Below are positions 1-64,000 of a stretch of DNA of 64,000 nucleotides, in pieces. The stretch lies in sequence record NC_054931.1, one strand, 5' to 3'. Source of the stretch: Escherichia phage T2. The translations under genes were made by a program, and so were the position numbers. Positions within the stretch are counted from its first letter, which is position 1; every line of letters starts with the position of its first letter. The notes beneath the pieces were generated by a model. That model was not told the DNA's origin. It did not search any database and saw only the letters and a program-made list of their open reading frames with translations.

Positions 1-331
1 CTTTCATTGACTCATTTTCAATATAAGACATGTAGCTATTATATTCCTTTAATTGTATTTTGTAATCCTTTTTTCTTTGCCAATTTATTTTAAAATTATC
101 ATAATGAAAATATAAAATGATACCAAAGAATGAAAACAATGAAATAATTTTAGTATAACAAAGCTCACTCCAAACTTCTGTTATATTTACTGTGCCGTCG
201 ATGTTTAAAATAAGACAGTCAATTAACAATCCAAAAAGACTACCCGCAAGAGCTGCAGCCAACGCCACAGCAAAAATTAAAAATGACTCAGAAAACGAAT
301 ATTTGACTTTATTTAGTTTTGGCTTTTGCAT
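1..331 (-). CDS. hypothetical small membrane protein, N-terminal part (gene runs off window start)
   Basis: ATG at 331 on minus strand opens a frame reaching position 1; translation MQKPKLNKVKYSFSESFLIFAVALAAALAGSLFGLL... has hydrophobic helices and a basic tail; not in ORF track because incomplete. Confidence 0.4.
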   Translation of the reverse strand, partial: MQKPKLNKVKYSFSESFLIFAVALAAALAGSLFGLLIDCLILNIDGTVNITEVWSELCYTKIISLFSFFGIILYFHYDNFKINWQRKKDYKIQLKEYNSYMSYIENESMK

Positions 332-726
332 CGTGATTCCTTAACAAATTTCATAATTTCATTAAATTCATACTCAGCTAGTTTAAGCTGGTGTTCCTTT
401 TTAATCTTTTTACAATGAGCTTTCCAATCGTGTACACGTTTACGATAATGTCTTCCTTGATACCAGTATCCTACCCAATTTACAGGTACTAATAAAAATG
501 GAACTACCAATGGAAGAGTTAGCATTAACATAATTATTACGCCAGATTCAATATCAGTCATAACATCTAAAACACCTCCAATAATCAATAGAATTACAAA
601 TGATATGAGTATCACAGGACCTATTAATACGTCAGTAGGAATTATCTGGCGCTTTAATTCATACTTCAAAGGTTTACTTGGAAGGTATAGTGATGGCTTT
701 GACATATTCTCTACATTCCTTAACAA
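313..726 (-). CDS. hypothetical membrane protein (two predicted TM helices, basic C-terminus)
   Basis: 137-aa track ORF; hydrophobic stretches VILISFVILLIIGGVL and VIIMLMLTLPLVVPFLLV; true start may be the internal Met (MSKPSLY). Confidence 0.5.
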   Translation of the reverse strand: MLRNVENMSKPSLYLPSKPLKYELKRQIIPTDVLIGPVILISFVILLIIGGVLDVMTDIESGVIIMLMLTLPLVVPFLLVPVNWVGYWYQGRHYRKRVHDWKAHCKKIKKEHQLKLAEYEFNEIMKFVKESRCKSQN

Positions 727-1282
727 ATTTTTCTAGTAATAAATCACTTTCAAAATTAGGATTTTTCACTAATTTATCAAAAAGACCATCAACAATAGTT
801 AAAATATTCTTTTTGCTAAGAATACGTTTATTTTCATGCTTCGTTTCAGAGTCAACTATAAGAGTAAAGAAATATTTCTTTCCCTGAAATTTTACCGTAG
901 TATCAATATAAAATAAATTTGACTTTTGTAAGTTACGTTTAAACCATGCGTCACTTAAACTATAAACACCGAGATAATCAAAATCGTCGTTTAAATAACA
1001 AACTGACCATTCAGGAGAAATGAAATCAGTAAATTCAACATCAAAATCACATGTCAATAAATGAATTGATTCAATATTGTTAATAAGTATTCCAGGACGT
1101 ATTAAAGACTTTTTACCTCTGGAAAATCTTCCAGAAAGACTTTCATCAGTTTCATATGAAGAACCCCAATAATAATTACGTCCTTCTGCCATACGTTTAA
1201 GAGCATTTAGTAATTGGTCTGGAACATCAACCTGTCTTTGGAACTCTTCAAACATTGAATTGAAATCACTTTGCATTTTCAT
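674..1282 (-). CDS. hypothetical protein, 202 aa
   Basis: Complete track ORF in early-gene orientation; no motif recognised by eye. Confidence 0.5.
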   Translation of the reverse strand: MKMQSDFNSMFEEFQRQVDVPDQLLNALKRMAEGRNYYWGSSYETDESLSGRFSRGKKSLIRPGILINNIESIHLLTCDFDVEFTDFISPEWSVCYLNDDFDYLGVYSLSDAWFKRNLQKSNLFYIDTTVKFQGKKYFFTLIVDSETKHENKRILSKKNILTIVDGLFDKLVKNPNFESDLLLEKFVKECREYVKAITIPSK

Positions 1283-1304
1283 TCCTATTTACTCCAAGTA
1301 ATAG

Positions 1305-1330
1305 GGGGCCGAAGCCCCTTATCATTATTT
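1305..1330. terminator. GC tetraloop hairpin GGGGC-CGAA-GCCCC with flanking T-rich tract
   Basis: Perfect 5-bp stem with CGAA loop at 1305-1318; same hairpin type recurs at other gene junctions in the window. Confidence 0.45.
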
Positions 1331-1918
1331 CAGAGAATTAATATATTCCTGAACATCGGCAGAGGTAGTTTCAACCCCAGAAATATTGCCATTAAAGGTT
1401 TCAACTCGAGCAAGAGTATCTTCAATATCAACCTTAGTCAGTGCTGCAATTTCAACTACATCATCAGCAGTACTAATTCCAAGGGCATTTGCTGCACGAG
1501 TTTCACGGATATATTCCAATTTAACTGCAAGTTCTTGGCGAGCATCATCTAACTCAACTACTTTCTTAGCGATTTCAATTCGCATTTCAGCATAACCATC
1601 AGCTTTAGTAGTCAGCTGTTCAGCTGTTCGACGATATAGCAAACCGAGTTTAGCATGCATTGTTACATCTTGACCTTCGGAAAGAAGCTTGCGAATTTCA
1701 CGCTCTTTTGATTCAGCCTGTTTATTCTTTTCAACAATAAGTTCACGAATACGTTTTTCTTCATTAATAGATTTAACAGAAGCAGTTTTTAGGTCTTTAA
1801 TTTTATCAAGCAGTTTTGCTGCTGCGGCAGTATACTGTTCTTCAACAGATAGATTTTTAGCCATAGCAGAACCAAGTTTAGTGCGAATAAACTCAACAAT
1901 TTTCTTCAGTGTGTTCAT
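1325..1918 (-). CDS. hypothetical alpha-helical coiled-coil protein (remote PspA/IM30-like appearance, unverified)
   Basis: 197-aa ORF; heptad-like charged/hydrophobic periodicity throughout, N-terminal amphipathic segment. Confidence 0.55.
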
Positions 1919-1961
1919 AGTATTTCCTTAGGTTAATTAAGATTTAAAATCCATGAGAGTA

Positions 1962-2138
1962 TTATACTCCGGATAGTTTGTAAACTATTTCAACATCGCC
2001 TTTTGCTGCTTTATAACCTTCAGCCCAAGATACAACCGAGTTTTTATCTGAAGATTCAAATTCTGGCATTGGGCTTTCGCCAATGTTCACGCAATATGTT
2101 TCTTCATTTTCGTCGAACCAAATAATTAAAGTAGTCAT
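1962..2138 (-). CDS. hypothetical small protein, 58 aa
   Basis: ATG at 2138 preceded by GGAGAAAT Shine-Dalgarno; translation MTTLIIWFDENEETYCVNIG...; below track size cutoff. Confidence 0.35.
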   Translation of the reverse strand: MTTLIIWFDENEETYCVNIGESPMPEFESSDKNSVVSWAEGYKAAKGDVEIVYKLSGV

Positions 2139-2207
2139 TTATTTCTCCGTTTCTGTATTTGTTTTTGATAAGTCTATAATAACACCGTCCTTGGTGTTTG
2201 TACACAA

Positions 2208-2483
2208 TTATTTCATATTATTGAAATATTCTTCTGCGATTTCGTCGTTATCATGGTAAACTTTAGAAGACAGTTTAACATAACCTTCAGCAGTGAACAT
2301 GTTAATCACGACCTTTACAGTATACCACTGACCATCTTCATTACCCATTACTGCGTAAGTTTCAAACATCGGATGGTCAGGACCGATAACTTTAATATCA
2401 TTCACTGTACGACCGAAATCTTCTGAAACACATTTCATAAAGAAGTTGAACAGTTCACCGTAATTATCCATTTTATTCTCCAA
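2208..2483 (-). CDS. hypothetical protein, 91 aa
   Basis: Track ORF; GGAGAATAAAATG ribosome-binding context; sits directly downstream of an early promoter. Confidence 0.5.
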   Translation of the reverse strand: MENKMDNYGELFNFFMKCVSEDFGRTVNDIKVIGPDHPMFETYAVMGNEDGQWYTVKVVINMFTAEGYVKLSSKVYHDNDEIAEEYFNNMK

Positions 2484-2511
2484 GTTGTTTTCTGTATCAG
2501 TAGTTGATAGT

Positions 2512-2546
2512 TGTATAGTACCATGGAAGAACAGGGATGTAAACAG
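2512..2546 (-). promoter_or_regulatory. T4-type early promoter (-35 GTTTAC, -10 TACTAT)
   Basis: Minus-strand GTTTAC at 2539-2544 with ~18-bp spacer to TACTAT; A-rich upstream; member of the repeated early-promoter family. Confidence 0.5.
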
Positions 2547-2682
2547 TTTTGTGAAAAAATTTTTAAAAAGTTTTAGGGAATTCTAGGGCGGGGAGGGGCA
2601 ATTAAAAGATAGGATAATATATTATAAAGGGTATAAACTAAATGATGCCTAGAGAGGTCTGGAAAGGCCTAGATACCAAAAA

Positions 2683-2715
2683 GCCCCAACCTTTCGGTCG
2701 GGGCTAAGCCTTGCG
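2683..2715 (-). terminator. rho-independent terminator at the end of the tRNA/stable-RNA operon
   Basis: Minus-strand hairpin AGCCCCGACC-GAAA-GGTTGGGGCT followed by TTTT. Confidence 0.6.
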
Positions 2716-2758
2716 GCAACCTTGTCGGGGTTCCACCTGCTAAGGCAAGTGTTTGTAC

Positions 2759-2913
2759 GAAACGCCGGGATTTGAACCCGGTTATTAAGTAGTTGACGCT
2801 ACTCAATATTTTTAAAAGGCCATATCTCGACCATATCCGAACGTTCCGTCAAAAACGCTACTCGGCTTACAGCAAAGATATTTCCTCGAATCGATAATTC
2901 GGTGCGCCGTTTC
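2759..2913 (-). ncRNA. tRNA-like structured stable RNA (candidate counterpart of T4 species 1/2 RNA, rnaC/rnaD)
   Basis: ~155 nt with no ORF; 5-prime and 3-prime ends pair as an acceptor-like stem (GAAACG/CGTTTC); T-arm-like CCGGG-TTCAAAT-CCCGG at the 3-prime end; lies inside the tRNA operon. Confidence 0.35.
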
Positions 2914-3011
2914 TGCTGTGATAGTAAAGAGCCAGAACACAGTAAAACTGTGGGAGGAACTATACTCCAGGGAACATCAGTCCGACGACTTACCGGTAGC
3001 GACCCGGTTTC

Positions 3012-3362
3012 TTAATATTCTTTTAAAGCATCAATCTGTTCACGGCGTTTACGCCATAAATCAATTGCTTCATACGCGGATTCAGCATTTCGAATTAGCC
3101 GGCATTTATGTAAAGACTTGTGATTTTGGTATTGTGTAGATAATGGAATTTTATCTAAAAGGTCTTTACGTTCAAAGTATTCGTAACCATCTAAACCAAA
3201 TGAACGATTTTTGAGAAATTGCCAATGCCTAAATTCGTTTTCGACATAAACATAGTCTGCATGCTGATAAAGCAAATTAATTACACGTTCAGAAATAACA
3301 GTGTCATTATGATTAAAATAGAATGTTAAATCATGAACGACTAAATAAACATTACCTTTCAT
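3012..3362 (-). CDS. hypothetical protein, 116 aa, within the tRNA operon
   Basis: Track ORF between tRNA-Arg and the stable RNA. Confidence 0.45.
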   Translation of the reverse strand: MKGNVYLVVHDLTFYFNHNDTVISERVINLLYQHADYVYVENEFRHWQFLKNRSFGLDGYEYFERKDLLDKIPLSTQYQNHKSLHKCRLIRNAESAYEAIDLWRKRREQIDALKEY

Positions 3363-3370
3363 ATTTTCCT

Positions 3371-3446
3371 CACTTATAATTGGTCGAGGCAGTAGGGATC
3401 GAACCTACGACCCAGGACTTAGAAGGTCCTTGCTCTTCCTTCTGAG
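3371..3446 (-). tRNA. tRNA-Arg (anticodon TCT)
   Basis: Hand-folded cloverleaf; 7-bp acceptor CGAGGCA/TGCCTCG; anticodon loop CTTCTAA; encoded CCA. Confidence 0.8.
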
Positions 3447-3450
3447 CTAT

Positions 3451-3525
3451 GCCTCGTATTTGGCGGACGTGATAGGATTCGAACCTATAACCAATCGCTT
3501 AACAGGCGATCGCTCTGCCATTGAG
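3451..3525 (-). tRNA. tRNA-Asn (anticodon GTT)
   Basis: Hand-folded cloverleaf with all four arms; anticodon loop CTGTTAA; T-loop TTCGAAT; encoded CCA. Confidence 0.7.
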
Positions 3526-3529
3526 CTAC

Positions 3530-3616
3530 ACATCCAAATTGGTGGGGAGTGATGGAGTCGAACCACCCGAGTCGCAATGACAATGAATTTACAGTCCACA
3601 CCGCTACCTCTACGGG
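3530..3616 (-). tRNA. tRNA-Tyr (anticodon GTA), long variable arm
   Basis: 87 nt; acceptor GGGGAGT/ACTCCCC; anticodon loop CTGTAAA; overall layout parallels E. coli tRNA-Tyr; encoded CCA. Confidence 0.65.
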
Positions 3617-3626
3617 ATAACTCCCC

Positions 3627-3701
3627 CAAATTAATTTGGTGGCCCTGGGTGGAATTGAACCACCATCTGGCGATTATGAGTCGCTTGCTTGAACCTTCCA
3701 G
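3627..3701 (-). tRNA. tRNA with CAT anticodon (elongator Met or lysidine-type Ile)
   Basis: Cloverleaf with acceptor GGCCCTG/CAGGGCC; anticodon loop CTCATAA; encoded CCA. Confidence 0.7.
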
Positions 3702-3719
3702 CTACAGGGCCAAATTTTC

Positions 3720-4124
3720 TTATTTTATGTAATATTTATTTAAAAACTTTCTAGCTTGAGTATGGCTAACATTTATAGCGTTTGCATAATTTTTAATAAA
3801 ACCTCGTTCATCCATATTAAAATTTTCTAATATTTTTAATCGTCTAGTTATCTCATCTTTGCTTAAGGTACTTGCATTATTTTTAGAAATTTTTTCTAAG
3901 GACTGTGCCGAGTGTTTTCGACCATTAAAATTAAAATTTTTAGATTTTGGAGGAAATCTATCATTTAGTCTCGCATCTTTTGTATTTTGATTATTAGTTG
4001 CGCAATATATGTTATTTAATGAATATGGTCCTTTATCACCGAAACGGCACATGCAGTATTCATGACCCTTTCTTCCACGCTTATCATATTTTCCCGTTGA
4101 TTTCCACCAATAGCCATTCATCAA
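3720..4124 (-). CDS. putative free-standing HNH-type endonuclease-like protein with C-terminal HTH-like tail
   Basis: 134-aa ORF in the gap between the two tRNA subclusters; N-terminal His/Cys/Asn-rich segment (GHEYCMCRFG...NNIYCATNNQN) resembles an HNH-type fold; C-terminal NYANAINVSHTQARKFL resembles a helix-turn-helix. Confidence 0.4.
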   Translation of the reverse strand: MMNGYWWKSTGKYDKRGRKGHEYCMCRFGDKGPYSLNNIYCATNNQNTKDARLNDRFPPKSKNFNFNGRKHSAQSLEKISKNNASTLSKDEITRRLKILENFNMDERGFIKNYANAINVSHTQARKFLNKYYIK

Positions 4125-4245
4125 AAGTTAAATTCCATTCAATGTTTCTACGTATAGCAGAATTCCGCTGAGAAATATTTTGCATAATCTTCTTTCATCA
4201 CAAATTTCTCTACTTATTCAATACACCGAGCTAAATCAGCAAAAC

Positions 4246-4335
4246 TGGCGGAGGCGATAGGATTTGAACCTATGAGTCGCCGGAGCGACTGCCGGTTTTC
4301 AAGACCGGTGCATTAAACCACTCTGCCACGCCTCC
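4246..4335 (-). tRNA. tRNA-Ser (anticodon TGA), long variable arm
   Basis: Sequence matches recalled T4 tRNA-Ser; anticodon loop CTTGAAA; directly abuts tRNA-Pro (Pro-Ser dimeric precursor as in T4). Confidence 0.85.
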
Positions 4336-4337
4336 AG

Positions 4338-4411
4338 TCTCCATACAAGGATTTGAACCTTGGACCTCCTGATCCCAAATCAGGCGCTCTACCAAACTGA
4401 GCTACACGGAG
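4338..4411 (-). tRNA. tRNA-Pro (anticodon TGG)
   Basis: Cloverleaf; anticodon loop TTTGGGA; CCA not encoded. Confidence 0.8.
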
Positions 4412-4421
4412 TAAATTAAAT

Positions 4422-4495
<74 letters not shown>

Positions 4496-4500
4496 AAATT

Positions 4501-4587
4501 TGGTGCGAGAAGTGGGACTCGAACCCACAAGGAAATCATTCCGCAGCATTTTAAGTGCTGTGCCTTTACCAATTTGACCATTCTCGC
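4501..4587 (-). tRNA. tRNA-Leu (anticodon TAA), long variable arm
   Basis: Matches recalled T4 tRNA-Leu (GCGAGAATGGTCAAATTGGTAAAGGCACAGCACTTAAAATGCTGCGG...); abuts tRNA-Gln. Confidence 0.9.
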
Positions 4588-4588
4588 G

Positions 4589-4661
4589 CTGGGAATAAAG
4601 GACTCGAACCTTTGCATCTAGCAGTCAAAGTTCTATGCCTTACCAACTTGGCTAATTCCCA
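4589..4661 (-). tRNA. tRNA-Gln (anticodon TTG)
   Basis: Cloverleaf; anticodon loop CTTTGAC; CCA not encoded; first gene of subcluster I. Confidence 0.8.
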
Positions 4662-4747
4662 ATTATTAACAAAGGCTCTCAAATAAGAACCCTTGATGAT
4701 AGAGGGTATTAATCAATGCGATATGAGTTAATAATAACAAATATTTC

Positions 4748-5263
4748 TTAAAGCAAATCAACCATTTTAACAGTCGGCAAAACAATTTCTTCTTCGATAT
4801 AAGCAAATTCTACATGTTCAACTACACGCAAGAAATCATATTCATAGTATTCAGAAGCATGACCAAGAATATCAATGAGGCCTTCAAATATCTTATTACC
4901 ATTCACAAAGAATAAGTCAAATACACGTTCTTCATCTTCTTCGGATTTATTACCAAGGTCAACTTCTATATCAAAGACCTTTTTAATGAATTCTGGATAA
5001 AGTTGGTCTGAGAACAGTCCTTCAACCAAATATTCATATATAAAAAGCTCTTGCTCGCTGAACAACCCATTACCACAATAACGGTCAGCTTTAGTGCTAG
5101 AATGACGACTCTTAAACTTCTTCAAAAGATATTTAAATTGTTGGAGCTCATGCTCTTCTACGCCAAACAGTGTTTTGGTTTTATAGTTATCACCATCATT
5201 TTCCCAGGTAGTGACATCAATTACGTAACCCTTAGGAATTGTGCTGCCTAAACGAATATACAT
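4748..5263 (-). CDS. hypothetical early protein, 171 aa, acidic
   Basis: Track ORF; third gene of a short early cassette. Confidence 0.5.
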   Translation of the reverse strand: MYIRLGSTIPKGYVIDVTTWENDGDNYKTKTLFGVEEHELQQFKYLLKKFKSRHSSTKADRYCGNGLFSEQELFIYEYLVEGLFSDQLYPEFIKKVFDIEVDLGNKSEEDEERVFDLFFVNGNKIFEGLIDILGHASEYYEYDFLRVVEHVEFAYIEEEIVLPTVKMVDLL

Positions 5264-5553
5264 TTGTTCACCATATTAATGTAAGTATATTTAATACATT
5301 CAAGACCCAAAGGATTCTTGAAAATATCATATTCAAGAGGACCTTTTTCTGTTTCAATAAAGAAATCAAAATTTACTGTATTAAATTTACGGTCTTCCTT
5401 CACTAATTTAACTTGAGAAGATGAACGGTCAATGTAAACCTTTTCAACTTCAAAACATGTTAAAATGCCATAATCATCAATCAAGGCTTTAGCCGCATCT
5501 TGATCATATTTATATCCATTTTCAACGGACGATACTTTCGCATAAAGAATCAT
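5248..5553 (-). CDS. hypothetical early protein, 101 aa
   Basis: Track ORF; overlaps downstream gene by 16 nt (coupling). Confidence 0.5.
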   Translation of the reverse strand: MILYAKVSSVENGYKYDQDAAKALIDDYGILTCFEVEKVYIDRSSSQVKLVKEDRKFNTVNFDFFIETEKGPLEYDIFKNPLGLECIKYTYINMVNKCIFV

Positions 5554-5555
5554 TA

Positions 5556-5738
5556 TTAACCTTTAGAAATTTTATCCATAACGATAGCGATTAAACCAAT
5601 TAAAAATGCTACTACAAGTGAAAACACATTTTCTGCTGTAGTCAATAATCCGCATATAAATCCAACAAACATTGAAAAACTAAAAGCGGAAGCAGAAATT
5701 GCAATAGCAACATTTCGAATTAATTCACAACGTTTCAT
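5556..5738 (-). CDS. hypothetical small membrane protein, 60 aa (two hydrophobic helices)
   Basis: Track ORF; AIAISASAFSFSMFVGFICGLL and VFSLVVAFLIGLIAIV; first gene after an early promoter; GAGGAGAATAAAATG context. Confidence 0.5.
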   Translation of the reverse strand: MKRCELIRNVAIAISASAFSFSMFVGFICGLLTTAENVFSLVVAFLIGLIAIVMDKISKG

Positions 5739-5757
5739 TTTATTCTCCTCAGTAGTT

Positions 5758-5800
5758 GATAGGGTAATAATATCACCACCCTATCTAAAAGTAAACAGTT
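5758..5800 (-). promoter_or_regulatory. early promoter with overlapping stem-loop (PeSL-like cassette)
   Basis: Minus strand GTTTAC (5791-5796), 18-bp spacer, TATTAT; inverted repeat GATAGGG...CCCTATC (5758-5785) spans the -10 region. Confidence 0.5.
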
Positions 5801-5806
5801 TATAAA

Positions 5807-6115
5807 CTATTTTATTCCGCGTGATGCAATTGTATTCTGCCGTTTAGCACCAGTTTGTTTAAAGTCATGATTGTCGATTTGATCGGTACGAGCAACTCCG
5901 AATGATGATTTGATCTTAGCTTTAGATCCTTTAGTTATAGAAATAAACATCTCGGAAGCCCCTTTCTTAAAGTCCGAGGCGATTACTTCAACGCCGTTCT
6001 TAGCAAGTGACTTCAGAATTGCCTCTGCATACTCATCGTCAAGACTCGTCTGAGTATTAATAACGAATGTCTTTGGCGCAGCCGCTTCATTGATAAATTC
6101 TTTAAATGTTTTCAT
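5807..6115 (-). CDS. internal (head-packaged) protein with capsid targeting sequence
   Basis: 102 aa; N-terminus MKTFKEFINE-A matches T4 CTS consensus MKT(Y/F)(Q/K)EF plus I-x-E prohead protease cleavage motif; located in the IP locus next to 57B. Confidence 0.65.
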   Translation of the reverse strand: MKTFKEFINEAAAPKTFVINTQTSLDDEYAEAILKSLAKNGVEVIASDFKKGASEMFISITKGSKAKIKSSFGVARTDQIDNHDFKQTGAKRQNTIASRGIK

Positions 6116-6129
6116 TTTATTTTCCTAAT

Positions 6130-6165
6130 TAATTTTGATGAGGTAATAGTATCACAACTAAAACC
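6130..6165 (-). promoter_or_regulatory. T4-type early promoter (repeat copy)
   Basis: Minus strand GTTTAC (6159-6164), 18-bp spacer, TACTAT; ~70-bp cassette nearly identical to 6443-6514. Confidence 0.5.
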
Positions 6166-6187
6166 CTATGTAAACAACTTTGTGAAA

Positions 6188-6442
6188 TTATTTTAAATCT
6201 TCTAATCGTTTCTTCATCTTAGAACCGTTCTTAGCGATTTCGCCTGCATCAGAGCATAATGCTAAAAGCGCTTTAACTTTAGTTTGGTCTCCTTTAAAAG
6301 ATGAAGGATCAACAGCAGCAAGTTCTTTAATACGAGAGAAAAGACGCTCAGCTTCAGCTAAAGCCATTCCAAGTTTTACTTCCATACCATGGGAAGATTC
6401 AGTAATAGTAGTTTTTGTAGCAAACTCTTTGAAAGTTTTCAT
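6188..6442 (-). CDS. internal (head-packaged) protein with capsid targeting sequence
   Basis: 84 aa; N-terminus MKTFKEFATKTTITE-S: CTS consensus plus I-T-E cleavage motif; body unrelated to the neighbouring IP gene. Confidence 0.65.
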   Translation of the reverse strand: MKTFKEFATKTTITESSHGMEVKLGMALAEAERLFSRIKELAAVDPSSFKGDQTKVKALLALCSDAGEIAKNGSKMKKRLEDLK

Positions 6443-6463
6443 TTTATTTTCCTAATTAATTTT

Positions 6464-6502
6464 GATGAGATAATAGTATCACTACCTCATCAGTATGTAA
6501 AC
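6464..6502 (-). promoter_or_regulatory. early promoter with overlapping stem-loop (PeSL-like cassette)
   Basis: Minus strand GTTTAC (6497-6502), spacer, TACTAT inside inverted repeat GATGAG...CTCATC (6464-6491). Confidence 0.5.
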
Positions 6503-6514
6503 AACTTTGTGAAA

Positions 6515-7211
<697 letters not shown>

Positions 7212-7212
<1 letters not shown>

Positions 7213-7937
7213 TATAGTACCTTTAGTGTATTTTTAATTTTAGAAAAAAGTTCTTCAATAGAACCATCGTTTGTAATTACTAAATCGCCATCACGAATTG
7301 GCAATCCAGCTTCTGTAATATGTGTATCATTGGATTTTTGACCAGGACGAACTACATGAATTACTGTAGCACCCATCGCCCTAGCCGCATCCATTTCATG
7401 ATCTTGACGGGTATCAGGAACGATATAATAATCATAACCTGAGTTAAATTTATCAAGATAATCTAAAGCAAATAATTTTACCCAGTACATGCGGTCGAAG
7501 TTATTAACAATCAAATCCGTACCTAGGGCTTGCATCAGACGACGGACTGACCATTGATCTTCAATATTATTTATAACGTCAGTAATCTTGTTAAATGCTA
7601 CGAAATTAACTGATTCTTTTCCTTCGTCATCAAAAACAAACACACCTTTAATTGGGCTTTTACCATTAAGATAGCAAAATGCTTGTTCCATAATCGTGAT
7701 TACTTCTAATTTAGTCAGATTTAAATTAGTCTCACGATCATAGTCAATTCCTTCAAACTCTTTACGAGTTAAGCAAGGATAGTCAGTGTTTGCTGCAAAT
7801 ACTCCCCATGCATAAGCCAATGCATCCTTAATAGGACCAGCAAGTTGGTATTTAACTGCAGAATAATTGCTCATGATAAAATCAGCAGTAGTATCTTTTC
7901 CACTACGCTTTACACCACTTAAAAAGATTAGTTTCAT
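7212..7937 (-). CDS. 1: deoxynucleoside monophosphate kinase
   Basis: 241 aa from MKLIFLSGVKRSGKDT (P-loop); same length as T4 gp1; track ORF extends 13 codons upstream. Confidence 0.9.
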
Positions 7938-7986
7938 GTGTTTCTCCTCAAATTTAATTAAGATTATAACACACAAAACTGAAGCA

Positions 7987-8517
7987 TTAAACTTCTGCTA
8001 TAATTTTTCCATCTTTTTCTACTTGAAAATAGGTGTAAGGAATCGTAGCTGTACATACTAAAGCCGGGTCTGAATCTTCTGTGTAGCTAAATTCTACTTC
8101 AGATAGGTCAGAAACCCAAGGCTTATAAAAATTTATTGACATCACGATTTCAGTTTTGCTATTATCTAAGATGTAAAGCGTAATGTACTCAGGACCTGTT
8201 TTTTGGGCAGTATTTTCACCTGTAAGATAGTTGCTAGTTCCTAGCATCCATTCATACATTCCTATCCATGACTTAAGTTCTTCATCAACTATAAATCTCA
8301 CAATGAGTGGATCGTACTCAAATGTAGCACCTGGACGTTGTGCTCGGCCCAGTCCAAACGGCCCAGTCACGGTATCAGTAACAGGTATTCTAATTCCTGG
8401 AATAGGAACTGACTGAGCATTTAAAGTAAAAGCAGATGTAGTATTACTATGTGGTATTGATACTACAAAGTTAGTTGTATTTGCTTGGTTAAAAATTTGT
8501 TGCAGAGCTTGCGACAT
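7987..8517 (-). CDS. 3: tail completion and sheath stabiliser protein
   Basis: 176 aa from MSQALQQIFNQANTTNF matching T4 gp3; track ORF extends 27 codons upstream. Confidence 0.9.
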   Translation of the reverse strand: MSQALQQIFNQANTTNFVVSIPHSNTTSAFTLNAQSVPIPGIRIPVTDTVTGPFGLGRAQRPGATFEYDPLIVRFIVDEELKSWIGMYEWMLGTSNYLTGENTAQKTGPEYITLYILDNSKTEIVMSINFYKPWVSDLSEVEFSYTEDSDPALVCTATIPYTYFQVEKDGKIIAEV

Positions 8518-8623
8518 ATATTCCTCATAATGCTTTATAACTGTTGGTGGTATAATGGGTCTAAGTCCCTTCCATTCAATTCCATTTAGAACAAACAACA
8601 GAAAAGAATGGAAGATAATAGAA

Positions 8624-9448
8624 TTAGATATTTGACCAGACTTTGTTTGCAGAGAAACGTTTTCCTTTTGAAACGAACTGCTGAAGTGGCATCAACACAA
8701 CGTTCGCCCAGTCTTTCGGGGCGATTTCAACAAGGCTACCCATAATATTACCAGGTATATACGCCTTAATCATTTGATCTGCACCTCTAAATCCTTTCAC
8801 TTGACTCCAATCAATTTTTAATTTCGTTTTATTAGTAATAGTAGGTGTATTTGCATATTGCTTTAAAAGCTCTTCTAGAAATTGCTGACGAGCTTTAGGT
8901 GGAATATAGTGCAAGTTCAATCCGTACATTAAATTATGCTTACCTAAACCAAGGTAAATTATCAAAGGAAATTTATCCCAATAAGGAAGAGTTTCCTTGT
9001 GTTTAGCATCATAAGCAAAAGCATATATTCGTCCCGGCTGCGGGCGAACAACTTTATGTCCTTTTACTTGCTTAATAGTTTCGGCAAACCACTTTCTGGT
9101 TTTATTATTAATTGCTGCACCTTCATTACGAATTTTATCACGCAATGTTTGTCTGAATGAATTTATCATAAGCAGTTGTCTTTCTTGCTTATTGAGTTTA
9201 TTCATTGGTTTTGATTCAAGTTTTTGAATCTTTTCAGCCGTTTTAATTCCTGAAGCATATTTTGACATTGCTGAAGTAAACGTAGAGTATTTGATTCCTC
9301 TTTCTTCAGCAAATTGCTTTCCTGTCATTCCTTTTGCTTTGGCCTTTTTGTATTCAAGACCTATCTGAATCCATTTCTTTTCGTTTAATGATTGCTTAAC
9401 CTTTGGAACTTGGGGAGTGCTTTCATTAATTATTTGAAAAATAGCCAT
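8624..9448 (-). CDS. 2: DNA end protector protein
   Basis: 274 aa, matches T4 gp2 in sequence and length. Confidence 0.9.
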
Positions 9449-9900
9449 TATGCCCCCTTAAAGCCAAGAGCTCGTAATCCATCTTCTGTTAGAATTCTAA
9501 ATTTTATTCCACGCTTTTCAGCTAAAGATTGTGCTGCTTTCCATTTGTCGGTATTAACAGAATATGTATAAATTTCATTCATAAATCTTTTCTTCGCTGC
9601 GGTTGTTAGATGTGCTGGTTTAACCGGTGGTTGTGTTTCTTTTTTAGGTTTTATTTCAATAAAAAATTCTTGCCCAGAAGAATCTTTCATCCAAATATCC
9701 ATGAAGTATCTACGTTTTTTCCCTTCTGCATTACAAAAATAAGGAATTACTGCTGTTTCACTACCCCATGCAATAATTTCTGGATTTTTATCTAACCATT
9801 CAAAAAAGAATTTTTCCCAATTTGATCTATACGTAATTTTTTTAGGGTCACCTCTATACTTTGATATATTTTTAGGAACCCATTTTCCAGAATATGCCAT
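9448..9900 (-). CDS. 4: head completion protein
   Basis: 150 aa, matches T4 gp4. Confidence 0.9.
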
Positions 9901-9911
9901 TGGATTCTCCT

Positions 9912-9919
9912 TATAAATA
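9912..9919 (+). promoter_or_regulatory. late promoter TATAAATA (for gene 53)
   Basis: Exact T4 late consensus ~30 bp upstream of gene 53 ATG. Confidence 0.6.
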
Positions 9920-9926
9920 GATAATA

Positions 9927-9934
9927 TATTTATA
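9927..9934 (-). promoter_or_regulatory. late promoter TATAAATA on minus strand (for gene 4)
   Basis: Reverse complement TATTTATA just upstream of the minus-strand gene 4 start; divergent pair with 9912-9919. Confidence 0.55.
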
Positions 9935-9947
9935 AACAGGAGGGCCC

Positions 9948-10538
9948 ATGCTCTTTACATTTTTTGATCCGATTGAATATGCGGCCAAAACGGTGAATAA
10001 AAACGCGCCGACTATTCCTATGACAGATATTTTTAGAAACTATAAAGACTATTTTAAACGCGCTCTTGCGGGATACCGCTTACGTACTTATTATATTAAA
10101 GGTTCACCACGCCCGGAAGAATTAGCAAATACTATATATGGAAATACGCAGTTGTATTGGGTTTTATTGATGTGTAATGATAATTATGATCCGTATTATG
10201 GATGGATTACTTCGCAAGAAGCTGCTTATCAAGCATCTATACAAAAATACAAAAATGTGGGTGGAGACCAAATAGTATATCATGTGAATGAGAACGGTGA
10301 AAAATTTTATAATTTAATATCATACGATGATAATCCATATGTTTGGTATGACAAAGGCGATAAAGCTAGAAAATATCCTCAATATGAAGGAGCACTTGCT
10401 GCGGTCGATACGTATGAAGCGTCTGTTCTTGAAAATGAAAAACTTCGTCAAATAAAAATAATAGCAAAATCAGACATCAATTCATTTATGAACGACCTTA
10501 TACGTATAATGGAGAAATCTTATGGAAATGATAAGTAA
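9948..10538 (+). CDS. 53: baseplate wedge protein gp53
   Basis: 196 aa, matches T4 gp53. Confidence 0.9.
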   Translation: MLFTFFDPIEYAAKTVNKNAPTIPMTDIFRNYKDYFKRALAGYRLRTYYIKGSPRPEELANTIYGNTQLYWVLLMCNDNYDPYYGWITSQEAAYQASIQKYKNVGGDQIVYHVNENGEKFYNLISYDDNPYVWYDKGDKARKYPQYEGALAAVDTYEASVLENEKLRQIKIIAKSDINSFMNDLIRIMEKSYGNDK

Positions 10539-12249
10539 TAACCTTAATTGGTTTGTTGGTGTTGTTGAAGATAGAATGGACCCATTAAAATTAGGTCGTG
10601 TTCGTGTTCGTGTGGTTGGTTTGCATCCACCTCAAAGAGCACAAGGTGATGTAATGGGTATTCCAACTGAAAAATTACCATGGATGTCAGTTATTCAACC
10701 TATAACTTCTGCAGCAATGTCTGGAATTGGGGGCTCCGTTACTGGTCCGGTAGAAGGAACTAGAGTTTATGGTCATTTTTTGGACAAATGGAAAACTAAT
10801 GGAATTGTCCTTGGCACGTATGGTGGAATAGTTCGCGAAAAACCGAATAGACTTGAAGGATTTTCTGACCCAACTGGACAGTATCCTAGACGTCTAGGAA
10901 ATGATACTAACGTACTAAACCAAGGCGGAGAAGTAGGATATGATTCCTCTTCTAACGTTATTCAAGATAGTAACTTAGACACTGCAATAAATCCCGATGA
11001 TAGACCACTATCAGAGATTCCAACCGATGATAATCCAAATATGTCAATGGCTGAAATGCTTCGCCGTGATGAAGGATTAAGATTAAAAGTTTATTGGGAT
11101 ACCGAAGGATATCCGACAATTGGTATTGGTCATCTTATCATGAAACAGCCAGTTCGTGATATGGCTCAAATTAATAAAGTTTTATCAAAACAAGTTGGTC
11201 GTGAAATTACTGGAAACCCAGGTTCTATTACGATGGAAGAGGCGACGACTTTATTTGAGCGTGATTTGGCTGATATGCAACGTGACATTAAATCGCATTC
11301 TAAAGTAGGACCAGTCTGGCAAGCTGTCAACCGTTCTCGTCAAATGGCGTTAGAAAATATGGCATTTCAGATGGGTGTTGGTGGTGTAGCTAAATTTAAC
11401 ACAATGTTAACTGCTATGTTAGCAGGAGATTGGGAAAAAGCATATAAAGCCGGTCGTGATTCATTGTGGTATCAACAAACAAAAGGCCGTGCATCCCGTG
11501 TTACTATGATTATTCTTACGGGAAATTTGGAATCATATGGTGTTGAAGTGAAAACCCCAGCTAGGTCTCTATCAGCAATGGCTGCTACTGTAGCTAAATC
11601 TTCTGACCCTGCTGACACTCCTATTCCAAATGACTCGAGAATTTTATTCAAAGAACCAGTTTCTTCATATAAAGGTGAATATCCTTATGTGCATACAATG
11701 GAAACTGAAAGCGGACATATTCAGGAATTTGATGATACCCCTGGGCAAGAACGATACAGATTAGTTCATCCAACTGGAACTTATGAAGAAGTATCACCGT
11801 CAGGAAGAAGAACAAGAAAAACTGTTGATAATTTGTATGATATAACCAACGCTGATGGTAATTTTTTGGTAGCCGGTGATAAAAAGACTAACGTCGGTGG
11901 ATCAGAAATTTATTACAACATGGATAATCGTCTTCACCAGATAGATGGAAGCAATACAATATTTGTGCGTGGCGATGAAACTAAGACAGTTGAAGGTAAT
12001 GGAACTATCCTAGTTAAAGGTAATGTTACTATTGTAGTTGAAGGTAATGCTGACATTACAGTTAAAGGAGATGCTACCACTTTAGTTGAAGGTAATCAAA
12101 CTAATACAGTAAATGGAAATCTTTCTTGGAAAGTTGCTGGGACAGTTGATTGGGACGTTGGTGGTGATTGGACAGAAAAAATGGCATCTATGAGTTCTAT
12201 TTCATCTGGTCAATACACAATTGATGGATCGAGGATTGACATTGGCTAA
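10522..12249 (+). CDS. 5: baseplate hub / tail-associated lysozyme and cell-puncturing spike gp5
   Basis: 575 aa; N-terminus MEMISNNLNWFVGVVEDRMDPLKLGRVRV, lysozyme domain, C-terminal VEGN beta-helix repeats; matches T4 gp5. Confidence 0.95.
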   Translation: MEMISNNLNWFVGVVEDRMDPLKLGRVRVRVVGLHPPQRAQGDVMGIPTEKLPWMSVIQPITSAAMSGIGGSVTGPVEGTRVYGHFLDKWKTNGIVLGTYGGIVREKPNRLEGFSDPTGQYPRRLGNDTNVLNQGGEVGYDSSSNVIQDSNLDTAINPDDRPLSEIPTDDNPNMSMAEMLRRDEGLRLKVYWDTEGYPTIGIGHLIMKQPVRDMAQINKVLSKQVGREITGNPGSITMEEATTLFERDLADMQRDIKSHSKVGPVWQAVNRSRQMALENMAFQMGVGGVAKFNTMLTAMLAGDWEKAYKAGRDSLWYQQTKGRASRVTMIILTGNLESYGVEVKTPARSLSAMAATVAKSSDPADTPIPNDSRILFKEPVSSYKGEYPYVHTMETESGHIQEFDDTPGQERYRLVHPTGTYEEVSPSGRRTRKTVDNLYDITNADGNFLVAGDKKTNVGGSEIYYNMDNRLHQIDGSNTIFVRGDETKTVEGNGTILVKGNVTIVVEGNADITVKGDATTLVEGNQTNTVNGNLSWKVAGTVDWDVGGDWTEKMASMSSISSGQYTIDGSRIDIG

Positions 12250-12577
12250 TATACTTCCAATGAGCGCTGATTTAGGAGAATCCATGGAAGGTTCTTCTAT
12301 CGACGTCACCTTTACCGCTCAATTAGAAACAGGTGAAACGTTAGTATCTATAAATATAACTAGTTACGAAGAAACTCCTGGAGTTTTAGTAGAAGAAAAT
12401 CGCTTATATGGAACATATGAATCTGTATTTGGTTTCGGAAATGACGCGTTGAAATATCGTTTAGGCGATGAATTTAAAACTGCTGCTTCATGGGAAGAAC
12501 TTCCTACTGATTCTATACTCAGTTGTATTTGTGGAAAGCTCCTCAAAACCTCCAGAAGACATTCACTTACGAAGTAA
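12221..12577 (+). CDS. 5.1-like ORF, N-terminal frame
   Basis: 118-aa track ORF overlapping the gene 5 end; its last 67 nt overlap a second open frame (see next feature). Confidence 0.45.
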   Translation: MMDRGLTLANILPMSADLGESMEGSSIDVTFTAQLETGETLVSINITSYEETPGVLVEENRLYGTYESVFGFGNDALKYRLGDEFKTAASWEELPTDSILSCICGKLLKTSRRHSLTK

Positions 12578-12777
12578 CATTAATATATGACTACCAAGAA
12601 CAAAGTGAATCTGGAGGTTCTGGCAGTAATTCTAGGTCATCTTCTGATACTACTGAACCGACAGATCCTCCTGCTCCAGTAAGAAAAACTCTAGTTAAAA
12701 ATTATACTAAAACTATAGTTGGAAATTGGAGTCGTTGGGCTAATAAATTGAGAAGCTATGTGTATGAGAGGCCATAA
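12511..12777 (+). other. open frame lacking an ATG, probable C-terminal continuation of the 5.1-like gene after a -1 frame change
   Basis: Frame opens right after a TGA at 12508-12510, has no Met codon, ends in ATAAATG overlap with gene 5.4 start. Confidence 0.35.
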
Positions 12778-13071
12778 ATGTCAGGATTAAGTTATGATAA
12801 GTGTGTTACTGCTGGCCATGAAGCGTGGCCTCCAACAGTTGTGAATGCTACACAAAGTAAAGTATTCACTGGAGGAATTGCTGTTCTCGTAGCAGGCGAT
12901 CCAATTACAGAACATACAGAAATTAAAAAGCCATATGAAACACATGGCGGAGTGACACAACCCAGAACTTCTAAGGTATATGTCACTGGAAAGAAAGCTG
13001 TTCAAATGGCTGATCCAATATCATGCGGTGATACTGTGGCTCAGGCATCATCTAAAGTATTCATTAAATAG
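12778..13071 (+). CDS. 5.4: PAAR-repeat spike tip protein gp5.4
   Basis: 97 aa, matches T4 gp5.4. Confidence 0.85.
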
Positions 13072-13079
13072 GATTTAAA

Positions 13080-15062
13080 ATGGCAAATACCCCTGTAAAT
13101 TATCAATTAACAAGAACAGCAAATGCTATTCCCGAGATATTCGTCGGGGGTACGTTTGCTGAAATAAAACAAAACCTCATTGAATGGCTTAATGGCCAAA
13201 ATGAATTTTTGGATTATGATTTTGAAGGCTCAAGATTAAACGTTCTGTGTGACCTTTTGGCTTATAATACGCTGTACATTCAACAGTTTGGTAATGCTGC
13301 TGTGTATGAAAGCTTTATGCGTACTGCTAACTTACGAAGTTCAGTTGTTCAAGCTGCGCAAGATAACGGATATTTACCTACTTCAAAATCCGCTGCGCAG
13401 ACAGAAATTATGTTAACATGCACTGACGCATTGAATAGGAATTACATTACGATTCCTCGCGGAACTCGCTTTTTAGCATATGCAAAAGATACTTCTGTTA
13501 ATCCATATAACTTCGTTTCTACCGAAGACGTTATTGCTATTCGTGATAAAAATAACCAATATTTTCCGCGTTTAAAATTGGCTCAGGGACGTATAGTAAG
13601 AACTGAAATCATTTATGATAAATTAACACCTATTATCATTTATGATAAAAATATTGATAGAAACCAGGTTAAATTATATGTTGATGGAGCGGAATGGATT
13701 AACTGGACGAGAAAGTCAATGGTTCATGCTGGTTCAACATCAACGATTTACTATATGCGTGAAACTATTGATGGAAACACTGAATTCTATTTTGGCGAAG
13801 GTGAAATTTCTGTTAATGCTTCTGAAGGAGCTTTGACTGCTAATTATATTGGAGGTCTTAAACCTACTCAGAACTCTACGATTGTTATTGAGTACATCAG
13901 TACTAATGGTGCTGACGCGAACGGAGCAGTAGGATTTTCATACGCAGATACATTAACAAATATAACTGTCATCAATATTAATGAAAATCCAAACGATGAC
14001 CCAGATTTTGTTGGGGCAGATGGAGGCGGTGATCCAGAAGATATTGAGCGTATTCGCGAATTGGGTACTATTAAACGCGAAACCCAACAACGATGCGTAA
14101 CTGCGACTGACTACGATACATTCGTTTCAGAGAGATTTGGTTCTATTATTCAAGCAGTTCAAACTTTCACTGATTCTACTAAACCTGGGTATGCATTTAT
14201 TGCTGCTAAACCTAAATCAGGATTGTATTTAACTACTGTACAACGTGAAGATATTAAAAATTATCTCAAAGACTATAATTTAGCTCCTATTACGCCATCA
14301 ATTATTTCTCCTAATTATCTTTTTATTAAGACTAATTTAAAAGTCACATATGCTTTAAATAAGCTGCAAGAATCCGAACAGTGGCTTGAAGGTCAAATAA
14401 TTGATAAAATTGATCGCTATTATACCGAAGATGTAGAAATTTTTAACTCATCTTTCGCTAAATCTAAGATGTTGACATACGTAGATGATGCAGATCATTC
14501 TGTCATTGGTTCATCAGCGACTATTCAAATGGTTCGTGAAGTACAAAACTTCTATAAAACGCCTGAAGCGGGTATTAAATACAATAATCAAATAAAAGAT
14601 CGTTCTATGGAATCTAATACGTTTTCATTTAATTCTGGACGAAAGGTTGTAAATCCTGATACTGGTTTAGAAGAAGATGTATTATATGACGTTCGTATAG
14701 TATCAACAGACCGAGATTCTAAAGGAATTGGTAAAGTTATTATTGGTCCATTTGCTTCTGGCGATGTTACAGAAAATGAAAACATTCAGCCGTATACAGG
14801 CAACGATTTTAACAAATTAGCAAATTCTGATGGACGTGACAAATACTATGTTATCGGTGAAATAAATTATCCAGCTGATGTGATTTATTGGAATATCGCT
14901 AAAATTAATTTAACATCTGAAAAATTTGAAGTTCAGACTATTGAATTATATTCTGACCCAACCGATGATGTTATCTTTACTCGCGATGGTTCACTGATTG
15001 TATTTGAAAATGACTTACGTCCACAATACTTAACTATCGATTTGGAGCCTATATCACAATGA
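13080..15062 (+). CDS. 6: baseplate wedge protein gp6
   Basis: 660 aa, matches T4 gp6. Confidence 0.95.
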   Translation: MANTPVNYQLTRTANAIPEIFVGGTFAEIKQNLIEWLNGQNEFLDYDFEGSRLNVLCDLLAYNTLYIQQFGNAAVYESFMRTANLRSSVVQAAQDNGYLPTSKSAAQTEIMLTCTDALNRNYITIPRGTRFLAYAKDTSVNPYNFVSTEDVIAIRDKNNQYFPRLKLAQGRIVRTEIIYDKLTPIIIYDKNIDRNQVKLYVDGAEWINWTRKSMVHAGSTSTIYYMRETIDGNTEFYFGEGEISVNASEGALTANYIGGLKPTQNSTIVIEYISTNGADANGAVGFSYADTLTNITVININENPNDDPDFVGADGGGDPEDIERIRELGTIKRETQQRCVTATDYDTFVSERFGSIIQAVQTFTDSTKPGYAFIAAKPKSGLYLTTVQREDIKNYLKDYNLAPITPSIISPNYLFIKTNLKVTYALNKLQESEQWLEGQIIDKIDRYYTEDVEIFNSSFAKSKMLTYVDDADHSVIGSSATIQMVREVQNFYKTPEAGIKYNNQIKDRSMESNTFSFNSGRKVVNPDTGLEEDVLYDVRIVSTDRDSKGIGKVIIGPFASGDVTENENIQPYTGNDFNKLANSDGRDKYYVIGEINYPADVIYWNIAKINLTSEKFEVQTIELYSDPTDDVIFTRDGSLIVFENDLRPQYLTIDLEPISQ

Positions 15063-18000
15063 CAGTAAAAGCACCTTCAGTCACTAGTCTCAGAATTTCC
15101 AAGTTATCCGCAAATCAGGTGCAAGTACGCTGGGATGACGTTGGTGCTAATTTCTACTATTTTGTAGAAATCGCTGAGACAAAAACAAACTCGGGGGAAA
15201 AACTCCCGAGTGATCAATATCGTTGGATTAATTTAGGATATACAGCAAATAATAGTTTCTTTTTTGATGATGCTGATCCATTAACAACATACATTATTAG
15301 AGTAGCCACAGCTGCGCAAGATTTTGAGCAGTCTGACTGGATTTATACAGAAGAGTTTGAAACTTTTGCTACAAATGCTTATACATTTCAAAACATGATT
15401 GAAATGCAATTAGCCAATAAATTCATTCAGGAAAAATTTACTCTTAATAATTCTGATTATGTTAATTTTAATAATGACACTATAATGGCTGCATTGATGA
15501 ATGAATCGTTCCAATTCAGCCCATCATATGTTGATGTTTCATCAATCAGTAATTTTATTATTGGTGAAAATGAGTATCATGAAATACAAGGTTCTATTCA
15601 ACAAGTATGTAAGGATATTAACCGAGTTTATTTGATGGAATCAGAAGGGATTCTATATCTTTTTGAGCGTTATCAACCTGTAGTTAAAGTATCTAATGAT
15701 AAAGGACAAACCTGGAAAGATGTAAAGCTCTTCAATGACCGTGTAGGATATCCTTTATCTAAGACTGTATATTACCAATCTGCAAACACAACATACGTTC
15801 TAGGATACGACAAGATTTTCTACGGCCGTAAATCTACTGATGTTAGATGGTCCGCTGATGATGTTAGATTTAGTTCACAGGATATAACATTCGCTAAACT
15901 TGGTGTTCAATTGCATCTAGGATTTGATGTAGAAATTTTTGTCACTTATGCGACTTTACCTGCGAATGTATATCGAATTGCAGAAGCTATTACCTGCACG
16001 GATGATTATATCTATGTTGTTGCCAGAGATAAAGTTAGATACATAAAAACGAGTAATGCACCTATAGATTCTGATCCATTATCTCCAACATATTCGGAAA
16101 GACTTTTTGAACCTGATACCATGACTATAACTGGAAATCCTAAAGCAGTATGTTATAAAATGGATTCTATTGGTGATAAAGTTTTTGCTCTTATTATTGG
16201 TGAAGTTGAAACATTAAATGCCAATCCGAGGACTTCAAAAATAATTGATTCCGCTGATAAAGGAATATATGTTTTAAATCATGACACAAAAACATGGAAA
16301 AGAGTTTTCGGTAATACTGAAGAAGAAAGAAGACGCATTCAACCCGGATATGCGAATATGTCAACTGACGGTAAATTAGTTTCTCTGTCTTCGAGTAATT
16401 TTAAATTTTTAAGTGATAATGTTGTTAATGACCCTGAAACTGCAGCAAAATATCAGTTAATTGGCGCTGTTAAATATGAATTTCCTCGTGAATGGTTAGC
16501 TGATAAGCATTATCATATGATGGCATTTATAGCTGATGAAAAATCTGATTGGGAGACTTTTACTCCTCAACCAATGAAATACTACGCAGAACCGTTCTTT
16601 AACTGGTCTAAAAAATCTAACACACGTTGTTGGATAAACAACTCTGATAGAGTTGTAGTAGTTTATGCTGATTTAAAATACACCAAAGTTATAGAAAATA
16701 TTCCGGAAACATCGCCAGATAGATTAGTTCATGAATACTGGGATGATGGTGATTGCACTATAGTAATGCCAAATGTTAAATTCACTGGATTTAAAAAATA
16801 CGCATCAGGAATGCTTTTCTATAAAGCCTCTGGTGAAATAATTTCTTACTATGATTTTAACTATCGTGTGAGAGATACAGTAGAAATTATTTGGAAGCCA
16901 ACTGGAGTATTTTTAAAAGCATTTTTACAAAACCAAGAGCATGAGACTCCTTGGTCACCAGAAGAAGAGCGTGGATTAGCTGACCCAGATTTAAGACCAT
17001 TAATTGGCACAATGATGCCTGATTCTTATTTGCTACAGGATTCGAATTTTGAAGCATTTTGCGAAGCATATATTCAATATCTTTCTGATGGATACGGAAC
17101 TCAATACAATAATTTACGGAATCTTATTCGTAATCAGTATCCACGAGAAGAGCATGCATGGGAATATTTGTGGTCAGAGATATATAAAAGAAACATTTAT
17201 TTAAATGCTGATAAACGCGATGCTGTTGCGAGATTCTTTGAATCACGTAGCTACGATTTTTATTCTACTAAAGGAATTGAAGCATCATACAAGTTTCTTT
17301 TTAAAGTTCTTTATAATGAAGAAGTTGAAATTGAAATTGAATCTGGGGCTGGTACTGAATATGACATAATCGTTCAATCTGATTCTTTGACTGAAGATTT
17401 AGTAGGACAAACGATTTATACGGCAACAGGAAGATGTAATGTTACTTATATAGAAAGAAGCTATTCTAATGGTAAATTGCAATGGACCGTAACTATTCAT
17501 AATCTTTTGGGAAGATTAATTGCTGGTCAAGAAGTTAAAGCAGAAAGACTCCCTAGTTTTGAAGGCGAAATTATTCGTGGCGTTAAAGGAAAGGATTTGC
17601 TTCAAAACAATATAGACTATATTAATAGAAGTAGATCATACTATGTAATGAAAATTAAATCCAATTTACCTTCTTCCCGCTGGAAATCTGACGTTATTCG
17701 TTTTGTTCATCCAGTAGGATTTGGATTTATAGCAATTACCCTTTTAACAATGTTTATTAATGTTGGTTTAACTCTTAAACATACAGAGACTATAATTAAT
17801 AAATACAAAAACTATAAATGGGATTCTGGATTGCCTACTGAATACGCTGATAGAGTAGCTAAATTGACTCCAACTGGCGAAATTGAGCATGATTCAGTAA
17901 CAGGCGAAGCAATTTATGAGCCTGGCCCAATGGCTGGTGTAAAATATCCTCTTCCTGATGACTATAATGCTGAAAATAATAATTCAATATTTCAAGGTCA

Positions 18001-18157
18001 ATTGCCGTCTGAACGACGTAAATTAATGAGTCCTTTATTTGATGCATCTGGAACAACATTTGCACAATTTAGAGATTTAGTTAATAAACGTCTAAAAGAC
18101 AATATAGGAAATCCAAGAGACCCTGAAAATCCAACACAGGTTAAAATAGATGAATGA
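15059..18157 (+). CDS. 7: baseplate wedge initiator gp7
   Basis: 1032 aa, matches T4 gp7. Confidence 0.95.
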   Translation: MTVKAPSVTSLRISKLSANQVQVRWDDVGANFYYFVEIAETKTNSGEKLPSDQYRWINLGYTANNSFFFDDADPLTTYIIRVATAAQDFEQSDWIYTEEFETFATNAYTFQNMIEMQLANKFIQEKFTLNNSDYVNFNNDTIMAALMNESFQFSPSYVDVSSISNFIIGENEYHEIQGSIQQVCKDINRVYLMESEGILYLFERYQPVVKVSNDKGQTWKDVKLFNDRVGYPLSKTVYYQSANTTYVLGYDKIFYGRKSTDVRWSADDVRFSSQDITFAKLGVQLHLGFDVEIFVTYATLPANVYRIAEAITCTDDYIYVVARDKVRYIKTSNAPIDSDPLSPTYSERLFEPDTMTITGNPKAVCYKMDSIGDKVFALIIGEVETLNANPRTSKIIDSADKGIYVLNHDTKTWKRVFGNTEEERRRIQPGYANMSTDGKLVSLSSSNFKFLSDNVVNDPETAAKYQLIGAVKYEFPREWLADKHYHMMAFIADEKSDWETFTPQPMKYYAEPFFNWSKKSNTRCWINNSDRVVVVYADLKYTKVIENIPETSPDRLVHEYWDDGDCTIVMPNVKFTGFKKYASGMLFYKASGEIISYYDFNYRVRDTVEIIWKPTGVFLKAFLQNQEHETPWSPEEERGLADPDLRPLIGTMMPDSYLLQDSNFEAFCEAYIQYLSDGYGTQYNNLRNLIRNQYPREEHAWEYLWSEIYKRNIYLNADKRDAVARFFESRSYDFYSTKGIEASYKFLFKVLYNEEVEIEIESGAGTEYDIIVQSDSLTEDLVGQTIYTATGRCNVTYIERSYSNGKLQWTVTIHNLLGRLIAGQEVKAERLPSFEGEIIRGVKGKDLLQNNIDYINRSRSYYVMKIKSNLPSSRWKSDVIRFVHPVGFGFIAITLLTMFINVGLTLKHTETIINKYKNYKWDSGLPTEYADRVAKLTPTGEIEHDSVTGEAIYEPGPMAGVKYPLPDDYNAENNNSIFQGQLPSERRKLMSPLFDASGTTFAQFRDLVNKRLKDNIGNPRDPENPTQVKIDE

Positions 18158-19154
18158 TTCAAGTGTTATCTATCGTGCGATAGTTACTTCAAAATTTAGA
18201 ACAGAAAAAATGTTGAATTTTTATAATTCAATTGGAAGTGGTCCGGATAAAAACACTATCTTTATCACATTTGGAAGATCAGAACCGTGGTCATCAAATG
18301 AAAATGAGGTGGGCTTTGCCCCACCTTATCCTACCGATTCTGTATTAGGTGTAACTGACATGTGGACTCATATGATGGGAACAGTAAAAGTTCTTCCATC
18401 AATGCTTGATGCAGTTATTCCTCGTCGAGATTGGGGAGATACTAGATATCCGGATCCATACACATTTAGAATTAACGATATTGTAGTGTGTAACTCAGCT
18501 CCTTACAACGCTACTGAATCAGGCGCGGGTTGGTTAGTGTATCGTTGTTTAGATGTTCCTGATACCGGAATGTGTTCAATAGCATCTTTAACTGATAAAG
18601 ATGAATGCCTTAAATTAGGAGGAAAATGGACTCCTTCTGCTAGGTCAATGACTCCGCCTGAAGGCCGAGGAGATGCTGAAGGAACAATTGAACCCGGAGA
18701 CGGGTATGTGTGGGAATATCTTTTTGAGATTCCGCCTGATGTATCTATAAATAGATGCACGAATGAATATATCGTGGTTCCTTGGACTGAGGAATTAAAA
18801 GAGGACCCGACTAGATGGGGATATGAAGATAATCTCACTTGGCAACAAGATGATTTTGGATTAATTTACCGTGTTAAGGCAAATACTATTCGTTTTAAAG
18901 CATATTTAAACTCAGTTTATTTTCCTGAAGCTGCATTGCCAGGAAATAAAGGATTTAGACAAATATCAATAATCACGAATCCTCTTGAAGCTAAAGTTCA
19001 TCCAAATGACCCAAACGTTAAAGCTGAAAAGGATTATTATGACCCAGAAGATTTAATGAGGCATTCGGGCGAAATGATTTATATGGAAAATAGGCCACCT
19101 ATTATTATGGCAATGGATCAAACAGAAGAAATCAATATTCTGTTTACATTTTAA
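18150..19154 (+). CDS. 8: baseplate wedge protein gp8
   Basis: 334 aa, matches T4 gp8. Confidence 0.95.
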   Translation: MNDSSVIYRAIVTSKFRTEKMLNFYNSIGSGPDKNTIFITFGRSEPWSSNENEVGFAPPYPTDSVLGVTDMWTHMMGTVKVLPSMLDAVIPRRDWGDTRYPDPYTFRINDIVVCNSAPYNATESGAGWLVYRCLDVPDTGMCSIASLTDKDECLKLGGKWTPSARSMTPPEGRGDAEGTIEPGDGYVWEYLFEIPPDVSINRCTNEYIVVPWTEELKEDPTRWGYEDNLTWQQDDFGLIYRVKANTIRFKAYLNSVYFPEAALPGNKGFRQISIITNPLEAKVHPNDPNVKAEKDYYDPEDLMRHSGEMIYMENRPPIIMAMDQTEEINILFTF

Positions 19155-19159
19155 ATTAA

Positions 19160-19185
19160 GGGAGCCCATGGGCTCCCTTTTTCTT
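19160..19185 (+). terminator. hairpin GGGAGCCCATGGGCTCCC followed by TTTTTCTTT
   Basis: Perfect palindrome plus T-run after gene 8. Confidence 0.6.
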
Positions 19186-19193
19186 TATAAATA
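19186..19193 (+). promoter_or_regulatory. late promoter TATAAATA (gene 9)
   Basis: Exact consensus 25 bp upstream of gene 9 ATG. Confidence 0.6.
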
Positions 19194-19217
19194 CTATAAA
19201 CTCATAAGGAAACCGCT

Positions 19218-20084
19218 ATGTTCATTCAAGAACCAAAGAAATTGATTGATACCGGCGAAATTGGTAACGCTTCTACTGGTGATATCTTATTCGACGGTGG
19301 TAATAAAATTAATAGTGATTTTAACGCAATTTATAATGCGTTTGGCGATCAGCGTAAAATGGCAGTAGCAAATGGCACTGGAGCAGATGGTCAAATTATC
19401 CATGCTACTGGATATTATCAAAAACACTCTATTACAGAGTACGCAACTCCAGTAAAAGTTGGCACTAGGCATGATATTGATACCTCTACTGTAGGTGTTA
19501 AAGTTATCATTGAAAGAGGCGAACTTGGCGACTGCGTTGAATTTATTAACTCTAATGGATCAATATCAGTTACTAATCCTCTAACAATTCAAGCTATTGA
19601 TTCAATTAAAGGTGTTTCAGGTAATTTAGTAGTAACTAGCCCATATAGTAAAGTTACTTTACGCTGTATTTCATCTGATAATTCTACATCGGTTTGGAAT
19701 TATTCTATTGAAAGTATGTTTGGACAAAAGGAATCACCAGCTGAAGGTACATGGAATGTTTCTACATCCGGATCAGTTGATATTCCACTATTTCAACGCA
19801 CTGAATACAATATGGCTAAATTGCTAGTTACGTGCCAATCAGTAGATGGAAGAAAAATTAAAACAGCAGAAATAAATATTCTTGTGGATACTGTTAATTC
19901 AGAGGTAATTTCTTCTGAATATGCTGTCATGCGAGTTGGGAATGAAACCGAAGAAGATGAAATCGCTAATATTGCATTTAGTATTAAAGAAAACTATGTA
20001 ACGGCGACTATAAGTTCTTCAACTGTCGGTATGAGAGCAGCAGTTAAAGTTATCGCTACGCAGAAAATCGGGGTGGCTCAATAA
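19218..20084 (+). CDS. 9: baseplate wedge / long tail fibre socket gp9
   Basis: 288 aa, matches T4 gp9. Confidence 0.95.
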   Translation: MFIQEPKKLIDTGEIGNASTGDILFDGGNKINSDFNAIYNAFGDQRKMAVANGTGADGQIIHATGYYQKHSITEYATPVKVGTRHDIDTSTVGVKVIIERGELGDCVEFINSNGSISVTNPLTIQAIDSIKGVSGNLVVTSPYSKVTLRCISSDNSTSVWNYSIESMFGQKESPAEGTWNVSTSGSVDIPLFQRTEYNMAKLLVTCQSVDGRKIKTAEINILVDTVNSEVISSEYAVMRVGNETEEDEIANIAFSIKENYVTATISSSTVGMRAAVKVIATQKIGVAQ

Positions 20085-21892
20085 TGAAACAAAATATTAA
20101 TATCGGTAATGTTGTAGATGATGGTACCGGTGACTACCTGCGTAAAGGTGGTATAAAAATAAATGAAAACTTTGATGAGCTTTATTATGAACTCGGTGAT
20201 GGTGATGTTCCATATTCAGCCGGTGCCTGGAAAACTTATAATGCTTCATCAGGACAAACATTAACAGCAGAATGGGGAAAATCATACGCTATTAATACAT
20301 CTTCTGGAAGAGTGACTATAAATCTTCCAAAGGGTACAGTTAATGATTACAACAAGGTAATTAGAGCTAGAGACGTATTTGCTACATGGAACGTCAACCC
20401 AGTTACACTAGTAGCTGCTTCCGGCGATACGATTAAAGGGTCTGCAGTACCAGTTGAAATTAATGTTCAATTCAGCGATTTAGAACTAGTGTATTGTGCC
20501 CCAGGACGTTGGGAATATGTCAAAAATAAACAAATTGACAAAATTACCAGTTCAGACATTAGTAATGTAGCTCGTAAAGAATTTTTAGTCGAAGTCCAAG
20601 GGCAAACAGACTTTTTAGATGTTTTCAGTGGAACTAGTTATAATGTAAATAACATCAGAGTAAAACATCGTGGTAACGAATTATATTATGGCGATGTGTT
20701 TAGCGAAAACAGCGATTTTGGCTCTCCAGGCGAAAATGAAGGAGAACTGGTTCCTCTTGATGGATTTAATATTCGATTAAGACAGCCTTGTAATATTGGT
20801 GACACTGTTCAAATTGAAACATTTATGGATGGTGTATCGCAGTGGAGAAGTTCATATACAAGACGTCAAATTAGATTGTTAGATTCAAAATTAACGTCAA
20901 AAACTTCTCTAGAAGGAAGTATTTACGTTACTGATTTATCAACAATGAAATCAATTCCATTTTCTGCTTTTGGATTAATTCCAGGAGAACCTATTAATCC
21001 TAATTCTCTTGAAGTTAGTTTTAATGGAATTTTACAAGAATTGGCTGGAACAGTTGGAATGCCATTATTTCATTGTGTTGGTGCCGATTCAGACGATGAA
21101 GTAGAATGCTCTGTTTTAGGTGGAACTTGGGAACAATCTCATACCGATTATTCAGTTGAAACTGATGAAAACGGCATACCAGAAATTTTACATTTCGATA
21201 GAGTATTTGAGCATGGTGACATTATCAATATCACCTGGTTTAATAATGATTTGGGTACATTATTAACAAAAGATGAGATTATTGATGAAACTGATAATCT
21301 CTATGTATCGCAAGGACCGGGAGTAGATATTTCCGGTGATGTAAATTTAACAGACTTTGATAAAATTGGTTGGCCAAATGTAGAAGCAGTTCAATCTTAT
21401 CAACGCGAATTTACTGCTGTTTCAAATATCTTTGATACGATTTATCCTATTGGAACTATATATGAAAACGCTGTTAATCCAAATAACCCTGTTACATATA
21501 TGGGATTCGGCTCATGGAAATTATTTGGGCAAGGAAAAGTTTTAGTTGGATGGAATGAAGATATTTCGGACCCTAACTTTGCTCTAAATAACAACGATTT
21601 AGATTCTGGTGGAAATCCTTCGCATACTGCAGGCGGAACAGGTGGTTCTACTTCTGTTACATTGGAAAATGCTAATCTTCCTGCAACCGAGACAGATGAA
21701 GAAGTTCTAATAGTTGATGAAAATGGATCAGTCATTGTTGGTGGATGTCAATACGATCCAGATGAATCCGGTCCAATTTATACTAAATACCGTGAAGCTA
21801 AAGCATCTACTAACTCTACTCACACTCCGCCAACATCAATAACTAACATTCAACCATATATTACAGTTTATCGTTGGATAAGGATTGCATAA
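20084..21892 (+). CDS. 10: baseplate wedge / short tail fibre attachment gp10
   Basis: 602 aa, matches T4 gp10. Confidence 0.95.
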
Positions 21893-22547
21893 TGAGTTTA
21901 CTTAATAACAAAGCGGGAGTTATTTCCCGCTTAGCCGATTTTCTTGGTTTTAGACCTAAAACTGGCGACATTGATGTAATGAATCGTCAATCAGTCGGGT
22001 CAGTGACAATATCTCAATTAGCGAAAGGATTTTATGAACCAAACATAGAATCAGCTATTAATGACGTTCATAATTTTTCTATAAAAGACGTTGGTACAAT
22101 TATTACTAATAAAACTGGTGTTTCTCCTGAGGGTGTTTCTCAAACTGATTATTGGGCATTTTCTGGAACTGTAACAGACGATTCTCTTCCTCCGGGTTCT
22201 CCTGTTACGGTATTAGTATTTGGTCTTCCAGTTTCAGCAACAACTGGAATGACGGCAATTGAGTTTGTTGCAAAAGTTCGTGTTGCCCTTCAAGAAGCTA
22301 TTGCATCATTTACTGCTATCAACTCATATAAAGACCATCCAACAGATGGTAGTAAATTAGAAGTTACTTATTTAGATAATCAAAAACATGTATTAAGCAC
22401 ATATTCTACATATGGAATAACTATTTCGCAGGAAATTATTTCTGAGTCTAAACCTGGCTATGGTACATGGAATTTATTAGGCGCACAAACTGTAACTTTA
22501 GATAATCAGCAGACTCCTACAGTATTTTATCATTTTGAGAGAACAGC

Positions 22548-22551
<4 letters not shown>
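21892..22551 (+). CDS. 11: baseplate wedge protein gp11
   Basis: 219 aa from [17 protein letters not shown]; TAATG overlap with gene 10 stop; track ORF starts 6 codons earlier. Confidence 0.9.
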
Positions 22552-25591
<3,040 letters not shown>

Positions 25592-25594
25592 CAT

Positions 25595-25610
25595 GGGGCC
25601 GCAAGGCCCC
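25595..25610 (+). terminator. GC hairpin GGGGCC-GCAA-GGCCCC after wac (intercistronic hairpin, weak T-tract)
   Basis: Perfect 6-bp stem with GCAA tetraloop. Confidence 0.4.
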
Positions 25611-25622
25611 AAAGGATTTTAA

Positions 25623-27324
<1,702 letters not shown>

Positions 27325-27365
27325 TAAATATTATAAACTAATTAAAGCCCAGATTAGGAGAAGTC

Positions 27366-30506
<3,141 letters not shown>

Positions 30507-30534
30507 TATTAAAGCATATTAAAGAGGATTAAAA

Positions 30535-32514
30535 ATGACTTTATTATCTCCGGGCATTGAGCTCAAAGAAACTACGGTTCAAAGCACCGTGGTTAATAAC
30601 TCTACTGGTACAGCAGCTTTGGCCGGTAAATTCCAGTGGGGTCCTGCTTTTCAGATTAAACAGGTTACAAATGAAGTAGATTTAGTTAATACTTTTGGTC
30701 AACCAACCGCTGAAACTGCTGACTATTTTATGTCTGCGATGAATTTCTTGCAGTACGGAAATGACTTACGAGTAGTTCGTGCTGTTGATAGAGATACCGC
30801 TAAAAACTCATCACCAATCGCTGGTAATATTGAATACACAATTTCTACCCCAGGTAGTAACTATGCGGTTGGAGATAAAATCACAGTCAAATATGTTTCA
30901 GATGATATTGAAACTGAAGGTAAAATTACTGAAGTAGACGCAGATGGAAAAATTAAGAAAATTAATATTCCTACTGCAAAAATTATCGCTAAAGCGAAAG
31001 AAGTCGGTGAATATCCAACACTAGGTTCTAACTGGACTGCGGAAATTTCTTCATCTTCCTCTGGTTTAGCTGCAGTAATAACTCTTGGAAAAATTATTAC
31101 TGATTCTGGTATTTTATTAGCTGAAATTGAAAATGCTGAAGCTGCTATGACAGCGGTTGACTTTCAAGCAAATCTTAAAAAATATGGAATTCCAGGAGTA
31201 GTAGCGCTTTATCCAGGCGAATTAGGCGATAAAATTGAAATTGAAATCGTATCTAAAGCTGACTATGCAAAAGGAGCTTCTGCATTACTCCCAATTTATC
31301 CAGGTGGTGGTACTCGTGCATCTACTGCCAAAGCAGTGTTTGGATATGGACCGCAAACTGATTCACAATACGCTATTATAGTTCGTCGCAATGATGCTAT
31401 TGTTCAAAGCGTTGTTCTTTCAACTAAGCGTGGTGAAAAAGATATTTACGATAGTAACATCTATATCGATGACTTTTTCGCAAAAGGCGGCTCAGAATAT
31501 ATTTTTGCAACTGCACAAAACTGGCCAGAAGGCTTCTCTGGAATTTTAACTCTGTCTGGTGGATTATCATCAAATGCTGAAGTAACAGCAGGAGATTTGA
31601 TGGAAGCTTGGGACTTCTTTGCTGACCGTGAATCCGTTGATGTTCAACTGTTTATTGCGGGTTCTTGTGCCGGTGAATCTTTAGAAACAGCATCTACTGT
31701 CCAAAAACACGTCGTTTCAATTGGGGATGCTCGCCAAGATTGCTTAGTATTGTGCTCTCCTCCGCGTGAAACTGTAGTTGGAATTCCTGTAACTCGTGCA
31801 GTAGATAATTTAGTTAACTGGAGAACTGCGGCAGGTTCATACACTGATAATAACTTTAATATCAGTTCAACCTACGCAGCAATTGATGGTAACTATAAGT
31901 ATCAGTATGACAAATATAATGATGTGAATCGTTGGGTTCCATTAGCAGCTGATATTGCTGGTTTATGCGCAAGAACTGATAACGTATCTCAGACTTGGAT
32001 GTCTCCAGCTGGTTATAATCGTGGCCAGATTCTTAACGTTATTAAACTTGCTATTGAAACTCGCCAGGCTCAGCGCGACCGTTTATACCAAGAAGCTATC
32101 AACCCAGTAACTGGTACAGGTGGCGATGGTTACGTATTGTATGGTGATAAAACAGCTACTTCTGTTCCTTCTCCATTTGATCGTATTAACGTTCGTCGTC
32201 TGTTTAATATGTTGAAAACGAATATCGGACGTAGTTCAAAATATCGTTTGTTCGAATTAAACAACGCGTTTACTCGTTCATCATTCCGCACAGAAACTGC
32301 CCAGTACTTGCAGGGAATTAAAGCTCTCGGTGGAATTTATGAATATCGTGTAGTTTGCGATACAACAAATAACACTCCGTCAGTAATTGATAGAAATGAG
32401 TTTGTTGCAACATTCTACATCCAACCTGCGCGCAGTATAAATTATATTACTTTGAATTTCGTCGCAACGGCTACTGGTGCAGATTTCGATGAGTTAACTG
32501 GTCTTGCAGGTTAA
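30535..32514 (+). CDS. 18: tail sheath protein gp18
   Basis: 659 aa, matches T4 gp18. Confidence 0.95.
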   Translation: MTLLSPGIELKETTVQSTVVNNSTGTAALAGKFQWGPAFQIKQVTNEVDLVNTFGQPTAETADYFMSAMNFLQYGNDLRVVRAVDRDTAKNSSPIAGNIEYTISTPGSNYAVGDKITVKYVSDDIETEGKITEVDADGKIKKINIPTAKIIAKAKEVGEYPTLGSNWTAEISSSSSGLAAVITLGKIITDSGILLAEIENAEAAMTAVDFQANLKKYGIPGVVALYPGELGDKIEIEIVSKADYAKGASALLPIYPGGGTRASTAKAVFGYGPQTDSQYAIIVRRNDAIVQSVVLSTKRGEKDIYDSNIYIDDFFAKGGSEYIFATAQNWPEGFSGILTLSGGLSSNAEVTAGDLMEAWDFFADRESVDVQLFIAGSCAGESLETASTVQKHVVSIGDARQDCLVLCSPPRETVVGIPVTRAVDNLVNWRTAAGSYTDNNFNISSTYAAIDGNYKYQYDKYNDVNRWVPLAADIAGLCARTDNVSQTWMSPAGYNRGQILNVIKLAIETRQAQRDRLYQEAINPVTGTGGDGYVLYGDKTATSVPSPFDRINVRRLFNMLKTNIGRSSKYRLFELNNAFTRSSFRTETAQYLQGIKALGGIYEYRVVCDTTNNTPSVIDRNEFVATFYIQPARSINYITLNFVATATGADFDELTGLAG

Positions 32515-32549
32515 TACGGTGCATTCTAAAGGCCTGTTTCGGCAGGCCA

Positions 32550-32557
32550 TATAAATA
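32550..32557 (+). promoter_or_regulatory. late promoter TATAAATA (gene 19, distal copy)
   Basis: Exact consensus immediately after hairpin GGCCTGTTTCGGCAGGCC (32531-32548). Confidence 0.5.
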
Positions 32558-32608
32558 CACTATATCCTTAATTCTTTAATTCTATATGCCCTAGGTTAAA
32601 CATAGGGA

Positions 32609-32616
32609 TATAAATA
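32609..32616 (+). promoter_or_regulatory. late promoter TATAAATA (gene 19, proximal copy)
   Basis: Exact consensus 15 bp upstream of gene 19 ATG. Confidence 0.55.
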
Positions 32617-32630
32617 CTACAGAGGCTAAT

Positions 32631-33122
32631 ATGTTTGTAGATGATGTAACACGCGCGTTTGAATCAGGTGATTTTGCGCGACCTAACTTATTCCAAGTAG
32701 AAATTTCTTATCTTGGACAAAATTTTACGTTTCAATGTAAAGCCACTGCTTTACCAGCTGGTATTGTAGAAAAAATTCCAGTCGGATTTATGAACCGTAA
32801 AATTAACGTAGCAGGCGATCGTACATTCGATGACTGGACTGTTACAGTAATGAACGATGAAGCTCATGATGCTCGCCAGAAGTTCGTTGATTGGCAAAGC
32901 ATTGCTGCGGGGCAAGGAAACGAAATTACTGGTGGAAAACCTGCAGAGTATAAAAAGAGCGCTATCGTTCGTCAATATGCTCGTGACGCTAAAACAGTAA
33001 CAAAAGAAATTGAAATTAAAGGTCTGTGGCCTACTAACGTGGGTGAACTTCAATTAGATTGGGATTCAAACAATGAAATCCAAACATTTGAAGTAACTCT
33101 TGCTCTCGATTATTGGGAATAA
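32631..33122 (+). CDS. 19: tail tube protein gp19
   Basis: 163 aa, matches T4 gp19. Confidence 0.95.
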   Translation: MFVDDVTRAFESGDFARPNLFQVEISYLGQNFTFQCKATALPAGIVEKIPVGFMNRKINVAGDRTFDDWTVTVMNDEAHDARQKFVDWQSIAAGQGNEITGGKPAEYKKSAIVRQYARDAKTVTKEIEIKGLWPTNVGELQLDWDSNNEIQTFEVTLALDYWE

Positions 33123-33154
33123 AATGAATGGGGAGAAATCCCCATCCTGCTTAA

Positions 33155-34779
<1,625 letters not shown>

Positions 34780-34780
<1 letters not shown>

Positions 34781-35013
34781 TGGAAGGTTTAATTGAAGCT
34801 ATTAAATCAAACGACCTCGTAGCCGCTCGTAAATTATTTGCTGAAGCCATGGCTGCAAGAACGATTGATTTAATTAAAGAAGAAAAAATCGCTATCGCTC
34901 GTAATTTCTTAATCGAAGGTGAAGAACCTGAAGACGAGGATGAAGATGAAGATGATGACGAAGATAGCGATGATAAAGACGAAGACTCTGACGAAGACGA
35001 GGATGATGAATAA
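34780..35013 (+). CDS. 67: prohead core protein gp67 with poly-acidic C-terminus
   Basis: 77 aa; [28 protein letters not shown]...; Asp/Glu tail. Confidence 0.9.
34927..35010 (+). repeat. GAA/GAT/GAC-rich acidic codon repeat within gene 67
   Basis: Run of ~28 consecutive Asp/Glu codons; creates an artefactual poly-Ser ORF on the opposite strand. Confidence 0.7.
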
Positions 35014-35438
35014 TGCTTCTGATCCCTGAAACTCATGAATTAGTTCTCGAAAGTGTCGAAGCACTTATTACTGAAGCACAGGGTCGCTTTGACGAATTGT
35101 CTTCTGCTTTAAATAAAGACGATATAAATACAATTGTCGAGAATATGCTTGATGATGAAACTGATTTAGCGGTTGCATTAGCTTCTATTAATGAAAATAT
35201 GCCGTTAAATGAATTTATCGTTAAACATGTTTCCGCCCGTGGTGAAATTACTCGCACTAAAGATCGCAAAACCCGCGAACGAAATGCATTTCAAACCACT
35301 GGGCTGTCTAAAGCAAAACGTAGACAAATTGCTCGTAAAGCTACCAAAACGAAGATTGCCAATCCAGCAGGTCAATCTCGTGCTCAGCGTAAGCGTAAAA
35401 AAGCTCTTAAACGCCGTAAAGCATTAGGATTAAGCTAA
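35013..35438 (+). CDS. 68: prohead core protein gp68
   Basis: 141 aa, matches T4 gp68. Confidence 0.9.
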
Positions 35439-36076
35439 TGAATGAACCCCAATTACTAATTGAAACTTGGGGTCAACCTGGCGAAATTATTGATGGCGTG
35501 CCAATGCTTGAATCTCATGATGGAAAAGACTTAGGTTTAAAACCGGGTTTATACATCGAAGGAATATTCATGCAAGCGGAAGTCGTCAATAGAAATAAAC
35601 GTCTTTATCCAAAACGTATATTAGAAAAAGCGGTAAAAGACTATATTAATGAGCAAGTTTTAACTAAACAAGCTCTCGGAGAATTAAATCATCCTCCACG
35701 CGCTAATGTTGACCCGATGCAAGCCGCTATCATTATAGAAGATATGTGGTGGAAAGGAAATGACGTATACGGACGAGCTCGTGTTATTGAAGGTGACCAT
35801 GGTCCTGGAGATAAATTAGCAGCTAATATTCGTGCCGGATGGATTCCAGGAGTTTCTTCTCGTGGATTAGGTTCATTGACTGACACAAATAAAGGTTATC
35901 GTATCGTAAACGAAGGATTCAAATTAACTGTAGGTGTTGATGCAGTATGGGGTCCAAGTGCTCCAGATGCATGGGTAACTCCTAAGGAAATTACCGAATC
36001 ACAGACGGCGGAAGCCGATACAAGTGCCGATGACGCCTATATGGCTCTCGCAGAGGCCATGAAAAAAGCGTTATAA
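35438..36076 (+). CDS. 21: prohead core protease gp21
   Basis: 212 aa, matches T4 gp21. Confidence 0.95.
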   Translation: MNEPQLLIETWGQPGEIIDGVPMLESHDGKDLGLKPGLYIEGIFMQAEVVNRNKRLYPKRILEKAVKDYINEQVLTKQALGELNHPPRANVDPMQAAIIIEDMWWKGNDVYGRARVIEGDHGPGDKLAANIRAGWIPGVSSRGLGSLTDTNKGYRIVNEGFKLTVGVDAVWGPSAPDAWVTPKEITESQTAEADTSADDAYMALAEAMKKAL

Positions 36077-36079
36077 ATA
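36072..36079 (+). promoter_or_regulatory. late promoter TATAAATA (gene 22)
   Basis: Exact consensus overlapping the gene 21 stop. Confidence 0.55.
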
Positions 36080-36106
36080 TTATTATCTAAACAACAGGAC
36101 TACAAA

Positions 36107-36916
36107 ATGCTTAAAGAACAACTGATTGCCGAAGCGCAGAAAATTGATGCTTCCGTTGCTCTTGATAGTATTTTCGAATCAGTTAATATTTCTCCGGAAG
36201 CAAAAGAAACTTTCGGCACTGTATTCGAAGCTACCGTCAAGCAGCACGCCGTTAAATTAGCTGAATCTCATATCGCTAAAATTGCTGAAAAAGCAGAAGA
36301 AGAAGTAGAAAAAAATAAAGAAGAAGCCGAAGAAAAAGCTGAGAAGAAAATCGCTGAGCAAGCTTCTAAATTCATTGACCATCTTGCAAAAGAATGGCTC
36401 GCTGAAAATAAATTAGCAGTTGATAAAGGCATCAAAGCCGAACTGTTTGAATCCATGCTTGGTGGATTAAAAGAGCTCTTTGTTGAACACAACGTTGTTG
36501 TTCCAGAAGAATCAGTTGATATTGTAGCTGAAATGGAAGAAGAGCTGCAAGAACATAAAGAAGAATCAGCTCGTCTGTTCGAAGAACTCAATATGCGCGA
36601 CGCATATATCAATTATGTGCAGCGTGAAGTGGCATTGAGCGAAAGTACTAAAGATCTGACTGAGTCTCAAAAAGAAAAAGTCTCTGCTCTGGTCGAAGGT
36701 ATGGATTATTCAGATGCATTCTCAAGTAAATTGAGTGCCATCGTAGAAATGGTGAAGAAGTCTAATAAAGATGAAAGCACTATTACTGATGGTATAAATA
36801 CTCCTGATACTGAAGCAGCCGGACTGAATTTCGTCACTGAAGCTGTAGAAGATAAAGCTGCACATGGTGCAGAAGATATTGTAAGTGTATATGCGAAAGT
36901 CGCATCTCGTTTCTAA
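36107..36916 (+). CDS. 22: prohead scaffolding core protein gp22
   Basis: 269 aa, matches T4 gp22. Confidence 0.95.
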   Translation: MLKEQLIAEAQKIDASVALDSIFESVNISPEAKETFGTVFEATVKQHAVKLAESHIAKIAEKAEEEVEKNKEEAEEKAEKKIAEQASKFIDHLAKEWLAENKLAVDKGIKAELFESMLGGLKELFVEHNVVVPEESVDIVAEMEEELQEHKEESARLFEELNMRDAYINYVQREVALSESTKDLTESQKEKVSALVEGMDYSDAFSSKLSAIVEMVKKSNKDESTITDGINTPDTEAAGLNFVTEAVEDKAAHGAEDIVSVYAKVASRF

Positions 36917-36934
36917 TTTTAAAGGTTAACACAA

Positions 36935-38500
36935 ATGACTATCAAAACTAAAGCTGAACTTTTGAACAAATGGAAGCCATTACTGGAAGGTGAAGGTTTA
37001 CCGGAAATTGCTAATAGCAAACAAGCGATTATCGCTAAAATCTTTGAAAACCAGGAAAAAGATTTCCAGACAGCTCCGGAATATAAAGACGAAAAAATTG
37101 CTCAGGCATTCGGTTCTTTCTTAACAGAAGCTGAAATCGGTGGTGACCACGGTTACAATGCTACCAACATCGCTGCAGGTCAGACTTCTGGCGCAGTAAC
37201 TCAGATTGGCCCAGCTGTTATGGGTATGGTACGTCGTGCTATTCCTAACCTGATTGCTTTCGATATTTGTGGTGTTCAGCCGATGAACAGCCCGACTGGC
37301 CAGGTATTCGCACTGCGCGCAGTATACGGTAAAGACCCGGTCGCTTCTGGTGCTAAAGAAGCATTCCACCCAATGTATGGTCCAGATGCAATGTTCTCTG
37401 GTCAGGGTGCTGCTAAGAAATTCGCTGCTTTGAAAGCAAGTGATACTCTTGAAGTCGGAACTATTTACACTCACTTCTTCCAGGAAACTGGTACTGTATA
37501 TCTGCAAGCTACAGAAGTTAAACAAATCGATGTCGGTGCTAGTGATGCAGCTAAATTAGATGCTGAAATTAAGAAACAAATGGAAGCTGGTGTACTGGTA
37601 GAAATCGCTGAAGGTATGGCTACTTCTATCGCTGAACTTCAGGAAGGTTTCAATGGTTCTACCGATAACCCATGGAATGAAATGGGCTTCCGTATCGATA
37701 AGCAAGTTATCGAAGCTAAATCTCGCCAGCTGAAAGCTGCTTACTCTATTGAATTAGCACAAGACCTCCGCGCTGTTCACGGTATGGATGCTGATGCTGA
37801 ACTGTCTGGTATTCTGGCTACAGAAATTATGCTGGAAATCAACCGTGAAGTTGTTGATTGGATTAACTACTCAGCTCAGGTTGGTAAATCTGGTATGACC
37901 CTGACTCCAGGTTCTAAAGCTGGTGTATTTGACTTCCAGGACCCAATCGATATTCGTGGTGCTCGCTGGGCGGGTGAATCCTTTAAAGCTCTGTTGTTCC
38001 AGATTGACAAAGAAGCAGTTGAAATTGCTCGTCAGACCGGTCGTGGTGAAGGTAACTTCATTATCGCTTCCCGTAACGTAGTTAACGTTCTGGCTTCAGT
38101 TGATACCGGCATTTCTTATGCTGCACAGGGTCTGGCTACCGGCTTCAACACTGATACTACCAAGTCAGTATTTGCTGGTGTTCTGGGTGGTAAATACCGC
38201 GTATATATCGACCAGTATGCTAAACAGGATTATTTCACTGTAGGTTATAAAGGTCCGAACGAAATGGATGCTGGTATTTACTATGCTCCATATGTAGCTC
38301 TGACTCCGCTGCGTGGTTCCGATCCGAAGAACTTCCAACCGGTAATGGGATTCAAAACTCGTTACGGTATCGGTATCAACCCATTTGCAGAATCCGCTGC
38401 TCAGGCTCCGGCTTCTCGCATCCAGAGCGGTATGCCTTCTATTCTGAATAGCCTTGGTAAAAACGCTTACTTTAGACGTGTATATGTTAAAGGTATCTAA
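36935..38500 (+). CDS. 23: major capsid protein gp23
   Basis: 521 aa, matches T4 gp23; codon usage typical of a highly expressed gene. Confidence 0.95.
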   Translation: MTIKTKAELLNKWKPLLEGEGLPEIANSKQAIIAKIFENQEKDFQTAPEYKDEKIAQAFGSFLTEAEIGGDHGYNATNIAAGQTSGAVTQIGPAVMGMVRRAIPNLIAFDICGVQPMNSPTGQVFALRAVYGKDPVASGAKEAFHPMYGPDAMFSGQGAAKKFAALKASDTLEVGTIYTHFFQETGTVYLQATEVKQIDVGASDAAKLDAEIKKQMEAGVLVEIAEGMATSIAELQEGFNGSTDNPWNEMGFRIDKQVIEAKSRQLKAAYSIELAQDLRAVHGMDADAELSGILATEIMLEINREVVDWINYSAQVGKSGMTLTPGSKAGVFDFQDPIDIRGARWAGESFKALLFQIDKEAVEIARQTGRGEGNFIIASRNVVNVLASVDTGISYAAQGLATGFNTDTTKSVFAGVLGGKYRVYIDQYAKQDYFTVGYKGPNEMDAGIYYAPYVALTPLRGSDPKNFQPVMGFKTRYGIGINPFAESAAQAPASRIQSGMPSILNSLGKNAYFRRVYVKGI

Positions 38501-38515
38501 TCTTTGACGATTTAA

Positions 38516-38540
38516 GGGACCTTCGGGTCCCTTTAGTTGT
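38516..38540 (+). terminator. hairpin GGGACC-TTCG-GGTCCC plus T-run after gene 23
   Basis: Perfect stem with TTCG tetraloop followed by TTTAGTTGTTTTT. Confidence 0.6.
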
Positions 38541-38548
38541 TTTTATGG

Positions 38549-38556
38549 TATAAATA
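38549..38556 (+). promoter_or_regulatory. late promoter TATAAATA (gene 24)
   Basis: Exact consensus ~30 bp upstream of gene 24 ATG. Confidence 0.6.
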
Positions 38557-38583
38557 AATCATATAAACCAAAAGGAAAGCGCA

Positions 38584-39867
38584 ATGGCTAAAATCAACGA
38601 ACTTCTGCGCGAATCAACCACAACGAATAGCAACTCAATCGGTCGCCCAAATCTCGTTGCTTTGACTCGCGCTACCACTAAATTAATATATTCTGACATT
38701 GTAGCAACGCAAAGAACTAATCAACCTGTTGCTGCTTTTTATGGTATCAAATACCTTAACCCAGACAACGAATTTACATTTAAAACTGGTGCTACTTATG
38801 CTGGCGAAGCTGGATATGTAGACCGAGAACAAATCACAGAATTAACAGAAGAGTCTAAATTAACTCTCAATAAAGGCGATTTATTCAAATATAATAATAT
38901 CGTTTATAAAGTATTAGAAGATACACCATTTGCTGATATTGAAGAAAGCGACTTAGAGCTGGCTCTTCAGATTGCAATTGTTCTTTTAAAGGTTCGTCTA
39001 TTTTCTGACGCAGCGTCAACAAGCAAATTTGAAAGCTCTGATAGTGAAATTGCGGATGCTAGATTCCAGATTAATAAATGGCAAACCGCGGTTAAATCTC
39101 GTAAACTTAAAACTGGCATCACAGTTGAATTAGCGCAAGATTTAGAAGCAAATGGATTCGATGCTCCTAATTTCTTGGAAGATTTGCTTGCAACTGAAAT
39201 GGCAGATGAAATCAATAAAGATATTCTGCAATCTTTGATTACAGTGTCAAAACGCTATAAAGTTACAGGAATTACTGATAGTGGATTCATCGATTTGAGT
39301 TATGCGTCTGCACCTGAAGCTGGTCGTTCATTATACCGAATGGTATGTGAAATTGTTTCGCATATCCAAAAAGAATCAACTTATACAGCAACGTTCTGTG
39401 TTGCTTCTGCTCGTGCCGCTGCGATTCTTGCTGCATCAGGTTGGTTAAAACATAAACCAGAAGATGACAAATATCTTTCACAAAATGCCTACGGGTTATT
39501 AGCTAATGGTTTACCGCTTTATTGCGATACTAACAGCCCATTAGATTATGTAATCGTTGGTGTAGTAGAAAATATCGGTGAAAAAGAAATTGTTGGATCA
39601 ATTTTCTATGCTCCGTATACAGAAGGTCTCGACTTAGATGACCCTGAACATGTAGGCGCATTTAAAGTTGTTGTTGATCCAGAAAGCTTACAACCGTCTA
39701 TCAGTTTATTAGTTAGATATGCTTTATCAGCAAATCCTTATACCGTAGCAAAAGATGAAAAAGAAGCAAGAGTAATTGATGGTGGAGACATGGATAAAAT
39801 GGCGGGTCGTTCAGATTTGTCTGTTTTATTAGGTGTTAAATTACCAAAAATTATTATTGATGAATAA
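38584..39867 (+). CDS. 24: capsid vertex protein gp24
   Basis: 427 aa, matches T4 gp24. Confidence 0.95.
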   Translation: MAKINELLRESTTTNSNSIGRPNLVALTRATTKLIYSDIVATQRTNQPVAAFYGIKYLNPDNEFTFKTGATYAGEAGYVDREQITELTEESKLTLNKGDLFKYNNIVYKVLEDTPFADIEESDLELALQIAIVLLKVRLFSDAASTSKFESSDSEIADARFQINKWQTAVKSRKLKTGITVELAQDLEANGFDAPNFLEDLLATEMADEINKDILQSLITVSKRYKVTGITDSGFIDLSYASAPEAGRSLYRMVCEIVSHIQKESTYTATFCVASARAAAILAASGWLKHKPEDDKYLSQNAYGLLANGLPLYCDTNSPLDYVIVGVVENIGEKEIVGSIFYAPYTEGLDLDDPEHVGAFKVVVDPESLQPSISLLVRYALSANPYTVAKDEKEARVIDGGDMDKMAGRSDLSVLLGVKLPKIIIDE

Positions 39868-39873
39868 AACAAA

Positions 39874-39898
39874 GGGACCGAAAGGTCCCTTTTTATTT
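39874..39898. terminator. bidirectional terminator between convergent genes 24 and rnlB
   Basis: Hairpin GGGACC-GAAA-GGTCCC flanked by T-runs on both strands. Confidence 0.65.
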
Positions 39899-39909
39899 AG
39901 CTCACCAAC

Positions 39910-40897
39910 TCAATCCAAGCTGGACGAAGTACATCTTACCATTTTAACTAATTCCTTTTTAATCAAAGAAGGATTATCTGCTTGAGTTAGAGTAATACCT
40001 TCACGAGAAGTTTCTTCCAAAATATCTTGAACAGTTAGCCCCATCACCTTTCCAAAATCCTTTGGACCAATTTCGCCAATTTTAGAAATAACGTTATTTA
40101 CACGGTTCAGTGTAACGTAACAAGCTAAAATTCCCACCAATTTGTTATCAGCTTCTGATAGTTCAACTTTAGCTTTAATAGGCTTATCAGACTTTTTCTT
40201 TTCACTAAATTTGGAATTCTTGCATTTAATTGCTACACGATTTCCATTATGAAGCCAAGAAGGATAACAAGGTTTCAATACATATCCTTCAGCAGTAAAT
40301 ACTTCGCCTTTTGCTTCGGCATTCCAAACGCATTTATTTGCATCAACTAATCCAGCATGGTCTACTGTAAAATTATAATCTTGGACGACAGAATCTAAAT
40401 CATTTGGCAATTTAATAAGCTCTTCAAATTTACCGCGACCTAAAAGTGGAGCAATTTTAAATTTAAATGTATTACAGAATGATTCCATCATATAATCATC
40501 AACATAAGTCACATCACCACTTTCTGTAGTGACAATAATGTCAAATACATAAAAATCTTTATCGCCATAATCAACATTCTTCTGAATGCCAGGTCCAGCG
40601 AATTCGCCAAAGACTTGATAAGATACAACCGCTGAGGTTTCCATAATATCTTGTACTGCTTTAATGGAATCAGCGTAATTCTTTAGAATAATTTCATACC
40701 CAAAGAAATCTTCAGCAGGAAGAATCGGTCCAGTACGTTTAGCACAAGTTACTTTATCACGCTCAATAATCAATGAGAAATTTGTGCCGTGAATCTTTTC
40801 ACGAGCTACCCATTCGCCGCCAGTCAATCCCAAGCTGTAAAGTTTTTCAATAAATTTAGAGTTGTAATGATTTTCAAGACTGCTACTTTTTAAACAT
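39910..40897 (-). pseudogene. rnlB: RNA ligase 2 (rnlB) with a frameshift at codons 5-6
   Basis: ATG at 40897 with GAGG Shine-Dalgarno reads MFKK then TAG; the remaining ORF (motif I EKIHGTN onward) is in another frame; ATG-to-body spacing is 2 nt short of a continuous frame. Confidence 0.75.
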
Positions 40898-40906
40898 AAT
40901 TAATCC

Positions 40907-41182
40907 TCAAAATGTAATTTCTAACCAATCACCATCACGCTGATCACTATTGACTTTAAAATTAAATCCTTCTTTTCTCAGCCAATCACCAATTTCTTCA
41001 GTAATCAATTTATCGCGAGCAGTATAATAACTAAAATATGTTTTACCTTGTTCAGCTGCTTTATTAGCAAGTTCCGAAAAATCTTTAATAAAACACTCTA
41101 GCTTAAACTGTTTACTTTTTAATGCTTTTTCGCGTAATTGATTAGCAAAAGATTCATTTTCATAAAGTTCATACTGTTCCAT
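40907..41182 (-). CDS. hypothetical protein (T4 24.2 position)
   Basis: 91-aa track ORF directly upstream of rnlB. Confidence 0.6.
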   Translation of the reverse strand: MEQYELYENESFANQLREKALKSKQFKLECFIKDFSELANKAAEQGKTYFSYYTARDKLITEEIGDWLRKEGFNFKVNSDQRDGDWLEITF

Positions 41183-41384
41183 TTTTCACCTTTTTATTGA
41201 TATGTCTTTTTCTATAGACAACTTTTTCTCGAGTTTCAAATTTATTCTTAGCAGTCATAGCTCGAGCCCATAATACAGCCACTTCTTTTGCATGTAAGTT
41301 TAATTCACGAGCAATTTCAATGAATGACTTTCCAGACTCATGAAGAGTAAACACCACAACCTCAGTTCTCATATTCAATCTCAT
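41169..41384 (-). CDS. hypothetical small protein with HTH-like segment (T4 24.3 position)
   Basis: 71-aa track ORF; SGKSFIEIARELNLHAKEV resembles a helix-turn-helix. Confidence 0.55.
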   Translation of the reverse strand: MRLNMRTEVVVFTLHESGKSFIEIARELNLHAKEVAVLWARAMTAKNKFETREKVVYRKRHINKKVKNGTV

Positions 41385-41439
41385 GTTATCGAGTTGGTGC
41401 CATTATATACATCATTTTCTGATTGTGTTTTGTGTGCTT

Positions 41440-41467
41440 TCAAAATGAAGAAAGGGGCCGAAGCCCC
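41440..41467 (-). terminator. minus-strand terminator after hoc
   Basis: Hairpin GGGGC-TTCG-GCCCC followed on the minus strand by TTTCTTCATTTT. Confidence 0.55.
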
Positions 41468-41473
41468 TTATGA

Positions 41474-42590
41474 TTATGGATAGGTATAGATGATACCAGT
41501 TTCTAAAGCAGTTTTATGAATGATGTATCCATTACGCGATTCTTGGACATCAACTTCTGGATAGTCTTTCATCATCTTCTGAAGAGTGTAACGATGCAGG
41601 TAGTATTTACTCTGGATCTTCAGTTTTCCAATCTTTACCTTCTTCAGTCATTTTTTGGATTTCATCCATAACCCACCAACCGCACCAGATGTAAGCTGAA
41701 GTACGATGTGGAAGAGGATGAACATAAGGTAATTCACCTTCTGGTTCTGGAGCAACTTTATCAGTTACCTGAACTTGACCTGTTGTTTTAACTGTTTTGC
41801 TATCATAATCAGTAGCAGTAACGACGGCAGTCACTTCAATAGTTTGACTTCCAACAGATGAAGTATCAACGGTATATACATTAGTTGACCCTTCTACAGG
41901 AGAAGAATCTTTCTTCCATGAATAAGTAATTTGCGCTTCTTCTGGAGCATCAGTAACATTAGCAGTAAATGTAGCCGAAGCATCTTGTTGAACGTTAATA
42001 GAAGGAGGAGTCAATGTAACCTGTGGATTCATTGTCTTCTTATTAACCGTTAATGACACTTCATTAGAAGTAACGCTTAGTGCATCATAATCTGTCGCGG
42101 TTACTTGAGCTACACACTTGATTTTTTAACTCCACTTGTAGTTGGAGTATAGCTAAATGTAGAGTTAGTTTCTCCACCAACTTGTGAATCATCTACATAC
42201 CACTGATACGTAGCAGATGCTCCATCAGGTTGAGAAGCTAAGGCAGCAGTAAATTGAACTGGGGTTCCGATTACTCCAGCGTCAGGGCTATTAGGAGTTA
42301 CAGCTAAGGTGGTCGTTTGTGTCTTATTTTGAACTGTGATAGTTGTAGTAGCTTCTGCTGTTTCAGCTTCAGCTTCTGGAATTGTATTTGTTGCAACTAC
42401 TTTAATAGTCTTTTGACCGGCAGGTATAACTAAAAGTTGCTTCAGCTCCATCTTGTGGAACATTATCTACGCTCCAAGCATAGGTAATAGTTCCACCTTC
42501 AGTTTGACCACTGGGTGCAGCAGTAAACTGCTTGGTTTCATCAATAACCCCTGTCGGTGTTTTAGGAGTTATATCAACTGTAAAAGTCAT
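41474..42590 (-). pseudogene. hoc: hoc (highly immunogenic outer capsid protein) disrupted by three frame changes
   Basis: Hoc sequence is recoverable as four consecutive pieces in different frames: MTFTVDITPKTPTG...ATFSY / AGQKTIKVVATNT...TPTTSGVK / KCVAQVTATDYD...WKTEDPE / YYLHRYTLQKMMKDYPEV...IIYTYP. Confidence 0.8.
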
Positions 42591-42599
42591 AAGTTATCC

Positions 42600-43280
42600 T
42601 TATTTTAATGTTACGAAAGAAGAATTGCGTGTTTCACGAATTAAAACTGATCCGTCGCGGTTAATGTAATAAATTAAGCTAAATAAAGTTTGGTGTGCTG
42701 ACGCATGTTCAAAACTAGTTGGGTGAGATTTCCAATCCGGAGTTTCAGCAATCCATTGATAAATCCACCAAGGAACAGTGCAGAATCCTGGATTTTTTCC
42801 AATCAGCTGAAGATTCGGACTAAAGTTTTCCGGAAGAGTAAATACAGACGGCTTTTCAGATTCAATAATCTCAGCTACAGCTTGTTCAAACTTTTCTTCA
42901 ACAAAAGGAGTATCTTCAATCAAAACATCGGTATTTTCAGGAATTTTATCCGTTTCTACTACTTCAATTTTAATGTCAGATTTAACCGGAGAATCAATCA
43001 GAAGTGCTGCTTCTGGATTGACTTCTTCATCGTCATATTTTAATCCCTCTGCGGCATCAGCAGCATCAATTAAGTCTTTAATAGATAACCCATCAGTCTC
43101 TGGCATAGGTTCACTAGCGAGCTTCTGGAGGGCTTCTTCAATATCAACAACGATATTATCAAAAGATTTATTCTTTTTGACCTTTATACCAAACTGTTCA
43201 GCATATTCAGCTAATTTAGCTTTAGCTTCTTTGTTATCATCAAGAGCCTTCAGCTCTGCAATATAATCTTTATCTATCAT
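42600..43280 (-). CDS. inh: inhibitor of prohead protease
   Basis: 226 aa, matches T4 Inh. Confidence 0.85.
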   Translation of the reverse strand: MIDKDYIAELKALDDNKEAKAKLAEYAEQFGIKVKKNKSFDNIVVDIEEALQKLASEPMPETDGLSIKDLIDAADAAEGLKYDDEEVNPEAALLIDSPVKSDIKIEVVETDKIPENTDVLIEDTPFVEEKFEQAVAEIIESEKPSVFTLPENFSPNLQLIGKNPGFCTVPWWIYQWIAETPDWKSHPTSFEHASAHQTLFSLIYYINRDGSVLIRETRNSSFVTLK

Positions 43281-43293
43281 AATATTTCCTCAG

Positions 43294-43301
43294 TATAAAT
43301 A
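43294..43301 (+). promoter_or_regulatory. late promoter TATAAATA (uvsW)
   Basis: Exact consensus ~30 bp upstream of uvsW ATG. Confidence 0.55.
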
Positions 43302-43330
43302 TAGATATATTTATTACATGGTATTTAGAC

Positions 43331-44842
43331 ATGACTGACATTAAAGTACATTTTTATGATTTTAGTCACGTGAGAATTGATTGTGAAGAAAGTACATTTC
43401 ATGAACTCCGTGATTTCTTTAGCTTTGAAGCTGATGGGTATCGTTTTAATCCGAAATACAAATATGGCCACTGGGATGGACGAATCCGTCTTTTAGATTA
43501 TAATCGTCTTCTTCCATTCGGCTTAGTCGGGCAAATTAAAAAGTTCTGTGATAATTTTGGCTATAAAGCCTGGATTGACCCACAAATTAACGAAAAAGAA
43601 GAATTATCAAGAAAAGATTTTGATGAATGGCTTTCTAAATTAGAAATCTATTCAGGAAATAAAAGAATCGAACCACACTGGTATCAAAAAGATGCAGTGT
43701 TCGAAGGATTAGTTAATCGTCGTAGAATTCTTAATCTTCCAACATCTGCAGGTAAATCTTTAATTCAAGCTTTGCTTGCGCGATATTATTTGGAAAATTA
43801 TGAAGGTAAAATTCTTATCATTGTTCCAACAACTGCTTTAACAACTCAGATGGCTGATGACTTTGTTGACTATCGTTTATTCAGTCATGCAATGATAAAG
43901 AAAATTGGTGGCGGAGCATCAAAAGATGATAAATATAAAAATGATGCACCAGTCGTTGTTGGTACATGGCAAACTGTAGTTAAACAACCGAAAGAATGGT
44001 TCTCACAGTTTGGAATGATGATGAATGATGAATGCCATCTTGCTACAGGAAAAAGTATTTCATCTATCATATCAGGTTTAAATAACTGCATGTTCAAATT
44101 CGGTTTGTCTGGTTCATTACGTGATGGCAAAGCTAATATCATGCAGTATGTTGGAATGTTTGGTGAAATATTTAAGCCAGTAACGACTTCTAAATTAATG
44201 GAAGATGGACAAGTAACTGAGCTAAAAATTAATAGTATTTTTCTTCGCTATCCAGATGAGTTCACTACTAAATTAAAGGGAAAAACTTACCAAGAAGAAA
44301 TAAAAATTATTACTGGGCTCAGTAAAAGAAATAAATGGATCGCTAAATTAGCTATTAAGCTTGCGCAAAAAGATGAAAACGCTTTTGTCATGTTTAAACA
44401 TGTATCGCATGGTAAAGCTATTTTCGATTTAATTAAAAATGAATACGATAAAGTTTATTACGTATCAGGGGAAGTTGATACCGAAACCCGCAATATAATG
44501 AAAACCTTAGCTGAAAATGGTAAAGGAATAATTATAGTAGCTAGTTATGGTGTATTTTCTACTGGTATTTCAGTTAAAAATCTGCATCACGTTGTTTTAG
44601 CGCACGGTGTTAAATCAAAAATCATTGTATTACAAACAATCGGTCGTGTATTACGTAAGCATGGTTCTAAGACAATAGCAACCGTCTGGGACCTCATAGA
44701 TGATTGTGGTGTTAAGCCAAAATCTGCTAATACGAAAAAGAAATATGTTCATTTGAACTATCTTTTAAAACACGGCATTGATCGTATTCAGCGCTACGCA
44801 GATGAAAAATTTAATTACGTAATGAAAACAGTTAATTTATAA
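43331..44842 (+). CDS. uvsW: UvsW RNA-DNA and DNA-DNA helicase
   Basis: 503 aa; Walker A PTSAGKS, DECH box; matches T4 UvsW. Confidence 0.95.
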   Translation: MTDIKVHFYDFSHVRIDCEESTFHELRDFFSFEADGYRFNPKYKYGHWDGRIRLLDYNRLLPFGLVGQIKKFCDNFGYKAWIDPQINEKEELSRKDFDEWLSKLEIYSGNKRIEPHWYQKDAVFEGLVNRRRILNLPTSAGKSLIQALLARYYLENYEGKILIIVPTTALTTQMADDFVDYRLFSHAMIKKIGGGASKDDKYKNDAPVVVGTWQTVVKQPKEWFSQFGMMMNDECHLATGKSISSIISGLNNCMFKFGLSGSLRDGKANIMQYVGMFGEIFKPVTTSKLMEDGQVTELKINSIFLRYPDEFTTKLKGKTYQEEIKIITGLSKRNKWIAKLAIKLAQKDENAFVMFKHVSHGKAIFDLIKNEYDKVYYVSGEVDTETRNIMKTLAENGKGIIIVASYGVFSTGISVKNLHHVVLAHGVKSKIIVLQTIGRVLRKHGSKTIATVWDLIDDCGVKPKSANTKKKYVHLNYLLKHGIDRIQRYADEKFNYVMKTVNL

Positions 44843-44867
44843 GGGCTTCGGCCCTTTGGAGAAAAAG

Positions 44868-45098
44868 ATGTTACTAGGATTTAAACAATTTCTTTATGAA
44901 GCTTCTATTGATGAATTTATGGGTAAAATTGCCTCTTGTCAAACATTAGAAGGTTTAGAAGAACTTGAAGCTTATTATAAGAAAAGAGTCAAAGAAACTG
45001 AATTAAAAGATACTGATGACATCTCTGTAAGAGATGCTTTGGCAGGAAAAAGAGCTGAATTAGAAGATTCAGACGATGAAGTAGAAGAAAGCTTTTAA
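44868..45098 (+). CDS. uvsW.1: UvsW.1 small acidic protein
   Basis: 76 aa from ATG at 44868 preceded by GGAG; track ORF begins at an upstream TTG. Confidence 0.8.
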   Translation: MLLGFKQFLYEASIDEFMGKIASCQTLEGLEELEAYYKKRVKETELKDTDDISVRDALAGKRAELEDSDDEVEESF

Positions 45099-45153
45099 AT
45101 TAAAAAAGGCCCAACCAAAAAGGAAGGGCCAAAACTATAGACTAAAGGTCACA

Positions 45154-45321
45154 CTATAGCAAAAGTTGTGTTTCATTTAATTGTTCTTCCGAACTTTCTG
45201 AAACTGGTAGTTCTTTAATGTAATTATAGCAAGGCCCAGGATGTACAGGACCTTTGTCTGTTTCAACAACCAATGCAGAATCGATTGGAGTTTTACAGAC
45301 AACACAAATCTTATCTGACAT
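45154..45321 (-). CDS. hypothetical small Cys-containing protein, 55 aa
   Basis: Minus-strand ORF MSDKICVVCKTPIDSALVVETDKGPVHPGPC...; below track size cutoff. Confidence 0.45.
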   Translation of the reverse strand: MSDKICVVCKTPIDSALVVETDKGPVHPGPCYNYIKELPVSESSEEQLNETQLLL

Positions 45322-45347
45322 GATTGTCTCCTCTGAATTATATCTAT

Positions 45348-45572
45348 TTATACAACTCTCATATGCATATCAATGCCCATATCTTTAGAATAAAAATATT
45401 CATCAAGATATCCGGCAAATTTTCCTTTAATATAAAGGACATCTTCACCACACGGGTGATCGGCCAGGATACGAATATCCTGACGCTTAAGATTATGCTT
45501 TTTCATTAAGAATTGAATCTCAGTTTCAAATTCTTCTTCATAATTAAAAGCATCATCAATGCTATATCTCAT
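45348..45572 (-). CDS. hypothetical protein, 74 aa (uvsY-adjacent)
   Basis: Track ORF; stop overlaps uvsY start. Confidence 0.6.
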   Translation of the reverse strand: MRYSIDDAFNYEEEFETEIQFLMKKHNLKRQDIRILADHPCGEDVLYIKGKFAGYLDEYFYSKDMGIDMHMRVV

Positions 45573-45985
45573 TATTTTCCAGCCTCAAATGCCCGCATGT
45601 CTTGAATATGCTTAATAGCAAATCCGCGTGATTTGATAGCATCAAGAGCTCCGCTACAGAAATCTAATAAAATCCCCCAATACTGTAACGAGGTATCAAC
45701 CTTTAAAACATCCTTATCCGCTGATAGAACTGTCTTCATTTCTGATTTCTCGTAACGATCCATACTAAATTCATCACCATCTCCTCGTCCCGAGTAGTAG
45801 TCTAATTTAGCTTTAAGAGCAACTTTTTTCTGTGCGTCAATTCTAAGCATTTCCTTTTTAATACTTGAATGCTTATTAAGCCATTTACTGTATAACATCA
45901 CATTATTAGCTGCTTCATACTGTAATTTAGTTGAATCTATAAACACATCTTTCTTCAATTCTTCTTGAAGATCTTCTAATCTCAT
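45572..45985 (-). CDS. uvsY: UvsY recombination mediator
   Basis: 137 aa, matches T4 UvsY. Confidence 0.95.
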   Translation of the reverse strand: MRLEDLQEELKKDVFIDSTKLQYEAANNVMLYSKWLNKHSSIKKEMLRIDAQKKVALKAKLDYYSGRGDGDEFSMDRYEKSEMKTVLSADKDVLKVDTSLQYWGILLDFCSGALDAIKSRGFAIKHIQDMRAFEAGK

Positions 45986-46051
45986 ATTGTTCTCTATTCA
46001 ATTGTTATTGGATGGACTTAGATTCATTATACCACGTTTTAACGTGAAGCA

Positions 46052-46450
46052 TTATACCCTATTACTCGAAGCCAGTTGCAGTTTTATCTGCTCAATATCA
46101 TCAGGGTTATCGATGACCGAAAAGCGTATTTCTACTATCAGAGTATAATCATCATAAACTGGTATCACATTAACTGATAATTTATCAATACGTGGCTCAT
46201 AGTTTCTTACTGCGCTTTCGATATTGCGCTCAACCGTGTCAGCAGTAAGAGGAGTCATATTTTCAAAAAGCTGATCTGATAAATCACATCCAAATTCAGG
46301 GTCAAACGGTCTTGAACCTTTTCTTGTTGTAATAATTCCCAAAAGACTGTTTTTAATTGACCTTAATCCAAGTGATCTGGAAACATCTTTGTTCCAATCC
46401 ATTTTCATTTCCGGGTCAATGTCAGAATAAAGCTTATTAATATTTGCCAT
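46052..46450 (-). CDS. 25: baseplate wedge protein gp25
   Basis: 132 aa, matches T4 gp25. Confidence 0.95.
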   Translation of the reverse strand: MANINKLYSDIDPEMKMDWNKDVSRSLGLRSIKNSLLGIITTRKGSRPFDPEFGCDLSDQLFENMTPLTADTVERNIESAVRNYEPRIDKLSVNVIPVYDDYTLIVEIRFSVIDNPDDIEQIKLQLASSNRV

Positions 46451-47076
46451 TATAGTAACTCAAAGAACTCTTTGAGGCCTCTTATTACATGAGCATGGGT
46501 TTTTCCACACTCTGGACATTTAATTGGAACAGCCAAATAAACGGTAGGCTTTAAAAGCATATCTTTTATAGCTACAATATCTGACTCTGTGATGATAGAA
46601 TATAAATCTTCTAGTTCTTTTTCATTTAAGTCTTCAACTGGAATGCTTTCACCGTTAGCATGAATCGTTTCTATGCATGATACTATCATGTGGGCTATAT
46701 TTTTATCATCAAAAATTTTAGGGTATCGGAATTTAATTTTAATGTCACCCAGTGTATACCAGAGGTCTTCTGGTGCATCTATTTGTGTATGTAATAGATT
46801 TATATGGGTTGGTATTTCAGTTCCACAGGTGCACTTCCAGGAGTTTTCGTGATTAACTTCTCCAAGAGAATGCGCCCATAAATGAATCAGCAATAGTTCT
46901 GATTCTTGGCGGTTTAAATCTTTTGCATTTGTGCAGTCTTTGATTAGCTTTTTAACAATTACTTCTACGGAACCATTATTTTTGGCAGTAATAAGTTCTA
47001 GATATTCTTTAAGCGTGAATGCGCGACAATTGATTATTTTAGAACCAACTCTCACATCAAATTTGTATTCATACAT
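46450..47076 (-). CDS. 26: baseplate hub protein gp26
   Basis: 208 aa, matches T4 gp26. Confidence 0.9.
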
Positions 47077-47097
47077 ATTTAGCTCCTTTATTTATCA

Positions 47098-47109
47098 TAT
47101 TTATAAATA
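47098..47109. promoter_or_regulatory. back-to-back late promoters (TATTTATAAATA) for divergent genes 26 and 51
   Basis: TATAAATA on plus (47102-47109) and its reverse complement on minus (47098-47105) share the central bases. Confidence 0.55.
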
Positions 47110-47126
47110 GAATAAAAGGAGCATCT

Positions 47127-47876
47127 ATGGCAAACATTATTCGTTGTAAATTACCAGATGGTGTTCATCGTTTTAAACCATTTACGGTAGAAGATTATCG
47201 AGATTTTTTGTTAGTTCGAAACGATATAGAACATCGGTCACCACAAGAACAAAAAGAAATAATTACTGATTTAATTGATGATTATTTTGGAGACTATCCG
47301 AAGACTTGGCAACCATTTATATTTTTGCAGGTATTTGTAGGGTCAATAGGTAAAACTAAAGTACCGGTCACATTTGTATGTCCAAAATGTAAAAAAGAAA
47401 AGACAGTTCCATTTGAAATATATCAAAAAGAATTAAAGGAACCTGTTTTTGATGTAGCTAATGTTAAAATTAAATTAAAGTTTCCTTCTGAGTTTTATGA
47501 AAATAAAGCAAAGATGATTACTGAAAATATTCATTCTGTTCAAGTAGATGAAATATGGTATGATTGGAAGGAAATTAGTGAATCAAGCCAAATAGAACTT
47601 GTTGATGCCATCGAGATAGAAACATTAGAAAAAATTCTCGATGCAATGAATCCTATTAATTTAACTCTACATATGTCATGCTGTAATAAGTACATTAAAA
47701 AATACACTGATATAGTAGACGTGTTTAAGCTGTTAGTTAACCCAGATGAGATATTTACTTTTTATCAAATTAATCACACACTCGTAAAAAGTAATTATAG
47801 CTTAAATTCAATAATGAAAATGATTCCTGCCGAGCGCGGATTCGTATTAAAACTGATTGAGAAGGATAAACAATAA
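47127..47876 (+). CDS. 51: baseplate hub assembly catalyst gp51
   Basis: 249 aa, matches T4 gp51. Confidence 0.9.
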
Positions 47877-49051
47877 TGAGTATGTTGCAACGCCCCGGAT
47901 ATCCAAATCTCAGCGTTAAATTATTTGATAGCTACGACGCTTGGAGTAATAATAGATTTGTTGAATTAGCTGCTACTATTACCACATTAACTATGCGGGA
48001 TTCTCTTTATGGACGAAATGAAGGAATGCTGCAGTTTTATGATTCTAAAAACATCCATACAAAAATGGATGGAAATGAAATAATTCAGATTTCTGTAGCT
48101 AATGCAAATGATATTAATAATGTTAAAACACGAATTTATGGATGTAAGCATTTTTCCGTGTCAGTAGATTCAAAAGGTGATAACATCATTGCTATTGAAT
48201 TGGGAACTATTCATTCTATAGAAAATCTTAAATTTGGTAGACAATTTTTCCCTGATGCAGGTGAATCTATAAAAGAAATGCTTGGTGTCATTTATCAGGA
48301 TCGCACATTATTAACTCCAGCAATAAATGCTATAAATGCTTATGTTCCTGATATTCCATGGACTAGCACATTTGAAAACTATTTGTCATATGTAAGAGAA
48401 GTTGCTCTAGCTGTAGGAAGCGACAAATTTGTATTTGTATGGCAAGACATCATGGGAGTTAACATGATGGACTATGATATGATGATAAATCAAGAACCAT
48501 ATCCAATGATTGTCGGTGAGCCATCTTTAATAGGTCAATTCATCCAAGAATTAAAATATCCATTAGCATATGATTTCGTTTGGTTGACTAAATCGAATCC
48601 TTACAAACGTGATCCAATGAAAAATGCTACTATCTATGCTCATTCATTTTTAGATTCTTCACTGCCAATGATTACTACAGGAAAGGGTGAAAACTCTATT
48701 GTAGTGTCAAGATCAGGTGCTTATTCTGAAATGACTTATAGGAATGGATATGAAGAAGCTATTCGTCTTCAAACTATGGCACAATATGACGGTTATGCTA
48801 AATGTTCTACTGTCGGTAATTTTAACTTGACTCCTGGTGTTAAAATTATTTTTAATGATAGTAAAAACCAATTTAAAACAGAATTTTACGTTGATGAAGT
48901 TATCCATGAATTATCCAATAATAATTCAGTAACTCATCTATATATGTTCACTAATGCAACGAAACTGGAAACAATAGACCCAGTTAAGGTTAAAAATGAA
49001 TTTAAATCTGATACTACCACTGAAGAAAGTAGTTCTTCCAATAAGCAATAA
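47876..49051 (+). CDS. 27: baseplate hub protein gp27
   Basis: 391 aa, matches T4 gp27. Confidence 0.95.
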
Positions 49052-49529
49052 AGAAGTTTCTATTCCTAAAATGGGTCTTAAACATTATAACATTTTAAAG
49101 GATGTTAAAGGTCCTGATGAAAATTTAAAACTTCTTATTGATTCTATTTGTCCGAATTTATCACCGGCAGAAGTTGATTTCGTTTCTATTCATTTATTGG
49201 AATTTAATGGAAAGATTAAATCTCGTAAAGAAATAGATGGCTATACTTATGACATTAATGATGTTTATGTATGCCAAAGATTAGAATTTCAATACCAAGG
49301 AAATACATTTTATTTTAGACCTCCTGGAAAATTTGAACAATTTTTAACGGTGAGCGATATGTTATCTAAATGCTTGCTTAAGGTCAACGATGAAGTTAAA
49401 GAAATTAATTTTCTTGAGATGCCAGCATTCGTTTTAAAATGGGCAAATGATATTTTTACAACTTTAGCAATTCCTGGCCCTAATGGTCCAATAACCGGAA
49501 TTGGCAATATTATTGGATTATTTGAATGA
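48996..49529 (+). CDS. 28: baseplate hub distal protein gp28
   Basis: 177 aa, matches T4 gp28; overlaps gene 27 end. Confidence 0.9.
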
Positions 49530-51298
49530 AAAAGCCACAAGAAATGCAAACGATGCGTAGAAAAGTTATTTCAGATAATAAACCAACACAGGAAGCGGCT
49601 AAATCCGCTTCTAACACTTTATCTGGACTTAATGATATATCTACGAAATTGGATGATGCTCAAGCTGCTTCTGAATTAATAGCTCAAACTGTCGAAGAAA
49701 AATCGAATGAAATAGTTGGAGCAATTGGTAACGTAGAAAACGCAGTGAGTGATACTACTGCCGGTTCTGAGTTAATTGCTGAAACTGTCGAAATTGGCAA
49801 CAATATTAATAAAGAAATCGGTGAATCACTCGGAAGCAAATTAGATAAATTAACAAGTTTACTAGAGCAAAAAATTCAGACAGCTGGAATTCAACAGACT
49901 GGAACTAGTTTAGCCACAGTTGAAAGCGCTATTCCTGTTAAAGTCGTTGAGGATGATACTGCTGAATCTGTGGGTCCTTTATTACCGGCTCCCGAAGCAG
50001 TTAATAATGATCCTGACGCTGATTTTTTCCCTACCCCTCAGCCAGTTGAACCCAAACAAGAATCGCCAGAAGAAAAACAGAAAAAAGAAGCATTTAACTT
50101 AAAATTATCTCAAGCTTTAGATAAATTAACAAAGACTGTTGATTTTGGATTTAAGAAATCCATTTCAATTAGTGATAAAATATCAAGCATGTTATTTAAG
50201 TACACCATCAGTGCTGCTATTGAAGCTGCTAAAATGACTGCAATGATATTGGCTGTTGTTGTTGGAATAGACCTGTTGATGGTTCACTTTAAATATTGGT
50301 CAGATAAATTTTCAAAAGCCTGGGATTTATTTAATACTGACTTTACTAAATTCTCTAGCGAAACCGGAACTTGGGGTCCTTTATTACAGAGCATCTTTGA
50401 TTCTATTGATAAAATTAAACAACTTTGGGAAGCGGGAGATTGGGGTGGATTGACAGTAGCTATTGTTGAAGGGCTTGGAAAGGTTCTTTATAATTTAGGA
50501 GAACTTATTCAGCTTGGAATGGCTAAATTATCTGCGGCAATTCTTCGAGTCATTCCTGGCATGAAGGATACTGCTGATGAAGTAGAAGGAAGAGCACTAG
50601 AAAATTTCCAAAATTCTACTGGAGCATCTCTCAATAAAGAAGACCAAGAAAAAGTAGCAAATTATCAAGATAAACGAATGAATGGAGACCTTGGCCCAAT
50701 AGCAGAAGGACTAGACAAAATCTCTAACTGGAAAACTCGTGCATCTAACTGGATTCGTGGTGTAGATAATAAAGAAGCACTGACTACTGACGAAGAACGT
50801 GCAGCAGAAGAAGAAAAATTAAAGCAGCTTTCACCTGAAGAAAGAAAAAATGCTTTAATGAAGGCCAATGAAGCTCGTGCCGCGATGATTCGTTTTGAAA
50901 AATATGCTGATTCAGCTGATATGAGTAAAGACTCAACGGTTAAATCAGTTGAAGCTGCCTATGAAGACCTTAAACAGCGGATGGATGACCCGGATTTAAA
51001 TAATTCGCCGGCAGTTAAAAAAGAACTTGCTTCTAGATTTGCTAAAATTGATGCTACTTATCAAGAGCTCAAGAAAAATCAGCCTAATGCCAAACCTGAA
51101 ACTTCTGCTAAATCACCAGAAGCGAAACAGGTCCAGGTTATTGAAAAGAACAAAGCACAACAAGCTCCTGTTCAACAAGCATCTCCTTCAATCAATAATA
51201 CTAATAATGTTATTAAGAAAAATACTGTCGTTCATAATATGACACCTGTTACGAGCACAACTGCTCCTGGTGTATTTGGCGCGACTGGAGTTAATTAA
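49526..51298 (+). CDS. 29: tail tube tape measure / baseplate hub protein gp29
   Basis: 590 aa, matches T4 gp29. Confidence 0.95.
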   Translation: MKKPQEMQTMRRKVISDNKPTQEAAKSASNTLSGLNDISTKLDDAQAASELIAQTVEEKSNEIVGAIGNVENAVSDTTAGSELIAETVEIGNNINKEIGESLGSKLDKLTSLLEQKIQTAGIQQTGTSLATVESAIPVKVVEDDTAESVGPLLPAPEAVNNDPDADFFPTPQPVEPKQESPEEKQKKEAFNLKLSQALDKLTKTVDFGFKKSISISDKISSMLFKYTISAAIEAAKMTAMILAVVVGIDLLMVHFKYWSDKFSKAWDLFNTDFTKFSSETGTWGPLLQSIFDSIDKIKQLWEAGDWGGLTVAIVEGLGKVLYNLGELIQLGMAKLSAAILRVIPGMKDTADEVEGRALENFQNSTGASLNKEDQEKVANYQDKRMNGDLGPIAEGLDKISNWKTRASNWIRGVDNKEALTTDEERAAEEEKLKQLSPEERKNALMKANEARAAMIRFEKYADSADMSKDSTVKSVEAAYEDLKQRMDDPDLNNSPAVKKELASRFAKIDATYQELKKNQPNAKPETSAKSPEAKQVQVIEKNKAQQAPVQQASPSINNTNNVIKKNTVVHNMTPVTSTTAPGVFGATGVN

Positions 51299-51306
51299 GG
51301 AATAAT

Positions 51307-52401
51307 ATGGCAATTGTTAAAGAAATAACTGCTGATTTAATTAAAAAGTCCGGTGAGACAATTTCAGCCGGACAGAGCACTAAATCAGAAGTAGGAATTA
51401 AAACATACACAGCCCAGTTTCCAACTGGGCGTGCTAGTGGTAATGACACTACAGGGGACTTCCAGGTAACAGATCTATATAAGAATGGATTATTATTTAC
51501 TGCATACAATATGTCATCTAGGGATTCTGGAAGTCTTAGATCGATGAGATCTAACTACTCTTCTTCATCTTCGAGTATTTTACGTACAGCCAGAAACACT
51601 ATTAGTAGTACAGTATCAAAACTATCAAATGGATTAATATCAAATAATAATTCAGGAACAATAAGTAAAGCTCCTGTCGCAAACATTCTTTTACCGAGAT
51701 CTAAATCTGATGTTGATACATCATCACATAGATTTAATGATGTTCAAGAAAGCCTTATCAGTAGAGGCGGAGGTACTGCTACTGGAGTGCTAAGTAATAT
51801 TGCTTCAACCGCAGTATTTGGGGCGTTGGAAAGTATAACACAAGGTATAATGGCTGATAATAATGAACAGATTTATACGACAGCCAGAAGTATGTATGGT
51901 GGTGCTGAAAATAGAACTAAAGTGTTTACATGGGATTTAACTCCACGTTCAACAGAAGATTTAATGGCTATTATTAATATCTATCAATATTTTAACTATT
52001 TTTCTTATGGTGAAACGGGTAAATCTCAATATGCTGCTGAAATAAAGGGGTATTTAGATGATTGGTATCGTTCTACGTTAATTGAACCTTTATCTCCGGA
52101 AGACGCAGCTAAAAATAAAACACTATTTGAGAAAATGACATCGAGTTTAACTAACGTTCTAGTAGTTTCAAACCCGACGGTTTGGATGGTGAAAAACTTT
52201 GGTGCAACATCTAAGTTTGATGGAAAAACGGAAATATTTGGTCCATGCCAAATACAGAGCATCAGATTTGATAAAACACCTAACGGTAACTTTAACGGAT
52301 TAGCTATTGCTCCAAATCTCCCTAGTACATTTACTCTCGAGATTACTATGAGAGAAATTATCACGTTAAACCGTGCTTCTTTATATGCGGGGACTTTTTA
52401 A
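51307..52401 (+). CDS. 48: baseplate-tail tube junction protein gp48
   Basis: 364 aa, matches T4 gp48. Confidence 0.95.
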   Translation: MAIVKEITADLIKKSGETISAGQSTKSEVGIKTYTAQFPTGRASGNDTTGDFQVTDLYKNGLLFTAYNMSSRDSGSLRSMRSNYSSSSSSILRTARNTISSTVSKLSNGLISNNNSGTISKAPVANILLPRSKSDVDTSSHRFNDVQESLISRGGGTATGVLSNIASTAVFGALESITQGIMADNNEQIYTTARSMYGGAENRTKVFTWDLTPRSTEDLMAIINIYQYFNYFSYGETGKSQYAAEIKGYLDDWYRSTLIEPLSPEDAAKNKTLFEKMTSSLTNVLVVSNPTVWMVKNFGATSKFDGKTEIFGPCQIQSIRFDKTPNGNFNGLAIAPNLPSTFTLEITMREIITLNRASLYAGTF

Positions 52402-53366
52402 TGTATTCTTTAGAGGAATTTAATAATCAAGCAATAAACGCAGATTTCCAACGTAATAATATGTTTAGCTGCGTTTTTGCAACAACTCCATCAACTAAAA
52501 GCTCTTCGTTGATAAGTTCAATTAGCAACTTTTCTTATAATAACTTGGGCCTAAATTCAGATTGGTTAGGATTAACTCAAGGTGATATTAATCAGGGAAT
52601 TACAACGCTAATTACAGCTGGCACACAAAAACTAATAAGAAAATCGGGGGTTAGTAAATATCTTATTGGTGCCATGAGTCAACGTACAGTTCAAAGTTTA
52701 TTAGGCTCATTTACAGTTGGTACATATTTAATTGACTTCTTTAACATGGCATATAACTCATCTGGATTGATGATATACTCTGTAAAAATGCCAGAGAATA
52801 GATTATCCTATGAAACTGATTGGAACTACAACTCTCCTAATATTCGTATAACTGGGAGAGAATTAGACCCTTTGGTTATTTCATTTAGAATGGATTCAGA
52901 ATCGTGTAATTACCGTGCAATGCAAGACTGGGTTAATGCTGTTCAAGACCCAGTAACTGGATTACGTGCTCTGCCACAAGATGTCGAGGCAGATATCCAG
53001 GTTAATCTTCATTCTCGTAATGGATTGCCTCATACTGCGGTGATGTTCACCGGATGTATTCCAGTGTCAGTGAGCGCTCCTGAGTTATCATATGATGGAG
53101 ATAACCAAATAACTACATTTGATGTTACTTTTGCGTATAGAGTCATGCAGGCTGGAGCAGTTGATAGGCAAGCTGCGCTTGAATGGCTTGAATCTGCTGC
53201 TATAAATGGTATTCAAAGCTCTTCTGGAAATAATGGAGGTGTTACTGAACTATCTAGTTCGCTTTCACGACTTAGTAGATTAGGAGGAACTGCAGGAAGC
53301 ATTTCAAACATTAATACTATGACAGGGATTGTCAATTCGCAGAGTAAAATATTAGGAGCAATATAA
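52401..53366 (+). CDS. 54: baseplate-tail tube initiator gp54
   Basis: 321 aa, matches T4 gp54. Confidence 0.95.
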   Translation: MYSLEEFNNQAINADFQRNNMFSCVFATTPSTKSSSLISSISNFSYNNLGLNSDWLGLTQGDINQGITTLITAGTQKLIRKSGVSKYLIGAMSQRTVQSLLGSFTVGTYLIDFFNMAYNSSGLMIYSVKMPENRLSYETDWNYNSPNIRITGRELDPLVISFRMDSESCNYRAMQDWVNAVQDPVTGLRALPQDVEADIQVNLHSRNGLPHTAVMFTGCIPVSVSAPELSYDGDNQITTFDVTFAYRVMQAGAVDRQAALEWLESAAINGIQSSSGNNGGVTELSSSLSRLSRLGGTAGSISNINTMTGIVNSQSKILGAI

Positions 53367-53371
53367 CAATG

Positions 53372-53400
53372 GGGACCTTTCGGTCCCCATATTTTTATTT
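53372..53400. terminator. hairpin GGGGACC-TTTC-GGTCCCC with T-run, between convergent gene 54 and alt region
   Basis: Perfect 7-bp stem followed by ATATTTTTATTT. Confidence 0.6.
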
Positions 53401-53685
53401 ACGGAATGAAATGAAAGCAGAAACTGAAGCAACTAAACTGTCTTCAATATAAACTTCAATTTTTACCGGAGCTTCTGACTCAAATTTACCTGTTACTACA
53501 CCCTGGAAAATGCTTTCAGTCTGTTCTGGCTTTGAAAAATTTTCAGAAGGAAAAATTCCGAACTTTTTATCTGTTCCAAAAATTTTAATAAATTCATCGT
53601 AAACCGCTTCGTTAAAAGCATTATCAGCAGGAATAACGCCTTCAACTACAAGTTCTTGACCTAAAAAGCGCAAAGAAGATTTCAT
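53395..53685 (-). CDS. hypothetical early protein, 96 aa (downstream of alt)
   Basis: Track ORF with its own early promoter. Confidence 0.6.
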   Translation of the reverse strand: MKSSLRFLGQELVVEGVIPADNAFNEAVYDEFIKIFGTDKKFGIFPSENFSKPEQTESIFQGVVTGKFESEAPVKIEVYIEDSLVASVSAFISFRK

Positions 53686-53716
53686 TTTGTGTTCCTCATG
53701 TTATGTCAGTAAGATT

Positions 53717-53746
53717 ATTATAACACAACATAAGGAACTTGTAAAC
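53717..53746 (-). promoter_or_regulatory. sigma70/T4 early-type promoter (-35 GTTTACA, 17-bp spacer, -10 TATAAT)
   Basis: Read on the minus strand: GTTTACAAGTTCCTTATGTTGTGTTATAAT, immediately upstream of the 96-aa ORF. Confidence 0.6.
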
Positions 53747-55803
53747 TACATTTTGAACTTTTTAGACATTCCGTTGATGTTAACCAAAGAAGCTAATATT
53801 TGAGAAACTTCGTTTTCCTCTTCTTTTGATTCTTCTACAAGGAATTGATTAAATCCAGCCATTGGACGAACTTCACCAGTTTCCATTAAATGGTCTCCAT
53901 CATATACTGATTCTTCTAATTGTTCAGAAGGAGGAACGATTGTACCTTCGATTAGATACTTGTTATAAGCAGTTTCTTTCATAAAGTACGTACTTACTTT
54001 ATTAATCTTCAGTAAAATTCCACGCGGTAGAATAACTTCAGCTTCTGATGGAAATCCTGATAAATGACCTGGAACGATAACTTTGATTCGCTCAGCTCCT
54101 TTAATTACCATACCCACGCTAGTTTCAGCATCTTCATTAGCATATGTAGAATGACTACCCATATGCATCAAATCTTCTGCATCAACGGAACCTTCTCCTT
54201 CTCCAGAAAATACTGCACCGGAATCATCTAGAGCCATATAGTTTTTACCATGCTCGCCAAAGATATTTGGTTTAAGTGATGTCGATACGAAGTTCTTGAA
54301 ATAGAACATTTTGTTTTCAATGTTGTGACGCAAAGTTTTAAAGGTAACTTCTTGTCCGCGATAAAGCGTAGTTCCTGGAGGAAGAACTGAACCTTTAGCG
54401 AATGCAGAATCCAACGTCTCGATGTGCTTAATAGCACGTTCCATATATTCTTCACGGGTAGAATCTGGTTTACCCAAAAGGAACGAGTTCATTTCAACAT
54501 ATGAATCTGCACAATAATCTTCAATTACATCAGACTCAGCCTGAGTCAGTCCTTTTGGAGTTACTTCAGTGCTTGCATATTCATATGCCTGGGCAGCAGA
54601 TTCATTAATCAATTTATAAATGCCATTCATGACAAATTGAATAATAACTGTCTTTTCATCTGGCGTAGCTTTAGAACCTTTAACCAAATCATTGATAATT
54701 TTCTTAATAACATCAAAGCTATTAGAAATATTAATATCAGCAAGATCACTTAAAATTTTATCAGTTTTATAATCAAAGAATTCTTTATTCTTTAAATATT
54801 CTTGAGAACCTTGATATGTTATATCGCTCTGTAACTTGATAGATGGATCACGTAAACGTGCATGGGCTAATGCAATATGATTTCGGAAGTTTTCTAGTTC
54901 ATAATCGCTAGATTTAAAACGAGAAGCACTTCTCATACCACCGATAGCTCCTTTGCTGAAGTTTGAACCAATCTGAATAACGCCAGAGTTCATTGGTCCT
55001 TCTGCTTTATATACCGGAACTTTAGATTCAAACTCTTGATATTTCTTGGCAGCGAAGCTATCACCCTGAAGTGAAGCATCGACAGTAGAATATTGAGCTT
55101 GTGCTGCTAATCGACGACTAATTTTAGTTTTCTGAATAACCGCTTGGTCAGTACGTTTATCATTTTCTAAAGCAATAGAAGCAGCAACAGCGACAGCTTT
55201 AGGAACAGCATCACCTGTTTTAACATCTACATAAACATCACCGACCTTCGATTCAACTTTTGCGAATAACTCAGTTGAAATAGGAGGTACACCTGGAATG
55301 TCTTCTAAATTGGCATTTTTACGGTAAACCATAATATATGCATACTTTTTATCATAGTCCCAGATTTCCTTTAAAAGAACATATCGACCTGCTCCTTTAG
55401 TACGTACTAAACGGTCAGCAATAACTTGCATTTGACGAGCTGCGCCATTTGTTTTACTTTTTAGTACGCGGAATAAGCATGCGTCGATTTTATACTGTTT
55501 CATTGTTTGAAGAGCAGTATCAAAAACAGCATTAATGACGCCAATTGGATTTCCACCCAAGTTTCTAAGCTTAACCAGCGATAATTTCTCGTTGACACCT
55601 ATCATTACGATATGCATCATTTTATCGCCTGGCTTAACGTTTTTATTTGTATCACCACCAGAGGTGTATGTACAAAATCTAAATCCAGGAAGCACGCTTT
55701 CTTCGCCGGCTTGAATAGCAAAAATTTGTGGTATTTTATGCTTAGGATTTAAGTTAACAACCGGCGCCGAAGCGCCGTCAAATAATTCTGTAATAAGTTC
55801 CAT
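53746..55803 (-). CDS. Alt-like ADP-ribosyltransferase, paralog B
   Basis: 685 aa; N-terminus MELITELFDG (packaging/cleavage signal); R-S-E ART motifs (LYRGQ, STSL, EAEVILPRG) in C-terminal domain. Confidence 0.85.
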   Translation of the reverse strand: MELITELFDGASAPVVNLNPKHKIPQIFAIQAGEESVLPGFRFCTYTSGGDTNKNVKPGDKMMHIVMIGVNEKLSLVKLRNLGGNPIGVINAVFDTALQTMKQYKIDACLFRVLKSKTNGAARQMQVIADRLVRTKGAGRYVLLKEIWDYDKKYAYIMVYRKNANLEDIPGVPPISTELFAKVESKVGDVYVDVKTGDAVPKAVAVAASIALENDKRTDQAVIQKTKISRRLAAQAQYSTVDASLQGDSFAAKKYQEFESKVPVYKAEGPMNSGVIQIGSNFSKGAIGGMRSASRFKSSDYELENFRNHIALAHARLRDPSIKLQSDITYQGSQEYLKNKEFFDYKTDKILSDLADINISNSFDVIKKIINDLVKGSKATPDEKTVIIQFVMNGIYKLINESAAQAYEYASTEVTPKGLTQAESDVIEDYCADSYVEMNSFLLGKPDSTREEYMERAIKHIETLDSAFAKGSVLPPGTTLYRGQEVTFKTLRHNIENKMFYFKNFVSTSLKPNIFGEHGKNYMALDDSGAVFSGEGEGSVDAEDLMHMGSHSTYANEDAETSVGMVIKGAERIKVIVPGHLSGFPSEAEVILPRGILLKINKVSTYFMKETAYNKYLIEGTIVPPSEQLEESVYDGDHLMETGEVRPMAGFNQFLVEESKEEENEVSQILASLVNINGMSKKFKM

Positions 55804-55806
55804 GAT

Positions 55807-57903
55807 TTATCCTTGAACGAACTTGTAAGGCATGTTTGTAATATCTATGCAAGACGCAATAATTCCGAGAGATGATTCTACTTTCTGTTTAACATTTGAT
55901 GAAACAAATGATGCAAAGTCAACTCTGTCTTCTATTTCAATATCACCTGTCATTGCAACTACTTCGCCGGTTTCCATTAAACGGTCTCCGTCATAGATTA
56001 CCGATTCGGTGAGTTCTTCTGTGGTCATAACTTCAGCTTGAATGAGTTTTGTATTATTAGACGTGGTTCCGTCATTATTAGAAGCATCAGTTATTTTATT
56101 AACTTTGACCATCAATCCGCGCGGTAGAATAACTTCAGCTTCTGTTGCTATTCCGAGACTTCCTGGATATACAACATTAACTTTATGAGCTCCATCAATT
56201 GCCCATCCTATTTGAACTTTAACGTATTCAGGATTTTCTTTATACGCTCTTATTTCGTTTGGATTAATAGTTATTCCTTCTTCATTTTTATCAACTGTTA
56301 ATTCATTGCGAGCTTCTGGTTCTAAAAGACCAATACCAGCATGTGTAATTCCAAAACGTCCAAAAATGATAGGAGTTAAAGAAGTAGATACAAAATTTCT
56401 GAAATAGAACACTTTATTTTTAACTAGCGCTTCGTATATAGGAGCAGTCATACTTTGAGCACGATAAACTGTAATGCCTTCCGGTATGCGGTCACCATTT
56501 TCAAAAGCTGAATCTAAATTATTTATAGCAGATTCAATTTCTTTTTCACTCATTACATCATATCGTTCTGGATTGTAACGACCTAAAAGAAGATTATTAA
56601 TGTCTGTATATCCTGAACCACAATACTCTCTAATACCGCGCTTTTGTGATGGTGTATATTTAGAACCATCACAAGCAATAGTAATATCAATCATTGGACC
56701 AGCACCAATTCCAGAAAAACTATAAATCATTCGTTTGAGGAATTTAGTTTTTGCTGCATTCCAGGCATTTTTAGTTATTTCTCCCCAGACTTCATCTGGC
56801 TGCCCTTTACGAGTTTTATTATGTTTATCAAGCCAATTATCTTTATATTCTTCAAAGAATTGATTGACAGCTGCCGCGTATTTCTCTAAACATTTTATTG
56901 AAGTAGTTGGTTCATTTTTAATCGCGTTAAAAATTACATCTTTAATTTTTTCAGAAACTTCATCAACCTCACTTTTTGAAAAGAATTTATAGTCATAGTG
57001 AAGTTCATTCGCAGTTCCTTCGGCAATAATTTTTGCTGCCTTTGTTTTAGAAGCTAATGAATTAATTCCAATTTTCATTTCTTCTGCTTCGGGAATTAAA
57101 GGAGCGGTAGCAGGCTTATTGAAATTAGCTGCGGTAGATTCATACTTCTGGAATAATTCACTTTCAAATCTAGAAGATTCCAATGATTGACTTTGCGCAA
57201 TTGCTCTACGGGAAATTTTAACTTTAACGATTACAGCTTGGTCAGTACGTTTATCATTTTCTTGTGCAATAGATGCTGCAATTGCCTCGTTTTTAGTTAC
57301 TTGAGCTCCAGTATCTTTATTGATATAAACATCACCGACCTTCGATTCAACTTTAGTAAAGAGCTCGGTACTAATTTCCGGAACTCCTGGAATGTCTTCT
57401 AGTGATACATTTTTGCGATGTATAAGAATATATGCATACTTTTTATCATAATCCCAGAGTTCCTTAAGAAGGACGTATCTGCCACCTGAACGACTACGGA
57501 TAAGTCTATCAGCAATAACTTGAATTTGTCGAGCTTGACCAGCAGTTTTAGACTTAAGAATACGAAGCATACAAGCATCAATTTTATACTGACGCATTGT
57601 TTGCATTGCAACAGTAAAAACTGAATTGATATAATTAATTGGGCTTGGACCAAGACCTTTTAATTTAGCAATTGAACCTTTAGCAGTTAATGTAAAAGGA
57701 ACAATATGCATCATTTTATCGCCCATTTTTAAATCGCGATTAGTATCACCTCCAGATGTATAGGTACATAAACGAAAGCCTGGTTGTTCAATTGCATCAT
57801 CAACATGAACTGAAAAAATTTGTGGTATTTTCTTCTTTGGATTTAAGTTTGTAATCGGAAGAGTAGTATCTTCGTCAAATAATTCTGTAATGAGTTCCAT
57901 CAT
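55807..57903 (-). CDS. alt: Alt-like ADP-ribosyltransferase, paralog A (probable start at second Met, 57900)
   Basis: 697-698 aa; N-terminus (M)MELITELFDEDTT; ART motifs VYRAQ, STSL, EAEVILPRG. Confidence 0.85.
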   Translation of the reverse strand: MMELITELFDEDTTLPITNLNPKKKIPQIFSVHVDDAIEQPGFRLCTYTSGGDTNRDLKMGDKMMHIVPFTLTAKGSIAKLKGLGPSPINYINSVFTVAMQTMRQYKIDACMLRILKSKTAGQARQIQVIADRLIRSRSGGRYVLLKELWDYDKKYAYILIHRKNVSLEDIPGVPEISTELFTKVESKVGDVYINKDTGAQVTKNEAIAASIAQENDKRTDQAVIVKVKISRRAIAQSQSLESSRFESELFQKYESTAANFNKPATAPLIPEAEEMKIGINSLASKTKAAKIIAEGTANELHYDYKFFSKSEVDEVSEKIKDVIFNAIKNEPTTSIKCLEKYAAAVNQFFEEYKDNWLDKHNKTRKGQPDEVWGEITKNAWNAAKTKFLKRMIYSFSGIGAGPMIDITIACDGSKYTPSQKRGIREYCGSGYTDINNLLLGRYNPERYDVMSEKEIESAINNLDSAFENGDRIPEGITVYRAQSMTAPIYEALVKNKVFYFRNFVSTSLTPIIFGRFGITHAGIGLLEPEARNELTVDKNEEGITINPNEIRAYKENPEYVKVQIGWAIDGAHKVNVVYPGSLGIATEAEVILPRGLMVKVNKITDASNNDGTTSNNTKLIQAEVMTTEELTESVIYDGDRLMETGEVVAMTGDIEIEDRVDFASFVSSNVKQKVESSLGIIASCIDITNMPYKFVQG

Positions 57904-57923
57904 ATCCTCTCTAGTGTTTATTC

Positions 57924-57931
57924 TATTTATA
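57924..57931 (-). promoter_or_regulatory. late promoter TATAAATA on minus strand (alt)
   Basis: Reverse complement TATTTATA ~20 bp upstream of alt start, just after hairpin GGCCCGAAGGCC (57940-57951). Confidence 0.5.
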
Positions 57932-57952
57932 AAATTAAAGGCCCGAAGGCCT

Positions 57953-58141
57953 TTAATAATCTATAGGTAAGAGAGTACGATATATTTCAAACTTTGGACC
58001 TTTTTCATAAGCATCAAAAGTTTCTGTGAATTTATTATAAGCATATGCATCTATAAATTCAATCATGATTTGTGATACAGAAGTAGAAACATCTCCACCT
58101 TCTTTTTGAGCTACAACAATTGTTTCTAAGTAAGCTTTCAT
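57953..58141 (-). CDS. hypothetical small protein, 62 aa
   Basis: Track ORF between gene 30 and alt. Confidence 0.5.
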   Translation of the reverse strand: MKAYLETIVVAQKEGGDVSTSVSQIMIEFIDAYAYNKFTETFDAYEKGPKFEIYRTLLPIDY

Positions 58142-59601
58142 AGACCAGTTACCTCATGAAAATCGCCAAATACATCTTCGAACGTATTAGCTTTAGTTTT
58201 ATCTTCGCGTAAACGAATCGCAATCGGAAGAAATAATTTAACGTAATCAGTGCGGCCATCAGATTTTAACCAACCGTTGCATTCGCACTCTAGAATTTTT
58301 CCAATATAATAATTTTGGTTTTCCATAATGCGAGTACGGTCAAGTTCATGCGATTTTACACCGGCTTTATCTTTTAAGCCTGAACCAGCATTTACCTTAA
58401 TTTTTCCGCACTCTGACTCAAGAATAAATCCACCTGCTTTAGTAGGGTCTTTACGGTGAGGATAAATTCCTACAATTTTTAAATCAACATCAATTACTTC
58501 TTTAAATTTATAGAGATTTTTTGAACGAGCATTTTCCCATAATCCATCGATATTTTTGAGAATAATACCTTCAAGACCTTGGTCAATATACTTTTTATAA
58601 ATTACCTTAGCTTCATCTAGGTTATTTACTACCTGGTTTTCAATTAAAATTACTTTATCATATCCCGATGTCATTTGTTCTAGTTTAGAAAAACGTACAT
58701 CATACTTCAAACGAAATGCAGGAAGACCGTATATTTCTACCAACGGGACATAATCCCAGACCTGAAACTTCATGCATTGAGCTTCTTTTTCAGAAATGGT
58801 TCCCTTTAAAGATTTATTGGCGATGCCATTAGATGCAGTACGTGATTCAGCTACTTCTGTGAAGTCTTTAACTTTACTGTTTTCAGGATGAGCATCAAAA
58901 AGAAAATCTAGGCCTTCTGGCTCCTTTTTAACTTGCTCATGGTATACCAATTCGCCATCAATTAACACGCCTTCTGGATGAATCTGGCGGGCTTCAGCGG
59001 TCATTTTGATTAATTCTTCCTTAAGAAGATCTAATCCTAGATATTCATTACCGGCTCGTGATAAAAGACGAACATCATCTAATTCATCACCTCTGACTTC
59101 GGCAAAGCACCGAGCCCCATCAGCTTTTAACTGGGCAAAAGCTGGAAATTTGATATTCTTATTAATGCCTTTTTCATCATAAGAACTTGCAAGCATTTGA
59201 GGTTGTTCAGGAATTAAACCTGGCCAAACTTTGTTTGCAATAGATACTGAAGCACCACATTCAAGGTCTCGCATCATCACTCGACGCAAAACTTCAACAT
59301 CATCTTTTTTACCATCGGTGATATATCCAGTTAATTCCTCAATTGCTGCATTTCCAGTCAATTTCCGAGTAGCTAATGTGAATTCAATGAAGTCAAGCAT
59401 ATCGATAAGAGTCAACATTCCAAAACTCTGGGTAGCAATACCAGGTTTAGGCCATTTCTTGATATAATACTGCAACCCACGAGAATAAGTCAGACGATAT
59501 ACTCGTTTAAGCAATTCATTATCTTTATTCTTTTCAAGAATTGCTTGCTTCTGCTTAGTTGAACCAATAGATGCTATTTCGTTCAGAATTTTAAGAATCA
59601 T
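58138..59601 (-). CDS. 30: ATP-dependent DNA ligase gp30
   Basis: 487 aa; adenylation motif KADGAR; matches T4 DNA ligase. Confidence 0.95.
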   Translation of the reverse strand: MILKILNEIASIGSTKQKQAILEKNKDNELLKRVYRLTYSRGLQYYIKKWPKPGIATQSFGMLTLIDMLDFIEFTLATRKLTGNAAIEELTGYITDGKKDDVEVLRRVMMRDLECGASVSIANKVWPGLIPEQPQMLASSYDEKGINKNIKFPAFAQLKADGARCFAEVRGDELDDVRLLSRAGNEYLGLDLLKEELIKMTAEARQIHPEGVLIDGELVYHEQVKKEPEGLDFLFDAHPENSKVKDFTEVAESRTASNGIANKSLKGTISEKEAQCMKFQVWDYVPLVEIYGLPAFRLKYDVRFSKLEQMTSGYDKVILIENQVVNNLDEAKVIYKKYIDQGLEGIILKNIDGLWENARSKNLYKFKEVIDVDLKIVGIYPHRKDPTKAGGFILESECGKIKVNAGSGLKDKAGVKSHELDRTRIMENQNYYIGKILECECNGWLKSDGRTDYVKLFLPIAIRLREDKTKANTFEDVFGDFHEVTGL

Positions 59602-59867
59602 TATTCATCCTTCAGAGTTTGGTTTACAGCTCTATTATAAATCAATTCATCATTAAGCTCAGTCAAAGACCTATGATATGTGGTTCTAACTTTATTTCCT
59701 TGCATCCAGTGCTTGACGTAAATGAAACCTTGCTCTACACATTTTTTAAAAATTCGTTCGTCTTTTTGAGCTCGGAATTCTGGATTGCATCTAAAAAATT
59801 GATTTACGTGACCGTAATCACGTGTAGTATTACCTTCATTTTCATAAATAGTGTGAACAACAAACAT
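59601..59867 (-). CDS. hypothetical protein (T4 30.1 position)
   Basis: 88-aa track ORF. Confidence 0.6.
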   Translation of the reverse strand: MFVVHTIYENEGNTTRDYGHVNQFFRCNPEFRAQKDERIFKKCVEQGFIYVKHWMQGNKVRTTYHRSLTELNDELIYNRAVNQTLKDE

Positions 59868-60709
59868 TAGAATGCTCCTTGGAAAATATTATCACCACTA
59901 CCACTAGTAAGTCTATTAAAATACCCTGCGTCGCCAGGCTTAAAACTCCATGTATGGAATGGATGCATCTGGTGTGAGTGTGTATAATATGGATTATAAG
60001 GATTAAATCCAGGAGTTCTCCAGGTAGTGTTCCAAGGAAAAGAATCGTTTTTAATCATCTTCTCGATTGTATCTTTTATGGCTTTTTCACTATCAAAACT
60101 TTCTTTATTTTCCTTCGGCGAAAAAAGCTTATTTTCTACATCATTCCATGTATAAACCCGCTGAGCAGTTTTTGGAATATTGTCACGCTCTCCTCGAGCC
60201 ATCCAATAAACAGGAACACGTAATATTTCACTCGCATGGTCGCAGTGGTGAGCGAGATCGTCAATATAACAAATTACGTTATATTTCTCTTTTGCCTTTT
60301 TGAACAGCTCTTCTTTTGAAGAATCATGACCACACATCAATACTTCTGAGAAGGCACCAGGAAAAAGAGCATTCAAATTAAATTGACGATTCAGCAGAGC
60401 GTCAATAGAATCGCCCAATGCTGTAACAGCTACAAAATTATAATCTTCCTTTAATTTGTTAATTACACACAGAGCATCTTTATATGGAGACAAGTAACGA
60501 ATAAAATCTGAACGATTGTATTTTTCAATTAACTTGACACCAAGTTCTTCATCACAGTTAAAGAGTTTACCAGGTGAAATAAATTTCTCATCTTGGATCA
60601 TTTTTAAAATATGTTCTAACGGAAGATTATATTTCTGAGCAAAATAAGGAAGGCCTGATTGCCAGCTTAAACATACTCCATCAATATCAGTTAAAATAGT
60701 AGGCTTCAT
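59867..60709 (-). CDS. HAD-superfamily-like protein (T4 30.2 position)
   Basis: 280 aa; N-terminal ILTDIDGV resembles HAD motif I. Confidence 0.6.
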   Translation of the reverse strand: MKPTILTDIDGVCLSWQSGLPYFAQKYNLPLEHILKMIQDEKFISPGKLFNCDEELGVKLIEKYNRSDFIRYLSPYKDALCVINKLKEDYNFVAVTALGDSIDALLNRQFNLNALFPGAFSEVLMCGHDSSKEELFKKAKEKYNVICYIDDLAHHCDHASEILRVPVYWMARGERDNIPKTAQRVYTWNDVENKLFSPKENKESFDSEKAIKDTIEKMIKNDSFPWNTTWRTPGFNPYNPYYTHSHQMHPFHTWSFKPGDAGYFNRLTSGSGDNIFQGAF

Positions 60710-61164
60710 AGAGAGTCTCTTAATAGGTTTAACACATCAATAAATTCAGCTTCGGTTAGTATTGTATCATCTTTTGTTAGACCACTAGCCATGCTGTGCT
60801 TCAAAACTTTTCCTTTCGAGGCTAGTAATGCATCACGAAAGCCCTTGTTTTGAATCGCTGCTTCAAAATATGCATTTGTATATAATTCTTTCCACGCTGG
60901 GGAGTATCTTGAAAACGGAACTCCGAGCCAGAAGAGGGTCCCACGGTCCTGAGCTCTAGCATAAGACCTTCCAGCTTGTTGGGCGGCAAGCCCGGATAAC
61001 CCAAATATACGACGTTGTTGTTCAACATTTTTCACCTTGCATCCTTGGAGGAATCCTTCAAGACCTCCGAATTGAATACCATCCATGACGAAAGGCCATT
61101 GGGCGAAATTACTTAATGCGCATGATGGCCATCTAAAATTGCTTCTAATCTCTAACTCAGACAT
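60706..61164 (-). CDS. NADAR/YbiA (DUF1768)-family protein (T4 30.3 position)
   Basis: 152 aa; LSNFAQWPFVMDGIQF...EGFLQGCK aligns by eye with E. coli YbiA FSNFAAWPIKVDGKTW...EHYFQAQK. Confidence 0.6.
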   Translation of the reverse strand: MSELEIRSNFRWPSCALSNFAQWPFVMDGIQFGGLEGFLQGCKVKNVEQQRRIFGLSGLAAQQAGRSYARAQDRGTLFWLGVPFSRYSPAWKELYTNAYFEAAIQNKGFRDALLASKGKVLKHSMASGLTKDDTILTEAEFIDVLNLLRDSL

Positions 61165-61375
61165 CTTTAATACTTTATAATTTCAACATCCGCCCAATGA
61201 CCATAACTTGGCAGACGGTCTTCAATAGATAATCCACCATCATATTTAAGCATTTTAATTGTCATAATATGGCTCTAAATGGTCTTCTGTGAGCGTAGAA
61301 ACGTCAGTCACACGATAAGTAACTTCAACCATTTCCGTACCTAATAATTTCTGAATTAATTTCTTAAACATATTA

Positions 61376-61663
61376 TCAGAACCTCATCTGAAAACCGTGT
61401 GATTTAACATTACCGCCGCCAATATCAGAAATATTAATTTCACGCGCAATTGAAGGGTCAATGTCAATTTCGCGATTGAGTTTAGTGATAGCTAAAGTAT
61501 CACGCCCATTTACTGTACGGAATTCTAAAGGGCAGACTACATTAACGTAATTTTTAATCGATTCACTGGTAGGTTGCAAATGAGCAGGAAGGTCTTTAGG
61601 CGCCTTAGAGAAAACCACTTCACAAAAATTTTTGCGGGTATCAAAATAAGTAGTCATAAACAT
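61376..61663 (-). CDS. hypothetical protein, ~95 aa
   Basis: Track ORF trimmed to Met preceded by GAGGAAAA. Confidence 0.5.
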   Translation of the reverse strand: MFMTTYFDTRKNFCEVVFSKAPKDLPAHLQPTSESIKNYVNVVCPLEFRTVNGRDTLAITKLNREIDIDPSIAREINISDIGGGNVKSHGFQMRF

Positions 61664-61688
61664 AACATTTTCCTCAATAGGGGCCAAA

Positions 61689-61704
61689 GCCCCTCATTTA
61701 TTTT
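61689..61704 (-). terminator. intercistronic GC hairpin AGGGGCC-AAA-GCCCCT
   Basis: Perfect stem between two minus-strand genes. Confidence 0.4.
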
Positions 61705-62068
61705 AAATATCAAATTCGTTAAGAACTACATCAAAGATTGCTTCAAGATGCTCAGGTTTAGCTCTGTTACTCAGAATATGACGAATCCAAGTTTTAACCA
61801 AAAGCTTGCGATTAGCACCATTCCAGCAAGGATGAGTCCCTAAATCGCGTTGACGAAAATCATCATCCAGAGCGATTTTAAAGTTGGAACCTTCCATTGT
61901 GATTGAAACCGTGATGCCATTTTCAAATCGCATATAAACATAGTTAGGAGTCATATACTGTTCAATTTCGCATACTGATCCATTTTGATGTTTCCAAAGG
62001 CAGATAGTATCAATAGAACCTGCAATACCATTAGAAACATATTTACGTTCAAAGTTGATGTAGTTCAT
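61703..62068 (-). CDS. hypothetical protein, ~121 aa
   Basis: Track ORF trimmed to MNYINFERKY preceded by AAGGAG. Confidence 0.55.
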   Translation of the reverse strand: MNYINFERKYVSNGIAGSIDTICLWKHQNGSVCEIEQYMTPNYVYMRFENGITVSITMEGSNFKIALDDDFRQRDLGTHPCWNGANRKLLVKTWIRHILSNRAKPEHLEAIFDVVLNEFDI

Positions 62069-62089
62069 TTTTATTCTCCTTTGTTTGTG

Positions 62090-62127
62090 TAAGATAATAC
62101 TATCACAAAGGAACCATACTGTAAACA
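62090..62127 (-). promoter_or_regulatory. T4-type early promoter (-35 GTTTACA, -10 TAGTAT)
   Basis: Minus-strand GTTTAC (62121-62126) with 18-bp spacer; same family as the IP-locus promoters. Confidence 0.5.
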
Positions 62128-62149
62128 ACTTTATGCAATCTTTGGAAAA

Positions 62150-62176
62150 TAAAAAAGGACTCCCGAAGGAGTCCTC
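62150..62176 (-). terminator. rho-independent terminator
   Basis: Minus-strand hairpin AGGACTCC-TTCG-GGAGTCCT followed by TTTTTTATTTT. Confidence 0.65.
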
Positions 62177-62179
62177 AAC

Positions 62180-62356
62180 TTATGCTTTCTGCTTACCAAA
62201 ACGAGAAGCATCATCTCGAAGAACCGCACGTGCTCGGCGCATGATCTTCTCAACAGTTTGATTGATACGAGAGTTCGACCCACGCTTGTAGCCAGCGCGT
62301 TTAGAATCACCAACTTTCTTTTCAACTGCTTTCTTTGCTTTAGCTTGTTTTGCCAT
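62180..62356 (-). CDS. hypothetical small lysine/arginine-rich protein, 58 aa
   Basis: MAKQAKAKKAVEKKVGDSKRAGYKRG...; terminator immediately downstream. Confidence 0.5.
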   Translation of the reverse strand: MAKQAKAKKAVEKKVGDSKRAGYKRGSNSRINQTVEKIMRRARAVLRDDASRFGKQKA

Positions 62357-62644
62357 TATAAATTCTCTTTTAAACGAAAATGCAGGACTTATTGGCATTG
62401 CCTGCGAAAGCCCTCAAAGGGGTACTTAGGTTTTGAATATTTACCGACAGGATAACCATAAACCCGTCATCATACCACCAAGACTTACACAGATAACACT
62501 TTTCTGACGCATGATAGTAACATTCAAGAGGTACACCGTAAAACTGCCGGGGTCTTAAAACTATAATGATTCGCAAATCATTAATCAGACAGTTCGACGG
62601 CTCCTCGATTTTAGCTCACACTAAGGCAGTGAATCTCCAATAAA

Positions 62645-62893
62645 TTACTTCAATGTTACCACAAAGTGACGAACTGCTTTTCGCGCGGCAGAAGCCAGAG
62701 GCTTAGCATATTTAAGTTCATCTTTTTCCTGAAGCTCGGCAGCTAATGCAGTTTGAGCAGGATTCAGATGTTTGAAATAACGCAGGATTTCAAGAGCTTC
62801 GGCTTCAACATCAATAGATGCGCCATAGTTTTCGTGACCATTATTCCATGCGTTTCGTTGCAGTTCAAGAGCGTGTTGTAATTGTTTAATCAT
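62645..62893 (-). CDS. rIII: rIII lysis inhibition accessory protein
   Basis: 82 aa, matches T4 RIII. Confidence 0.9.
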   Translation of the reverse strand: MIKQLQHALELQRNAWNNGHENYGASIDVEAEALEILRYFKHLNPAQTALAAELQEKDELKYAKPLASAARKAVRHFVVTLK

Positions 62894-63029
62894 TTAAAAA
62901 TTCTCGTTAGAGATTAAAACTCGGTAGTCACGTTCTTCTGAATTTCATCTTCTTTCGACAGATCTCTCAGTTGTAGACTACCACATAGAATTGTTCGGTT
63001 AACTTATTATTCCGACACCCAATTCATAT

Positions 63030-63037
63030 TATTTATA
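63030..63037 (-). promoter_or_regulatory. late promoter TATAAATA on minus strand (rIII)
   Basis: Reverse complement TATTTATA abutting the gene 31 stop. Confidence 0.5.
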
Positions 63038-63373
63038 TCACTTATAAAGACACGGAATAGCTTTATAATGACAGGTAACGAATTTTTGTTTAATTTCTTT
63101 TGGCTGCTTAAGACCCAGAGCTACAAAAGGATGCGGAACGTTTCGAATTTGACCAACTGGAAGAGAAGTCAAATCACCAACTTCACAAAAACCTTCAGGA
63201 ACATCAGGACCGACAGAGTGAATTACACACAGTTCAGGAACTTCACCTTGAACACGTTTACCGATAATAAGTCCTGATTCTGTAACTTCTTCATCGCCGG
63301 CTTGTGCAGGTTCAGAAACTAAAATAACATATTCACCGACAGCACGAATTGGTAGCTGTTGTACTTCAGACAT
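63038..63373 (-). CDS. 31: co-chaperonin gp31 (GroES functional analogue)
   Basis: 111 aa [30 protein letters not shown]..., matches T4 gp31. Confidence 0.95.
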
Positions 63374-63429
63374 CGTTTTTCCTTTTTGCTAACAGATGAA
63401 TTAATAATAACAAATAATTCTTAAAGCAT

Positions 63430-63738
63430 TTATTTACCAATAAATTGAAGCAAATGCTCAACTTTCATACCATTAACAGAAATCAATTTGTCAATAGAAA
63501 AACCTCGCCAAGCGCCAAGTTCAACATCAAATACTGGAATCATATCCGTAGATTCTTTCCGAGTAGATTCAGTCAATTTACCGGTTTGCATGGTTGGCAT
63601 AAAGTCTGCATCACGAGTACCTTTCATAGTACGAATAGTACCATCAGACTTTTCAAAAACTACGTTTGAAACACCCATGGACAATTTAGTTTTCAAAATT
63701 TCACGAATTGCTACTTTCTGCTCAGTTGTCAGTTTCAT
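63430..63738 (-). CDS. hypothetical protein (T4 31.1 position)
   Basis: 102-aa track ORF. Confidence 0.6.
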   Translation of the reverse strand: MKLTTEQKVAIREILKTKLSMGVSNVVFEKSDGTIRTMKGTRDADFMPTMQTGKLTESTRKESTDMIPVFDVELGAWRGFSIDKLISVNGMKVEHLLQFIGK

Positions 63739-63975
63739 TTATTTACCTATTACAGTTTTAATATGAGTTGTTCCACGTTCTTTAAGGGTGGAAAGTAATT
63801 TTTGGAATTTTTCTAAATCAGATTTCCAACTATATGGTTTATCAATACAAACCCAATTTGTCTTATAATACTGTTTCCATTTAGAGAAAAAATATTTCTT
63901 ATACTCTACAGCAAACGAGATGTTCTCATTAGAATAAGAACTAATTGCTGTGAGCTTTACCAAACGAAATTTCAT
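63739..63975 (-). CDS. hypothetical protein (T4 31.2 position)
   Basis: 78-aa track ORF. Confidence 0.55.
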   Translation of the reverse strand: MKFRLVKLTAISSYSNENISFAVEYKKYFFSKWKQYYKTNWVCIDKPYSWKSDLEKFQKLLSTLKERGTTHIKTVIGK

Positions 63976-64000
63976 TATTCACCGCAGAATTCGTTGATAT

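Follow-up and report, generated by a model that had tools for sequence, protein, structure and literature searches.

The e.3–e.6 gene cluster

At the left end of the window, as we call the whole analyzed stretch of 64,000 nucleotides from Escherichia phage T2 (NC_054931.1), four genes follow one another on the minus strand, as originally predicted. That prediction had found no T4 counterparts, but all four do match T4 genes: they are the orthologs of e.3, e.4, e.5 and e.6, uncharacterized early genes of phage T4 that were named msp6 to msp3 in the original deposit. The features of the locus are the following.

2176..2204, minus strand: sigma-70-type promoter-like site TGTACA-17-TATTAT with TG, the nearest upstream of e.6
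1325..1918, minus strand: e.6 (T4 msp3), 197 aa
1305..1318, minus strand: hairpin GGGGC-UUCG-GCCCC in the e.6/e.5 gap, not followed by a U tract; annotated as a putative stem-loop in T4 record L13089
674..1282, minus strand: e.5 (T4 msp4), 202 aa
710..736, minus strand: codons of the e.5 tail motif L-E-K-F-V-K-E-C-R, from six-frame motif scans
715..730: copy 1 of a 16-nt exact repeat, ATTCCTTAACAAATTT (minus strand AAATTTGTTAAGGAAT), in the e.5 tail
313..705, minus strand: e.4 (T4 msp5), 130 aa
336..351: copy 2 of the 16-nt repeat, within the e.4 tail, shortly before e.3 starts
<1..331, minus strand: e.3 (T4 msp6), cut at the window edge, with 110 of its 120 codons inside

Extension to the left, as had been proposed, completes e.3 (L001:2969-3331, 120 codons). 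The genes overlap by 32 nt (e.5/e.4) and 19 nt (e.4/e.3), and nudE and the lysozyme gene e follow shortly downstream of the cluster. When each of the four proteins was scanned as a single sequence, Pfam, PHROGs, NCBIfam and PADLOC returned no function, and the PADLOC profiles gave no match to known anti-phage defense proteins. The finding named in advance as fatal to a membrane-associated role was homology of all four to T4 open reading frames of known non-membrane function; the homology is there, but the known function is not.

The genes are real ones, and their expression is early in T4, where the RNAs of e.3–e.6 are all early and all four proteins have been detected by mass spectrometry, with late accumulation of the e.3 protein (PMC9697503). 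In T4, knock-down of the cluster genes does not lower fitness in standard culture, which is what a conditional accessory function would lead one to expect. T4 has an early promoter (GTTTACA-17-TATTAT) directly before e.6. At this site in T2 the spacer is down to 12-13 nt, and a promoter immediately before e.6 was rejected for this phage; the promoter-like site listed above precedes a 58-aa open reading frame (1962..2138). The missing U tract led us to reject the hairpin between e.6 and e.5 as an intrinsic terminator; it is more likely to be an RNA-stability or processing element, and its folding energy is unremarkable (z = -1.5). An Rfam search of window positions 1-5000 recovered tRNAs only.

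e.6 as a relative of PspA and Vipp1

The product of T2 e.6 is 100% identical to that of T4 and had been described, by eye, as faintly PspA/IM30-like. Profile, profile-profile and structure comparisons bear this impression out and, taken together, show that e.6 belongs to the PspA/Vipp1(IM30)/ESCRT-III superfamily, as a diverged representative borne by phages. A 40-sequence profile of the e.6 family matches Synechocystis Vipp1 in the PDB with an E-value of 8.2e-5, in a colinear alignment (residues 1-146 against 1-147) that places the hairpin tips in register. With hhalign, e.6 reached a 90.3% probability against an alignment of PspA with Vipp1 (E 1.5e-6, 168 columns, 13% identity), pairing the segment ARVETFN with ARFESFE; the PspA profile used was of low diversity, the contig search with E. 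coli PspA having yielded only relatives that are at least 83% identical, and against PspA as a single sequence the probability is only 22%. Two members of the e.6 family, P0083 (39.0 bits) and P0080 (35.1 bits), exceed the gathering cut-off of PF04012 (33.9) on their own, and both match the profile of close e.6 relatives (E 6e-20 and 2e-21, respectively).

The predicted structure leads in the same direction. The AF2 model of e.6 is all-helical, with a putatively amphipathic N-terminal helix (alpha0, residues 2-22, low pLDDT), a long alpha1-alpha2/3 hairpin (25-80 and 86-145, pLDDT 81-94) that is both the best conserved and the best modeled part of the protein, and short helices (155-161, 166-175 and 186-196) that include the regions equivalent to alpha4 and alpha5, so that the modeled order of elements is that of the ESCRT-III fold. 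The hydrophobic moment of the N-terminal helix (0.45, with a net charge of +3), which is equaled by 6.8% of shuffled sequences, falls between those of PspA (0.42) and Vipp1 (0.57). In a Foldseek search of the PDB with this model, ranks 1-8 are all Vipp1, with probability 1.00, and CdvB2 and PspA are among the next matches; in BFVD, a Snf7 protein from Megaviridae and, from Acinetobacter phage ME3, a 'PspA/IM30 family protein' are among the matches. The TM-scores are 0.44-0.54 and the rmsd is large, as would be expected given that the solved protomers are open conformations taken from polymers.

The homology is detectable at the level of profiles or structures only. At E <= 1, the single T2 e.6 sequence has no PF04012 match in Pfam, giving only weak coiled-coil noise; a protein database search with a deep e.6 alignment recovered the family itself but no bona fide PspA; and phmmer found no match for P0083 in the PDB. 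This noise, together with the modest TM-scores and large rmsd, is what would be seen if e.6 were merely a generic coiled coil whose resemblance to PspA is compositional. Such an explanation seems very improbable to us, however, considering that three independent comparisons align the proteins colinearly from the first residue on, that Vipp1 ranks above thousands of other helical proteins in the structure search, and that family members pass a curated Pfam threshold.

Set beside E. coli PspA and Synechocystis Vipp1, the prototypes of PF04012, e.6 has in common with them the hairpin with its tip near residue 82, the alpha4 and alpha5 equivalents and colinearity from the first residue, and its predicted N-terminal helix may be amphipathic like theirs. 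It differs in being shorter (197 aa compared to 222 and 267), without the C-terminal extension of Vipp1, in having only about 13% identical residues and falling below Pfam detection as a single sequence, and in belonging, as an early transcript, to a virulent phage, with no homolog of PspF, PspB or PspC nearby. The eukaryotic, archaeal and giant-virus ESCRT-III proteins (Snf7, CdvB2) match e.6 at the level of the fold, but more weakly than Vipp1 does, and the T2 cluster contains no Vps4/MIT machinery.

The companion proteins and their C-terminal motif

The two small proteins with two transmembrane helices and a basic tail each, as previously described, correspond to e.3 and e.4. Kyte-Doolittle windows delineate hydrophobic segments at residues ~16-46 and ~57-75 of e.3 and ~24-47 and ~54-77 of e.4, and none in e.5 or e.6. 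Both proteins are rich in K/R at the N-terminus and in a tail of some 45-50 aa, and both ends are predicted to be cytoplasmic. The suggestion that the two are paralogs is plausible but has only moderate support from sequence comparison: e.3 matches the PHROG of e.4 over nearly its full length (E 1e-3), the small family profiles align in hhalign with a probability of 44% (E 3.8e-5), and pairwise BLASTP aligns the tails only (E 0.014), whereas with single-sequence phmmer against all six-frame open reading frames of T2 each protein finds only itself. Neither matches the PspB, PspC or LiaI-LiaF-TM models in Pfam and NCBIfam, and the analogy to PspB, PspC and LiaI lies in architecture only, that is, small size, transmembrane segments and a basic cytoplasmic tail. 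The superinfection-exclusion proteins Imm and Sp of T4 and the lysis-control proteins rI and t are likewise small membrane proteins that T-even phages make early and that change the envelope, but they are encoded at other loci, and phmmer across the T2 ORFeome detected no similarity of e.3 or e.4 to t, rI, imm or imm.1.

The 202-aa protein that had been said to lack recognizable motifs, e.5, indeed belongs to no family in the copies of Pfam, NCBIfam and PADLOC that we searched; for its homologs there is a precomputed assignment to Pfam PF26876, an accession absent from that Pfam copy. The protein is a soluble alpha/beta one, whose AF2 model has a pLDDT of 59.6 and no confident fold match. The top 13 Foldseek matches of this low-confidence model are small alarmone synthetases (E ~1e-2, probability at most 0.35, TM-score 0.13-0.18). 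These matches, to RSH enzymes of the RelP/RelQ type, are too weak to use, and there is no match to Pfam RelA_SpoT. The C-terminal block of e.5, L181-K195, includes LEKFVKECR and is invariant across the family. Global homology of e.5 to the proteins encoded downstream of e.6 in RB43, POP12, Aes012 and PG7 was rejected; the tail alone matches.

This tail brings us to an observation that is new here, namely, a C-terminal motif common to e.3, e.5 and, as a variant, e.4. Both e.3 and e.5 end in F-[IV]-x-x-C-[KR], the complete e.3 protein with MKEFVSDCRKLK, encoded just left of the window, whereas the basic tail of e.4 ends in the variant MKFVKESRCKSQN. Genome-wide in T2, the only real genes with F[IV]xxC[KR] are e.3 and e.5, and the variant is confined to e.4. 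In PG7, of which 73 kb (42%) was scanned, five of the six occurrences fall within ~3 kb downstream of e.6, all five at 3-15 residues from the C-terminus and three of them in tandem two-TM proteins. The motif is also present in RB69 e.3 and e.5, RB43 ORF268, POP12_124 and Aes012_055, all downstream of e.6; in most phages the scan covered the e.6 neighborhood, with controls on a whole or large part of the genome in T2 and PG7.

Part of this similarity has a simpler source. Copy 1 of the 16-nt repeat encodes KFVKE in e.5 and, at the same time, carries the AAGGA Shine-Dalgarno sequence of the overlapping e.4; with copy 2 in the corresponding place before e.3, common descent by tandem duplication accounts for some of what the tails share within T2, with no need for docking. 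Nevertheless, the motif is kept among bodies that are not detectably homologous and at varying distances from the next gene, which indicates selection on the peptide.

A putative Psp-like module and its alternatives

The e.6 family is more widespread than its T2 companions. Of 50,697 sequenced phage genomes, at least 1105 encode e.6, compared to 642 records for e.5, 642 for e.4 and 604 for e.3; the presence of e.6 in many phages without e.3–e.5 implies that it does not need them. The family spans Straboviridae and Ackermannviridae with diverse hosts, many therapeutic phages among them. Among Tequatroviruses, e.6 is at least 98% identical, whereas e.3 and e.4, at 80-90%, evolve much faster, and the genes downstream of e.6 differ between the genera of T4-like phages. 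The notion of the four genes as one module stands only in part: the unequal spread and the changing neighbors speak against a fixed unit, but many of those neighbors carry the motif of e.3 and e.5. The Ackermannviridae proteins (Vi01, SeF3a, Zahir) share a PHROG, phrog_1203, with T2 e.6, are ~200 aa long and align over the full length, and in these Vi1-like phages, too, a membrane-protein gene comes after the PspA-like gene, which we count in favor of a module. However, they are only 22-26% identical to the T-even e.6, pass PF04012 themselves, and their downstream membrane proteins lack F-[IV]-x-x-C-[KR].

Given that e.6 is PspA-like and that e.3 and e.4 are predicted membrane proteins, a membrane-associated role for the cluster is a reasonable inference, one that superinfection exclusion, lysis timing and membrane maintenance would all fit. 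PspA-type effectors are known to sit beside small membrane proteins that recruit them to the membrane, as in LiaH-LiaI (PMC11237479). The T2 cluster resembles, by analogy, LiaH-LiaI of Bacillus subtilis and PspA-PspB/PspC of E. coli in placing a PspA-type gene next to genes for small membrane proteins, although e.3 and e.4 have no sequence similarity to LiaI, PspB or PspC, and the T2 cluster includes no transcriptional regulator. We give about even chances to the possibility that the cluster is a phage-encoded, Psp-like membrane-protection module. T4-type phages stop host transcription within minutes, which would leave the psp response of the host uninducible and, therefore, might be why the phage makes a PspA-like protein of its own early in infection. 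The e.6 protein would bind the cytoplasmic face of the inner membrane, polymerize there and limit proton leakage under insults that the phage causes or meets, the candidates being DNA injection, superinfection, the build-up of holin during lysis inhibition, and membrane-attacking abortive-infection effectors. More speculatively, the C-terminal helix that e.3 and e.4, with their two transmembrane segments and predicted cytoplasmic ends, have in common with the soluble e.5 (hydrophobic-E-x-F-[IV]-x-x-C-[KR]) may dock all three to one partner, most economically e.6; e.3 and e.4 would then anchor or recruit it, by analogy with PspB/PspC or LiaI, and e.5 would be its regulator or cargo. The fullest version of this scheme, a self-contained viral Psp-like system in which an e.6 polymer, with changeable anchors and clients attached through the docking helix, would keep the membrane energized, for example, against depolarizing abortive-infection effectors or superinfection damage, strikes us as rather unlikely.

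The same data can be read as a loose neighborhood, in which a PspA-like e.6 works alone amid a hyperplastic region whose unrelated accessory genes e.3–e.5 code, for instance, for superinfection exclusion or anti-defense membrane proteins and owe their motif to common ancestry, through tandem duplication and cassette shuffling, and not to a binding partner in common. The unequal numbers of phage records, the variation of the downstream genes by genus, the rapid divergence of e.3 and e.4 and the exact repeat at both the e.5/e.4 and the e.4/e.3 junctions all fit such a history, which we consider a possibility to be taken seriously, if a doubtful one: the motif persists in non-homologous bodies and in phages of Aeromonas, Pectobacterium and Enterobacter, and its confinement to the stretch beside e.6 in T2 and PG7 would hardly arise by chance.

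The remaining alternatives assign the cluster a different target. It seems improbable that e.6 is a viral mimic that disturbs the host Psp system, co-polymerizing with PspA or binding PspF/PspBC so as to block or redirect the envelope-stress response. The host E. coli does have pspFABCDE, and the hairpin through which PspA self-assembles and contacts its partners is precisely the part of e.6 that is best conserved and best modeled; yet, T4-type host shut-off already prevents psp induction, the divergence from PspA is extreme, as the 13% identity in the hhalign alignment indicates, and the family is conserved among phages of many hosts. The location just upstream of nudE and e also brings to mind a lysis-timing device, in which e.3 and e.4 would function like a holin, antiholin or pinholin, and e.6 would buffer the membrane until lysis. 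The two transmembrane helices in each small protein and the late accumulation of the T4 e.3 protein would suit this role, but the T-even holin t and antiholin rI lie at other loci and do not resemble e.3 or e.4, the e.3–e.6 RNAs are early in T4, and knock-down leaves fitness unchanged, so that we regard lysis timing as a long shot.

Few viruses have been studied as much as T4 and T2, yet about half of their genes are without a function. The superfamily assignment turns e.6 from a 'conserved hypothetical protein' into the subject of a testable hypothesis in membrane biology and would mean that virulent phages that silence host genes bring along their own version of a 'phage shock protein'; the tail motif offers a concrete handle for locating e.6 partners. 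A phage-encoded PspA was not found in our full-text literature searches or in the PSP and ESCRT-III reviews that we consulted, nor was a link between T4 e.6 and PspA, the one apparent match being the promoter name 'Pspank'. A further contig, L003, at first sight T4-like, encodes a PspA-like protein 78% identical to that of Vi01 and most likely comes from an Ackermannviridae phage. The e.6 protein is often mislabeled as a 'host specificity protein'. In one GenBank record, that of a Vi1-like phage, the e.6 homolog already bears the name 'shock protein A'.

Early genes e.3 to e.6 of phage T2

Over its first 4.2 kb, the window matches Escherichia phage T2 with 100% identity, and the curated T2 record confirms the four consecutive minus-strand genes that the original prediction had placed at the left end:

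1325..1918, minus strand: e.6
674..1282, minus strand: e.5
313..705, minus strand: e.4
<1..331, minus strand: e.3, with its last 10 codons outside the window

They are flanked downstream, on the left, by nudE and the lysozyme gene e and upstream by a 58-aa ORF, e.8 and the tRNA cluster. The genes had been left unmatched to T4; in fact, all have T4 orthologues (e.3, e.4, e.5 and e.6, named msp6, msp5, msp4 and msp3 in the original deposit), with the e.6 protein identical in T2 and T4, so that the failure to place them is no sign of novelty. The annotation of the T4 genes goes no further than conserved hypothetical or predicted membrane protein. Within window positions 1..4200, another T2 record, AP018813.1, contains gross annotation-transfer errors, labelling e.4 ‘major capsid protein’, e.8 ‘nuclease’ and trna.1 ‘tail sheath monomer’.

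Expression of the four genes is early, and laboratory growth does not require them: in T4, all four RNAs are early, and the proteins are detected early (e.4, e.5), in the middle phase (e.6) or late (e.3) (PMC9697503 supplements 4 and 6), and CRISPRi-ART knock-down of e.3–e.6 is scored ‘Not Fit’, which denotes that fitness in standard culture was not measurably affected, with prior essentiality entered in the table as unknown (PMC11879866 supplement 15). The T4 early promoter GTTTACA-17-TATTAT stands immediately before e.6. In T2, a 58-aa RB69ORF145c-like gene (window 1962..2138) takes the place of T4 e.7, and this swap (window 1919..1990) has kept the -35 GTTTACA and cut the spacer of the T2 counterpart to 12-13 nt; the nearest good promoter candidate upstream of T2 e.6 lies at 2204..2176. 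A GGGGC-UUCG-GCCCC hairpin without a U tract follows e.6, and coupled translation of e.5, e.4 and e.3 is suggested by the overlaps between the genes beyond it.

e.6 and the PspA/Vipp1/ESCRT-III superfamily

There is little doubt that e.6 is homologous to the PspA/Vipp1/ESCRT-III superfamily, as indicated by four concordant lines of evidence (profile, profile-profile, structural and transitive). A Pfam search with the single sequence gives no match. The e.6 family is a tight one, forming 45 clusters at 50% identity with all members about 200 aa long, and a 40-member profile recovers Synechocystis Vipp1 chains from PDB at E 8.2e-5 to 1e-3, in a colinear alignment (1-146 versus 1-147) in which the hairpin tips coincide. 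Comparison by hhalign with a PspA+Vipp1 alignment of low diversity yields a probability of 90.3% (E 1.5e-6, 168 columns) and reaches the alpha5 region, where ARVETFN stands opposite ARFESFE. The AlphaFold model is all helical (2-22, 25-80, 86-145, then three short helices; hairpin pLDDT 81-94), and its best eight Foldseek matches in PDB are all Vipp1 with probability 1.00, with CdvB2 and PspA among the next. Two family members from Vi1-like phages, P0083 and P0080, score 39.0 and 35.1 bits against PF04012 (PspA_IM30), above the curated cut-off of 33.9 bits, and match, at E about 1e-20, a profile made exclusively of close e.6 relatives. The starts of PspA (MGIFSRFADIV) and Vipp1 (MGLFDRLGRVV) closely resemble those of the more distant family members, MGILSRIKEF... 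or MSIFQRLKSIF..., and the predicted N-terminal helix of e.6 appears about as amphipathic as its PspA and Vipp1 counterparts. The all-helical character expected of the 197-aa protein is borne out by the predicted structure, and its likeness to PspA/IM30, originally seen as faint, is supported by the profile, hhalign, Foldseek and PF04012-passing relatives; with e.6, a known superfamily gains a diverged new member from a model phage. Residues 185-197 (window 1325..1360) form a predicted, conserved terminal amphipathic helix in which Y192 is nearly invariant family-wide; its hydrophobic spacing and final Lys may resemble ESCRT-III MIM1 tails, which we treat as a lead only.

The family is present in 1105 of 50,697 phage records, in Tequatrovirus, Mosigvirus, Karamvirus, T4-like phages of Aeromonas and Klebsiella, and others; the PF04012-passing branch consists of Ackermannviridae such as Vi01. 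Phage PspA-like genes are already visible in databases: the Salmonella phage SeF3a record labels its member of phrog_1203, the PHROG also of T2 e.6, ‘shock protein A’ and the gene after it ‘membrane protein’, and BFVD holds a ‘PspA/IM30 family protein’ of Acinetobacter phage ME3 and a giant-virus Snf7. We found no literature linking T4 or T2 e.6 to PspA or discussing phage PspA-like genes, and viral members go unmentioned in a PSP survey and an ESCRT-III review. The widespread label ‘host specificity protein’ finds no support in this analysis, and one record names e.6 ‘recombination endonuclease subunit D12’. In RB43 (locus L006, 3360..3947), the e.6 frame is interrupted by stop codons near the 5' end, its sole annotated part being a 97-aa remnant; the gene is a pseudogene, or else the sequence contains an error.

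The membrane proteins, e.5 and a shared C-terminal motif

By hydropathy, e.3 and e.4 each contain two TM-length segments, as had been anticipated together with their basic tails, and e.5 and e.6 contain none. Both small proteins, predicted to reside in the inner membrane, have a basic N-terminus and a basic tail of 45-50 aa, so that, under the positive-inside rule, both ends would be cytoplasmic. Their proposed paralogy, judged from sequence, is plausible and falls short of a strong demonstration.

For e.5, searches of local Pfam, NCBIfam and PADLOC give no match; its homologues bear the precomputed accession PF26876, a family outside the Pfam copy searched. The AF2 model, in which confidence is low to moderate (pLDDT 59.6, pTM 0.59), shows an alpha/beta core and two C-terminal helices. 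Its best 13 Foldseek matches are small alarmone synthetases, but with probability <=0.35 and TM ~0.16, so this possible likeness is a lead only. The counts for e.5 and e.4 are equal, at 642 phage records each.

In several phages, genes just downstream of e.6 carry F-[IV]-x-x-C-[KR] near their C-termini, usually preceded by hydrophobic-E/K-x:

T2: window 710-736 and 325-348; 2998-3007 of L001, a T2 sequence with complete e.3
PG7 (L009): 5661-7446
RB69 (L097): 2489-3793
RB43 (L006): 4793
Two other e.6-bearing phage loci: 4946 (L007) and 4902 (L008)

T2 e.5 ends in ...LEKFVKECREYVKAITIPSK, with the motif on the last helix of the model, and e.3 in ...MKEFVSDCRKLK; e.4 has a shifted variant, MKFVKESRCKSQN. 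The RB69 copies are LEQFIMECREYV (e.5) and IENFIKECRK (e.3), and others occur in RB43 ORF268, POP12_124 and Aes012_055. The most striking case is Karamvirus PG7, with the motif in three tandem two-TM proteins (PG7_135, 134, 133) and likewise in two soluble ORFs. A T4 copy, NNFITECRKLK, terminates a 63-aa ORF with a single TM helix and a basic tail between e.2 (msp7) and nudE (msp8), unannotated in the T4 record L13089 (3223..3414). These features suggest a shortened relative of e.3; T2 has neither this ORF nor e.2.

The clustering of the motif beside e.6 is supported by two control scans. Across the whole T2 genome in six frames (118,447 residues, ORFs of at least 40 aa), it occurs four times, in e.3, e.5 and two short antisense ORFs, and the e.4 variant once; in the 73.4 kb of PG7 scanned, five of six copies fall within about 3 kb beside e.6, with a chance probability of order 1e-6 by our binomial estimate. 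The motif block is invariant across the e.5 family, and homology between the bodies of motif-bearing proteins is mostly absent. Part of the similarity within T2 reflects 16 nt of DNA repeated exactly at both gene junctions; the repeat also includes the Shine-Dalgarno sequence for the overlapping gene that follows, and tandem duplication therefore contributes to the similarity. Duplication leaves unexplained why distant phages carry the motif as well, 3-32 residues ahead of the stop codon and at variable spacing to the next gene. The tail motif is unreported and is a possible, testable partner handle.

Proposed function, alternatives and neighbouring features

After infection, T4 shuts off host expression. 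The combination of a PspA-type e.6 with predicted TM proteins favours the membrane-associated function originally proposed for the cluster, and we infer the following scenario. The e.6 protein would bind and stabilise the inner membrane during infection, and could stand in for the host psp response, uninducible after the shut-off. More speculatively, the motif might dock e.3, e.4 and e.5 to e.6, and e.3 and e.4 might serve as anchors, by analogy with the bacterial anchoring logic of PspB/C or LiaI (PMC11237479).

The cluster might, alternatively, be a loose neighbourhood of genes without a functional link, a possible if doubtful reading, against which stand the occurrence of the motif in largely unrelated protein bodies and its clustering beside e.6. 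That e.6, with its likeness to PspA, acts as a mimic and disturbs the host Psp system seems improbable, and a lysis-timing role for the cluster, with lysozyme gene e nearby, somewhat more so. It is hardly credible that e.6, all-helical and matching Vipp1 in both profile and structure, is a mere coiled coil. A membrane-binding e.6 remains the reading that we prefer.

Farther upstream, 540 bp (window 2472..3011) hold no annotated gene or long ORF, and Rfam detects no family there at threshold; on the minus strand, 2705..2682 form a strong terminator-like hairpin (10 bp stem, GAAA loop, U tract). The T4 small stable RNAs rnaC and rnaD presumably lie near the matching region. The tRNA at 3637..3711, with anticodon CAT, is tRNA-Met according to ARAGORN and tRNA-Ile in some records; the curated T2 record describes it as ‘CAU probably modified’.

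Follow-up and report, generated by a model that had tools for sequence, protein, structure and literature searches.

The arrangement of early promoters and stem-loops around small accessory genes has already been described for T4-type phages (Repoila 1994, Arbiol 2010, Comeau 2014). According to the account in PMC2839356, Repoila et al. 1994 (EMBO J 13:4181) saw such elements at the two T-even internal-protein loci, and Arbiol et al. consider these T-even elements analogues, not homologues, of the promoter-early stem-loops (PeSLs) of RB49 (PMC2839356); the same elements, with variable internal proteins and a conserved targeting sequence, appear in PMC2839356, PMC4122927 and PMC3012670. As far as these accounts report them, the cassettes of Repoila, Tetart, Bouet & Krisch (1994), like those of T2, comprise an early promoter, an AT-rich variable stem-loop, a conserved targeting leader and diverse cargo, and lie at the locus considered here, 57B-trna.4, where T4 carries ipI (PMC2839356, PMC3012670). 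Nothing substantive in that description differs from T2, in which ip5 and ip7, with its chimeric promoter, form a further instance. The PeSLs of RB49/phi1 (PMC2839356), PST/T4 and nt-1/KVP40 (PMC4122927) are, like the T2 elements, about 100 bp long and intergenic, and their order of AT-rich region, -35, -10, stem-loop, Shine-Dalgarno and ATG is met in T2, as are indels between relatives that end at the cassettes. The stem over the -10 in T2 corresponds to the commonest RB49 classes, whereas the published PeSL stems read GGGG..CCCC and T2 stems are AT-rich, heterogeneous and devoid of a terminator signature. The PST/T4 consensus TTTACW-N17-TAYWAT fits four of five T2 copies (the exception, at 30.7, has TAGTAT), and the PST/T4 position of the stem-loop, just 5' of the promoter, is found in T2 for the 30.7 copy alone. 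Mini-circles excised by recombination between tandem cassettes are a further PeSL property, detected in RB49; for T2 an ip5 circle of 327 bp is predicted. In T4 e, soc, 49 and I-TevI, finally, a promoter inside hairpin DNA controls translation (Uzan & Miller 2010, PMC3014915): in long RNA from upstream the hairpin forms and masks the ribosome-binding site, and promoter-proximal transcripts lack the 5' arm.

The window analysed here, a stretch of 64,000 nucleotides, is 100% identical to Escherichia phage T2. T4 early promoters are characterised by a GTTTAC -35, a TGn extended -10, a TAnnAT -10 and an A/T-rich upstream element, and T-even early promoters are by definition active immediately after infection with the unmodified host RNA polymerase. 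A first-pass annotation had listed five copies of a shared element, and motif search recovered all of them, in minus-strand orientation, ahead of e.8 (2515..2544), trna.4 (5767..5796; -35 5791-5796, -10 TATTAT 5767-5772), ip7 (6146-6175; -35 6170-6175, -10 TACTAT 6146-6151), ip5 (6473-6502; -35 GTTTAC 6497-6502, -10 TACTAT 6473-6478) and 30.7 (62097..62126), each matching GTTTAC-N18-TAnnAT. The GTTTAC ascribed to every copy is thus present in five of five, and a -10 of TACTAT (three copies) or TATTAT (one) in four, the 30.7 copy having TAGTAT; the span first given for the ip7 copy, 6130-6165, leaves out its -35. Scanning the window with a weight matrix trained on early promoters across the whole T2 genome produced seven strong minus-strand matches (31.7-63.6 bits; 0.07 expected in a random window), the scores of six of them inflated because those six are part of the training set, and a single weak plus-strand match (16.9 bits). 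Two minus-strand matches lie beyond the original list: one at 2176..2205 ahead of a 58-aa ORF (1962-2138; -35 GTGTAC, -10 TATTAT) and one in front of alt.-3 (53717-53746). Apart from the former, with its GTGTAC, TAnnAT follows TTTAC(A/T) by exactly 17 nt in every case, and the copies reported by the scan have TG before the -10 and an A/T-rich upstream element. All seven belong to the T4 early promoter class without difference.

Across the T2 genome this class has about 27 members, all pointing the same way as the early genes, with the consensus aaaa..tttca.aaAgctGTTTACat...ctGTGgTActATa..cctatca. Pairwise identity among the five copies is 43-62%, compared to a class median of 47% over 90 nt, and the e.8 promoter is closest to other early promoters that lie elsewhere in the T2 genome, beyond the window (79%). 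With the hexamers excluded the five copies retain 36-58% identity, where unrelated sequence of equal composition would give 27%, so that they do align beyond the generic hexamers, though only at class level except for ip5/ip7 (88%), the sole promoter pair at 88-89%. Likeness at class level could be accounted for by functional constraint instead of common descent. Judged by their sequence, the five copies are ordinary T-even early promoters of predicted activity, and the idea of a repeat family of their own, a dedicated cassette family, does not hold.

The only true duplication among the cassettes is formed by 6095-6203 and 6422-6530, which share 89% identity along 109 nt and correspond to the pair previously described as 85% identical over about 90 bp. 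The module begins with the preceding gene's final codons and continues through promoter and leader to the first seven codons, the capsid-targeting signal. Copy A, the ip5 regulatory cassette (6422..6530, minus strand), takes in the end of the 57B reading frame (final codons ..DDLK and the stop), the AT-rich upstream region, a leader with an AGGA Shine-Dalgarno and the ip5 start MKTFKEF; copy B is the ip7 regulatory cassette (6095..6203, minus strand). The identity reaches positions without a promoter role, namely the end of the upstream coding sequence and, within the leader peptide, synonymous sites. Both genes behind these modules are variable cargo on the minus strand and match internal head proteins: ip5 (6188..6442, 84 aa; phrog_3499, E 1.8e-47) and ip7 (5807..6115, 102 aa; phrog_2667, E 5e-41). 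Their products begin with MKT(F/Y)(K/Q)EF followed by (I/L)-x-E, the capsid-targeting leader being MKTFKEFATKTTITE before S in ip5 and MKTFKEFINE before A in ip7; prohead-protease cleavage after (I/L)-x-E is an established T4 rule. The ip7 promoter is a chimera, with a left half ATAGGGTTTTAGTTGTGA of the T4 P-trna.4 or L034 type and a right half CCTCATCAAAATTAATTAGG of the ip type, joined within GTGATACTATTACC in the -10 core, and the left half that precedes the ip7 module differs in each of L033, T2 and L026.

Comparison with relatives favours cassette-mediated exchange at the ip locus, as judged from where the alignments break. The slot lies on the minus strand between 57B (Acb1 family; 6515..6970), conserved on the left by annotation and homologue counts, and trna.4 (5556..5738), conserved on the right by annotation and comparison of loci. 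T2 and locus L033 are exactly one 327-nt unit apart, consisting of ip5 and one cassette, and L033 6441-6549 aligns to either T2 copy of the 109-nt repeat. Between T2 and T4 homology stops 35 nt inside ip5 and returns within the trna.4 promoter, the intervening stretch of T4 holding ipI, and loci L003 and L034 carry another internal protein of 81 aa. In the 36 loci compared, the number of internal-protein genes in the slot ranges from 0 to 5; they fall into more than ten families, all beginning MK(T/S)(F/Y)(K/Q)EF. At an identity of 95% or more, 246 phage records contain ip5 and 49 contain ip7 (250 and 114 at 90% or more), compared to 501 for the flanking 57B; e.8 (505), trna.4 (504) and 30.7 (544) are on a par with 57B. 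As these three genes are near-universal in close relatives, an early promoter alone is no mark of a swappable gene, and with e.8 and trna.4 as cargo no cassette-bounded exchange was seen among the phage records compared. The tRNA region beside the slot has an endonuclease-type insertion slot of its own, occupied by segB in T4 and by a different ORF in T2.

A second exchange is seen at 30.7. In the relative FL34, gene 30.8 sits behind the same promoter that precedes 30.7 in T2; 30.8 is absent from T2, and the junction lies in GGAGAATAAAA, which in FL34 is common to both leaders, P30.8 and P30.7. By this comparison 30.8 was lost from T2 through a junction between two cassette leaders, the identity involved, only about 12 nt, being microhomology and not cassette-length homology. 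Indels or replacements between close relatives that end at cassettes, a defining property of PeSLs, are thus present both at the ip slot and in the 30.8 deletion. The view of the downstream genes as swappable modules therefore stands for the ip locus and 30.7, where cargo between cassettes differs among relatives and the breakpoints fall in cassettes, and fails for the conserved e.8 and trna.4, 30.7 itself being near-universal.

The first-pass annotation had also placed inverted repeats over three of the -10 hexamers, and folding of each copy confirmed this strongly at ip5 and trna.4. The ip5 hairpin (6463..6492, minus strand) has perfect arms TGATGAG (6486-6492) and CTCATCA (6463-6469) and as RNA forms a longer stem of 13 bp, three of them G.U (-14.8 kcal/mol; z -3.5 and -4.25), the -10 being divided between the loop and the 3' side of this stem; the trna.4 hairpin GATAGGGT/ACCCTATC (5758-5785, minus strand) reaches -16.0 kcal/mol (z -3.8 and -3.2). 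At 30.7 the inverted repeat TTTGTG/CACAAA is weak, and the structure is better seen as 9 bp formed between the spacer and the Shine-Dalgarno region (62076-62113; -12.1 kcal/mol, z -2.1, marginal). At ip7 only the right arm CCTCATC is left, with no partner and no intact stem (z -0.5 to -0.9), and at e.8 folding gave no significant hairpin (z +0.55, or -0.7 with a longer window). Among the two added promoters, alt.-3 (promoter and hairpin 53691..53746, minus strand) has a hairpin of about 20 bp in which the spacer pairs with leader and Shine-Dalgarno (-24.1 kcal/mol, z -5.9), and the spacer of 2176-2205 holds a small ACACC/GGTGT hairpin short of a stable stem. Stable stem-loops, with z between -3.2 and -5.9, are thus present at ip5, trna.4 and alt.-3.

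The -10-straddling stem-loops are statistically real and show covariation. In an arm-swap test stems of at least 6 bp occurred in 11 of 27 promoters compared to 2.7 expected (0/2000 permutations), and native promoter halves fold with a mean of -12.5 kcal/mol versus -9.0 when swapped (0/20,000 permutations reach the native value). The pairing register across promoters has a sharp peak, the dyad centre being fixed relative to the -10. In a covariation alignment the share of paired cells is 71%, compared to 63% shuffled and 37-51% with partners slid, shuffle statistics that are inflated because the sequences are related and were assembled knowing which promoters had stems; 10 of 13 pairs changed on both sides. 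A wobble-asymmetry count came out even, at 10 G.T versus 10 A.C. Stemless chimeric promoters (T2 P-ip7, L026 and L019) evidently persist, so that for a short time at least a promoter can do without the hairpin.

In a strict PeSL each copy would be a promoter plus a terminator, its stem-loop stopping or attenuating upstream transcription and so insulating autonomous mobile cassettes. One RB49 stem-loop does terminate as well as rrnB T1, and most RB49 stem-loops are placed in the -35/-10 spacer or over the -10 itself (PMC2839356). The 30.7 copy has an intrinsic terminator of canonical form, GAGGACTCC..GGAGTCCTT with a T-run behind it (62155..62176, minus strand), 29 nt upstream of its -35 as in the PST/T4 layout (PMC4122927), and is the only true terminator-promoter composite. 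The sequence signature at the -10-straddling stems, however, does not fit a terminator or attenuator: what comes after the hairpins of ip5 and trna.4 is rich in A and C (CAAAAUUAAUU, AACUACUGAGG) and has no U-tract, and a terminator scan of the window called none at such stems. Moreover, the nearest late-promoter motif upstream of ip5 and ip7, TATAAATA, lies inside gene 1 (7568..7575, minus strand) with none between it and the ip genes, and because it is the only upstream late promoter, the late mRNA for these virion internal proteins must read through both ip cassettes. With significant stems also absent at e.8 and ip7, we consider insulation by termination improbable in T2; the proposed match to PeSLs survives as an architecture, published as PeSL or 'PeSL-like', between analogues and not homologues.

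It is less probable still that these are independent promoters whose likeness is maintained by functional constraint, bystanders to a turnover driven by homing endonucleases or illegitimate recombination. Such an account would fit the conserved cargo of three of the five downstream genes, the endonuclease-type slot in the adjoining tRNA region, and the observation that, for four of the five copies, mutual resemblance does not exceed that between any two early promoters of T2, but not the ip5/ip7 identity at non-promoter positions, the difference of exactly one repeat unit between T2 and L033, or the location of both the P-ip7 mosaic joint and the 30.8 junction inside cassettes. The inverted repeat might instead act as DNA, as a cruciform, single-stranded hairpin or dimeric protein site serving early shut-off or a recombination nick. 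The fixed place of the dyad centre, the incompletely understood shut-off of early promoters (PMC3014915) and the stem-binding recombination protein speculated on in Arbiol 2010 (PMC2839356) are in its favour. However, from one promoter to the next the arms differ wholly in sequence yet still pair, an argument against a protein site with sequence specificity; the perfect DNA stems of just 7-8 bp with loops of 12-16 nt are therefore poor cruciform formers; and continuous helices of 12-13 bp require G.U pairs and thus favour RNA. We regard a role as DNA as the least probable of the three, by a little.

Very probably, then, the copies are sigma-70-type T2 early promoters, of which the near-identical ip5/ip7 pair provides recombination points around swappable internal-protein genes. 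Built from an AT-rich upstream region, -35 GTTTAC, TGn extended -10, TAnnAT, short leader and Shine-Dalgarno, these promoters would fire in the first minutes of infection and so express the small accessory genes. Since each internal-protein gene in the slot is bounded at both ends by the same module, we infer from the breakpoints that phage homologous recombination can delete, insert or replace genes between 57B and trna.4. Crossovers could fall at any point of the 109-nt module, the conserved -10 core included, and shorter common stretches would do likewise elsewhere, as the GGAGAATAAAA leader may have done in the 30.8 loss.

The role of the hairpin can be approached from its geometry. The spacer is predicted to pair with sequence just 3' of the -10 (ip5, trna.4) or with leader and Shine-Dalgarno (30.7, alt.-3), and because the promoter's own transcript begins within the structure, the hairpin can form only in RNA from upstream. 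The alt.-3 and 30.7 copies have the geometry of e, soc, 49 and I-TevI, with the promoter in the DNA of the hairpin's 5' arm or loop; those T4 promoters are late and their effect is shown by experiment, whereas the T2 copies are early and their effect is predicted, and the ip5 and trna.4 hairpins, unlike the T4 ones, leave the Shine-Dalgarno uncovered. About 40% of the roughly 27 T2 early promoters have a spacer complementary to the start site or to leader and Shine-Dalgarno. We tentatively suggest, as a possibility on the doubtful side, that the stem-loop may be a general T-even early-promoter device and not a terminator, by which upstream RNA folds and promoter-born RNA does not. If so, the folded upstream RNA would hide the ribosome-binding or RegB (GGAG) site or form a stable 5' hairpin, the 'promoter inside a hairpin' logic of e, soc and 49 would reach the early class, and it would be explained why many co-transcribed small genes keep promoters of their own.

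The five early promoters that the first-pass annotation had grouped as copies of one element all match GTTTAC-N18-TAnnAT on the minus strand, upstream of e.8 (2515-2544), trna.4 (5767-5796), ip7 (6146-6175), ip5 (6473-6502) and 30.7 (62097-62126); the ip7 copy is real, but the span first assigned to it ends before its -35. Scanning with a weight matrix built from the T2 genome-wide early promoters, whose training sequences include six of the seven window matches, gave 7 strong minus-strand matches against 0.07 per random window and added promoters at 2176-2205 and 53717-53746. A census of the whole T2 genome, assembled from the window and three further pieces (L039-L041), counted about 27 promoters of this type, which have in common a long consensus: GTTTAC, TGn and the -10, preceded by an AT-rich stretch and followed by the initial transcribed bases. 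When 90 nt are aligned with the -35 as anchor, the five copies are 43-62% identical in pairwise comparison against a class median of 47%, the nearest relatives of the e.8 promoter (79% identity) lie outside the window elsewhere in the T2 genome, and ip5/ip7 form the sole outlier pair at 88%. A dedicated cassette family is thus not borne out; what looked like a repeat 'family' consists of the T-even early-promoter class together with a single true duplication, that of ip5/ip7.

The window, in which a 4.4-kb region matches Escherichia phage T2 at 100% identity, corresponds to positions 63998-127997 of the T2 record MH751506.1, and every gene in 1-8000 lies on the minus strand, in the order e.3 to e.8, two small stable RNAs, a 116-aa ORF, nine tRNAs with trna.1 inside, RB32ORF134c, trna.2, trna.4 (5556-5738), ip7 (5807-6115), ip5 (6188-6442), 57B (6515-6970), 57A and gene 1. 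Searches with Rfam over 1-9000 returned the tRNAs, sub-threshold noise and no other match, and Pfam gave no match for ip5, ip7 or the adjoining small ORFs. The minus-strand stretch 2600-3010, which separates e.8 from the ORF at 3012-3362, shares about 95% identity with the T4 stable small RNAs rnaD and rnaC, includes a terminator at 2682-2705 and is unannotated in MH751506; the function of rnaC and rnaD is still unknown (PMC3014915). The tRNA cluster is split by trna.1, a 134-aa ORF (3720-4124, minus strand; phrog_16521, without a Pfam match) located in T2 where T4 has the homing endonuclease segB, and it carries Asn, Tyr and Met tRNAs in T2 where that of T4 has Ile and Thr. The slot after e.8 is also variable (window 1962-2205; 10934 in the related locus L033; 11222 in L034): T2 has a 58-aa ORF downstream of a promoter of GTGTAC type, in T4 and L033 the slot is taken by e.7, preceded by a promoter whose hairpin has 10 bp (ACAGGCTCAT/ATGAGCCTGT), and the loci L003 and L034 have kept the e.7 promoter and lost e.7 itself.

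The pair described earlier as 85% identical over about 90 bp holds up and is in fact longer, since 6095-6203 and 6422-6530 are 89% identical over 109 nt, with the repeat units spaced 327 nt apart. The duplication extends past any promoter requirement: at one end it takes in the final codons and stop of the gene upstream, 57B and ip5 both ending in DLK before the stop, and at the other codons 1-7 of the internal-protein gene, MKTFKEF, the capsid-targeting leader of these proteins. Conservation of the module appears to cover its 3' junction along with the 5' leader. Many internal proteins terminate in (L/Y/F)K, as 57B does in DLK, and in the more distant relatives L004-L038 (about 6453-6456) the 57B stop and the first internal-protein gene overlap (..TTAAAATGA) without an intervening promoter. 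The ip5 and ip7 leaders (6443-6462 and 6116-6135) read AGGAAAATAAAATG without GGAG, and the e.8, trna.4 and 30.7 leaders (2472-2485, 5739-5752 and 62069-62082) read GGAGAATAAA(A)ATG, a GGAG-containing type of motif at which the RegB nuclease cuts early mRNAs. The absence of GGAG from the ip leaders would fit internal-protein mRNAs having to last into late infection.

The expectation that relatives carry different cargo between conserved cassette boundaries proved true at the slot between 57B and trna.4, which among 36 related loci holds 0-5 internal-protein genes drawn from more than 10 families and in T4 is occupied by ipI. Homology between T2 and T4 stops 35 nt into ip5 and restarts within the trna.4 promoter. 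The difference between T2 and L033 amounts to exactly one unit of 327 nt, and the single L033 cassette aligns with both T2 copies; this cassette combines an upstream part of ip5 type with a coding start of ip7 type, which places the crossover within the 35-nt identical leader. The T2 ip7 promoter is itself a mosaic, of the type found in L034, L003 and the T4 trna.4 promoter through GTGATACTATTACC and of ip type beyond, with a junction that disrupts the stem, and three different left halves precede the ip7 module among the loci. The neighbouring 57B (minus strand) is an Acb1 anti-CBASS phosphodiesterase (Pfam PF23474, E 2.6e-60), labelled 'hypothetical protein' or 'RNA ligase' in records, and the internal-protein array therefore lies directly behind another counter-defence gene.

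Cargo also differs at 30.7, where the order in phage FL34 and its like is 30.9, terminator, P, 30.8, P', 30.7, and T2 has lost 30.8 and P'. The T2 junction falls within GGAGAATAAAA, which is common to both leaders. The 30.8 product has 110 aa in FL34. T2 joins the promoter that serves 30.8 in relatives to 30.7, with the deletion junction inside the common leader GGAGAATAAAA(A)TGAA (window 62066-62180; 600-1140 of locus L062). Contrary to the proposal, a promoter copy alone does not mark a swappable gene: counted as phage records at ≥95% identity, e.8 (505), trna.4 (504) and 30.7 (544) are as widespread in close relatives as 57B (501), with ip5 in 246 records and ip7 in 49.

We then considered the stem-loops. 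RNA folding gave hairpins over the -10 of ip5 (-14.8 kcal/mol, z -3.5 / -4.25) and trna.4 (-16.0 kcal/mol, z -3.8 / -3.2), a stem of about 20 bp at alt.-3 in which the spacer pairs with the leader and Shine-Dalgarno (-24.1 kcal/mol, z -5.9), a 9-bp pairing of spacer and Shine-Dalgarno at 30.7 (-12.1 kcal/mol, z -2.1), and no significant structure at e.8, ip7 or 2176-2205. For covariation at alt.-3, the comparison covered just five loci, all nearly identical. A perfect stem of at least 6 bp bridges the -10 in 11 of the 27 T2 early promoters versus 2.7 expected from arm swaps (0/2000 permutations), and the folds of native promoter halves are more stable by 3.3 kcal/mol than those of swapped ones, with 0/20,000 permutations reaching the native energy. 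Stem positions were compared in 81 distinct promoters, taken from T2, T4 and 36 loci of metagenomic or isolate origin; the two registers in which stems cluster are centred on the -10, and all others are near zero. In an ungapped alignment of 30 sequences, which are related and were selected on a partly informed basis, 71% of cells pair versus 63% when shuffled and 37-51% with slid partners, and 10 of 13 pairs vary on both sides, as in the orthologous trna.4 promoters with AGGGCT/AGCCCT versus AGGGTT/AACCCT. The hairpin is thus statistically real and covarying, not an artefact of composition. By sigma-70 geometry the promoter's own transcript would start in the 3' arm, and we therefore infer that the structure can exist only in read-through RNA or single-stranded DNA. 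As between RNA and DNA, G.T and A.C mismatches number 10 each, and three single-step departures in close relatives are all G.U on the sense strand (chance probability 0.125).

A terminator role for these stems was rejected on sequence signature, as no U-tract follows any -10-straddling stem and a terminator scan made no call at copies 1-4 (e.8, trna.4, ip7 and ip5); a canonical terminator immediately before the promoter (62155-62176) is a feature of the 30.7 copy alone. Upstream of ip5 and ip7, the nearest late-promoter motif lies at 7568-7575, so late internal-protein synthesis must use RNA that crosses both cassettes. Concealment of the Shine-Dalgarno in read-through RNA has precedent in T4 genes e, soc, 49 and I-TevI (PMC3014915) and is predicted for 11 of the 27 T2 early promoters. 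As a promoter-specific device, however, it fails the specificity control because foreign left halves perform equally (mean unpaired probability 0.34 versus 0.38 for native, P = 0.85), and promoter-specific pairing is limited to longer stems such as those of alt.-3, regB, ip5, trna.4 and others. Predicted Shine-Dalgarno hiding may reflect a class-wide property or mere composition. Across the T2 genome, early-promoter spacers are pyrimidine-rich and generically complementary to Shine-Dalgarno sequences, and in predicted read-through RNA nearly every downstream Shine-Dalgarno is concealed whichever left half precedes it (mean unpaired probability 0.34-0.38, versus 0.74 in promoter-initiated RNA).

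Promoter-early stem-loops (PeSLs) were defined in RB49/phi1 by Arbiol et al. 2010 (PMC2839356), who cite Repoila et al. 1994 for 'PeSL-like' elements at the two T-even internal-protein loci, describe these as based on T4 early promoters with weaker, AT-rich and variable stem-loops, and regard them as analogues, not homologues, of the RB49 elements. Comeau et al. 2014 (PMC4122927) added PST/T4 to the phages with PeSLs and gave the consensus there as TTTACW-N17-TAYWAT, and the terminator-then-promoter layout of the 30.7 copy is that described for PST/T4. Internal proteins are diverse anti-restriction proteins with only the targeting sequence in common (Rao & Black 2010, PMC3012670). The PeSL and modular-exchange reading is supported in part, for the internal-protein slot and 30.8, and not for a dedicated family, the promoter as marker or terminator stems; as the principle of cassette exchange is already in the literature (1994, 2010, 2014) and the elements in Arbiol 2010, Comeau 2014 and Rao & Black 2010, the finding is a correct rediscovery. 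Further work might be worthwhile on one part only, the promoter-straddling hairpin. The window offers clean, checkable cases in a classic phage, namely an exact one-unit indel, a recombinant promoter and gene loss via two leaders, and, because internal proteins are co-injected with the DNA and disarm host restriction systems (PMC3012670, PMC12373910), the mechanism for swapping them rapidly is relevant to host range and to the design of phage therapy.

Follow-up and report, generated by a model that had tools for sequence, protein, structure and literature searches.

What two adjacent minus-strand ORFs of 102 and 84 aa encode, and what their products might do for phage T2, is the question raised by the locus studied here, which lies in a 64,000-nt stretch of T2 DNA (NC_054931.1; the window). 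A preliminary description, made from the letters of the window, had taken the two ORFs for genes of capsid-targeted internal proteins (IPs) that would be injected into the host with the DNA. Both ORFs are present as described and, judged by sequence, are ip7 and ip5 of phage T2 and belong to the internal-protein class of the T-even phages (Table 1). The 1.5-kb segment around them is 100% identical to the T2 records MH751506, AP018813 and PV958097, among others. Newer T2 annotations give 'internal head protein' for both ip5 and ip7, and PHROGs assigned the same description to Ip7 (phrog_2667, 5e-41) and Ip5 (phrog_3499, 1.8e-47). The RB32 record describes Ip5 as 'similar to RB15 T6 T2 RB70 Ip5 ... 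replaces ipI', and Ip7 and Ip9 as 'flanked by 43 bp direct repeat'; the T2 proteins share 98-99% identity with Ip5 and Ip7 of RB32 and T6.

In T2 record MH751506, ip5 and ip7 follow one another between 57B and trna.4, with genes 1 and 57A upstream and the tRNA cluster downstream. In T4 the same slot is occupied by ipI, exactly as the preliminary description had stated. The two genes thus sit in the hypervariable IP locus 57B-trna.4, with early-promoter and inverted-repeat cassettes on their flanks. Together with ip4, located at the other IP locus outside the window, they make up the full IP set of T2, which lacks denV, ipII and ipIII.

Table 1 Features of the ip5-ip7 locus and of the head genes discussed in the text (positions in the window).
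Feature	Position	Strand	Length	Description
ip7	5807..6115	-	102 aa	annotated ip7 in T2 MH751506
ip5	6188..6442	-	84 aa	annotated ip5 in T2 MH751506
57B	6515..6970	-		conserved upstream flank; Acb1 family, Pfam PF23474, 2.6e-60; last codons (DLK-stop) inside the repeat
trna.4	5556..5738	-	60 aa	predicted membrane protein, phrog_1692; conserved downstream flank of the IP cassette array
ip5 cassette	6443..6514	-	72 bp	GTTTACA, 17 nt, TGATACTAT; RBS AGGAAAA
ip5 cassette inverted repeat	within 6443..6514	-		TGATGAGGTA/TATCTCATCA, around the -10 box
ip7 cassette	6116..6187	-	72 bp	promoter and RBS as in the ip5 cassette; chimeric
trna.4 cassette	5739..5806	-		third, more diverged; GTTTACT, 17 nt, TGATATTAT; intact inverted repeat GATAGGGT/ACCCTATC
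gp21 prohead protease	35438-36076	+		Pfam Peptidase_S77, 1.5e-111
gp22 scaffolding core protein	36107-36916	+		Pfam T4_CASP, 3.9e-89

T2 ip5 and ip7 and their cassettes had already been described, and the observation made from the window is an accurate rediscovery of them. As reported in PMC2839356 and PMC12373910, Repoila et al. (1994) described hypervariable IP loci, a conserved leader and flanking promoter/inverted-repeat cassettes; ip5 and ip7 among the IP cassette genes of T2, T6, RB15, RB32, RB70 and K3 in that work (ip4, ip5, ip6, ip7, ip9 and ip10) are the same object as those studied here. More than 30 IP variants were known to Arbiol et al. (2010), who traced the design of the IP elements to T4 early promoters, described their AT-rich stem-loops as weak and considered the elements a possible driver of IP shuffling (PMC2839356), and Silas et al. 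(2025) counted at least 10 reported IPs in related phages, recognised via their N-terminal signal (PMC12373910). New in the present analysis are the exact breakpoints relative to T4, T6 and RB32, the chimeric ip7 cassette without inverted repeat, the presence of both families, Ip5 and Ip7, at the second IP locus of other genera, and the predicted folds.

Published rules for the capsid targeting sequence (CTS) hold that targeting depends critically on residues 4 and 7, that residues 8 and 10 matter in processing, and that the gp21 protease cleaves after L/I-x-E, the IP propeptides having 10-19 residues (PMC9026906). Both T2 proteins conform to these rules. They start with MKTFKEF, as had been pointed out in the preliminary description, with Phe at positions 4 and 7 and with residues 1-7 the same as in T4 IPI, and a start of the form MK[TS][FYW]x[ED][FL] occurs within the window in these two ORFs only. 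The I-x-E motifs were likewise correctly read: INE occupies residues 8-10 of Ip7 (MKTFKEFINE/AAAPK, slash marking the predicted cut) and ITE residues 13-15 of Ip5 (MKTFKEFATKTTITE/SSHG), giving predicted propeptides of 10 and 15 aa, respectively. In alignment, the Ip5 leader (MKTFKEF-ATKTT-ITE/S) appears as a shortened form of the 19-residue leader of T4 IPI (MKTFKEFTSTTTPVSTITE/ATL...), and that of Ip7 combines an IPI-type start with the 10-residue layout of IPII and IPIII (both MKTYQEFIAE/A...). Two further conserved [LI]xE motifs, LAE30 and IKE40, lie inside helix 1 of Ip5, so that the mature protein could differ from the prediction.

The shared beginning of the two coding sequences also stood up to inspection, as 18 of the first 21 nt are identical and the three differences are all synonymous, which argues for selection on the leader peptide and not on the DNA alone. 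Across genera, the bodies are kept within each family while the leader subtype swaps (MKTFKEF, MKTYQEF, MKTYKEF or MKTYSEFL). For example, the Ip7 leader is MKTFKEFINE in T2 and MKTYQEFITE in phage VR20, and the Ip5 leader is MKTFKEFATKTTITE in T2 and MKTYNEFLTVTTLNE in VR20. The swaps leave positions 4 and 7 aromatic and preserve an [IL]xE motif at a family-specific distance, represented by ITE, LNE and LSE in Ip5 and by INE, IAE and ITE in Ip7. The window that contains ip5 and ip7 also encodes gp21 and gp22, the two proteins required by the published CTS pathway, together with the gp20 portal and gp23. The literature search returned no report of Ip5 or Ip7 in T2 virions or of their cleavage. 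Taking leader, processing site and locus together, Ip5 and Ip7 are very probably CTS-targeted, processed and injected internal proteins.

The two genes are accompanied by a 109-nt direct repeat (6095-6203 and 6422-6530) with 97 of 109 positions identical (89%). Inside it, the spacers in front of ip7 and ip5 are each exactly 72 bp long and agree at 64 positions, in line with the nearly identical early-promoter cassettes of about 70 bp announced in the preliminary description; all eight mismatches fall in the inverted-repeat arms flanking the -10 box. Each spacer contains GTTTACA, a 17-nt spacing and a TG-extended TACTAT, which is the layout of a T4 early promoter. Repoila et al. reportedly gave, in 1994, a length of 11 residues for the conserved leader and of roughly 70 bp for the flanking sequence, made up of an early promoter and an overlapping inverted repeat. 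The repeat reaches into the final codons of the upstream ORFs (57B ...DDLK-stop, Ip5 ...EDLK-stop), and the variable segment is bounded downstream by a third cassette, in front of trna.4; both this cassette and the extension of the repeat into the ORF ends had been missed in the preliminary description.

Whereas the ip5 cassette is near-identical to the one preceding T4 ipI, the ip7 cassette is a chimera, with a left arm of the trna.4/ip9-cassette type and a right arm of the ipI type. Its left half (…CATAGGGTTTTAG…) matches the T4 trna.4 and RB32 ip9 cassettes and its right half (…TACCTCATCAAAATTAATTAGGAAAATAAA) the ipI-type cassette. As a consequence of the two arm types, the inverted repeat is lost and the hairpin is gone (fold energy -2.1 kcal/mol, z +1.2), compared with the weak hairpin around the -10 box of the intact cassettes (-5.4 to -8.1 kcal/mol, z only -0.9 to -2.0). 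Further upstream, a late-promoter-like TATAAATA was found on the minus strand inside gene 1 (7568-7575), and the stretch from 7400 to 4600 showed no terminator-like site, so that late read-through into ip5 and ip7 would be possible.

Comparison with related phages located the boundaries of the exchanged segments inside these cassettes. From 57B onwards, T2 and T4 share 97.8% identity across the first cassette as far as position 6408, 35 nt into the coding sequence; beyond this point they are unrelated until identity returns at 5776, which falls within the trna.4 cassette, in its -10 region. T2 and T6 have 57B, ip5 and the next cassette in common, after which T6 carries a different IP of 77 aa in the place of ip7. 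RB32 and VEc74 have the order ip5-ip9-ip7, and relative to them T2 displays the exact absence of a 334-bp ip9 unit, the T2/RB32 crossover zone being confined to 6080-6158, a stretch common to the ip9 and ip7 cassettes. The chimeric nature of the T2 ip7 cassette accords with the absence of this unit and a crossover in the shared stretch. The pattern of breakpoints and mismatches is that expected from recombination in the conserved -10 and loop sequences. The repeated units of promoter, RBS and leader would provide portable homology for ordinary phage recombination, through which IP genes may be inserted, deleted or swapped, and the arrangements in T2, T4, T6 and RB32 differ by exactly this kind of event.

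A similar organisation is known from the promoter-early stem-loop (PeSL) cassettes of RB49/phi1-type phages, which are repeated intergenic units of promoter, stem-loop and RBS that border non-essential genes and at which recombination brings about modular shuffling (PMC2839356). Crossovers in the loop or in the -10 region have been reported for PeSLs (PMC2839356), and the same is likely for the T2 cassettes. However, the T-even IP cassettes are analogues and not homologues of PeSLs; a T4 early promoter forms the basis of each, and their stems are weaker and AT-rich (PMC2839356).

Behind the leaders, the two proteins have no recognisable sequence in common. BLASTP aligned Ip5 with Ip7 over residues 1-7 only, and either protein with T4 IPI over the leader only, so it was correct to call the two bodies mutually unrelated and unlike T4 IPI; the genes are not alleles of ipI, ipII or ipIII. 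The predicted mature Ip5 (69 aa, 7.4 kDa, pI 9.2) and Ip7 (92 aa, 9.9 kDa, pI 9.65) are small and basic, with a net charge of +3 to +5, like the mature T4 IPI, IPII and IPIII (pI 9.0-9.65), to which no homology in sequence or fold was detected. Structural modelling with AF2, based on shallow family alignments of 10-11 sequences and of moderate pLDDT, predicted a three-helix bundle for Ip5 (pLDDT 76). For Ip7 it predicted a ferredoxin-like beta-alpha-beta-beta-alpha core (residues 14-72, pLDDT about 80-86) followed by a basic, disordered C-terminal tail (82-102), with a mean pLDDT of 67.5. Structural comparison of both models yielded generic folds, with no informative match and no known inhibitor.

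Scans of Ip5 and Ip7 against Pfam, NCBIfam and PADLOC gave nothing above threshold, and a PDB sequence search with Ip5 gave no match. The same search with Ip7 retrieved a DARPin (ankyrin-repeat) protein at an E value of 0.022, summed from four sub-threshold stretches, which was rejected because the AF2 model places a beta-strand at the would-be ankyrin loop. When the Ip7 family was run exhaustively as a profile over 1.84 billion representative proteins, the search returned only three clusters, all from phages, and one spurious match, a 664-aa protein hit in seven stretches. This protein consists of a tandem repeat of roughly 70 aa whose copies each align weakly with Ip7 residues 48-71, and it was therefore discarded as a summed chance match.

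Relatives of Ip7 were found by tblastn in 282 phage records, with identities between about 47% and 100%, the hosts including Escherichia, Klebsiella, Enterobacter, Salmonella, Citrobacter and Shigella. For Ip5, tblastn gave 495 records, of which about 267 have at least 80% identity and 228 are paralogues at about 47%; going by the former number, Ip5 is found in Tequatrovirus genomes as often as IPI, which has 292 matching records. Taken together, relatives of the two proteins extend to phages of Klebsiella, Enterobacter, Citrobacter, Yersinia and Salmonella. The other IP locus, e-denV-vs.8, harbours them in Mosigvirus (PhAPEC2), Gaprivervirus (VR20) and a Klebsiella phage.

T4 IPI, the inhibitor of GmrS/GmrD of E. 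coli CT596, is a close counterpart by position, as it shares the slot downstream of 57B, a near-identical promoter cassette, the MKTFKEF start and a small basic mature form, and the long T-rich propeptide of Ip5 ending in ITE is of the IPI type. In contrast, the mature sequences of Ip5 and Ip7 have no detectable similarity to IPI, and, compared by description only, the two beta-sheets with N- and C-terminal helices of mature IPI (PMC3012670) differ from the predicted all-helical Ip5 and ferredoxin-like Ip7. Similar to this case, T4 IPII and IPIII (Ip2 and Ip3) have a CTS leader followed by L/I-x-E, the layout of MKTFKEFINE/A in Ip7 being the same as that of their MKTYQEFIAE/A, and their genes lie between early-promoter and inverted-repeat cassettes in the e-denV-vs.8 locus that also accommodates the Ip5 and Ip7 relatives of other genera. 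Their mature sequences, however, are unrelated to Ip5 and Ip7.

The functional precedent comes from these T4 proteins. Ip1 inhibits GmrSD-CT596, Ip2 GmrSD-ECOR21 and Ip3 GmrSD-ECOR17, without cross-protection, and T2 and T6, which lack Ip2 and Ip3, are restricted by GmrSD-ECOR21 and GmrSD-ECOR17 (PMC12373910); because T2 is restricted by both enzymes, its own IPs do not cover them. When produced in the host from a plasmid, IPIII devoid of its CTS is still able to rescue infection (PMC9391042) and so acts in the cytoplasm. Expression of ip4-10 against a panel of GmrSD variants gave no reproducible inhibition, an apparent effect of ip7 on CLS_011 not being reproduced on repeat (PMC12373910, Supplementary Fig. 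9). This negative result is a weak one, since it covers only about eight active systems out of a GmrSD family that is very diverse. No paper giving Ip5 or Ip7 a target was found in the literature search.

Combined, the genomic, structural and published evidence is best explained, with a probability of roughly 0.6, by Ip5 and Ip7 being packaged, injected and each directed at one host nuclease. Each gene would be transcribed from its own T4-type early promoter, the motifs of which are observed in the 72-bp cassettes, and additional late transcription from the late-promoter-like site upstream is possible. By homology to T4 IPIII and IPI, the MKTFKEF leader would bind to the gp22 scaffolding core, whereby the precursor is built into the prohead. 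There, gp21 would cut after I-N-E (residue 10) in Ip7 and I-T-E (residue 15) in Ip5, and the 9.9- and 7.4-kDa proteins would be freed into the DNA-filled head. Ejected into the host along with the DNA, each mature protein would most likely bind and block one 'first-response' nuclease attacking glucosyl-hydroxymethylcytosine DNA. Taken by itself, the proposal that the job of the two proteins is to inhibit a host nuclease or another defence system seems slightly better than an even bet. The neighbouring gene 57B, a member of the counter-defence family Acb1, speaks in favour of it. The proposal agrees with the preliminary description, in which they were proteins without an assigned function and plausibly anti-defence, and with the field's own hypothesis (PMC12373910, PMC3012670, PMC9391042).

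Other functions would also be compatible with packaging. The basic character of the mature proteins and the modelled disordered, basic tail of Ip7 would suit a mainly physical role, such as charge neutralisation in condensed DNA, core or head assembly, or assistance in DNA ejection. A T4 head holds about 360 copies of each IP, and in IPIII mutants head assembly runs at about half its normal speed and the burst reaches about 40% of normal (PMC9026906); the negative GmrSD screens of ip4-10 are consistent with such a role as well (PMC12373910). Yet T4 can do without its IP genes on laboratory hosts (PMC9026906), all three of their products are specific nuclease inhibitors (PMC12373910), and the IP bodies, unrelated in sequence and fold, are exchanged by cassette between very close phages. 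Host-specific arms-race genes fit this lack of relatedness and the cassette turnover better than a generic counter-ion does, which makes a predominantly physical role distinctly improbable. Injected Ip5 and Ip7 could, on the other hand, be directed at something other than GmrSD-type type IV enzymes, either a different early-acting defence or a host process. The same screens, in which no tested GmrSD variant was reproducibly inhibited (PMC12373910), point in this direction, as do the predicted folds, which are unlike each other and matched no known inhibitor. The packaged Alt ADP-ribosyltransferase offers a parallel for early takeover of a host process, the locus adjoins the gene of an Acb1 protein, active on a quite different defence, CBASS, and relatives of Ip5 and Ip7 occur in phages of five host genera, Klebsiella, Enterobacter, Citrobacter, Yersinia and Salmonella. 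Against this stand the weakness of the negative screens, with about eight active systems tested (PMC12373910), and the fact that all three IPs of known target act on GmrSD enzymes; nothing positive was found for another target, and we consider this alternative rather unlikely.

It is also conceivable that one or both ORFs encode early cytoplasmic proteins that are packaged inefficiently, the leader being kept merely as part of a recombining cassette. The DNA homology between cassettes does span the first 21-35 coding nt, and early promoters drive expression, whereas prohead assembly is a late event. However, a leader carried along with the DNA would be hard to reconcile with the synonymous nature of the three differences in the shared codons or with the changes of leader subtype within a family that nevertheless keep the aromatic residues and the [IL]xE distance. 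Ten residues of IPIII are enough for packaging (PMC9026906), and the late-promoter-like TATAAATA upstream, with no terminator-like site before the ip genes, may supply the late expression; this possibility is therefore highly improbable. With packaging, injection and inhibition of a host nuclease as the preferred reading, it may further be speculated, tentatively and with some doubt, that Ip5 and/or Ip7 neutralise a first-response defence other than GmrSD, or inhibit a GmrSD subtype via a new structural mechanism.

Injected proteins act ahead of any phage gene expression and are for this reason the phage's only answer to defences against incoming DNA. After the three T4 IPs, all specific GmrSD inhibitors, the remaining IP families, including Ip5 and Ip7 of T2, are the obvious next candidates. 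This question was not opened by the present finding, given that the genes had been named, the hypothesis is standard in the field and the outcome of a first published screen was negative (PMC12373910). Targets for Ip5 and Ip7 would help to explain the host range of therapeutic T4-like phages. If a target other than GmrSD or a new mechanism were to be confirmed, the injected arsenal of the T-even phages would extend beyond its sole known target family, and the target of Ip5 would be a widespread barrier, as follows from its being as common as IPI in Tequatrovirus.

The ip7 cassette (window 6116-6187, minus strand), the early-promoter and ribosome-binding unit preceding one of the two internal protein (IP) genes, was found to be a chimera in which two cassette types are combined, and the inverted repeat around the -10 box that is kept in the other cassettes is gone from it. 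The cassette resembles a scar left behind by a crossover within the loop, in line with deletion of ip9 relative to the phages VEc74 and RB32, both of which carry ip5-ip9-ip7. The repeat also reaches into the upstream ORFs (6188-6199 and 6515-6526, minus strand). Because the ends of 57B (...DDLK*) and Ip5 (...EDLK*) have GATTTAAAATAA in common, the C-terminal codons of the upstream ORFs appear to be part of the recombining unit.

At the downstream side, trna.4 is preceded by its own, more diverged copy of the promoter, inverted repeat and RBS, which makes it a cassette gene too, and it delimits the IP array for recombination at this end. The gene directly upstream of the IP cassettes is 57B, a member of Acb1, the family of anti-CBASS nucleases, and the IP array thus neighbours a known counter-defence gene. 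In some GenBank records, 57B still carries the label 'RNA ligase'.

Features of the IP locus and its surroundings (window coordinates unless stated)
Feature	Position	Strand	Remark
TATAAATA, late-promoter-like box	7568-7575	-	inside gene 1, upstream of 57A-57B-ip5-ip7
57B, Acb1-family protein	6515-6970	-	Pfam PF23474, 2.6e-60
Ip5 residues 28-40	6323-6361	-	span of LAE and IKE motifs
Third cassette	5739-5806	-	upstream of trna.4
trna.4, 60-aa predicted membrane ORF	5556-5738	-	
tRNA cluster of T2	3381-4661	-	nine tRNAs
Fourth cassette gene, phage VEc74	989-1213 (L006, VEc74 locus)	-	product begins MKTSKEFIVE|A

No terminator-like sites were found from 4600 to 7400 of the window, and a late-promoter-like box lies further upstream; judged from the sequence, the ip genes may be transcribed by late read-through when proheads assemble.

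Two further [LI]xE motifs, LAE (28-30) and IKE (38-40), are conserved in the Ip5 family, both within predicted helix 1. If they were accessible to the prohead protease gp21, mature Ip5 would be shorter than predicted. In the fourth VEc74 cassette product, residue 4 of the leader is Ser, compared to Phe or Tyr otherwise, a variant at a position reported to be critical for capsid targeting (PMC9026906).

The tRNA cluster adjoining the IP locus is another locally variable region. T2 carries Arg, Asn, Tyr and Met tRNAs and a 134-aa ORF (3720-4124, no Pfam match), whereas segB, tRNA-Ile and tRNA-Thr occupy the equivalent position in T4. In the second IP locus of T2 (MH751506 59500-67100, outside the window), denV, ipII and ipIII are absent, vs.8 is in two fragments, and ip4 (157 aa), beside e, is the sole IP gene; ip4, ip5 and ip7 thus make up the complete set of IP genes in T2.

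Follow-up and report, generated by a model that had tools for sequence, protein, structure and literature searches.

Two 2-bp deletions disrupt the RNA ligase 2 gene of Escherichia phage T2 and leave a fixed, mis-annotated pseudogene

Few RNA ligases have been characterised as well as RNA ligase 2 (Rnl2) of phage T4, which also serves as a standard reagent in the laboratory. It is encoded by rnlB (gp24.1; PDB entries 2HVQ, 2HVR, 2HVS and 1S68), an intact gene located between gene 24.2 and the terminator of gene 24. In T2 itself, hoc is another accessory gene that has been lost. The loss of this gene has a known structural phenotype, and capsids without Hoc are said to have been observed in T2 by Ishii and Yanagida in the 1970s; for the loss of rnlB, in contrast, no phenotype has been described. 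A further type of frameshifted phage gene is represented by the contingency loci, in which homopolymers of at least 6 bp undergo reversible frameshifts (bioRxiv 10.1101/2025.10.21.683753).

Here, the rnlB locus of T2 is analysed within a stretch of 64,000 nucleotides (NC_054931.1), referred to as the window. On the basis of its sequence, the window can be assigned to phage T2 and the locus to rnlB (gene 24.1, RNA ligase 2). A megablast search with positions 39850-40960 yielded six records that match at 100% over all 1111 bases: the Escherichia phage T2 genomes MH751506, AP018813, PV958097, PV648363 and PV648364, and Enterobacteria phage SV76 (OM339528), assigned to Tequatrovirus T2. All other relatives among the matches listed, T4 included, align over 1115 bases, which makes T2 4 bases shorter. 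The gene is found at the same place as in T4, with the same Shine-Dalgarno sequence and the same start, and the two copies share 97% nucleotide identity. Two Pfam domains are recognized in it, RNA_ligase (PF09414; E=4.4e-23, 82.7 bits with a cutoff of 27, model positions 2-170 of 171) and T4_Rnl2_C (PF18043; E=1.5e-23, model positions 2-80 of 82), and both are retrieved at E values of about 1e-23 whether the 307-residue open reading frame or a computationally repaired product of 334 residues is used. The structure 2HVQ of T4 Rnl2 aligns end to end with this repaired product (E=5e-226) with 2 substitutions, M149I and R217H, over the 334 residues. The domain matches and the structural alignment, which greatly exceed what chance would produce, bear out the identification as rnlB that had been made in a first-pass annotation of the window.

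In its domains and in motif I, the T2 gene resembles an Rnl2-type ligase. The nucleotidyltransferase domain, the motif I lysine (KxxG; Lys35 in KIHGTN, encoded in the body frame and invariant in 34 homologues) and the C-terminal domain are all present. What is absent is a continuous frame running from MFxKY to RxxWxELxS, as it occurs in 33 of 35 IMG/VR homologues and in 488 GenBank relatives. Whereas T4 rnlB is intact, the T2 copy is broken by a TAG at codon 5 and by a frameshift after codon 321, so that the full enzyme is not encodable. Because the continuous reading frame, the decisive property of a functional member, is lacking, T2 rnlB is counted as a pseudogene; it belongs to the Rnl2-type family by descent, yet not as a functional member.

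The gene is read on the minus strand. The Shine-Dalgarno sequence GAGG (40905-40908) lies 7 nt 5' of the ATG, as in T4 and phage AugustSocin, and the stop codon TGA of gene 24.2 (40909-40907, minus strand) overlaps it. From the ATG (40897-40895), the minus strand reads ATG TTT AAA AAG TAG (40883-40897), a vestigial start that specifies MFKK and is closed by the TAG at 40885-40883. Base-level alignment with T4 (MT984581) and AugustSocin (MZ501052) places a 2-bp deletion at 40883-40886, where the ancestral G-TATA-GC has become G-TA-GC; T4 reads AAGTATAGC where the window reads AAGTAGC, with 2 bases absent. By this event, which is a plain slippage of a TA dinucleotide, the Tyr5 codon is lost, the frame is shifted and the TAG is created. 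The body of the gene follows in a second frame (39937-40884, minus strand). It opens at AGC 40884-40882, corresponding to the ancestral Ser6, extends over 316 ancestral codons to Val321, and contains, besides the nucleotidyltransferase domain, the greater part of the Rnl2 C-terminal domain, as indicated by translation, PF09414, PF18043 and 2HVQ. From the translation and the alignment of 34 homologues, motif I (KIHGTN) is assigned to 40780-40797, preceded by a glutamate codon (E-KIHGTN, 40800-40780, minus strand), and the adenylylation residue Lys35 to AAG 40797-40795. These results agree with the first-pass annotation, which had noticed a strong start (GAGG, then ATG at 40897) reading MFKK-TAG, a ligase body continuing in another frame from 40882, and an ATG-to-body spacing 2 nt short of a continuous frame in comparison with the T4 N-terminus; in the T4 alignment that it called for, exactly 2 bases are missing.

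That annotation had proposed one 2-bp deletion at codon 5, which is correct, but a second frameshift near the 3' end was overlooked. In the alignment with T4 and AugustSocin, the ancestral GGT-AC-AAG has been shortened to GGTAAG directly after the Val321 codon (39936-39938, minus strand; GTACAAG to GTAAG at about 39938), with GGTACAAGATG in T4 and GGTAAGATG in the window. As a consequence, 8 unrelated residues, RCTSSSLD, stand in for the 13 ancestral residues 322-334, and this tail ends at a new stop codon, TGA 39912-39910 (39910-39936, minus strand; seen in the sequence, the list of open reading frames and the three-frame translation). Position 39910, previously given as the end of the gene, is actually the stop of the frameshifted tail. 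The ancestral tail and the native stop, TAA 39899-39897, are still recognizable by alignment and three-frame translation (39897-39935, minus strand), but they now lie in the third frame. MFKK and its stop, the body and the native tail thus occupy three different frames, each of them used in turn. The idea that the two deletions compensate each other was rejected, since 4 bp are lost together and the three segments stay in three frames.

On these grounds, T2 rnlB is very probably a fixed, non-functional pseudogene that arose by two independent 2-bp deletions, and we infer with about equal confidence that T2 does not make active Rnl2. Ribosomes loading at the intact GAGG and ATG would synthesize MFKK alone and terminate at the TAG, and the 316 ancestral codons behind it would be left in another frame without a linked start codon. 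The importance of what is lost can be judged from a conservation alignment of T4 Rnl2 and 33 intact IMG/VR homologues (34 sequences, 43-99% identity). Conservation is highest over residues 1-22, with a column mean of 0.84 as compared to 0.74 for the whole protein, and no variation occurs at F2, Y5, E9, N10, N13 and K15. The tail likewise has two invariant residues, R326 and W329, both of which are lost after the second deletion. In an alanine scan of Rnl2 by Nandakumar et al. (2004, J Biol Chem), Tyr5 was reportedly essential.

It is conceivable that the gene has been remodelled instead, and that a shortened enzyme with some ligase or adenylyltransferase activity is made from the internal TTG that corresponds to the ancestral Leu23 (40831-40833, minus strand). 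This codon is the start of the single open reading frame that a mechanical list reports at rnlB (39910-40833, 307 residues) and of the coding sequence of the same length in MH751506. The 307-residue frame retains Lys35, all nucleotidyltransferase motifs and both Pfam domains (E of about 1e-23), and its body displays no relaxed constraint. Furthermore, steps 1 and 3 can be carried out by the N-terminal domain of T4 Rnl2 in isolation (PMC3884662), so that some chemistry could survive a defect restricted to the C-terminal tail. Such a product would, however, miss the most conserved N-terminal segment in addition to the conserved C-terminal tail: residues 1-22 are dropped, and with them all six of the invariant positions mentioned above. 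None of the 33 intact homologues starts downstream of residue 1-2 or of the conserved MFxKY. The only start-like codon close to the TAG is another TTG, 9 nt 3' of it; reinitiation there was considered and rejected, as this codon is in the wrong frame and leads to a stop after about 20 codons. Neither TTG is preceded by GGAG, GAGG or AGGA, and the one at Leu23 lacks any Shine-Dalgarno-like sequence. Finally, two lesions in rnlB beside a hoc gene with three lesions are in better accordance with decay than with remodelling. A shortened enzyme is therefore regarded as unlikely, and a pseudogene as the better description.

A second way to rescue the gene would be recoding. On the sequence TTT AAA AAG TAG, tRNA-Lys could re-pair perfectly after moving back by 2 nt, and slippage in the P site is favoured when the A site holds a stop codon. 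A -2 slip on AAAAAG at the TAG would result in a product of normal length in which Tyr5 is replaced by Ser. A -1 slip pairs equally well, however, and leads into a dead-end frame, and the invariant Tyr5 would still be missing from the product of the -2 slip. A second, independent +1 or -2 event would be required at GTA AGA TGT, where there is no slippery sequence. Moreover, the frame is uninterrupted in all 488 non-T2 records, and a conserved recoding signal is thus absent. Because both discontinuities are private to T2 and SV76, T2 rnlB does not seem to be a recoding site, and normal-length synthesis by slippage is highly improbable.

The distribution of the two lesions was determined with short-query searches. 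The first is private to T2 and SV76, being present in 6 of the 494 records that span its junction, and so is the second (6 of 273 records); the undeleted form, visible as a 2-base gap in the alignment, occurs in the 488 other records at the first junction and in the 267 others at the second. Both junctions are identical in all six T2/SV76 records, and these have four different genome lengths and come from different hosts. They are also distinguishable at gene 5.1 (12221-12777, plus strand), which in the window is split into two open reading frames by a 1-bp deletion at about 12515. This deletion is present in MH751506, AP018813, SV76 and a partial record from 2001 (AF448490), and absent in PV958097; its polymorphism indicates that the records represent distinct stocks. 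Sequencing error can be excluded as these distinct records all carry both rnlB lesions. An origin of both lesions as sequencing or assembly artefacts has little in its favour beyond the A5 run that adjoins the first deletion, and nothing else specific points to it. Against it stand the sharing of both lesions by six records that differ at gp5.1 and the nature of the lesions, which are clean 2-bp losses and not homopolymer-length errors; its probability is practically negligible. The earlier view that the lesion is genuine and not a random sequencing error is hence upheld. The first-pass annotation had also considered that relatives might share the same sequence together with a functional alternative start, but none of the 488 non-T2 records has it, and no credible start was found.

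As both rnlB lesions are carried by all stocks that differ at gp5.1, they are older than the divergence of the sequenced T2 stocks. Their fixation also distinguishes them from contingency loci, which T2 resembles in having a gene with a frameshift beside an A-run and in the polymorphism of the gp5.1 lesion between stocks. The sequence contexts in rnlB are A5 with (TA)2 and GTACAAG, and two separate events would need to be reverted. A contingency locus was rejected for rnlB, given that a homopolymer of at least 6 bp is absent at both sites and that the six T2/SV76 records show no polymorphism. Frame breaks in otherwise conserved rnlB genes are also present in two other T4-like genomes from IMG/VR, L037 (3001-3998) and L041 (3001-3985), with a single break near residue 224 and residue 99, respectively. 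These differ from T2 in position, in having one lesion each and in not being replicated in other records, so that sequencing error is possible. They suggest that rnlB is repeatedly lost, or that it is error-prone in assemblies.

Values of dN/dS were calculated by the Nei-Gojobori method for the repaired T2 body and intact close relatives. Among the latter, rnlB is under strong purifying selection (dN/dS 0-0.056); between T4 and AugustSocin, for example, 25 codons differ synonymously and 0 non-synonymously (Nei-Gojobori 26.0 and 0.0). The repaired T2 body gives a dN/dS of 0.02-0.05 against the same relatives. It has no private amino-acid changes and 2 private synonymous changes: in the homologue alignment, L031 also has M149I and L007 has R217H, at columns that vary naturally. 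Relaxed selection, which was suggested when only T4 and AugustSocin were compared, was not upheld with more relatives, and a long-term decay was rejected as T2 lacks private amino-acid changes and has the dN/dS of intact genes. Because the body of the gene is undecayed, its inactivation appears to be recent relative to the synonymous divergence of about 5% from the nearest relative. It should be kept in mind that an undecayed body fits recent inactivation but would equally fit a truncated product that is still selected. Both lesions would have arisen in the T2 lineage, after the split from the nearest sequenced relatives and before the sequenced stocks diverged.

No other gene of its transcription unit separates rnlB from the terminator, and its frameshifts therefore have no polar effect. 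The terminator is a bidirectional intrinsic one (39871-39892) between the convergent genes 24, which ends at 39867, and rnlB. The dispensability of Rnl2 in laboratory propagation and this terminal position would explain why the loss is tolerated. The tRNA-repair pathway of Rnl1 and PseT is kept despite it: T2 has full-length copies of pseT (906 bp) and rnlA (1125 bp), and only the second ligase is lost. The terminator itself is variable. Its loop (39880-39883, 4 nt) is inverted with respect to T4: T2 and L031 have TTTC in the rnlB sense, as against GAAA in T4, AugustSocin, L007 and L009; in distant relatives, GTAA and TTAC are the corresponding pair. This looks like a recurrent inversion polymorphism of the hairpin loop, which would change the transcript that bears the GNRA tetraloop.

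For the wider context, a catalogue of indels relative to T4 was compiled over the whole window, together with a screen at the level of open reading frames. Among the 66 T4 frames of at least 90 residues that have a counterpart in T2, splits are confined to hoc and 5.1; rnlB was not flagged by this screen, being clipped only at its two ends. The remaining indels that are not multiples of three either form compensated pairs, in genes 23 and 54, or are non-coding or near gene ends (including trna.2 and 30.4). This is in line with the statement of the first-pass annotation that the essential genes in the window are intact. That annotation was right about rnlB, but it overlooked the state of the adjacent hoc (41477-42593, minus strand), situated about 0.6 kb upstream of rnlB. 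Relative to T4, hoc is divided into four pieces by deletions of 2 bp (about 41611), 1 bp (about 42124) and 11 bp (about 42426). These lesions are common to the six T2/SV76 records, and GenBank features at this place consist of two or three separate 'Hoc-like' fragments. T2 hoc can therefore be regarded as a multi-lesion pseudogene, and its lesions fit the Hoc-free capsids that have long been known for T2. The two genes are alike in being dispensable accessory genes with several frame-breaking deletions common to all six records. They differ in that hoc is 92.7% identical to its nearest non-T2 relative and broken into four pieces, in comparison to 98% identity for rnlB.

Two further observations concern other parts of the window. 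In the alt, alt.-1 and alt.-2 region (55120-57908), the identity to T4 is 69-80%, with overlapping cross-matches between paralogous segments, and thus far lower than the 95-98% found elsewhere; T2 may accordingly have another alt allele, or another arrangement of this region. In the intergenic region between 30.9 and rIII, a 44-bp insertion relative to T4 is present in T2 (62476-62519), with several 1-bp indels around it.

T2 is also devoid of the homing-endonuclease genes segC, segD and segE of T4. At about 12779, 38511-38572 and 43317-43337, respectively, the alignment with T4 breaks and about 560, 790 and 640 bp are missing. The gp5.1 lesion is situated about 265 bp from the T4 position of segC, and a review from 2010 gives 5.1/5.3 as the SegC target (PMC2988022). 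In light of these genes, an origin of the 2-bp deletions was considered that is compatible with the pseudogene reading. According to this idea, they are scars of GIY-YIG homing endonucleases, formed when 2-nt 3' overhangs were lost before religation and selected for resistance to marker exclusion by relatives that carry seg genes; cleavage-resistant scars would be tolerated only where the target is a non-essential gene. Cleavage by SegB leaves 2-nt 3' overhangs (PMC2330249). Of the five lesions that break the frame between rnlB and hoc inclusive, three are deletions of exactly 2 bp, segD and segE flank this stretch in T4 while T2 has neither, and the gp5.1 lesion adjoins the target region of segC (PMC2988022). 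The known target of SegE is uvsW, however, and not rnlB or hoc, and the target of SegD is not known (PMC2988022). The three 2-bp sites have no evident motif in common, TATA to TA is explained by dinucleotide slippage, and the window contains further 2-bp indels at other places. The private changes in rnlB amount to 2 substitutions and 2 indels, a ratio that is not statistically unusual, and the sample is too small to demonstrate an unusual mutational process; slippage and chance suffice. It is thus very doubtful that the deletions are endonuclease scars, and just as doubtful that the cluster of deletions in dispensable genes (two in rnlB, three in hoc and one in gp5.1, with three of 2 bp) is a record of GIY-YIG attacks by co-infecting relatives rather than of random decay. 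A milder alternative is that the loss of Rnl2 was itself selected in the host background of T2. We regard T2 rnlB as an ordinary event, in which a laboratory phage has lost a dispensable accessory gene by frameshift.

The state of the gene is not reflected in public records. In MH751506, the 307-residue coding sequence from the internal TTG is labelled 'RNA ligase 2', and the shortened frame is likewise called RNA ligase in PV958097, PV648363 and PV648364. SV76 has a 200-residue 'RnlB' and a hypothetical protein of 39 residues, and AP018813 has hypothetical proteins only. A pseudogene flag is attached to none of the rnlB features shown in the public T2 records. An exact-protein look-up in public assemblies located the product in two contigs; the one location shown is MH751506, and independent support is therefore not obtained from it. 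In the literature searched, we found neither a mention of the state of T2 rnlB nor a paper assigning an anti-defence role to Rnl2. T2 rnlB is a genuine, fixed and mis-annotated pseudogene, and the label 'RNA ligase 2' on a truncated reading frame without a pseudogene flag will spread into protein databases.

The strong purifying selection among intact relatives (dN/dS of at most 0.056) indicates that rnlB matters in nature. T2, one of the most widely used model phages, would be naturally null for Rnl2 while keeping Rnl1 and PseT. This offers a ready comparison, in which T2 is set against an rnlB-repaired T2 or against T4 and T6 with panels of defence systems and with wild hosts. The loss of Rnl2 may also be a hidden variable in experiments where T2, T4 and T6 are treated as equivalent.

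Follow-up and report, generated by a model that had tools for sequence, protein, structure and literature searches.

Does phage T2 still carry a working gene for the head decoration protein Hoc and, if it does not, what has disabled it? In the work of Ishii and Yanagida (1975, 1977), the lack of Hoc in T2 reportedly contributed to the definition of the protein. According to a review, Hoc is absent from this phage (PMC8396182). The DNA concerned lies at 41474-42590 of a 64,000-nucleotide stretch of T2 (NC_054931.1), hereafter the window, to which all coordinates refer, and a sequence-only reading of it had proposed that hoc is a multiply frameshifted pseudogene. We report that the minus strand from 42590 to 41474 is almost certainly hoc of phage T2, inactivated by three independent small deletions. 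Specifically, four colinear open reading frames (ORFs) are set apart by three frame-breaking deletions relative to T4 hoc, as had been proposed. We also discuss what the deletions imply for the capsid, whether the fragments might still be used, and how hoc has fared in related phages.

Sequence comparisons

Window 41300-42800 was compared with 50,697 GenBank phage records using megablast. The three deletion junctions were searched with 40-nt queries centred on each junction, such that every 28-nt megablast seed had to span the junction, and were also searched in the IMG/VR viral contigs. Reference entries for T4 Hoc were UniProt P18056, PDB 5VF3 chain Z and 8T1X, and PHROG 1149. The survey of hoc in relatives was based on 60 evenly spaced records out of 1053 Hoc-encoding records, and T4 proteins were matched to the window using tblastn.

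Identity of the hoc locus

Six records, all T2 or SV76, matched 41300-42800 at 100% identity (T2 MH751506, AP018813, PV648363, PV648364 and PV958097, and SV76 OM339528); five of these span the whole interval, while the sixth covers 1,496 of its 1,501 bases, up to the record end. Among the matches listed, T4 and other Tequatroviruses covering the entire interval were 93-94% identical, the value for T4 versus T2 DNA being 93%. In the annotated regions of both phages hoc is flanked by inh (hoc.1) and 24.3 on the same strand and in the same arrangement, and hoc is 1117 bp long in T2 versus 1131 bp in T4.

When 41440-42620 (minus strand) was aligned with T4 hoc, column identity averaged 96% and T2 showed three gaps in all, of 11, 1 and 2 bp; this alignment had been suggested as a check on the pseudogene, and both the sizes and the flanking peptides ATFSY and KTEDPE correspond to those read from the letters. 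Filling the gaps results in a protein of 376 residues, 23 of which differ from T4 Hoc, and this frame-restored protein matches the T4 Hoc chain 5vf3_Z over residues 1-376 (E = 2e-229). Like T4 Hoc it has three Ig-like domains followed by a C-terminal capsid-binding domain, and its last 45 residues are 100% identical to those of T4. Hence, the T2 locus resembles T4 Hoc over the whole length of the protein and also occupies the hoc position (inh-hoc-24.3, same strand); it differs from T4 hoc in being broken into four reading-frame fragments through the deletions of 11, 1 and 2 bp. The fragments match phrog_1149 ('Hoc-like head decoration') at colinear and non-overlapping positions (Table 1).

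Table 1. The T2 hoc locus, its fragments and lesions, with window coordinates unless stated otherwise
Feature	Position	Strand	Description and evidence
hoc pseudogene of T2, whole	41474..42590	-	Original ATG to original TAA; alignments with T4 hoc and four intact relatives; synteny
Fragment 1, 62 aa	42402..42590	-	Native start and RBS; Hoc residues 1-55, then TCRSKDY and TAA; phrog_1149 745-801, E = 5e-16
Fragment 2, 117 aa	42110..42463	-	Off-frame ATG; Hoc residues about 60-160; ends ...VKKSSV, TAG; phrog_1149 801-901
Fragment 3, Hoc residues 160-331	41607..42125	-	Third frame; ends ...KTEDPE, TAA; phrog_1149 964-1104, E = 3e-49
Fragment 4, Hoc residues 332-376	41474..41611	-	phrog_21694, E = 9e-21; phrog_1149 1120-1150
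Lesion 1, 11-bp deletion	between 42426 and 42425	-	GTACTAAAAGG lost; after ...ATFSY; T4 codons 56-59; T4 alignment
Lesion 2, 1-bp deletion in A-run	42124/42123	-	Codon 160; T4 alignment and six-phage alignment
Lesion 3, 2-bp deletion	between 41612 and 41611	-	AT lost (CCAGATAGT to CCAGAGT); after KTEDP(E); T4 codon 331
Intrinsic terminator	41451..41469	-	Hairpin (AAGGGGCTTCGGCCCCTT plus T-run) downstream of hoc; identical to T4
A6 frameshift in phages other than T2	about 1206-1240 of the retrieved PM108 and 101117BS1 segments		Same ...SGVKKSSV* ending as at T2 lesion 2

Fragments and remaining expression signals

The ORF listing gave four minus-strand ORFs across 41474-42590, of 62, 117, 150 and 33 aa, in agreement with the claim that no single frame exceeds 150 residues. 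Fragment 1 breaks off after 55 native residues, within the first Ig domain, and the 32 nt upstream of it, AAGGA included, are identical to T4. Fragment 2 comprises the end of Ig domain 1 and a PKD-like Ig domain 2 (Pfam PKD, E = 4.5e-6), and its ATG is preceded, at a distance of 8 nt, by a GGAG. Fragment 3 carries Ig domain 3 (Pfam Ig_3 and I-set) together with the first half of the capsid-binding domain and has no start codon near its beginning; its first start codon is the GTG at 42059, giving the 150-aa ORF 42059..41607. Fragment 4 supplies the remaining half of that domain, including the conserved ESRNG loop, and is 100% identical to T4, its sole ORF being the 33 aa read from the ATG at 41575 (41575..41474).

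The hoc strand has no exact late promoter (TATAAATA) immediately ahead of inh or hoc, which is uninformative on T2 specifically because T4 does not differ from T2 in this upstream DNA. From the unchanged terminator, RBS and start codon we infer that the locus probably is still transcribed late in infection and that a 62-residue N-terminal stub probably is started from it. Judging from their sequences, fragments 1-3 could still be translated, and translation in any reading frame would meet a stop within 1-7 codons of each lesion.

The three deletions

The frame changes had been placed near 42425, near 42120-42128 and near 41610, and the alignment located them at these places (Table 1). Stop codons follow lesions 1, 2 and 3 within 7, 4 and 1 codons, respectively, after the out-of-frame tails TCRSKDY-TAA, (K)SSV-TAG and E-TAA. 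The 11-bp and 2-bp deletions are flanked by microhomology of at most 1 bp, and lesions 1 and 3 are simple small deletions.

At the site of lesion 2, the placement of which inside the homopolymer is arbitrary, a six-phage alignment showed GTTAAAAAATC (A6) in T2, GTTAAAAAAATC (A7) in the intact relatives fPS-2 and G8, and an interrupted run, AAAAAGAAT, in T4. Because intact relatives carry A7 and T2 has A6, lesion 2 looks like a one-base replication slippage in an A7 run, i.e. a slip of the kind described by the Streisinger model.

Reproducibility of the lesions

The junctions of lesions 1 and 3 were each present only in the six T2/SV76 records among the 50,697 phage records, while that of lesion 2 was present in these six and in four other phages. 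None of the three junctions was found in the IMG/VR viral contigs, where the A7 allele was found once, in a contig corresponding to phage G8.

It could be argued that T2 in reality has an intact hoc and that errors of sequencing or assembly produced the frameshifts, in particular since lesion 2 lies in a homopolymer (A6 versus A7), which is a classic error site. The 11-bp and 2-bp deletions, however, are located outside homopolymers, and all three junctions are exactly common to the six records, which represent several deposits with different named propagation hosts and lengths between 163,826 and 163,904 bp. Three T2 records are base-for-base identical to the window across the 4.5 kb surrounding hoc, T2 stocks differ at gene 5.1 and are thus not copies of one assembly, and the Hoc-less phenotype of T2 has been published (PMC8396182). 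Since the six records are not copies of each other and all share the three junctions, we regard sequencing error as virtually excluded. The T2 locus thus combines clear orthology to hoc with disabling lesions that are reproducible in independent sequences, as expected for a unitary pseudogene.

Consequences for the capsid

A cryo-EM and AlphaFold study assigned Hoc residues 281-376 to the capsid-binding domain, in which the contacts with gp23 are made by beta-sheet residues, Tyr293, His295, His299, Arg300, Tyr304 and others, and by the conserved loop Glu355-Gly359 (PMC10385173). Lesion 3, at codon 331, splits this domain such that the contacts at 293-304 and the loop at 355-359 are on separate fragments. 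The proposal that the capsid-binding region is separated from the Ig-like domains was consequently right about the separation but incomplete, given that the capsid-binding domain (281-376) is itself divided.

A T4-type Hoc would be a single polypeptide in which the Ig-like domains are joined to the complete capsid-binding domain 281-376, and what the T2 locus offers is four ORFs in different frames. With no product linking Ig-like domains to a whole capsid-binding domain, nothing can therefore occupy the gp23 hexamer centres. Taking the literature together with the reading frames, we are highly confident that T2 heads are Hoc-less and that the three hoc deletions are the cause. That the virion probably lacks Hoc had been anticipated from the sequence and agrees with the published absence of the protein from T2 (PMC8396182).

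The major capsid protein appears to have kept its side of the interaction. T2 gp23 (36935-38500, plus strand) is 97% identical to T4 gp23 and the Hoc-docking segment, residues 326-344, is identical. As a separate observation, nearly all differences between the two gp23 proteins fall within residues 138-203. Because the docking site is identical to that of T4, T2 heads would be expected still to accept Hoc supplied in trans; unless it is so supplied, Hoc display on T2 is impossible. Effects on adhesion, immunogenicity and display, which the sequence-only reading had also put forward, may reasonably be expected from T4 hoc-minus work.

Hoc is highly antigenic, and studies in immunology and phage therapy that compare T4, HAP1 and T2 make use of its absence from T2. 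In comparisons of mucus adherence or clearance between T2 and T4 other differences confound the outcome, while the Hoc difference as such is genetically solid.

Possible recoding or new role for the fragments

Inactivation is not the only way to read a gene in four pieces. Full-length Hoc might still be made through programmed recoding, by ribosomal frameshifting or by bypassing as in T4 gene 60. Translational bypassing in gene 60 of the T-even phages constitutes a precedent, and lesion 2 is on AAA AAA, where tRNA-Lys can slip. But in T2 hoc three separate events of different kinds (+1, -1 and +1) would all be required, and neither lesion 1 nor lesion 3 has a slippery heptamer, take-off motif or suitable P-site codon. 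Around lesion 1 the RNA has no significant structure in comparison with shuffled sequences (z = -1.26), and Rfam predicted only the eight tRNAs in the window. Moreover, the shifts are not conserved, as 56 of the 60 sampled Hoc-encoding records gave one uninterrupted match. Thus, neither a slippery or take-off sequence with a stimulatory element nor a conserved frame change was found at T2 hoc. Together with the report that T2 virions are without Hoc (PMC8396182), this makes recoding exceedingly improbable.

Alternatively, the fragments might be kept for a new role away from the capsid, e.g. as a free Ig-like domain protein. The intact start signals of fragment 1, the GGAG ahead of fragment 2 together with its whole PKD-like domain, and the fact that hoc has suffered no large deletions yet would all be in keeping with such a role. 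The same fragment architecture was, on the other hand, found in no other phage among the GenBank phage records and IMG/VR, so maintenance by selection is unsupported, fragment 3 lacks a start codon near its beginning, and the neighbouring dispensable rnlB and 5.1 are damaged likewise, which fits plain decay. We consider a retained function very unlikely, and in what follows T2 hoc is treated as a gene inactivated by its three deletions.

hoc in relatives and the A6/A7 run

The hoc gene is intact in the great majority of relatives. Besides the 56 records with a single uninterrupted match, frameshift-split genes were seen in the survey only in T2 (three pieces) and vB_EcoM_FN; the two-piece matches of PNJ-9 and PG7 have different origins, in that the former has a variant Hoc and the latter two Hoc-like genes. 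The hoc of vB_EcoM_FN is known here only as a match in two pieces with two annotated CDSs.

An A6 run with the ending seen at T2 lesion 2 (...SGVKKSSV*) is also present in vB_EcoM-101117BS1 (MZ234018), PM107 (MZ234042), PM108 (MZ234051) and UPWr_E2 (PP418986), i.e. in four phages from two groups of GenBank records. These differ from T2 in having a four-Ig-domain hoc variant, a different flanking haplotype and a single lesion, and their A6 is either the outcome of a recurrent slippage hotspot or a homopolymer sequencing error. The A7 tract is present in many Tequatrovirus hoc genes, is interrupted in T4, and A7 and A6 occur in different phages. It is conceivable, although we think it improbable, that the tract is a hotspot at which repeated slippage turns Hoc off in wild populations. 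If A6 and A7 do interconvert within populations, capsid decoration would behave as a contingency-like locus, with T2 as a lineage that was switched off and then decayed further; in T2 reversion of the run length would be useless because two other lesions remain.

A known parallel is T4 HAP1, a spontaneous hoc nonsense mutant in which C496T introduces a stop at 44% of the protein length (PMC10580926). As in T2, the loss of hoc function in HAP1 arose naturally, and HAP1 forms viable particles without Hoc (PMC10580926). HAP1, however, has a single point mutation and was laboratory-selected, whereas T2 has three independent frameshifts that are fixed in every stock.

Timing of the inactivation

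A T2 counterpart in the window was found by tblastn for 75 of 104 T4 proteins, and frameshifts among these 75 are confined to hoc, with three lesions, rnlB, with two, and 5.1, with one. An apparent frameshift in uvsW was rejected, as the T4 record notes sequence discrepancies there and the T2 gene reads through as an uninterrupted ORF of 503 aa. Of the six lesions, five are within about 2.1 kb, in the two neighbouring dispensable genes hoc and rnlB, and such clustering is expected if only genes free of selection can retain frameshifts.

The sequenced T2 stocks are distinct lineages, differing at 5.1, yet carry the same hoc lesions; being common to all of them, the lesions predate the divergence of these stocks. 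In all T4 records listed hoc is intact and in one piece, an observation that speaks against routine laboratory passage as the origin of the lesions. Comparison with five relatives identified five T2-private substitutions, four of which are synonymous third-position changes, these numbers being tiny and confounded by recombination. They hint that T2 hoc may have been under selection until fairly recently and that its inactivation may be recent, although the substitutions are too few, and recombination too frequent, for more than a hint.

Annotation and relation to earlier work

The Hoc-less phenotype of T2 has long been known and the split annotation is public; in this sense the finding is already known, and it leaves the current understanding unchanged. 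In GenBank the T2 fragments go under the name 'head outer capsid protein' or 'Hoc-like head decoration protein', and a curated record has no annotation at the locus. In the literature we found statements that T2 lacks Hoc but no explicit description of the T2 hoc frameshifts. The classic phenotype can now be tied to exact lesions, three small deletions at known positions, and the fragments labelled 'Hoc-like head decoration protein' should be annotated as one pseudogene.

Other differences between T2 and T4 in the window

The rnlB gene (RNA ligase 2; 39910-40900, minus strand), two genes downstream of hoc, has two 2-bp deletions relative to T4. The one near 40886, at codon 5/6, results in M-F-K-K-stop, and the one near 39938 is close to the 3' end and alters the C-terminus; both junctions are present only in the six T2/SV76 records. 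The rnlB ORF annotated in T2 records uses an internal TTG start and is without the first 27 residues.

Gene 5.1 (12284-12780, plus strand) has a 1-bp deletion at about 12514, where GATTCTGATACT has become GATTCT-ATACT and the frame shifts after residue 77. This junction was seen only in MH751506, AP018813, SV76 and the old T2 fragment AF448490, and is absent from PV648363, PV648364 and PV958097. PV648363 instead has GATTTCTATACT, with an extra T three bases upstream, and is in frame (D-F-Y-T instead of D-S-D-T), which represents either a compensating +1 insertion or the ancestral state.

T2 is without the homing-endonuclease genes segE, segD, segC and segB, which T4 has at the positions corresponding to 43281-43330, 38500-38584, about 12775 and the tRNA region (3384-4661); these seg-gene differences are a known T2/T4 polymorphism. 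No tblastn match in the T2 window was obtained for T4 ipI, trna.3, e.7, 5.3, 30.5 or 30.8. The T2 window has eight tRNA genes, with the tRNA region at 3384-4661. Finally, T2 has two full-length tandem alt-like ORFs at 53755-57900 (minus strand), to which T4 Alt is 70% (57900-55810) and 41% (55803-53755) identical, while T4 has alt and the short remnants alt.-1 and alt.-2 at this position.

Follow-up and report, generated by a model that had tools for sequence, protein, structure and literature searches.

A second, strongly conserved Alt-type ADP-ribosyltransferase gene beside alt in phage T2

The window analysed here, a stretch of 64,000 nucleotides of Escherichia phage T2 DNA (NC_054931.1), carries two adjacent genes for Alt-type ADP-ribosyltransferases, alt and alt2 (alt.-2). 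We consider it probable that alt2 encodes a functional second head-packaged enzyme of the Alt family with host targets partly its own, and that this gene, an old alt paralogue, belongs to an ancestral two-gene Tequatrovirus locus. Among phage enzymes that enter the host along with the DNA and reprogramme it, Alt is the textbook case, studied almost entirely in T4. The alt/alt2 pair itself is already known. Both genes are annotated as Alt-like in T2 records, and the second copy appears as "alt.-2" in RB32 and as "Alt2" in BASEL phages. Alt paralogues were remarked on by Nolan 2006 and again in a 2026 paper, which offers the same speculation about different targets. The preliminary description of the window had implied that the second copy was new. 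What stands of this is that T4 has no full-length copy; the gene as such is annotated in T2, RB32, the BASEL phages and about 400 records.

On the reading we favour, the TATAAATA promoter that precedes alt would drive joint late transcription of alt and alt2. The Alt and Alt2 precursors would enter the prohead core via their common N-terminal signal and N-domain. The prohead protease gp21 would cut after ITE-6, releasing the first six residues, and after LEE-631, releasing about 54 residues as the C-terminal propeptide; the mature Alt2 would then be approximately 69 kDa. The mature protein would enter the next host together with the ejected DNA and there, as its ExE motif suggests, mono-ADP-ribosylate arginine residues with NAD+, on targets at least partly unlike those of Alt.

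The alt and alt2 genes and their transcription

The alt gene (55807–57900, minus strand) encodes an ADP-ribosyltransferase of 697 residues. Its open reading frame reaches an upstream ATG at 57903 (55807–57903, 698 aa); the second ATG is the start in RefSeq and in T4 and is used here. The alt2 gene (53746–55803, 685 aa) lies on the same strand. Its start codon is 3 nt past the alt stop codon, and its ribosome-binding site, AAGGA, overlaps the alt 3′ end. The first nine residues of both proteins are MELITELFD, as the preliminary description had reported for these two adjacent minus-strand genes. It had also put their identity at about 70% over the first 220 or so residues, followed by divergence. 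The alignment bears this out: identity is 67.3–67.5% from residue 1 to 220–240, drops to 8–22% over residues 240–420, and is 32–50% in the catalytic core. Over the whole length, T2 Alt and Alt2 are 41% identical by BLASTP with an E value of 2e-161, which excludes chance; with the Pfam and PHROG matches, it also rules out mis-called reading frames. The Alt-like family phrog_802 spans both proteins at full length (Alt2 residues 1–685, E = 7e-255). Both proteins also match PF26846 and PF03496, the two families recorded for Alt2-type proteins, and a search of NCBIfam gave no match. The two genes are paralogues.

A pattern search located a T4-type late promoter, TATAAATA, on the minus strand 20 nt upstream of alt (57924–57931). 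It is the sole late-promoter motif between alt.1 and the alt start, and the record X69893 annotates the same element as "T2 late promoter". A dedicated late promoter is absent from alt2, and the element upstream of alt probably drives both genes. A further copy of TATAAATA within alt (56520–56527) could provide extra or independent late expression of alt2. The upstream neighbour of alt is alt.1 (57953–58141, minus; 62 aa, PF24647), and a hairpin at approximately 57936–57953 lies between alt.1 and the alt late promoter. The downstream neighbour of alt2, alt.-3 (53395–53685, minus; 96 aa, DUF5498), has its own sigma-70-like promoter (53717–53745) and a bidirectional terminator behind it (53369–53390), and it marks the end of the alt–alt2 unit. 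In the gene order, the alt2 locus is located between alt.1, which is beside the ligase gene 30, and gene 54.

Domains, catalytic residues and processing signals

Alt2 has the architecture of an Alt-family member: a PF26846 N-domain, a helical region, an ART domain and a C-terminal tail. The N-terminal α/β domain comprises residues 1–240 (55084–55803, minus), matches Pfam PF26846 (Tevenvirinae_ADPRT) and shares 67% identity with its counterpart in Alt; it starts with the propeptide MELITE, which carries the gp21 motif ITE-6. The variable helical middle domain comprises residues 241–415 (54559–55083, minus). The ART catalytic domain, residues 416–625 (53929–54558, minus), contains R482, S507-T-S509 and the ARTT loop F584-P-S-E587-A-E589, with a variable insertion of roughly 40 residues between the STS and ExE motifs. 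Behind the gp21-type motif LEE-631 lies a predicted C-terminal propeptide, residues 632–685 (53749–53909, minus), which is disordered in the AlphaFold model. T2 Alt is made of an N-domain (residues 1–238), a variable helical region and an ART domain (residues 378–627, approximately).

The catalytic motifs could be located in both proteins. They are LYRGQ (R482), STSL (507) and EAEVILPRG (587) in Alt2, and VYRAQ (R480), STSL (505) and EAEVILPRG (587) in T2 Alt, where the residues are R480, S505-T-S507 and E587-A-E589. That both genes keep the Arg, Ser-Thr-Ser and Glu-x-Glu motifs had been proposed from the sequence, and the residues survive careful alignment. R482, S507, S509, E587 and E589 of Alt2 are invariant in a family alignment of 20 sequences, and the Arg and ExE columns coincide with those of the catalytic residues in R-S-E ADP-ribosyltransferases of solved structure. 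PF03496 (ADPrib_exo_Tox) scores 71.4 bits (8e-20) on Alt2 and 129.1 bits (2e-37) on Alt, both above the gathering cutoff of 23.4 bits. The structure models are of moderate confidence (pLDDT 75–76, pTM 0.52–0.59), with a block-mean pLDDT of about 58–92 in the ART region of the Alt2 AlphaFold model. Foldseek matched the Alt2 ART domain to Vis, C3, iota-like toxins, CDTa and VIP2 (E 2e-7 to 1e-4), and the target-normalised TM-scores of the model against single-domain targets are 0.55–0.67. A search by sequence for a solved Alt structure found none. Profile, motif order and predicted fold thus point to Alt2 as a member of the R-S-E clade of mono-ADP-ribosyltransferases, and the presence of ExE instead of QxE predicts, by analogy, arginine specificity.

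Three features set Alt2 apart from Alt. The turn-1 residue of the ARTT loop is Phe (F584) in Alt2, Ile in T2 Alt and Pro in T4 Alt. The insertion between STS and ExE also differs. The middle domain has no match in the middle domains of T2 or T4 Alt by tblastn (E ≤ 0.001), and its nearest relatives are Alt proteins of the JS10 type (48% identity). From these differences we infer that Alt2, predicted to be active and arginine-specific, has a target set at least partly distinct from that of Alt. The preliminary description had likewise suggested different host substrates for the two proteins, and the ARTT-loop and middle-domain differences strengthen that suggestion. Some targets may still be common to both enzymes, for example RNA polymerase α.

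In T4 Alt, cleavage has been mapped to ITE-6 and LTE-619 (PMC5694885). In the alignment, the Alt2 motifs ITE-6 and LEE-631 occupy the columns of these sites; the T2 Alt motifs are ITE-6 and LTE-632. The sequence MELITE followed by LFD is identical in Alt2, T4 Alt and T2 Alt. In Alt2, LEE-631 is followed by SVYDGD, in the column of T4 LTE-619, and the C-terminal motif, of the family-wide form [LIM]-x-E then S/A, is kept in all 20 of the 20 family members. From these signals we infer that Alt2 is packaged, processed and injected. Our literature search on Alt2 function, virion proteomics and the Alt proteins of T2 and T6 found no proteomic, enzymatic or genetic study of Alt2. We also note that packaging motifs in a duplicate could be mere inheritance from the duplication.

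A different account, which we regard as unlikely although it is the strongest of the alternatives, holds that Alt2 is active without being packaged and acts late in the producing cell like ModA or ModB, or else that it is packaged, has the same targets as Alt and adds only to the dose. Late expression would put Alt2 in the producing cell. However, its N-terminal propeptide is identical to that of Alt, both gp21 motifs are conserved and line up with those of Alt, and the N-domain is especially constrained, with a dN/dS of 0.01–0.05. The version with common targets is consistent with the level of identity in the catalytic cores and with the ExE motif in both proteins, but it has to contend with a middle domain unrelated to that of Alt at the tblastn level and with the differing turn-1 residue and insertion. 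Dosage alone needs no conserved, different specificity region.

Recombination, the T4 remnant and selection on alt2

Natural chimeras combine the N-terminus of Alt with the body of Alt2. Their crossovers lie at about residues 60, 120, 190 and 240, and one locus (L011) has such a chimera as its only gene. One N-domain can therefore stand in for the other, and there is value in retaining the Alt2 body. Owing to a different middle and catalytic module, T2 Alt shares only 71–72% identity with T4 Alt overall, and 15–38% across residues 260–420. For the N-domain the dS between them is 0.10, for the tail 0.13, and for the middle and ART module 1.1–1.4. T2 Alt is the positional counterpart of T4 Alt with an exchanged middle and catalytic module. 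Alt2 is found together with either T2-type or T4-type Alt.

A profile search with the N-domain against 1.84 billion representatives gave 73 clusters, most of which are 598–712 aa in length, that is, full Alt length. A Pfam scan of eight matches of atypical length identified PF03496 in five and no recognised domain in three, and found no other effector domain behind the N-domain in any of the eight. At the sequence level this gives no support to a role of the N-domain in delivering many kinds of effector, and we did not retain that idea. A Foldseek search against viral models had hinted at such a role, returning large proteins, including zeta-toxin and deaminase fusions (E 1e-5 to 2e-3).

The alt locus could also be viewed as a recombination-driven effector cassette, in which the N-domain and the C-terminal propeptide form a conserved frame for swappable middle/ART modules and alt2 is mainly a module reservoir. 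The regional dS values, the crossovers, the single chimeric gene and the occurrence of Alt2 beside either type of Alt are all in keeping with such a cassette. The Alt2 module, however, is nearly invariant and hence shows no diversification, and at the sequence level the N-domain was accompanied only by ART domains or by regions without a recognised domain. A cassette is compatible with a packaged, functional Alt2 and would still need a function for it; as an explanation in its own right, we hold it to be very improbable.

T4 itself does not carry the same two full-length genes and has only an annotated remnant of the second. This remnant, alt.-1/alt.-2 (NP_049810, NP_049809), consists of two ORFs, 61 and 67 aa long, neither of which encodes a catalytic domain. 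Over the first 347 nt of T2 alt2 its identity is 95.7%, against 67% to alt, and its last 20 nt and the downstream region are in common with T2 alt2. The only differences from T2 alt2 are two deletions. A 1-bp deletion in an A5 run (55640–55644, minus; A4 in T4) causes the frameshift that splits the remnant into alt.-1 and alt.-2. A 1,699-bp deletion has its left and right ends at two copies of the 9-bp direct repeat CTAAAAAGT (55456–55464 and 53757–53765, both minus). T4 alt.-1/alt.-2 is thus the alt2 orthologue, broken by a frameshift and by a deletion between the repeats. PHROGs made from the T4 fragments score better on Alt2 than on Alt. We reject the T4 record note of a "duplication of the first part of alt" and the RB32 record note of an "apparent insertion in alt.-2", the T4 fragment being a deleted and frameshifted alt2.

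Intact alt2 at an identity of at least 90% is present in about 400 phage records, and the T4-type deletion junction in 90 (T4 and 89 others). T2, T6 and RB32 are among the records with both genes. The two-gene state is the normal one for T-even phages, with T4 the exception through deletion. The absence of the gene from T4 and the 89 other records means that alt2 is dispensable, at least on laboratory hosts. Between alt2 and its orthologues, dN/dS is 0.03–0.05 at a dS of 0.11–0.23 in every region, including the middle domain, which is 95–99% identical across the roughly 400 intact copies. Strong purifying selection acts on Alt2. Synonymous sites between alt and alt2 are saturated (dS about 1.3), and the duplicate has therefore been retained over a long period. 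Least credible of all, then, is a redundant or decaying alt duplicate with no function of its own and heading for a T4-like loss: the frameshifted and deleted copies and the truncated forms of 415–624 aa in the protein database (P0007, P0008, P0010) would fit it, but we reject it on the dN/dS values and the number of intact copies, and the invariant catalytic triad, the long retention and the single-gene chimeric loci, which keep the Alt2 body and not the Alt body, also count against it.

Relation to known ADP-ribosyltransferases and implications

T4 Alt is a head-packaged NAD+:arginine mono-ADP-ribosyltransferase that modifies RNA polymerase α (at Arg265) and other host proteins. Alt2 shares with it phrog_802, the PF26846 and PF03496 domains, the length class, the MELITE propeptide and the aligned gp21 sites, as well as the R / STS / ExE set, the locus, the strand and the late-promoter context. 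Identity to T4 and T2 Alt is 41–43% (43% overall to T4 Alt, with 8–20% across residues 240–410), and residues 240–420 are not detectably similar. The turn-1 residue is aromatic in Alt2, whereas it is P or I in T4 and T2 Alt. By these comparisons, Alt2 is a paralogue of T4 Alt and not its orthologue. Orthologues apart, the full-length protein closest to Alt2 is the Alt of JS10/JS98-type phages (P0012, 707 aa; 48% identity). This is the only other group with a middle domain detectably like that of Alt2, while its N-domain is more diverged (25–72% by segment). Among the matches listed, there is one Alt-type match per JS10/JS98-type record, and this may be the only Alt-type gene of these phages.

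Vis, C3bot, the iota-like toxins and CDTa, VIP2 and Certhrax are only 14–20% identical to Alt2 but have in common with it the catalytic fold, the R / STS / [EQ]xE set and the aromatic-x-x-E-x-E pattern of the ARTT loop. The ARTT rule comes from the C3 and iota literature. The C3-like and binary toxins are secreted bacterial proteins with eukaryotic targets, and they have neither an Alt N-domain nor a helical middle domain nor gp21 propeptides. T4 ModA and ModB are, like Alt2, phage-encoded R-S-E ADP-ribosyltransferases; they serve host takeover, are about 200 aa in length, expressed early, non-packaged and encoded elsewhere in the genome.

T4 Alt is reportedly linked to MazEF evasion. T4 and Bas37 have Alt variants that are not equally able to counter Mokosh type I (preprint 10.1101/2025.11.20.689424). 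Sequence variation in Alt can therefore matter functionally, and the ties of T4 Alt to MazEF and Mokosh evasion make it reasonable to ask by experiment what Alt2 targets. We tentatively suggest that Alt2 is an injected effector with its own host target set, possibly anti-defence, and that the N-domain and propeptides serve as a frame for module exchange between alleles and tandem genes.

The present analysis adds the origin of the T4 remnant, the selection on Alt2, its cleavage sites, the operon layout, the chimeras, the module exchange between T2 and T4 Alt, and the ARTT-loop difference. The discovery of Alt2 is not at issue; its biochemical characterisation is. Most sequenced T4-like coliphages have a second, strongly conserved Alt-type enzyme that is absent from T4, and T4 therefore under-represents the injected enzyme set of the group. 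If Alt2 is injected and has targets of its own, the T4-based view of the enzymes that T-even phages inject would miss a widespread one, because T4 lost alt2 by deletion.

The alt–alt2 locus and the two proteins

Several Escherichia phage T2 records match the 4.9-kb region around alt and alt2 at 100% identity; RB32, RB33, T6 and many further Tequatrovirus phages match it at 97–98%. The ORF list places gp48 (51307–52401, +) and gp54 (52401–53366, +) on one side, followed by alt.-3 (53395–53685, −; 96 aa, DUF5498/PF17602), alt2 (53746–55803, −; 685 aa), alt (55807–57903, −; 698 aa), alt.1 (57953–58141, −; 62 aa) and the DNA ligase gp30 (58138–59601, −). The 698-aa alt ORF begins with MMELIT. Its second ATG is the start in T4 Alt and in the newer T2 annotation, which gives a protein of 697 aa. 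The small alt.1 product matches the Pfam family PF24647, ‘Phage blade protein’ (7.5e-29).

The preliminary description had proposed two tandem, divergent Alt-type ADP-ribosyltransferase (ART) genes at this position. They are real: the proteins align with 41% identity (E=2e-161), both exceed the Pfam gathering score of PF03496, and the Alt PHROG matches each of them over the full length. All the catalytic motifs quoted there are present, and the structural reading as paired Alt-type ARTs is correct. The identity is unevenly distributed, being 67% over the first 240 residues, 8–22% over residues 240–420 and 32–50% in the catalytic core, with one stretch of 8–15% between the STS and ExE motifs.

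The AlphaFold model of Alt2 (pLDDT 75, pTM 0.59) has four parts: an α/β N-domain (PF26846, approximately residues 12–225), a helical region (approximately 240–470) that ends in helices of the ART fold, the ART β-core (approximately 470–625) and a disordered tail (629–685). A second model, of residues 1–420 (pLDDT 76.5), shows the same first two parts. In a profile search, the N-domain occurred in just 73 clusters among 1.84 billion representatives, and these are mostly 598–712 aa long, the full length of Alt. Ten matches, picked mainly for atypical length, were scanned with Pfam: six carry PF03496, three have no recognised domain and one is a low-complexity artefact. No other recognised effector domain was present in any of the ten. 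A Foldseek search of BFVD with the 1–420 model returned weak similarity, over approximately 170–230 aligned columns, to large uncharacterised proteins encoded by unrelated myoviruses (Erwinia phiEa2809, the Vibrio phages VP-1 and Kuja, and Agrobacterium Atu_ph07); a zeta-toxin fusion is among them. A protein with a deaminase domain matched more weakly, over approximately 440 columns. HMM searches did not confirm these structural similarities.

Conservation of alt2 and its remnant in T4

T2 alt2 was compared pairwise, by the Nei–Gojobori method, with its orthologues in RB32, in the BASEL phage Bas44 and in two IMG/VR contigs. The dN/dS ratio was 0.03–0.05 at a dS of 0.11–0.23, and it was alike in the N-domain, middle domain, catalytic domain and tail. 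Against a farther orthologue (74% protein identity), it was 0.13. Residues R482, S507, S509, E587 and E589 of Alt2 are invariant in a 20-sequence family alignment. The low dN/dS and the invariant catalytic residues exclude a decaying duplicate. Between alt and alt2, dS is saturated (approximately 1.3), and the duplication is therefore old. The farther orthologue lies on a metagenomic T4-like contig (Logan SRR23924977) with a diverged alt pair (L010:2242–6423), which encodes an Alt of 697 aa and an Alt2-like protein of 694 aa. The latter is 88–95% identical to T2 Alt2 in the N-domain and merely 54–63% in the middle domain.

In T4 the order is alt (682 aa), alt.-1 (61 aa), alt.-2 (67 aa) and alt.-3. 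The T4 RefSeq note describes alt.-1/alt.-2 (NC_000866 123065–123450) as an ‘old duplication of the first part of gene alt’, and the RB32 note calls alt.-2 (NC_008515 119320–121377) an ‘apparent insertion’. Nolan et al. 2006 listed T4 alt.-1/alt.-2 and ORFs of RB49 and 44RR as paralogues that arose by duplication of alt; one of the duplicates, in 44RR, is full-length (PMC1524935). In our alignment, the T4 stretch is collinear with T2 alt2, at 95.7% identity over its first 347 nt versus 67% to alt, which rules out a partial duplication of alt. Two lesions separate T4 from the intact gene. One base is missing from an A5 run (55640–55644 in T2), which splits alt.-1 from alt.-2, and both ends of a 1,699-bp internal deletion lie within copies of the 9-bp repeat CTAAAAAGT (55456–55464 and 53757–53765), one of which is kept in T4. 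Beyond the deletion, the last 20 nt of alt2, the alt.-3 promoter and alt.-3 are in register with T2. What T4 holds is therefore a deleted and frameshifted copy of the full-length alt2, and the gene in RB32 is not an insertion. The RefSeq notes thus misdescribe the relationship and read its polarity backwards.

A 91-nt probe spanning the T4 deletion junction was scored in phage records as a one-piece match or as two halves. It matched in one piece in 90 records, natural isolates among them, and as two separate halves in approximately 380. By tblastn, the 685-aa Alt2 is present at at least 95% identity in 395 phage records, and its middle domain at at least 90% identity in 400. The two-gene arrangement is in the majority and, on the simplest reading, ancestral.

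Packaging signals and expression

The prohead protease gp21 cuts T4 Alt at ITE-6 and LTE-619 (Ali et al. 2017, PMC5694885; cf. PMC9026906), which shortens the protein by 6 residues at the N-terminus and 63 at the C-terminus. Alt2 has ITE-6 within a nonapeptide identical to that of Alt. Its LEE-631, followed by SVYDGD, falls in the same alignment column as the LTE-619 site. The motif [L/I/M]-x-E followed by S or A is kept in all 20 aligned family members. The mature Alt2 is predicted to be approximately 69 kDa.

A T4-type late promoter, TATAAATA (57924–57931), lies 20 nt upstream of alt, past the hairpin at approximately 57936–57953 that ends the alt.1 unit; the late promoter of alt is annotated in X69893, the deposited T2 alt gene. 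No late-promoter motif is found directly before alt2. The alt2 ATG is 3 nt past the alt stop codon, and its AAGGA ribosome-binding site is inside the end of alt. The simplest reading of this arrangement is a late alt–alt2 operon, from which both products would enter the prohead alike. A second exact TATAAATA inside alt (56520–56527, −), approximately 720 nt upstream of alt2, may raise alt2 expression as an internal late promoter, or may have arisen by chance in AT-rich DNA.

Downstream, alt.-3 has a strong sigma-70-like promoter of its own (53745–53717, −) with TTTACA, a 17-nt spacer and TATAAT with TG (11 of 12 matches). A bidirectional terminator hairpin (53369–53390) separates alt.-3 from gene 54. 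On identical stems, its loop has GAAA in T2 and, on the same strand, TTTC in T4: the two phages carry the loop in opposite orientations. In T4, mutations that lengthen the C-terminus of Alt.-3 lead to escape from the CmdTAC defence system (PMC11618068).

Module exchange, predicted targets and significance

T2 Alt (55807–57900) and T4 Alt (L002:2501–4549) are essentially identical (approximately 100%) over residues 1–240 (dS 0.10) and 88% identical in the tail (dS 0.13). Residues 260–420 are only 15–38% identical and most of the catalytic core 52–68%, with a dS of 1.1–1.4 across the middle and catalytic module. The low dS at the ends and the high dS in the module indicate exchange between old alleles rather than divergence in place, the swapped part being an old effector module. 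Alt2 co-occurs with either type of Alt. In Bas36 it stands beside an Alt of 683 aa, the T4-type length, and in YUEEL01 beside an Alt whose middle domain is just 32% identical to the T2 type, the same level as that of T4. Chimeras also occur: in four database proteins (P0003–P0006) the N-terminus is of the Alt type and the body that of Alt2, and the crossovers lie close to residues 60, 120, 190 and 240. On contig L011, such a chimera (L011:5001–7055) is the sole gene between alt.1 and alt.-3; unequal recombination between the two N-domains would be expected to yield such a gene. The N-domains are therefore interchangeable, and the body that remains can be that of Alt2.

The ExE motif is present in both Alt and Alt2. 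In the R-S-E clade, ExE goes with arginine specificity, as described for C3 and iota toxin. The most divergent parts of the two proteins are the helical middle domain and an insertion of approximately 40 residues between STS and ExE. At E≤0.001, tblastn matched the middle domain of Alt2 to neither T2 Alt nor T4 Alt; the domain's sole other relatives are JS10-type Alt proteins (48% identity by tblastn). The substrate-recognition (ARTT) loop of Alt2 and its relatives has the canonical aromatic-x-x-E-x-E (F584-P-S-E-A-E); the corresponding residues are I-A-T-E-A-E in T2 Alt and P-S-N-E-M-E in T4 Alt. The differences in middle domain, insertion and loop are each conserved in their own lineage, and from these sequence comparisons different targets are predicted for Alt2 and Alt. 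In a Mokosh type I strain, plating is restored by T4 Alt and not by Bas37 Alt (preprint 10.1101/2025.11.20.689424), so variants of Alt can differ functionally; the preprint says nothing on Alt2 itself.

The pair is a T-even feature that is already annotated and has already been remarked on. RB32 RefSeq names the genes alt and alt.-2, and both there and in the 2025 T2 record the products are ‘Alt-like RNA polymerase ADP-ribosyltransferase’. In the Bas44 and Bas36 records they are ‘Alt’ and ‘Alt2’. A 2026 paper on phage 6phi13 describes two paralogous Alt-like proteins (43% identity) and speculates on an expanded target range (PMC13600099). Our literature search found no paper reporting activity, target, virion detection or phenotype of a second Alt copy.

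The analysis establishes that the two genes are intact and paralogous, what motifs and fold they encode, the selection on alt2 and how the T4 remnant arose; packaging, activity and targets we infer. On the best explanation, Alt2 would be a second Alt packaged in the head, its precursor processed by gp21, and, once injected into the host, it would act as an arginine-specific ADP-ribosyltransferase on targets of its own. We consider this whole chain reasonably probable. T4 is the atypical member among the T-even phages, and Alt2 is a well-defined, easily testable candidate effector.
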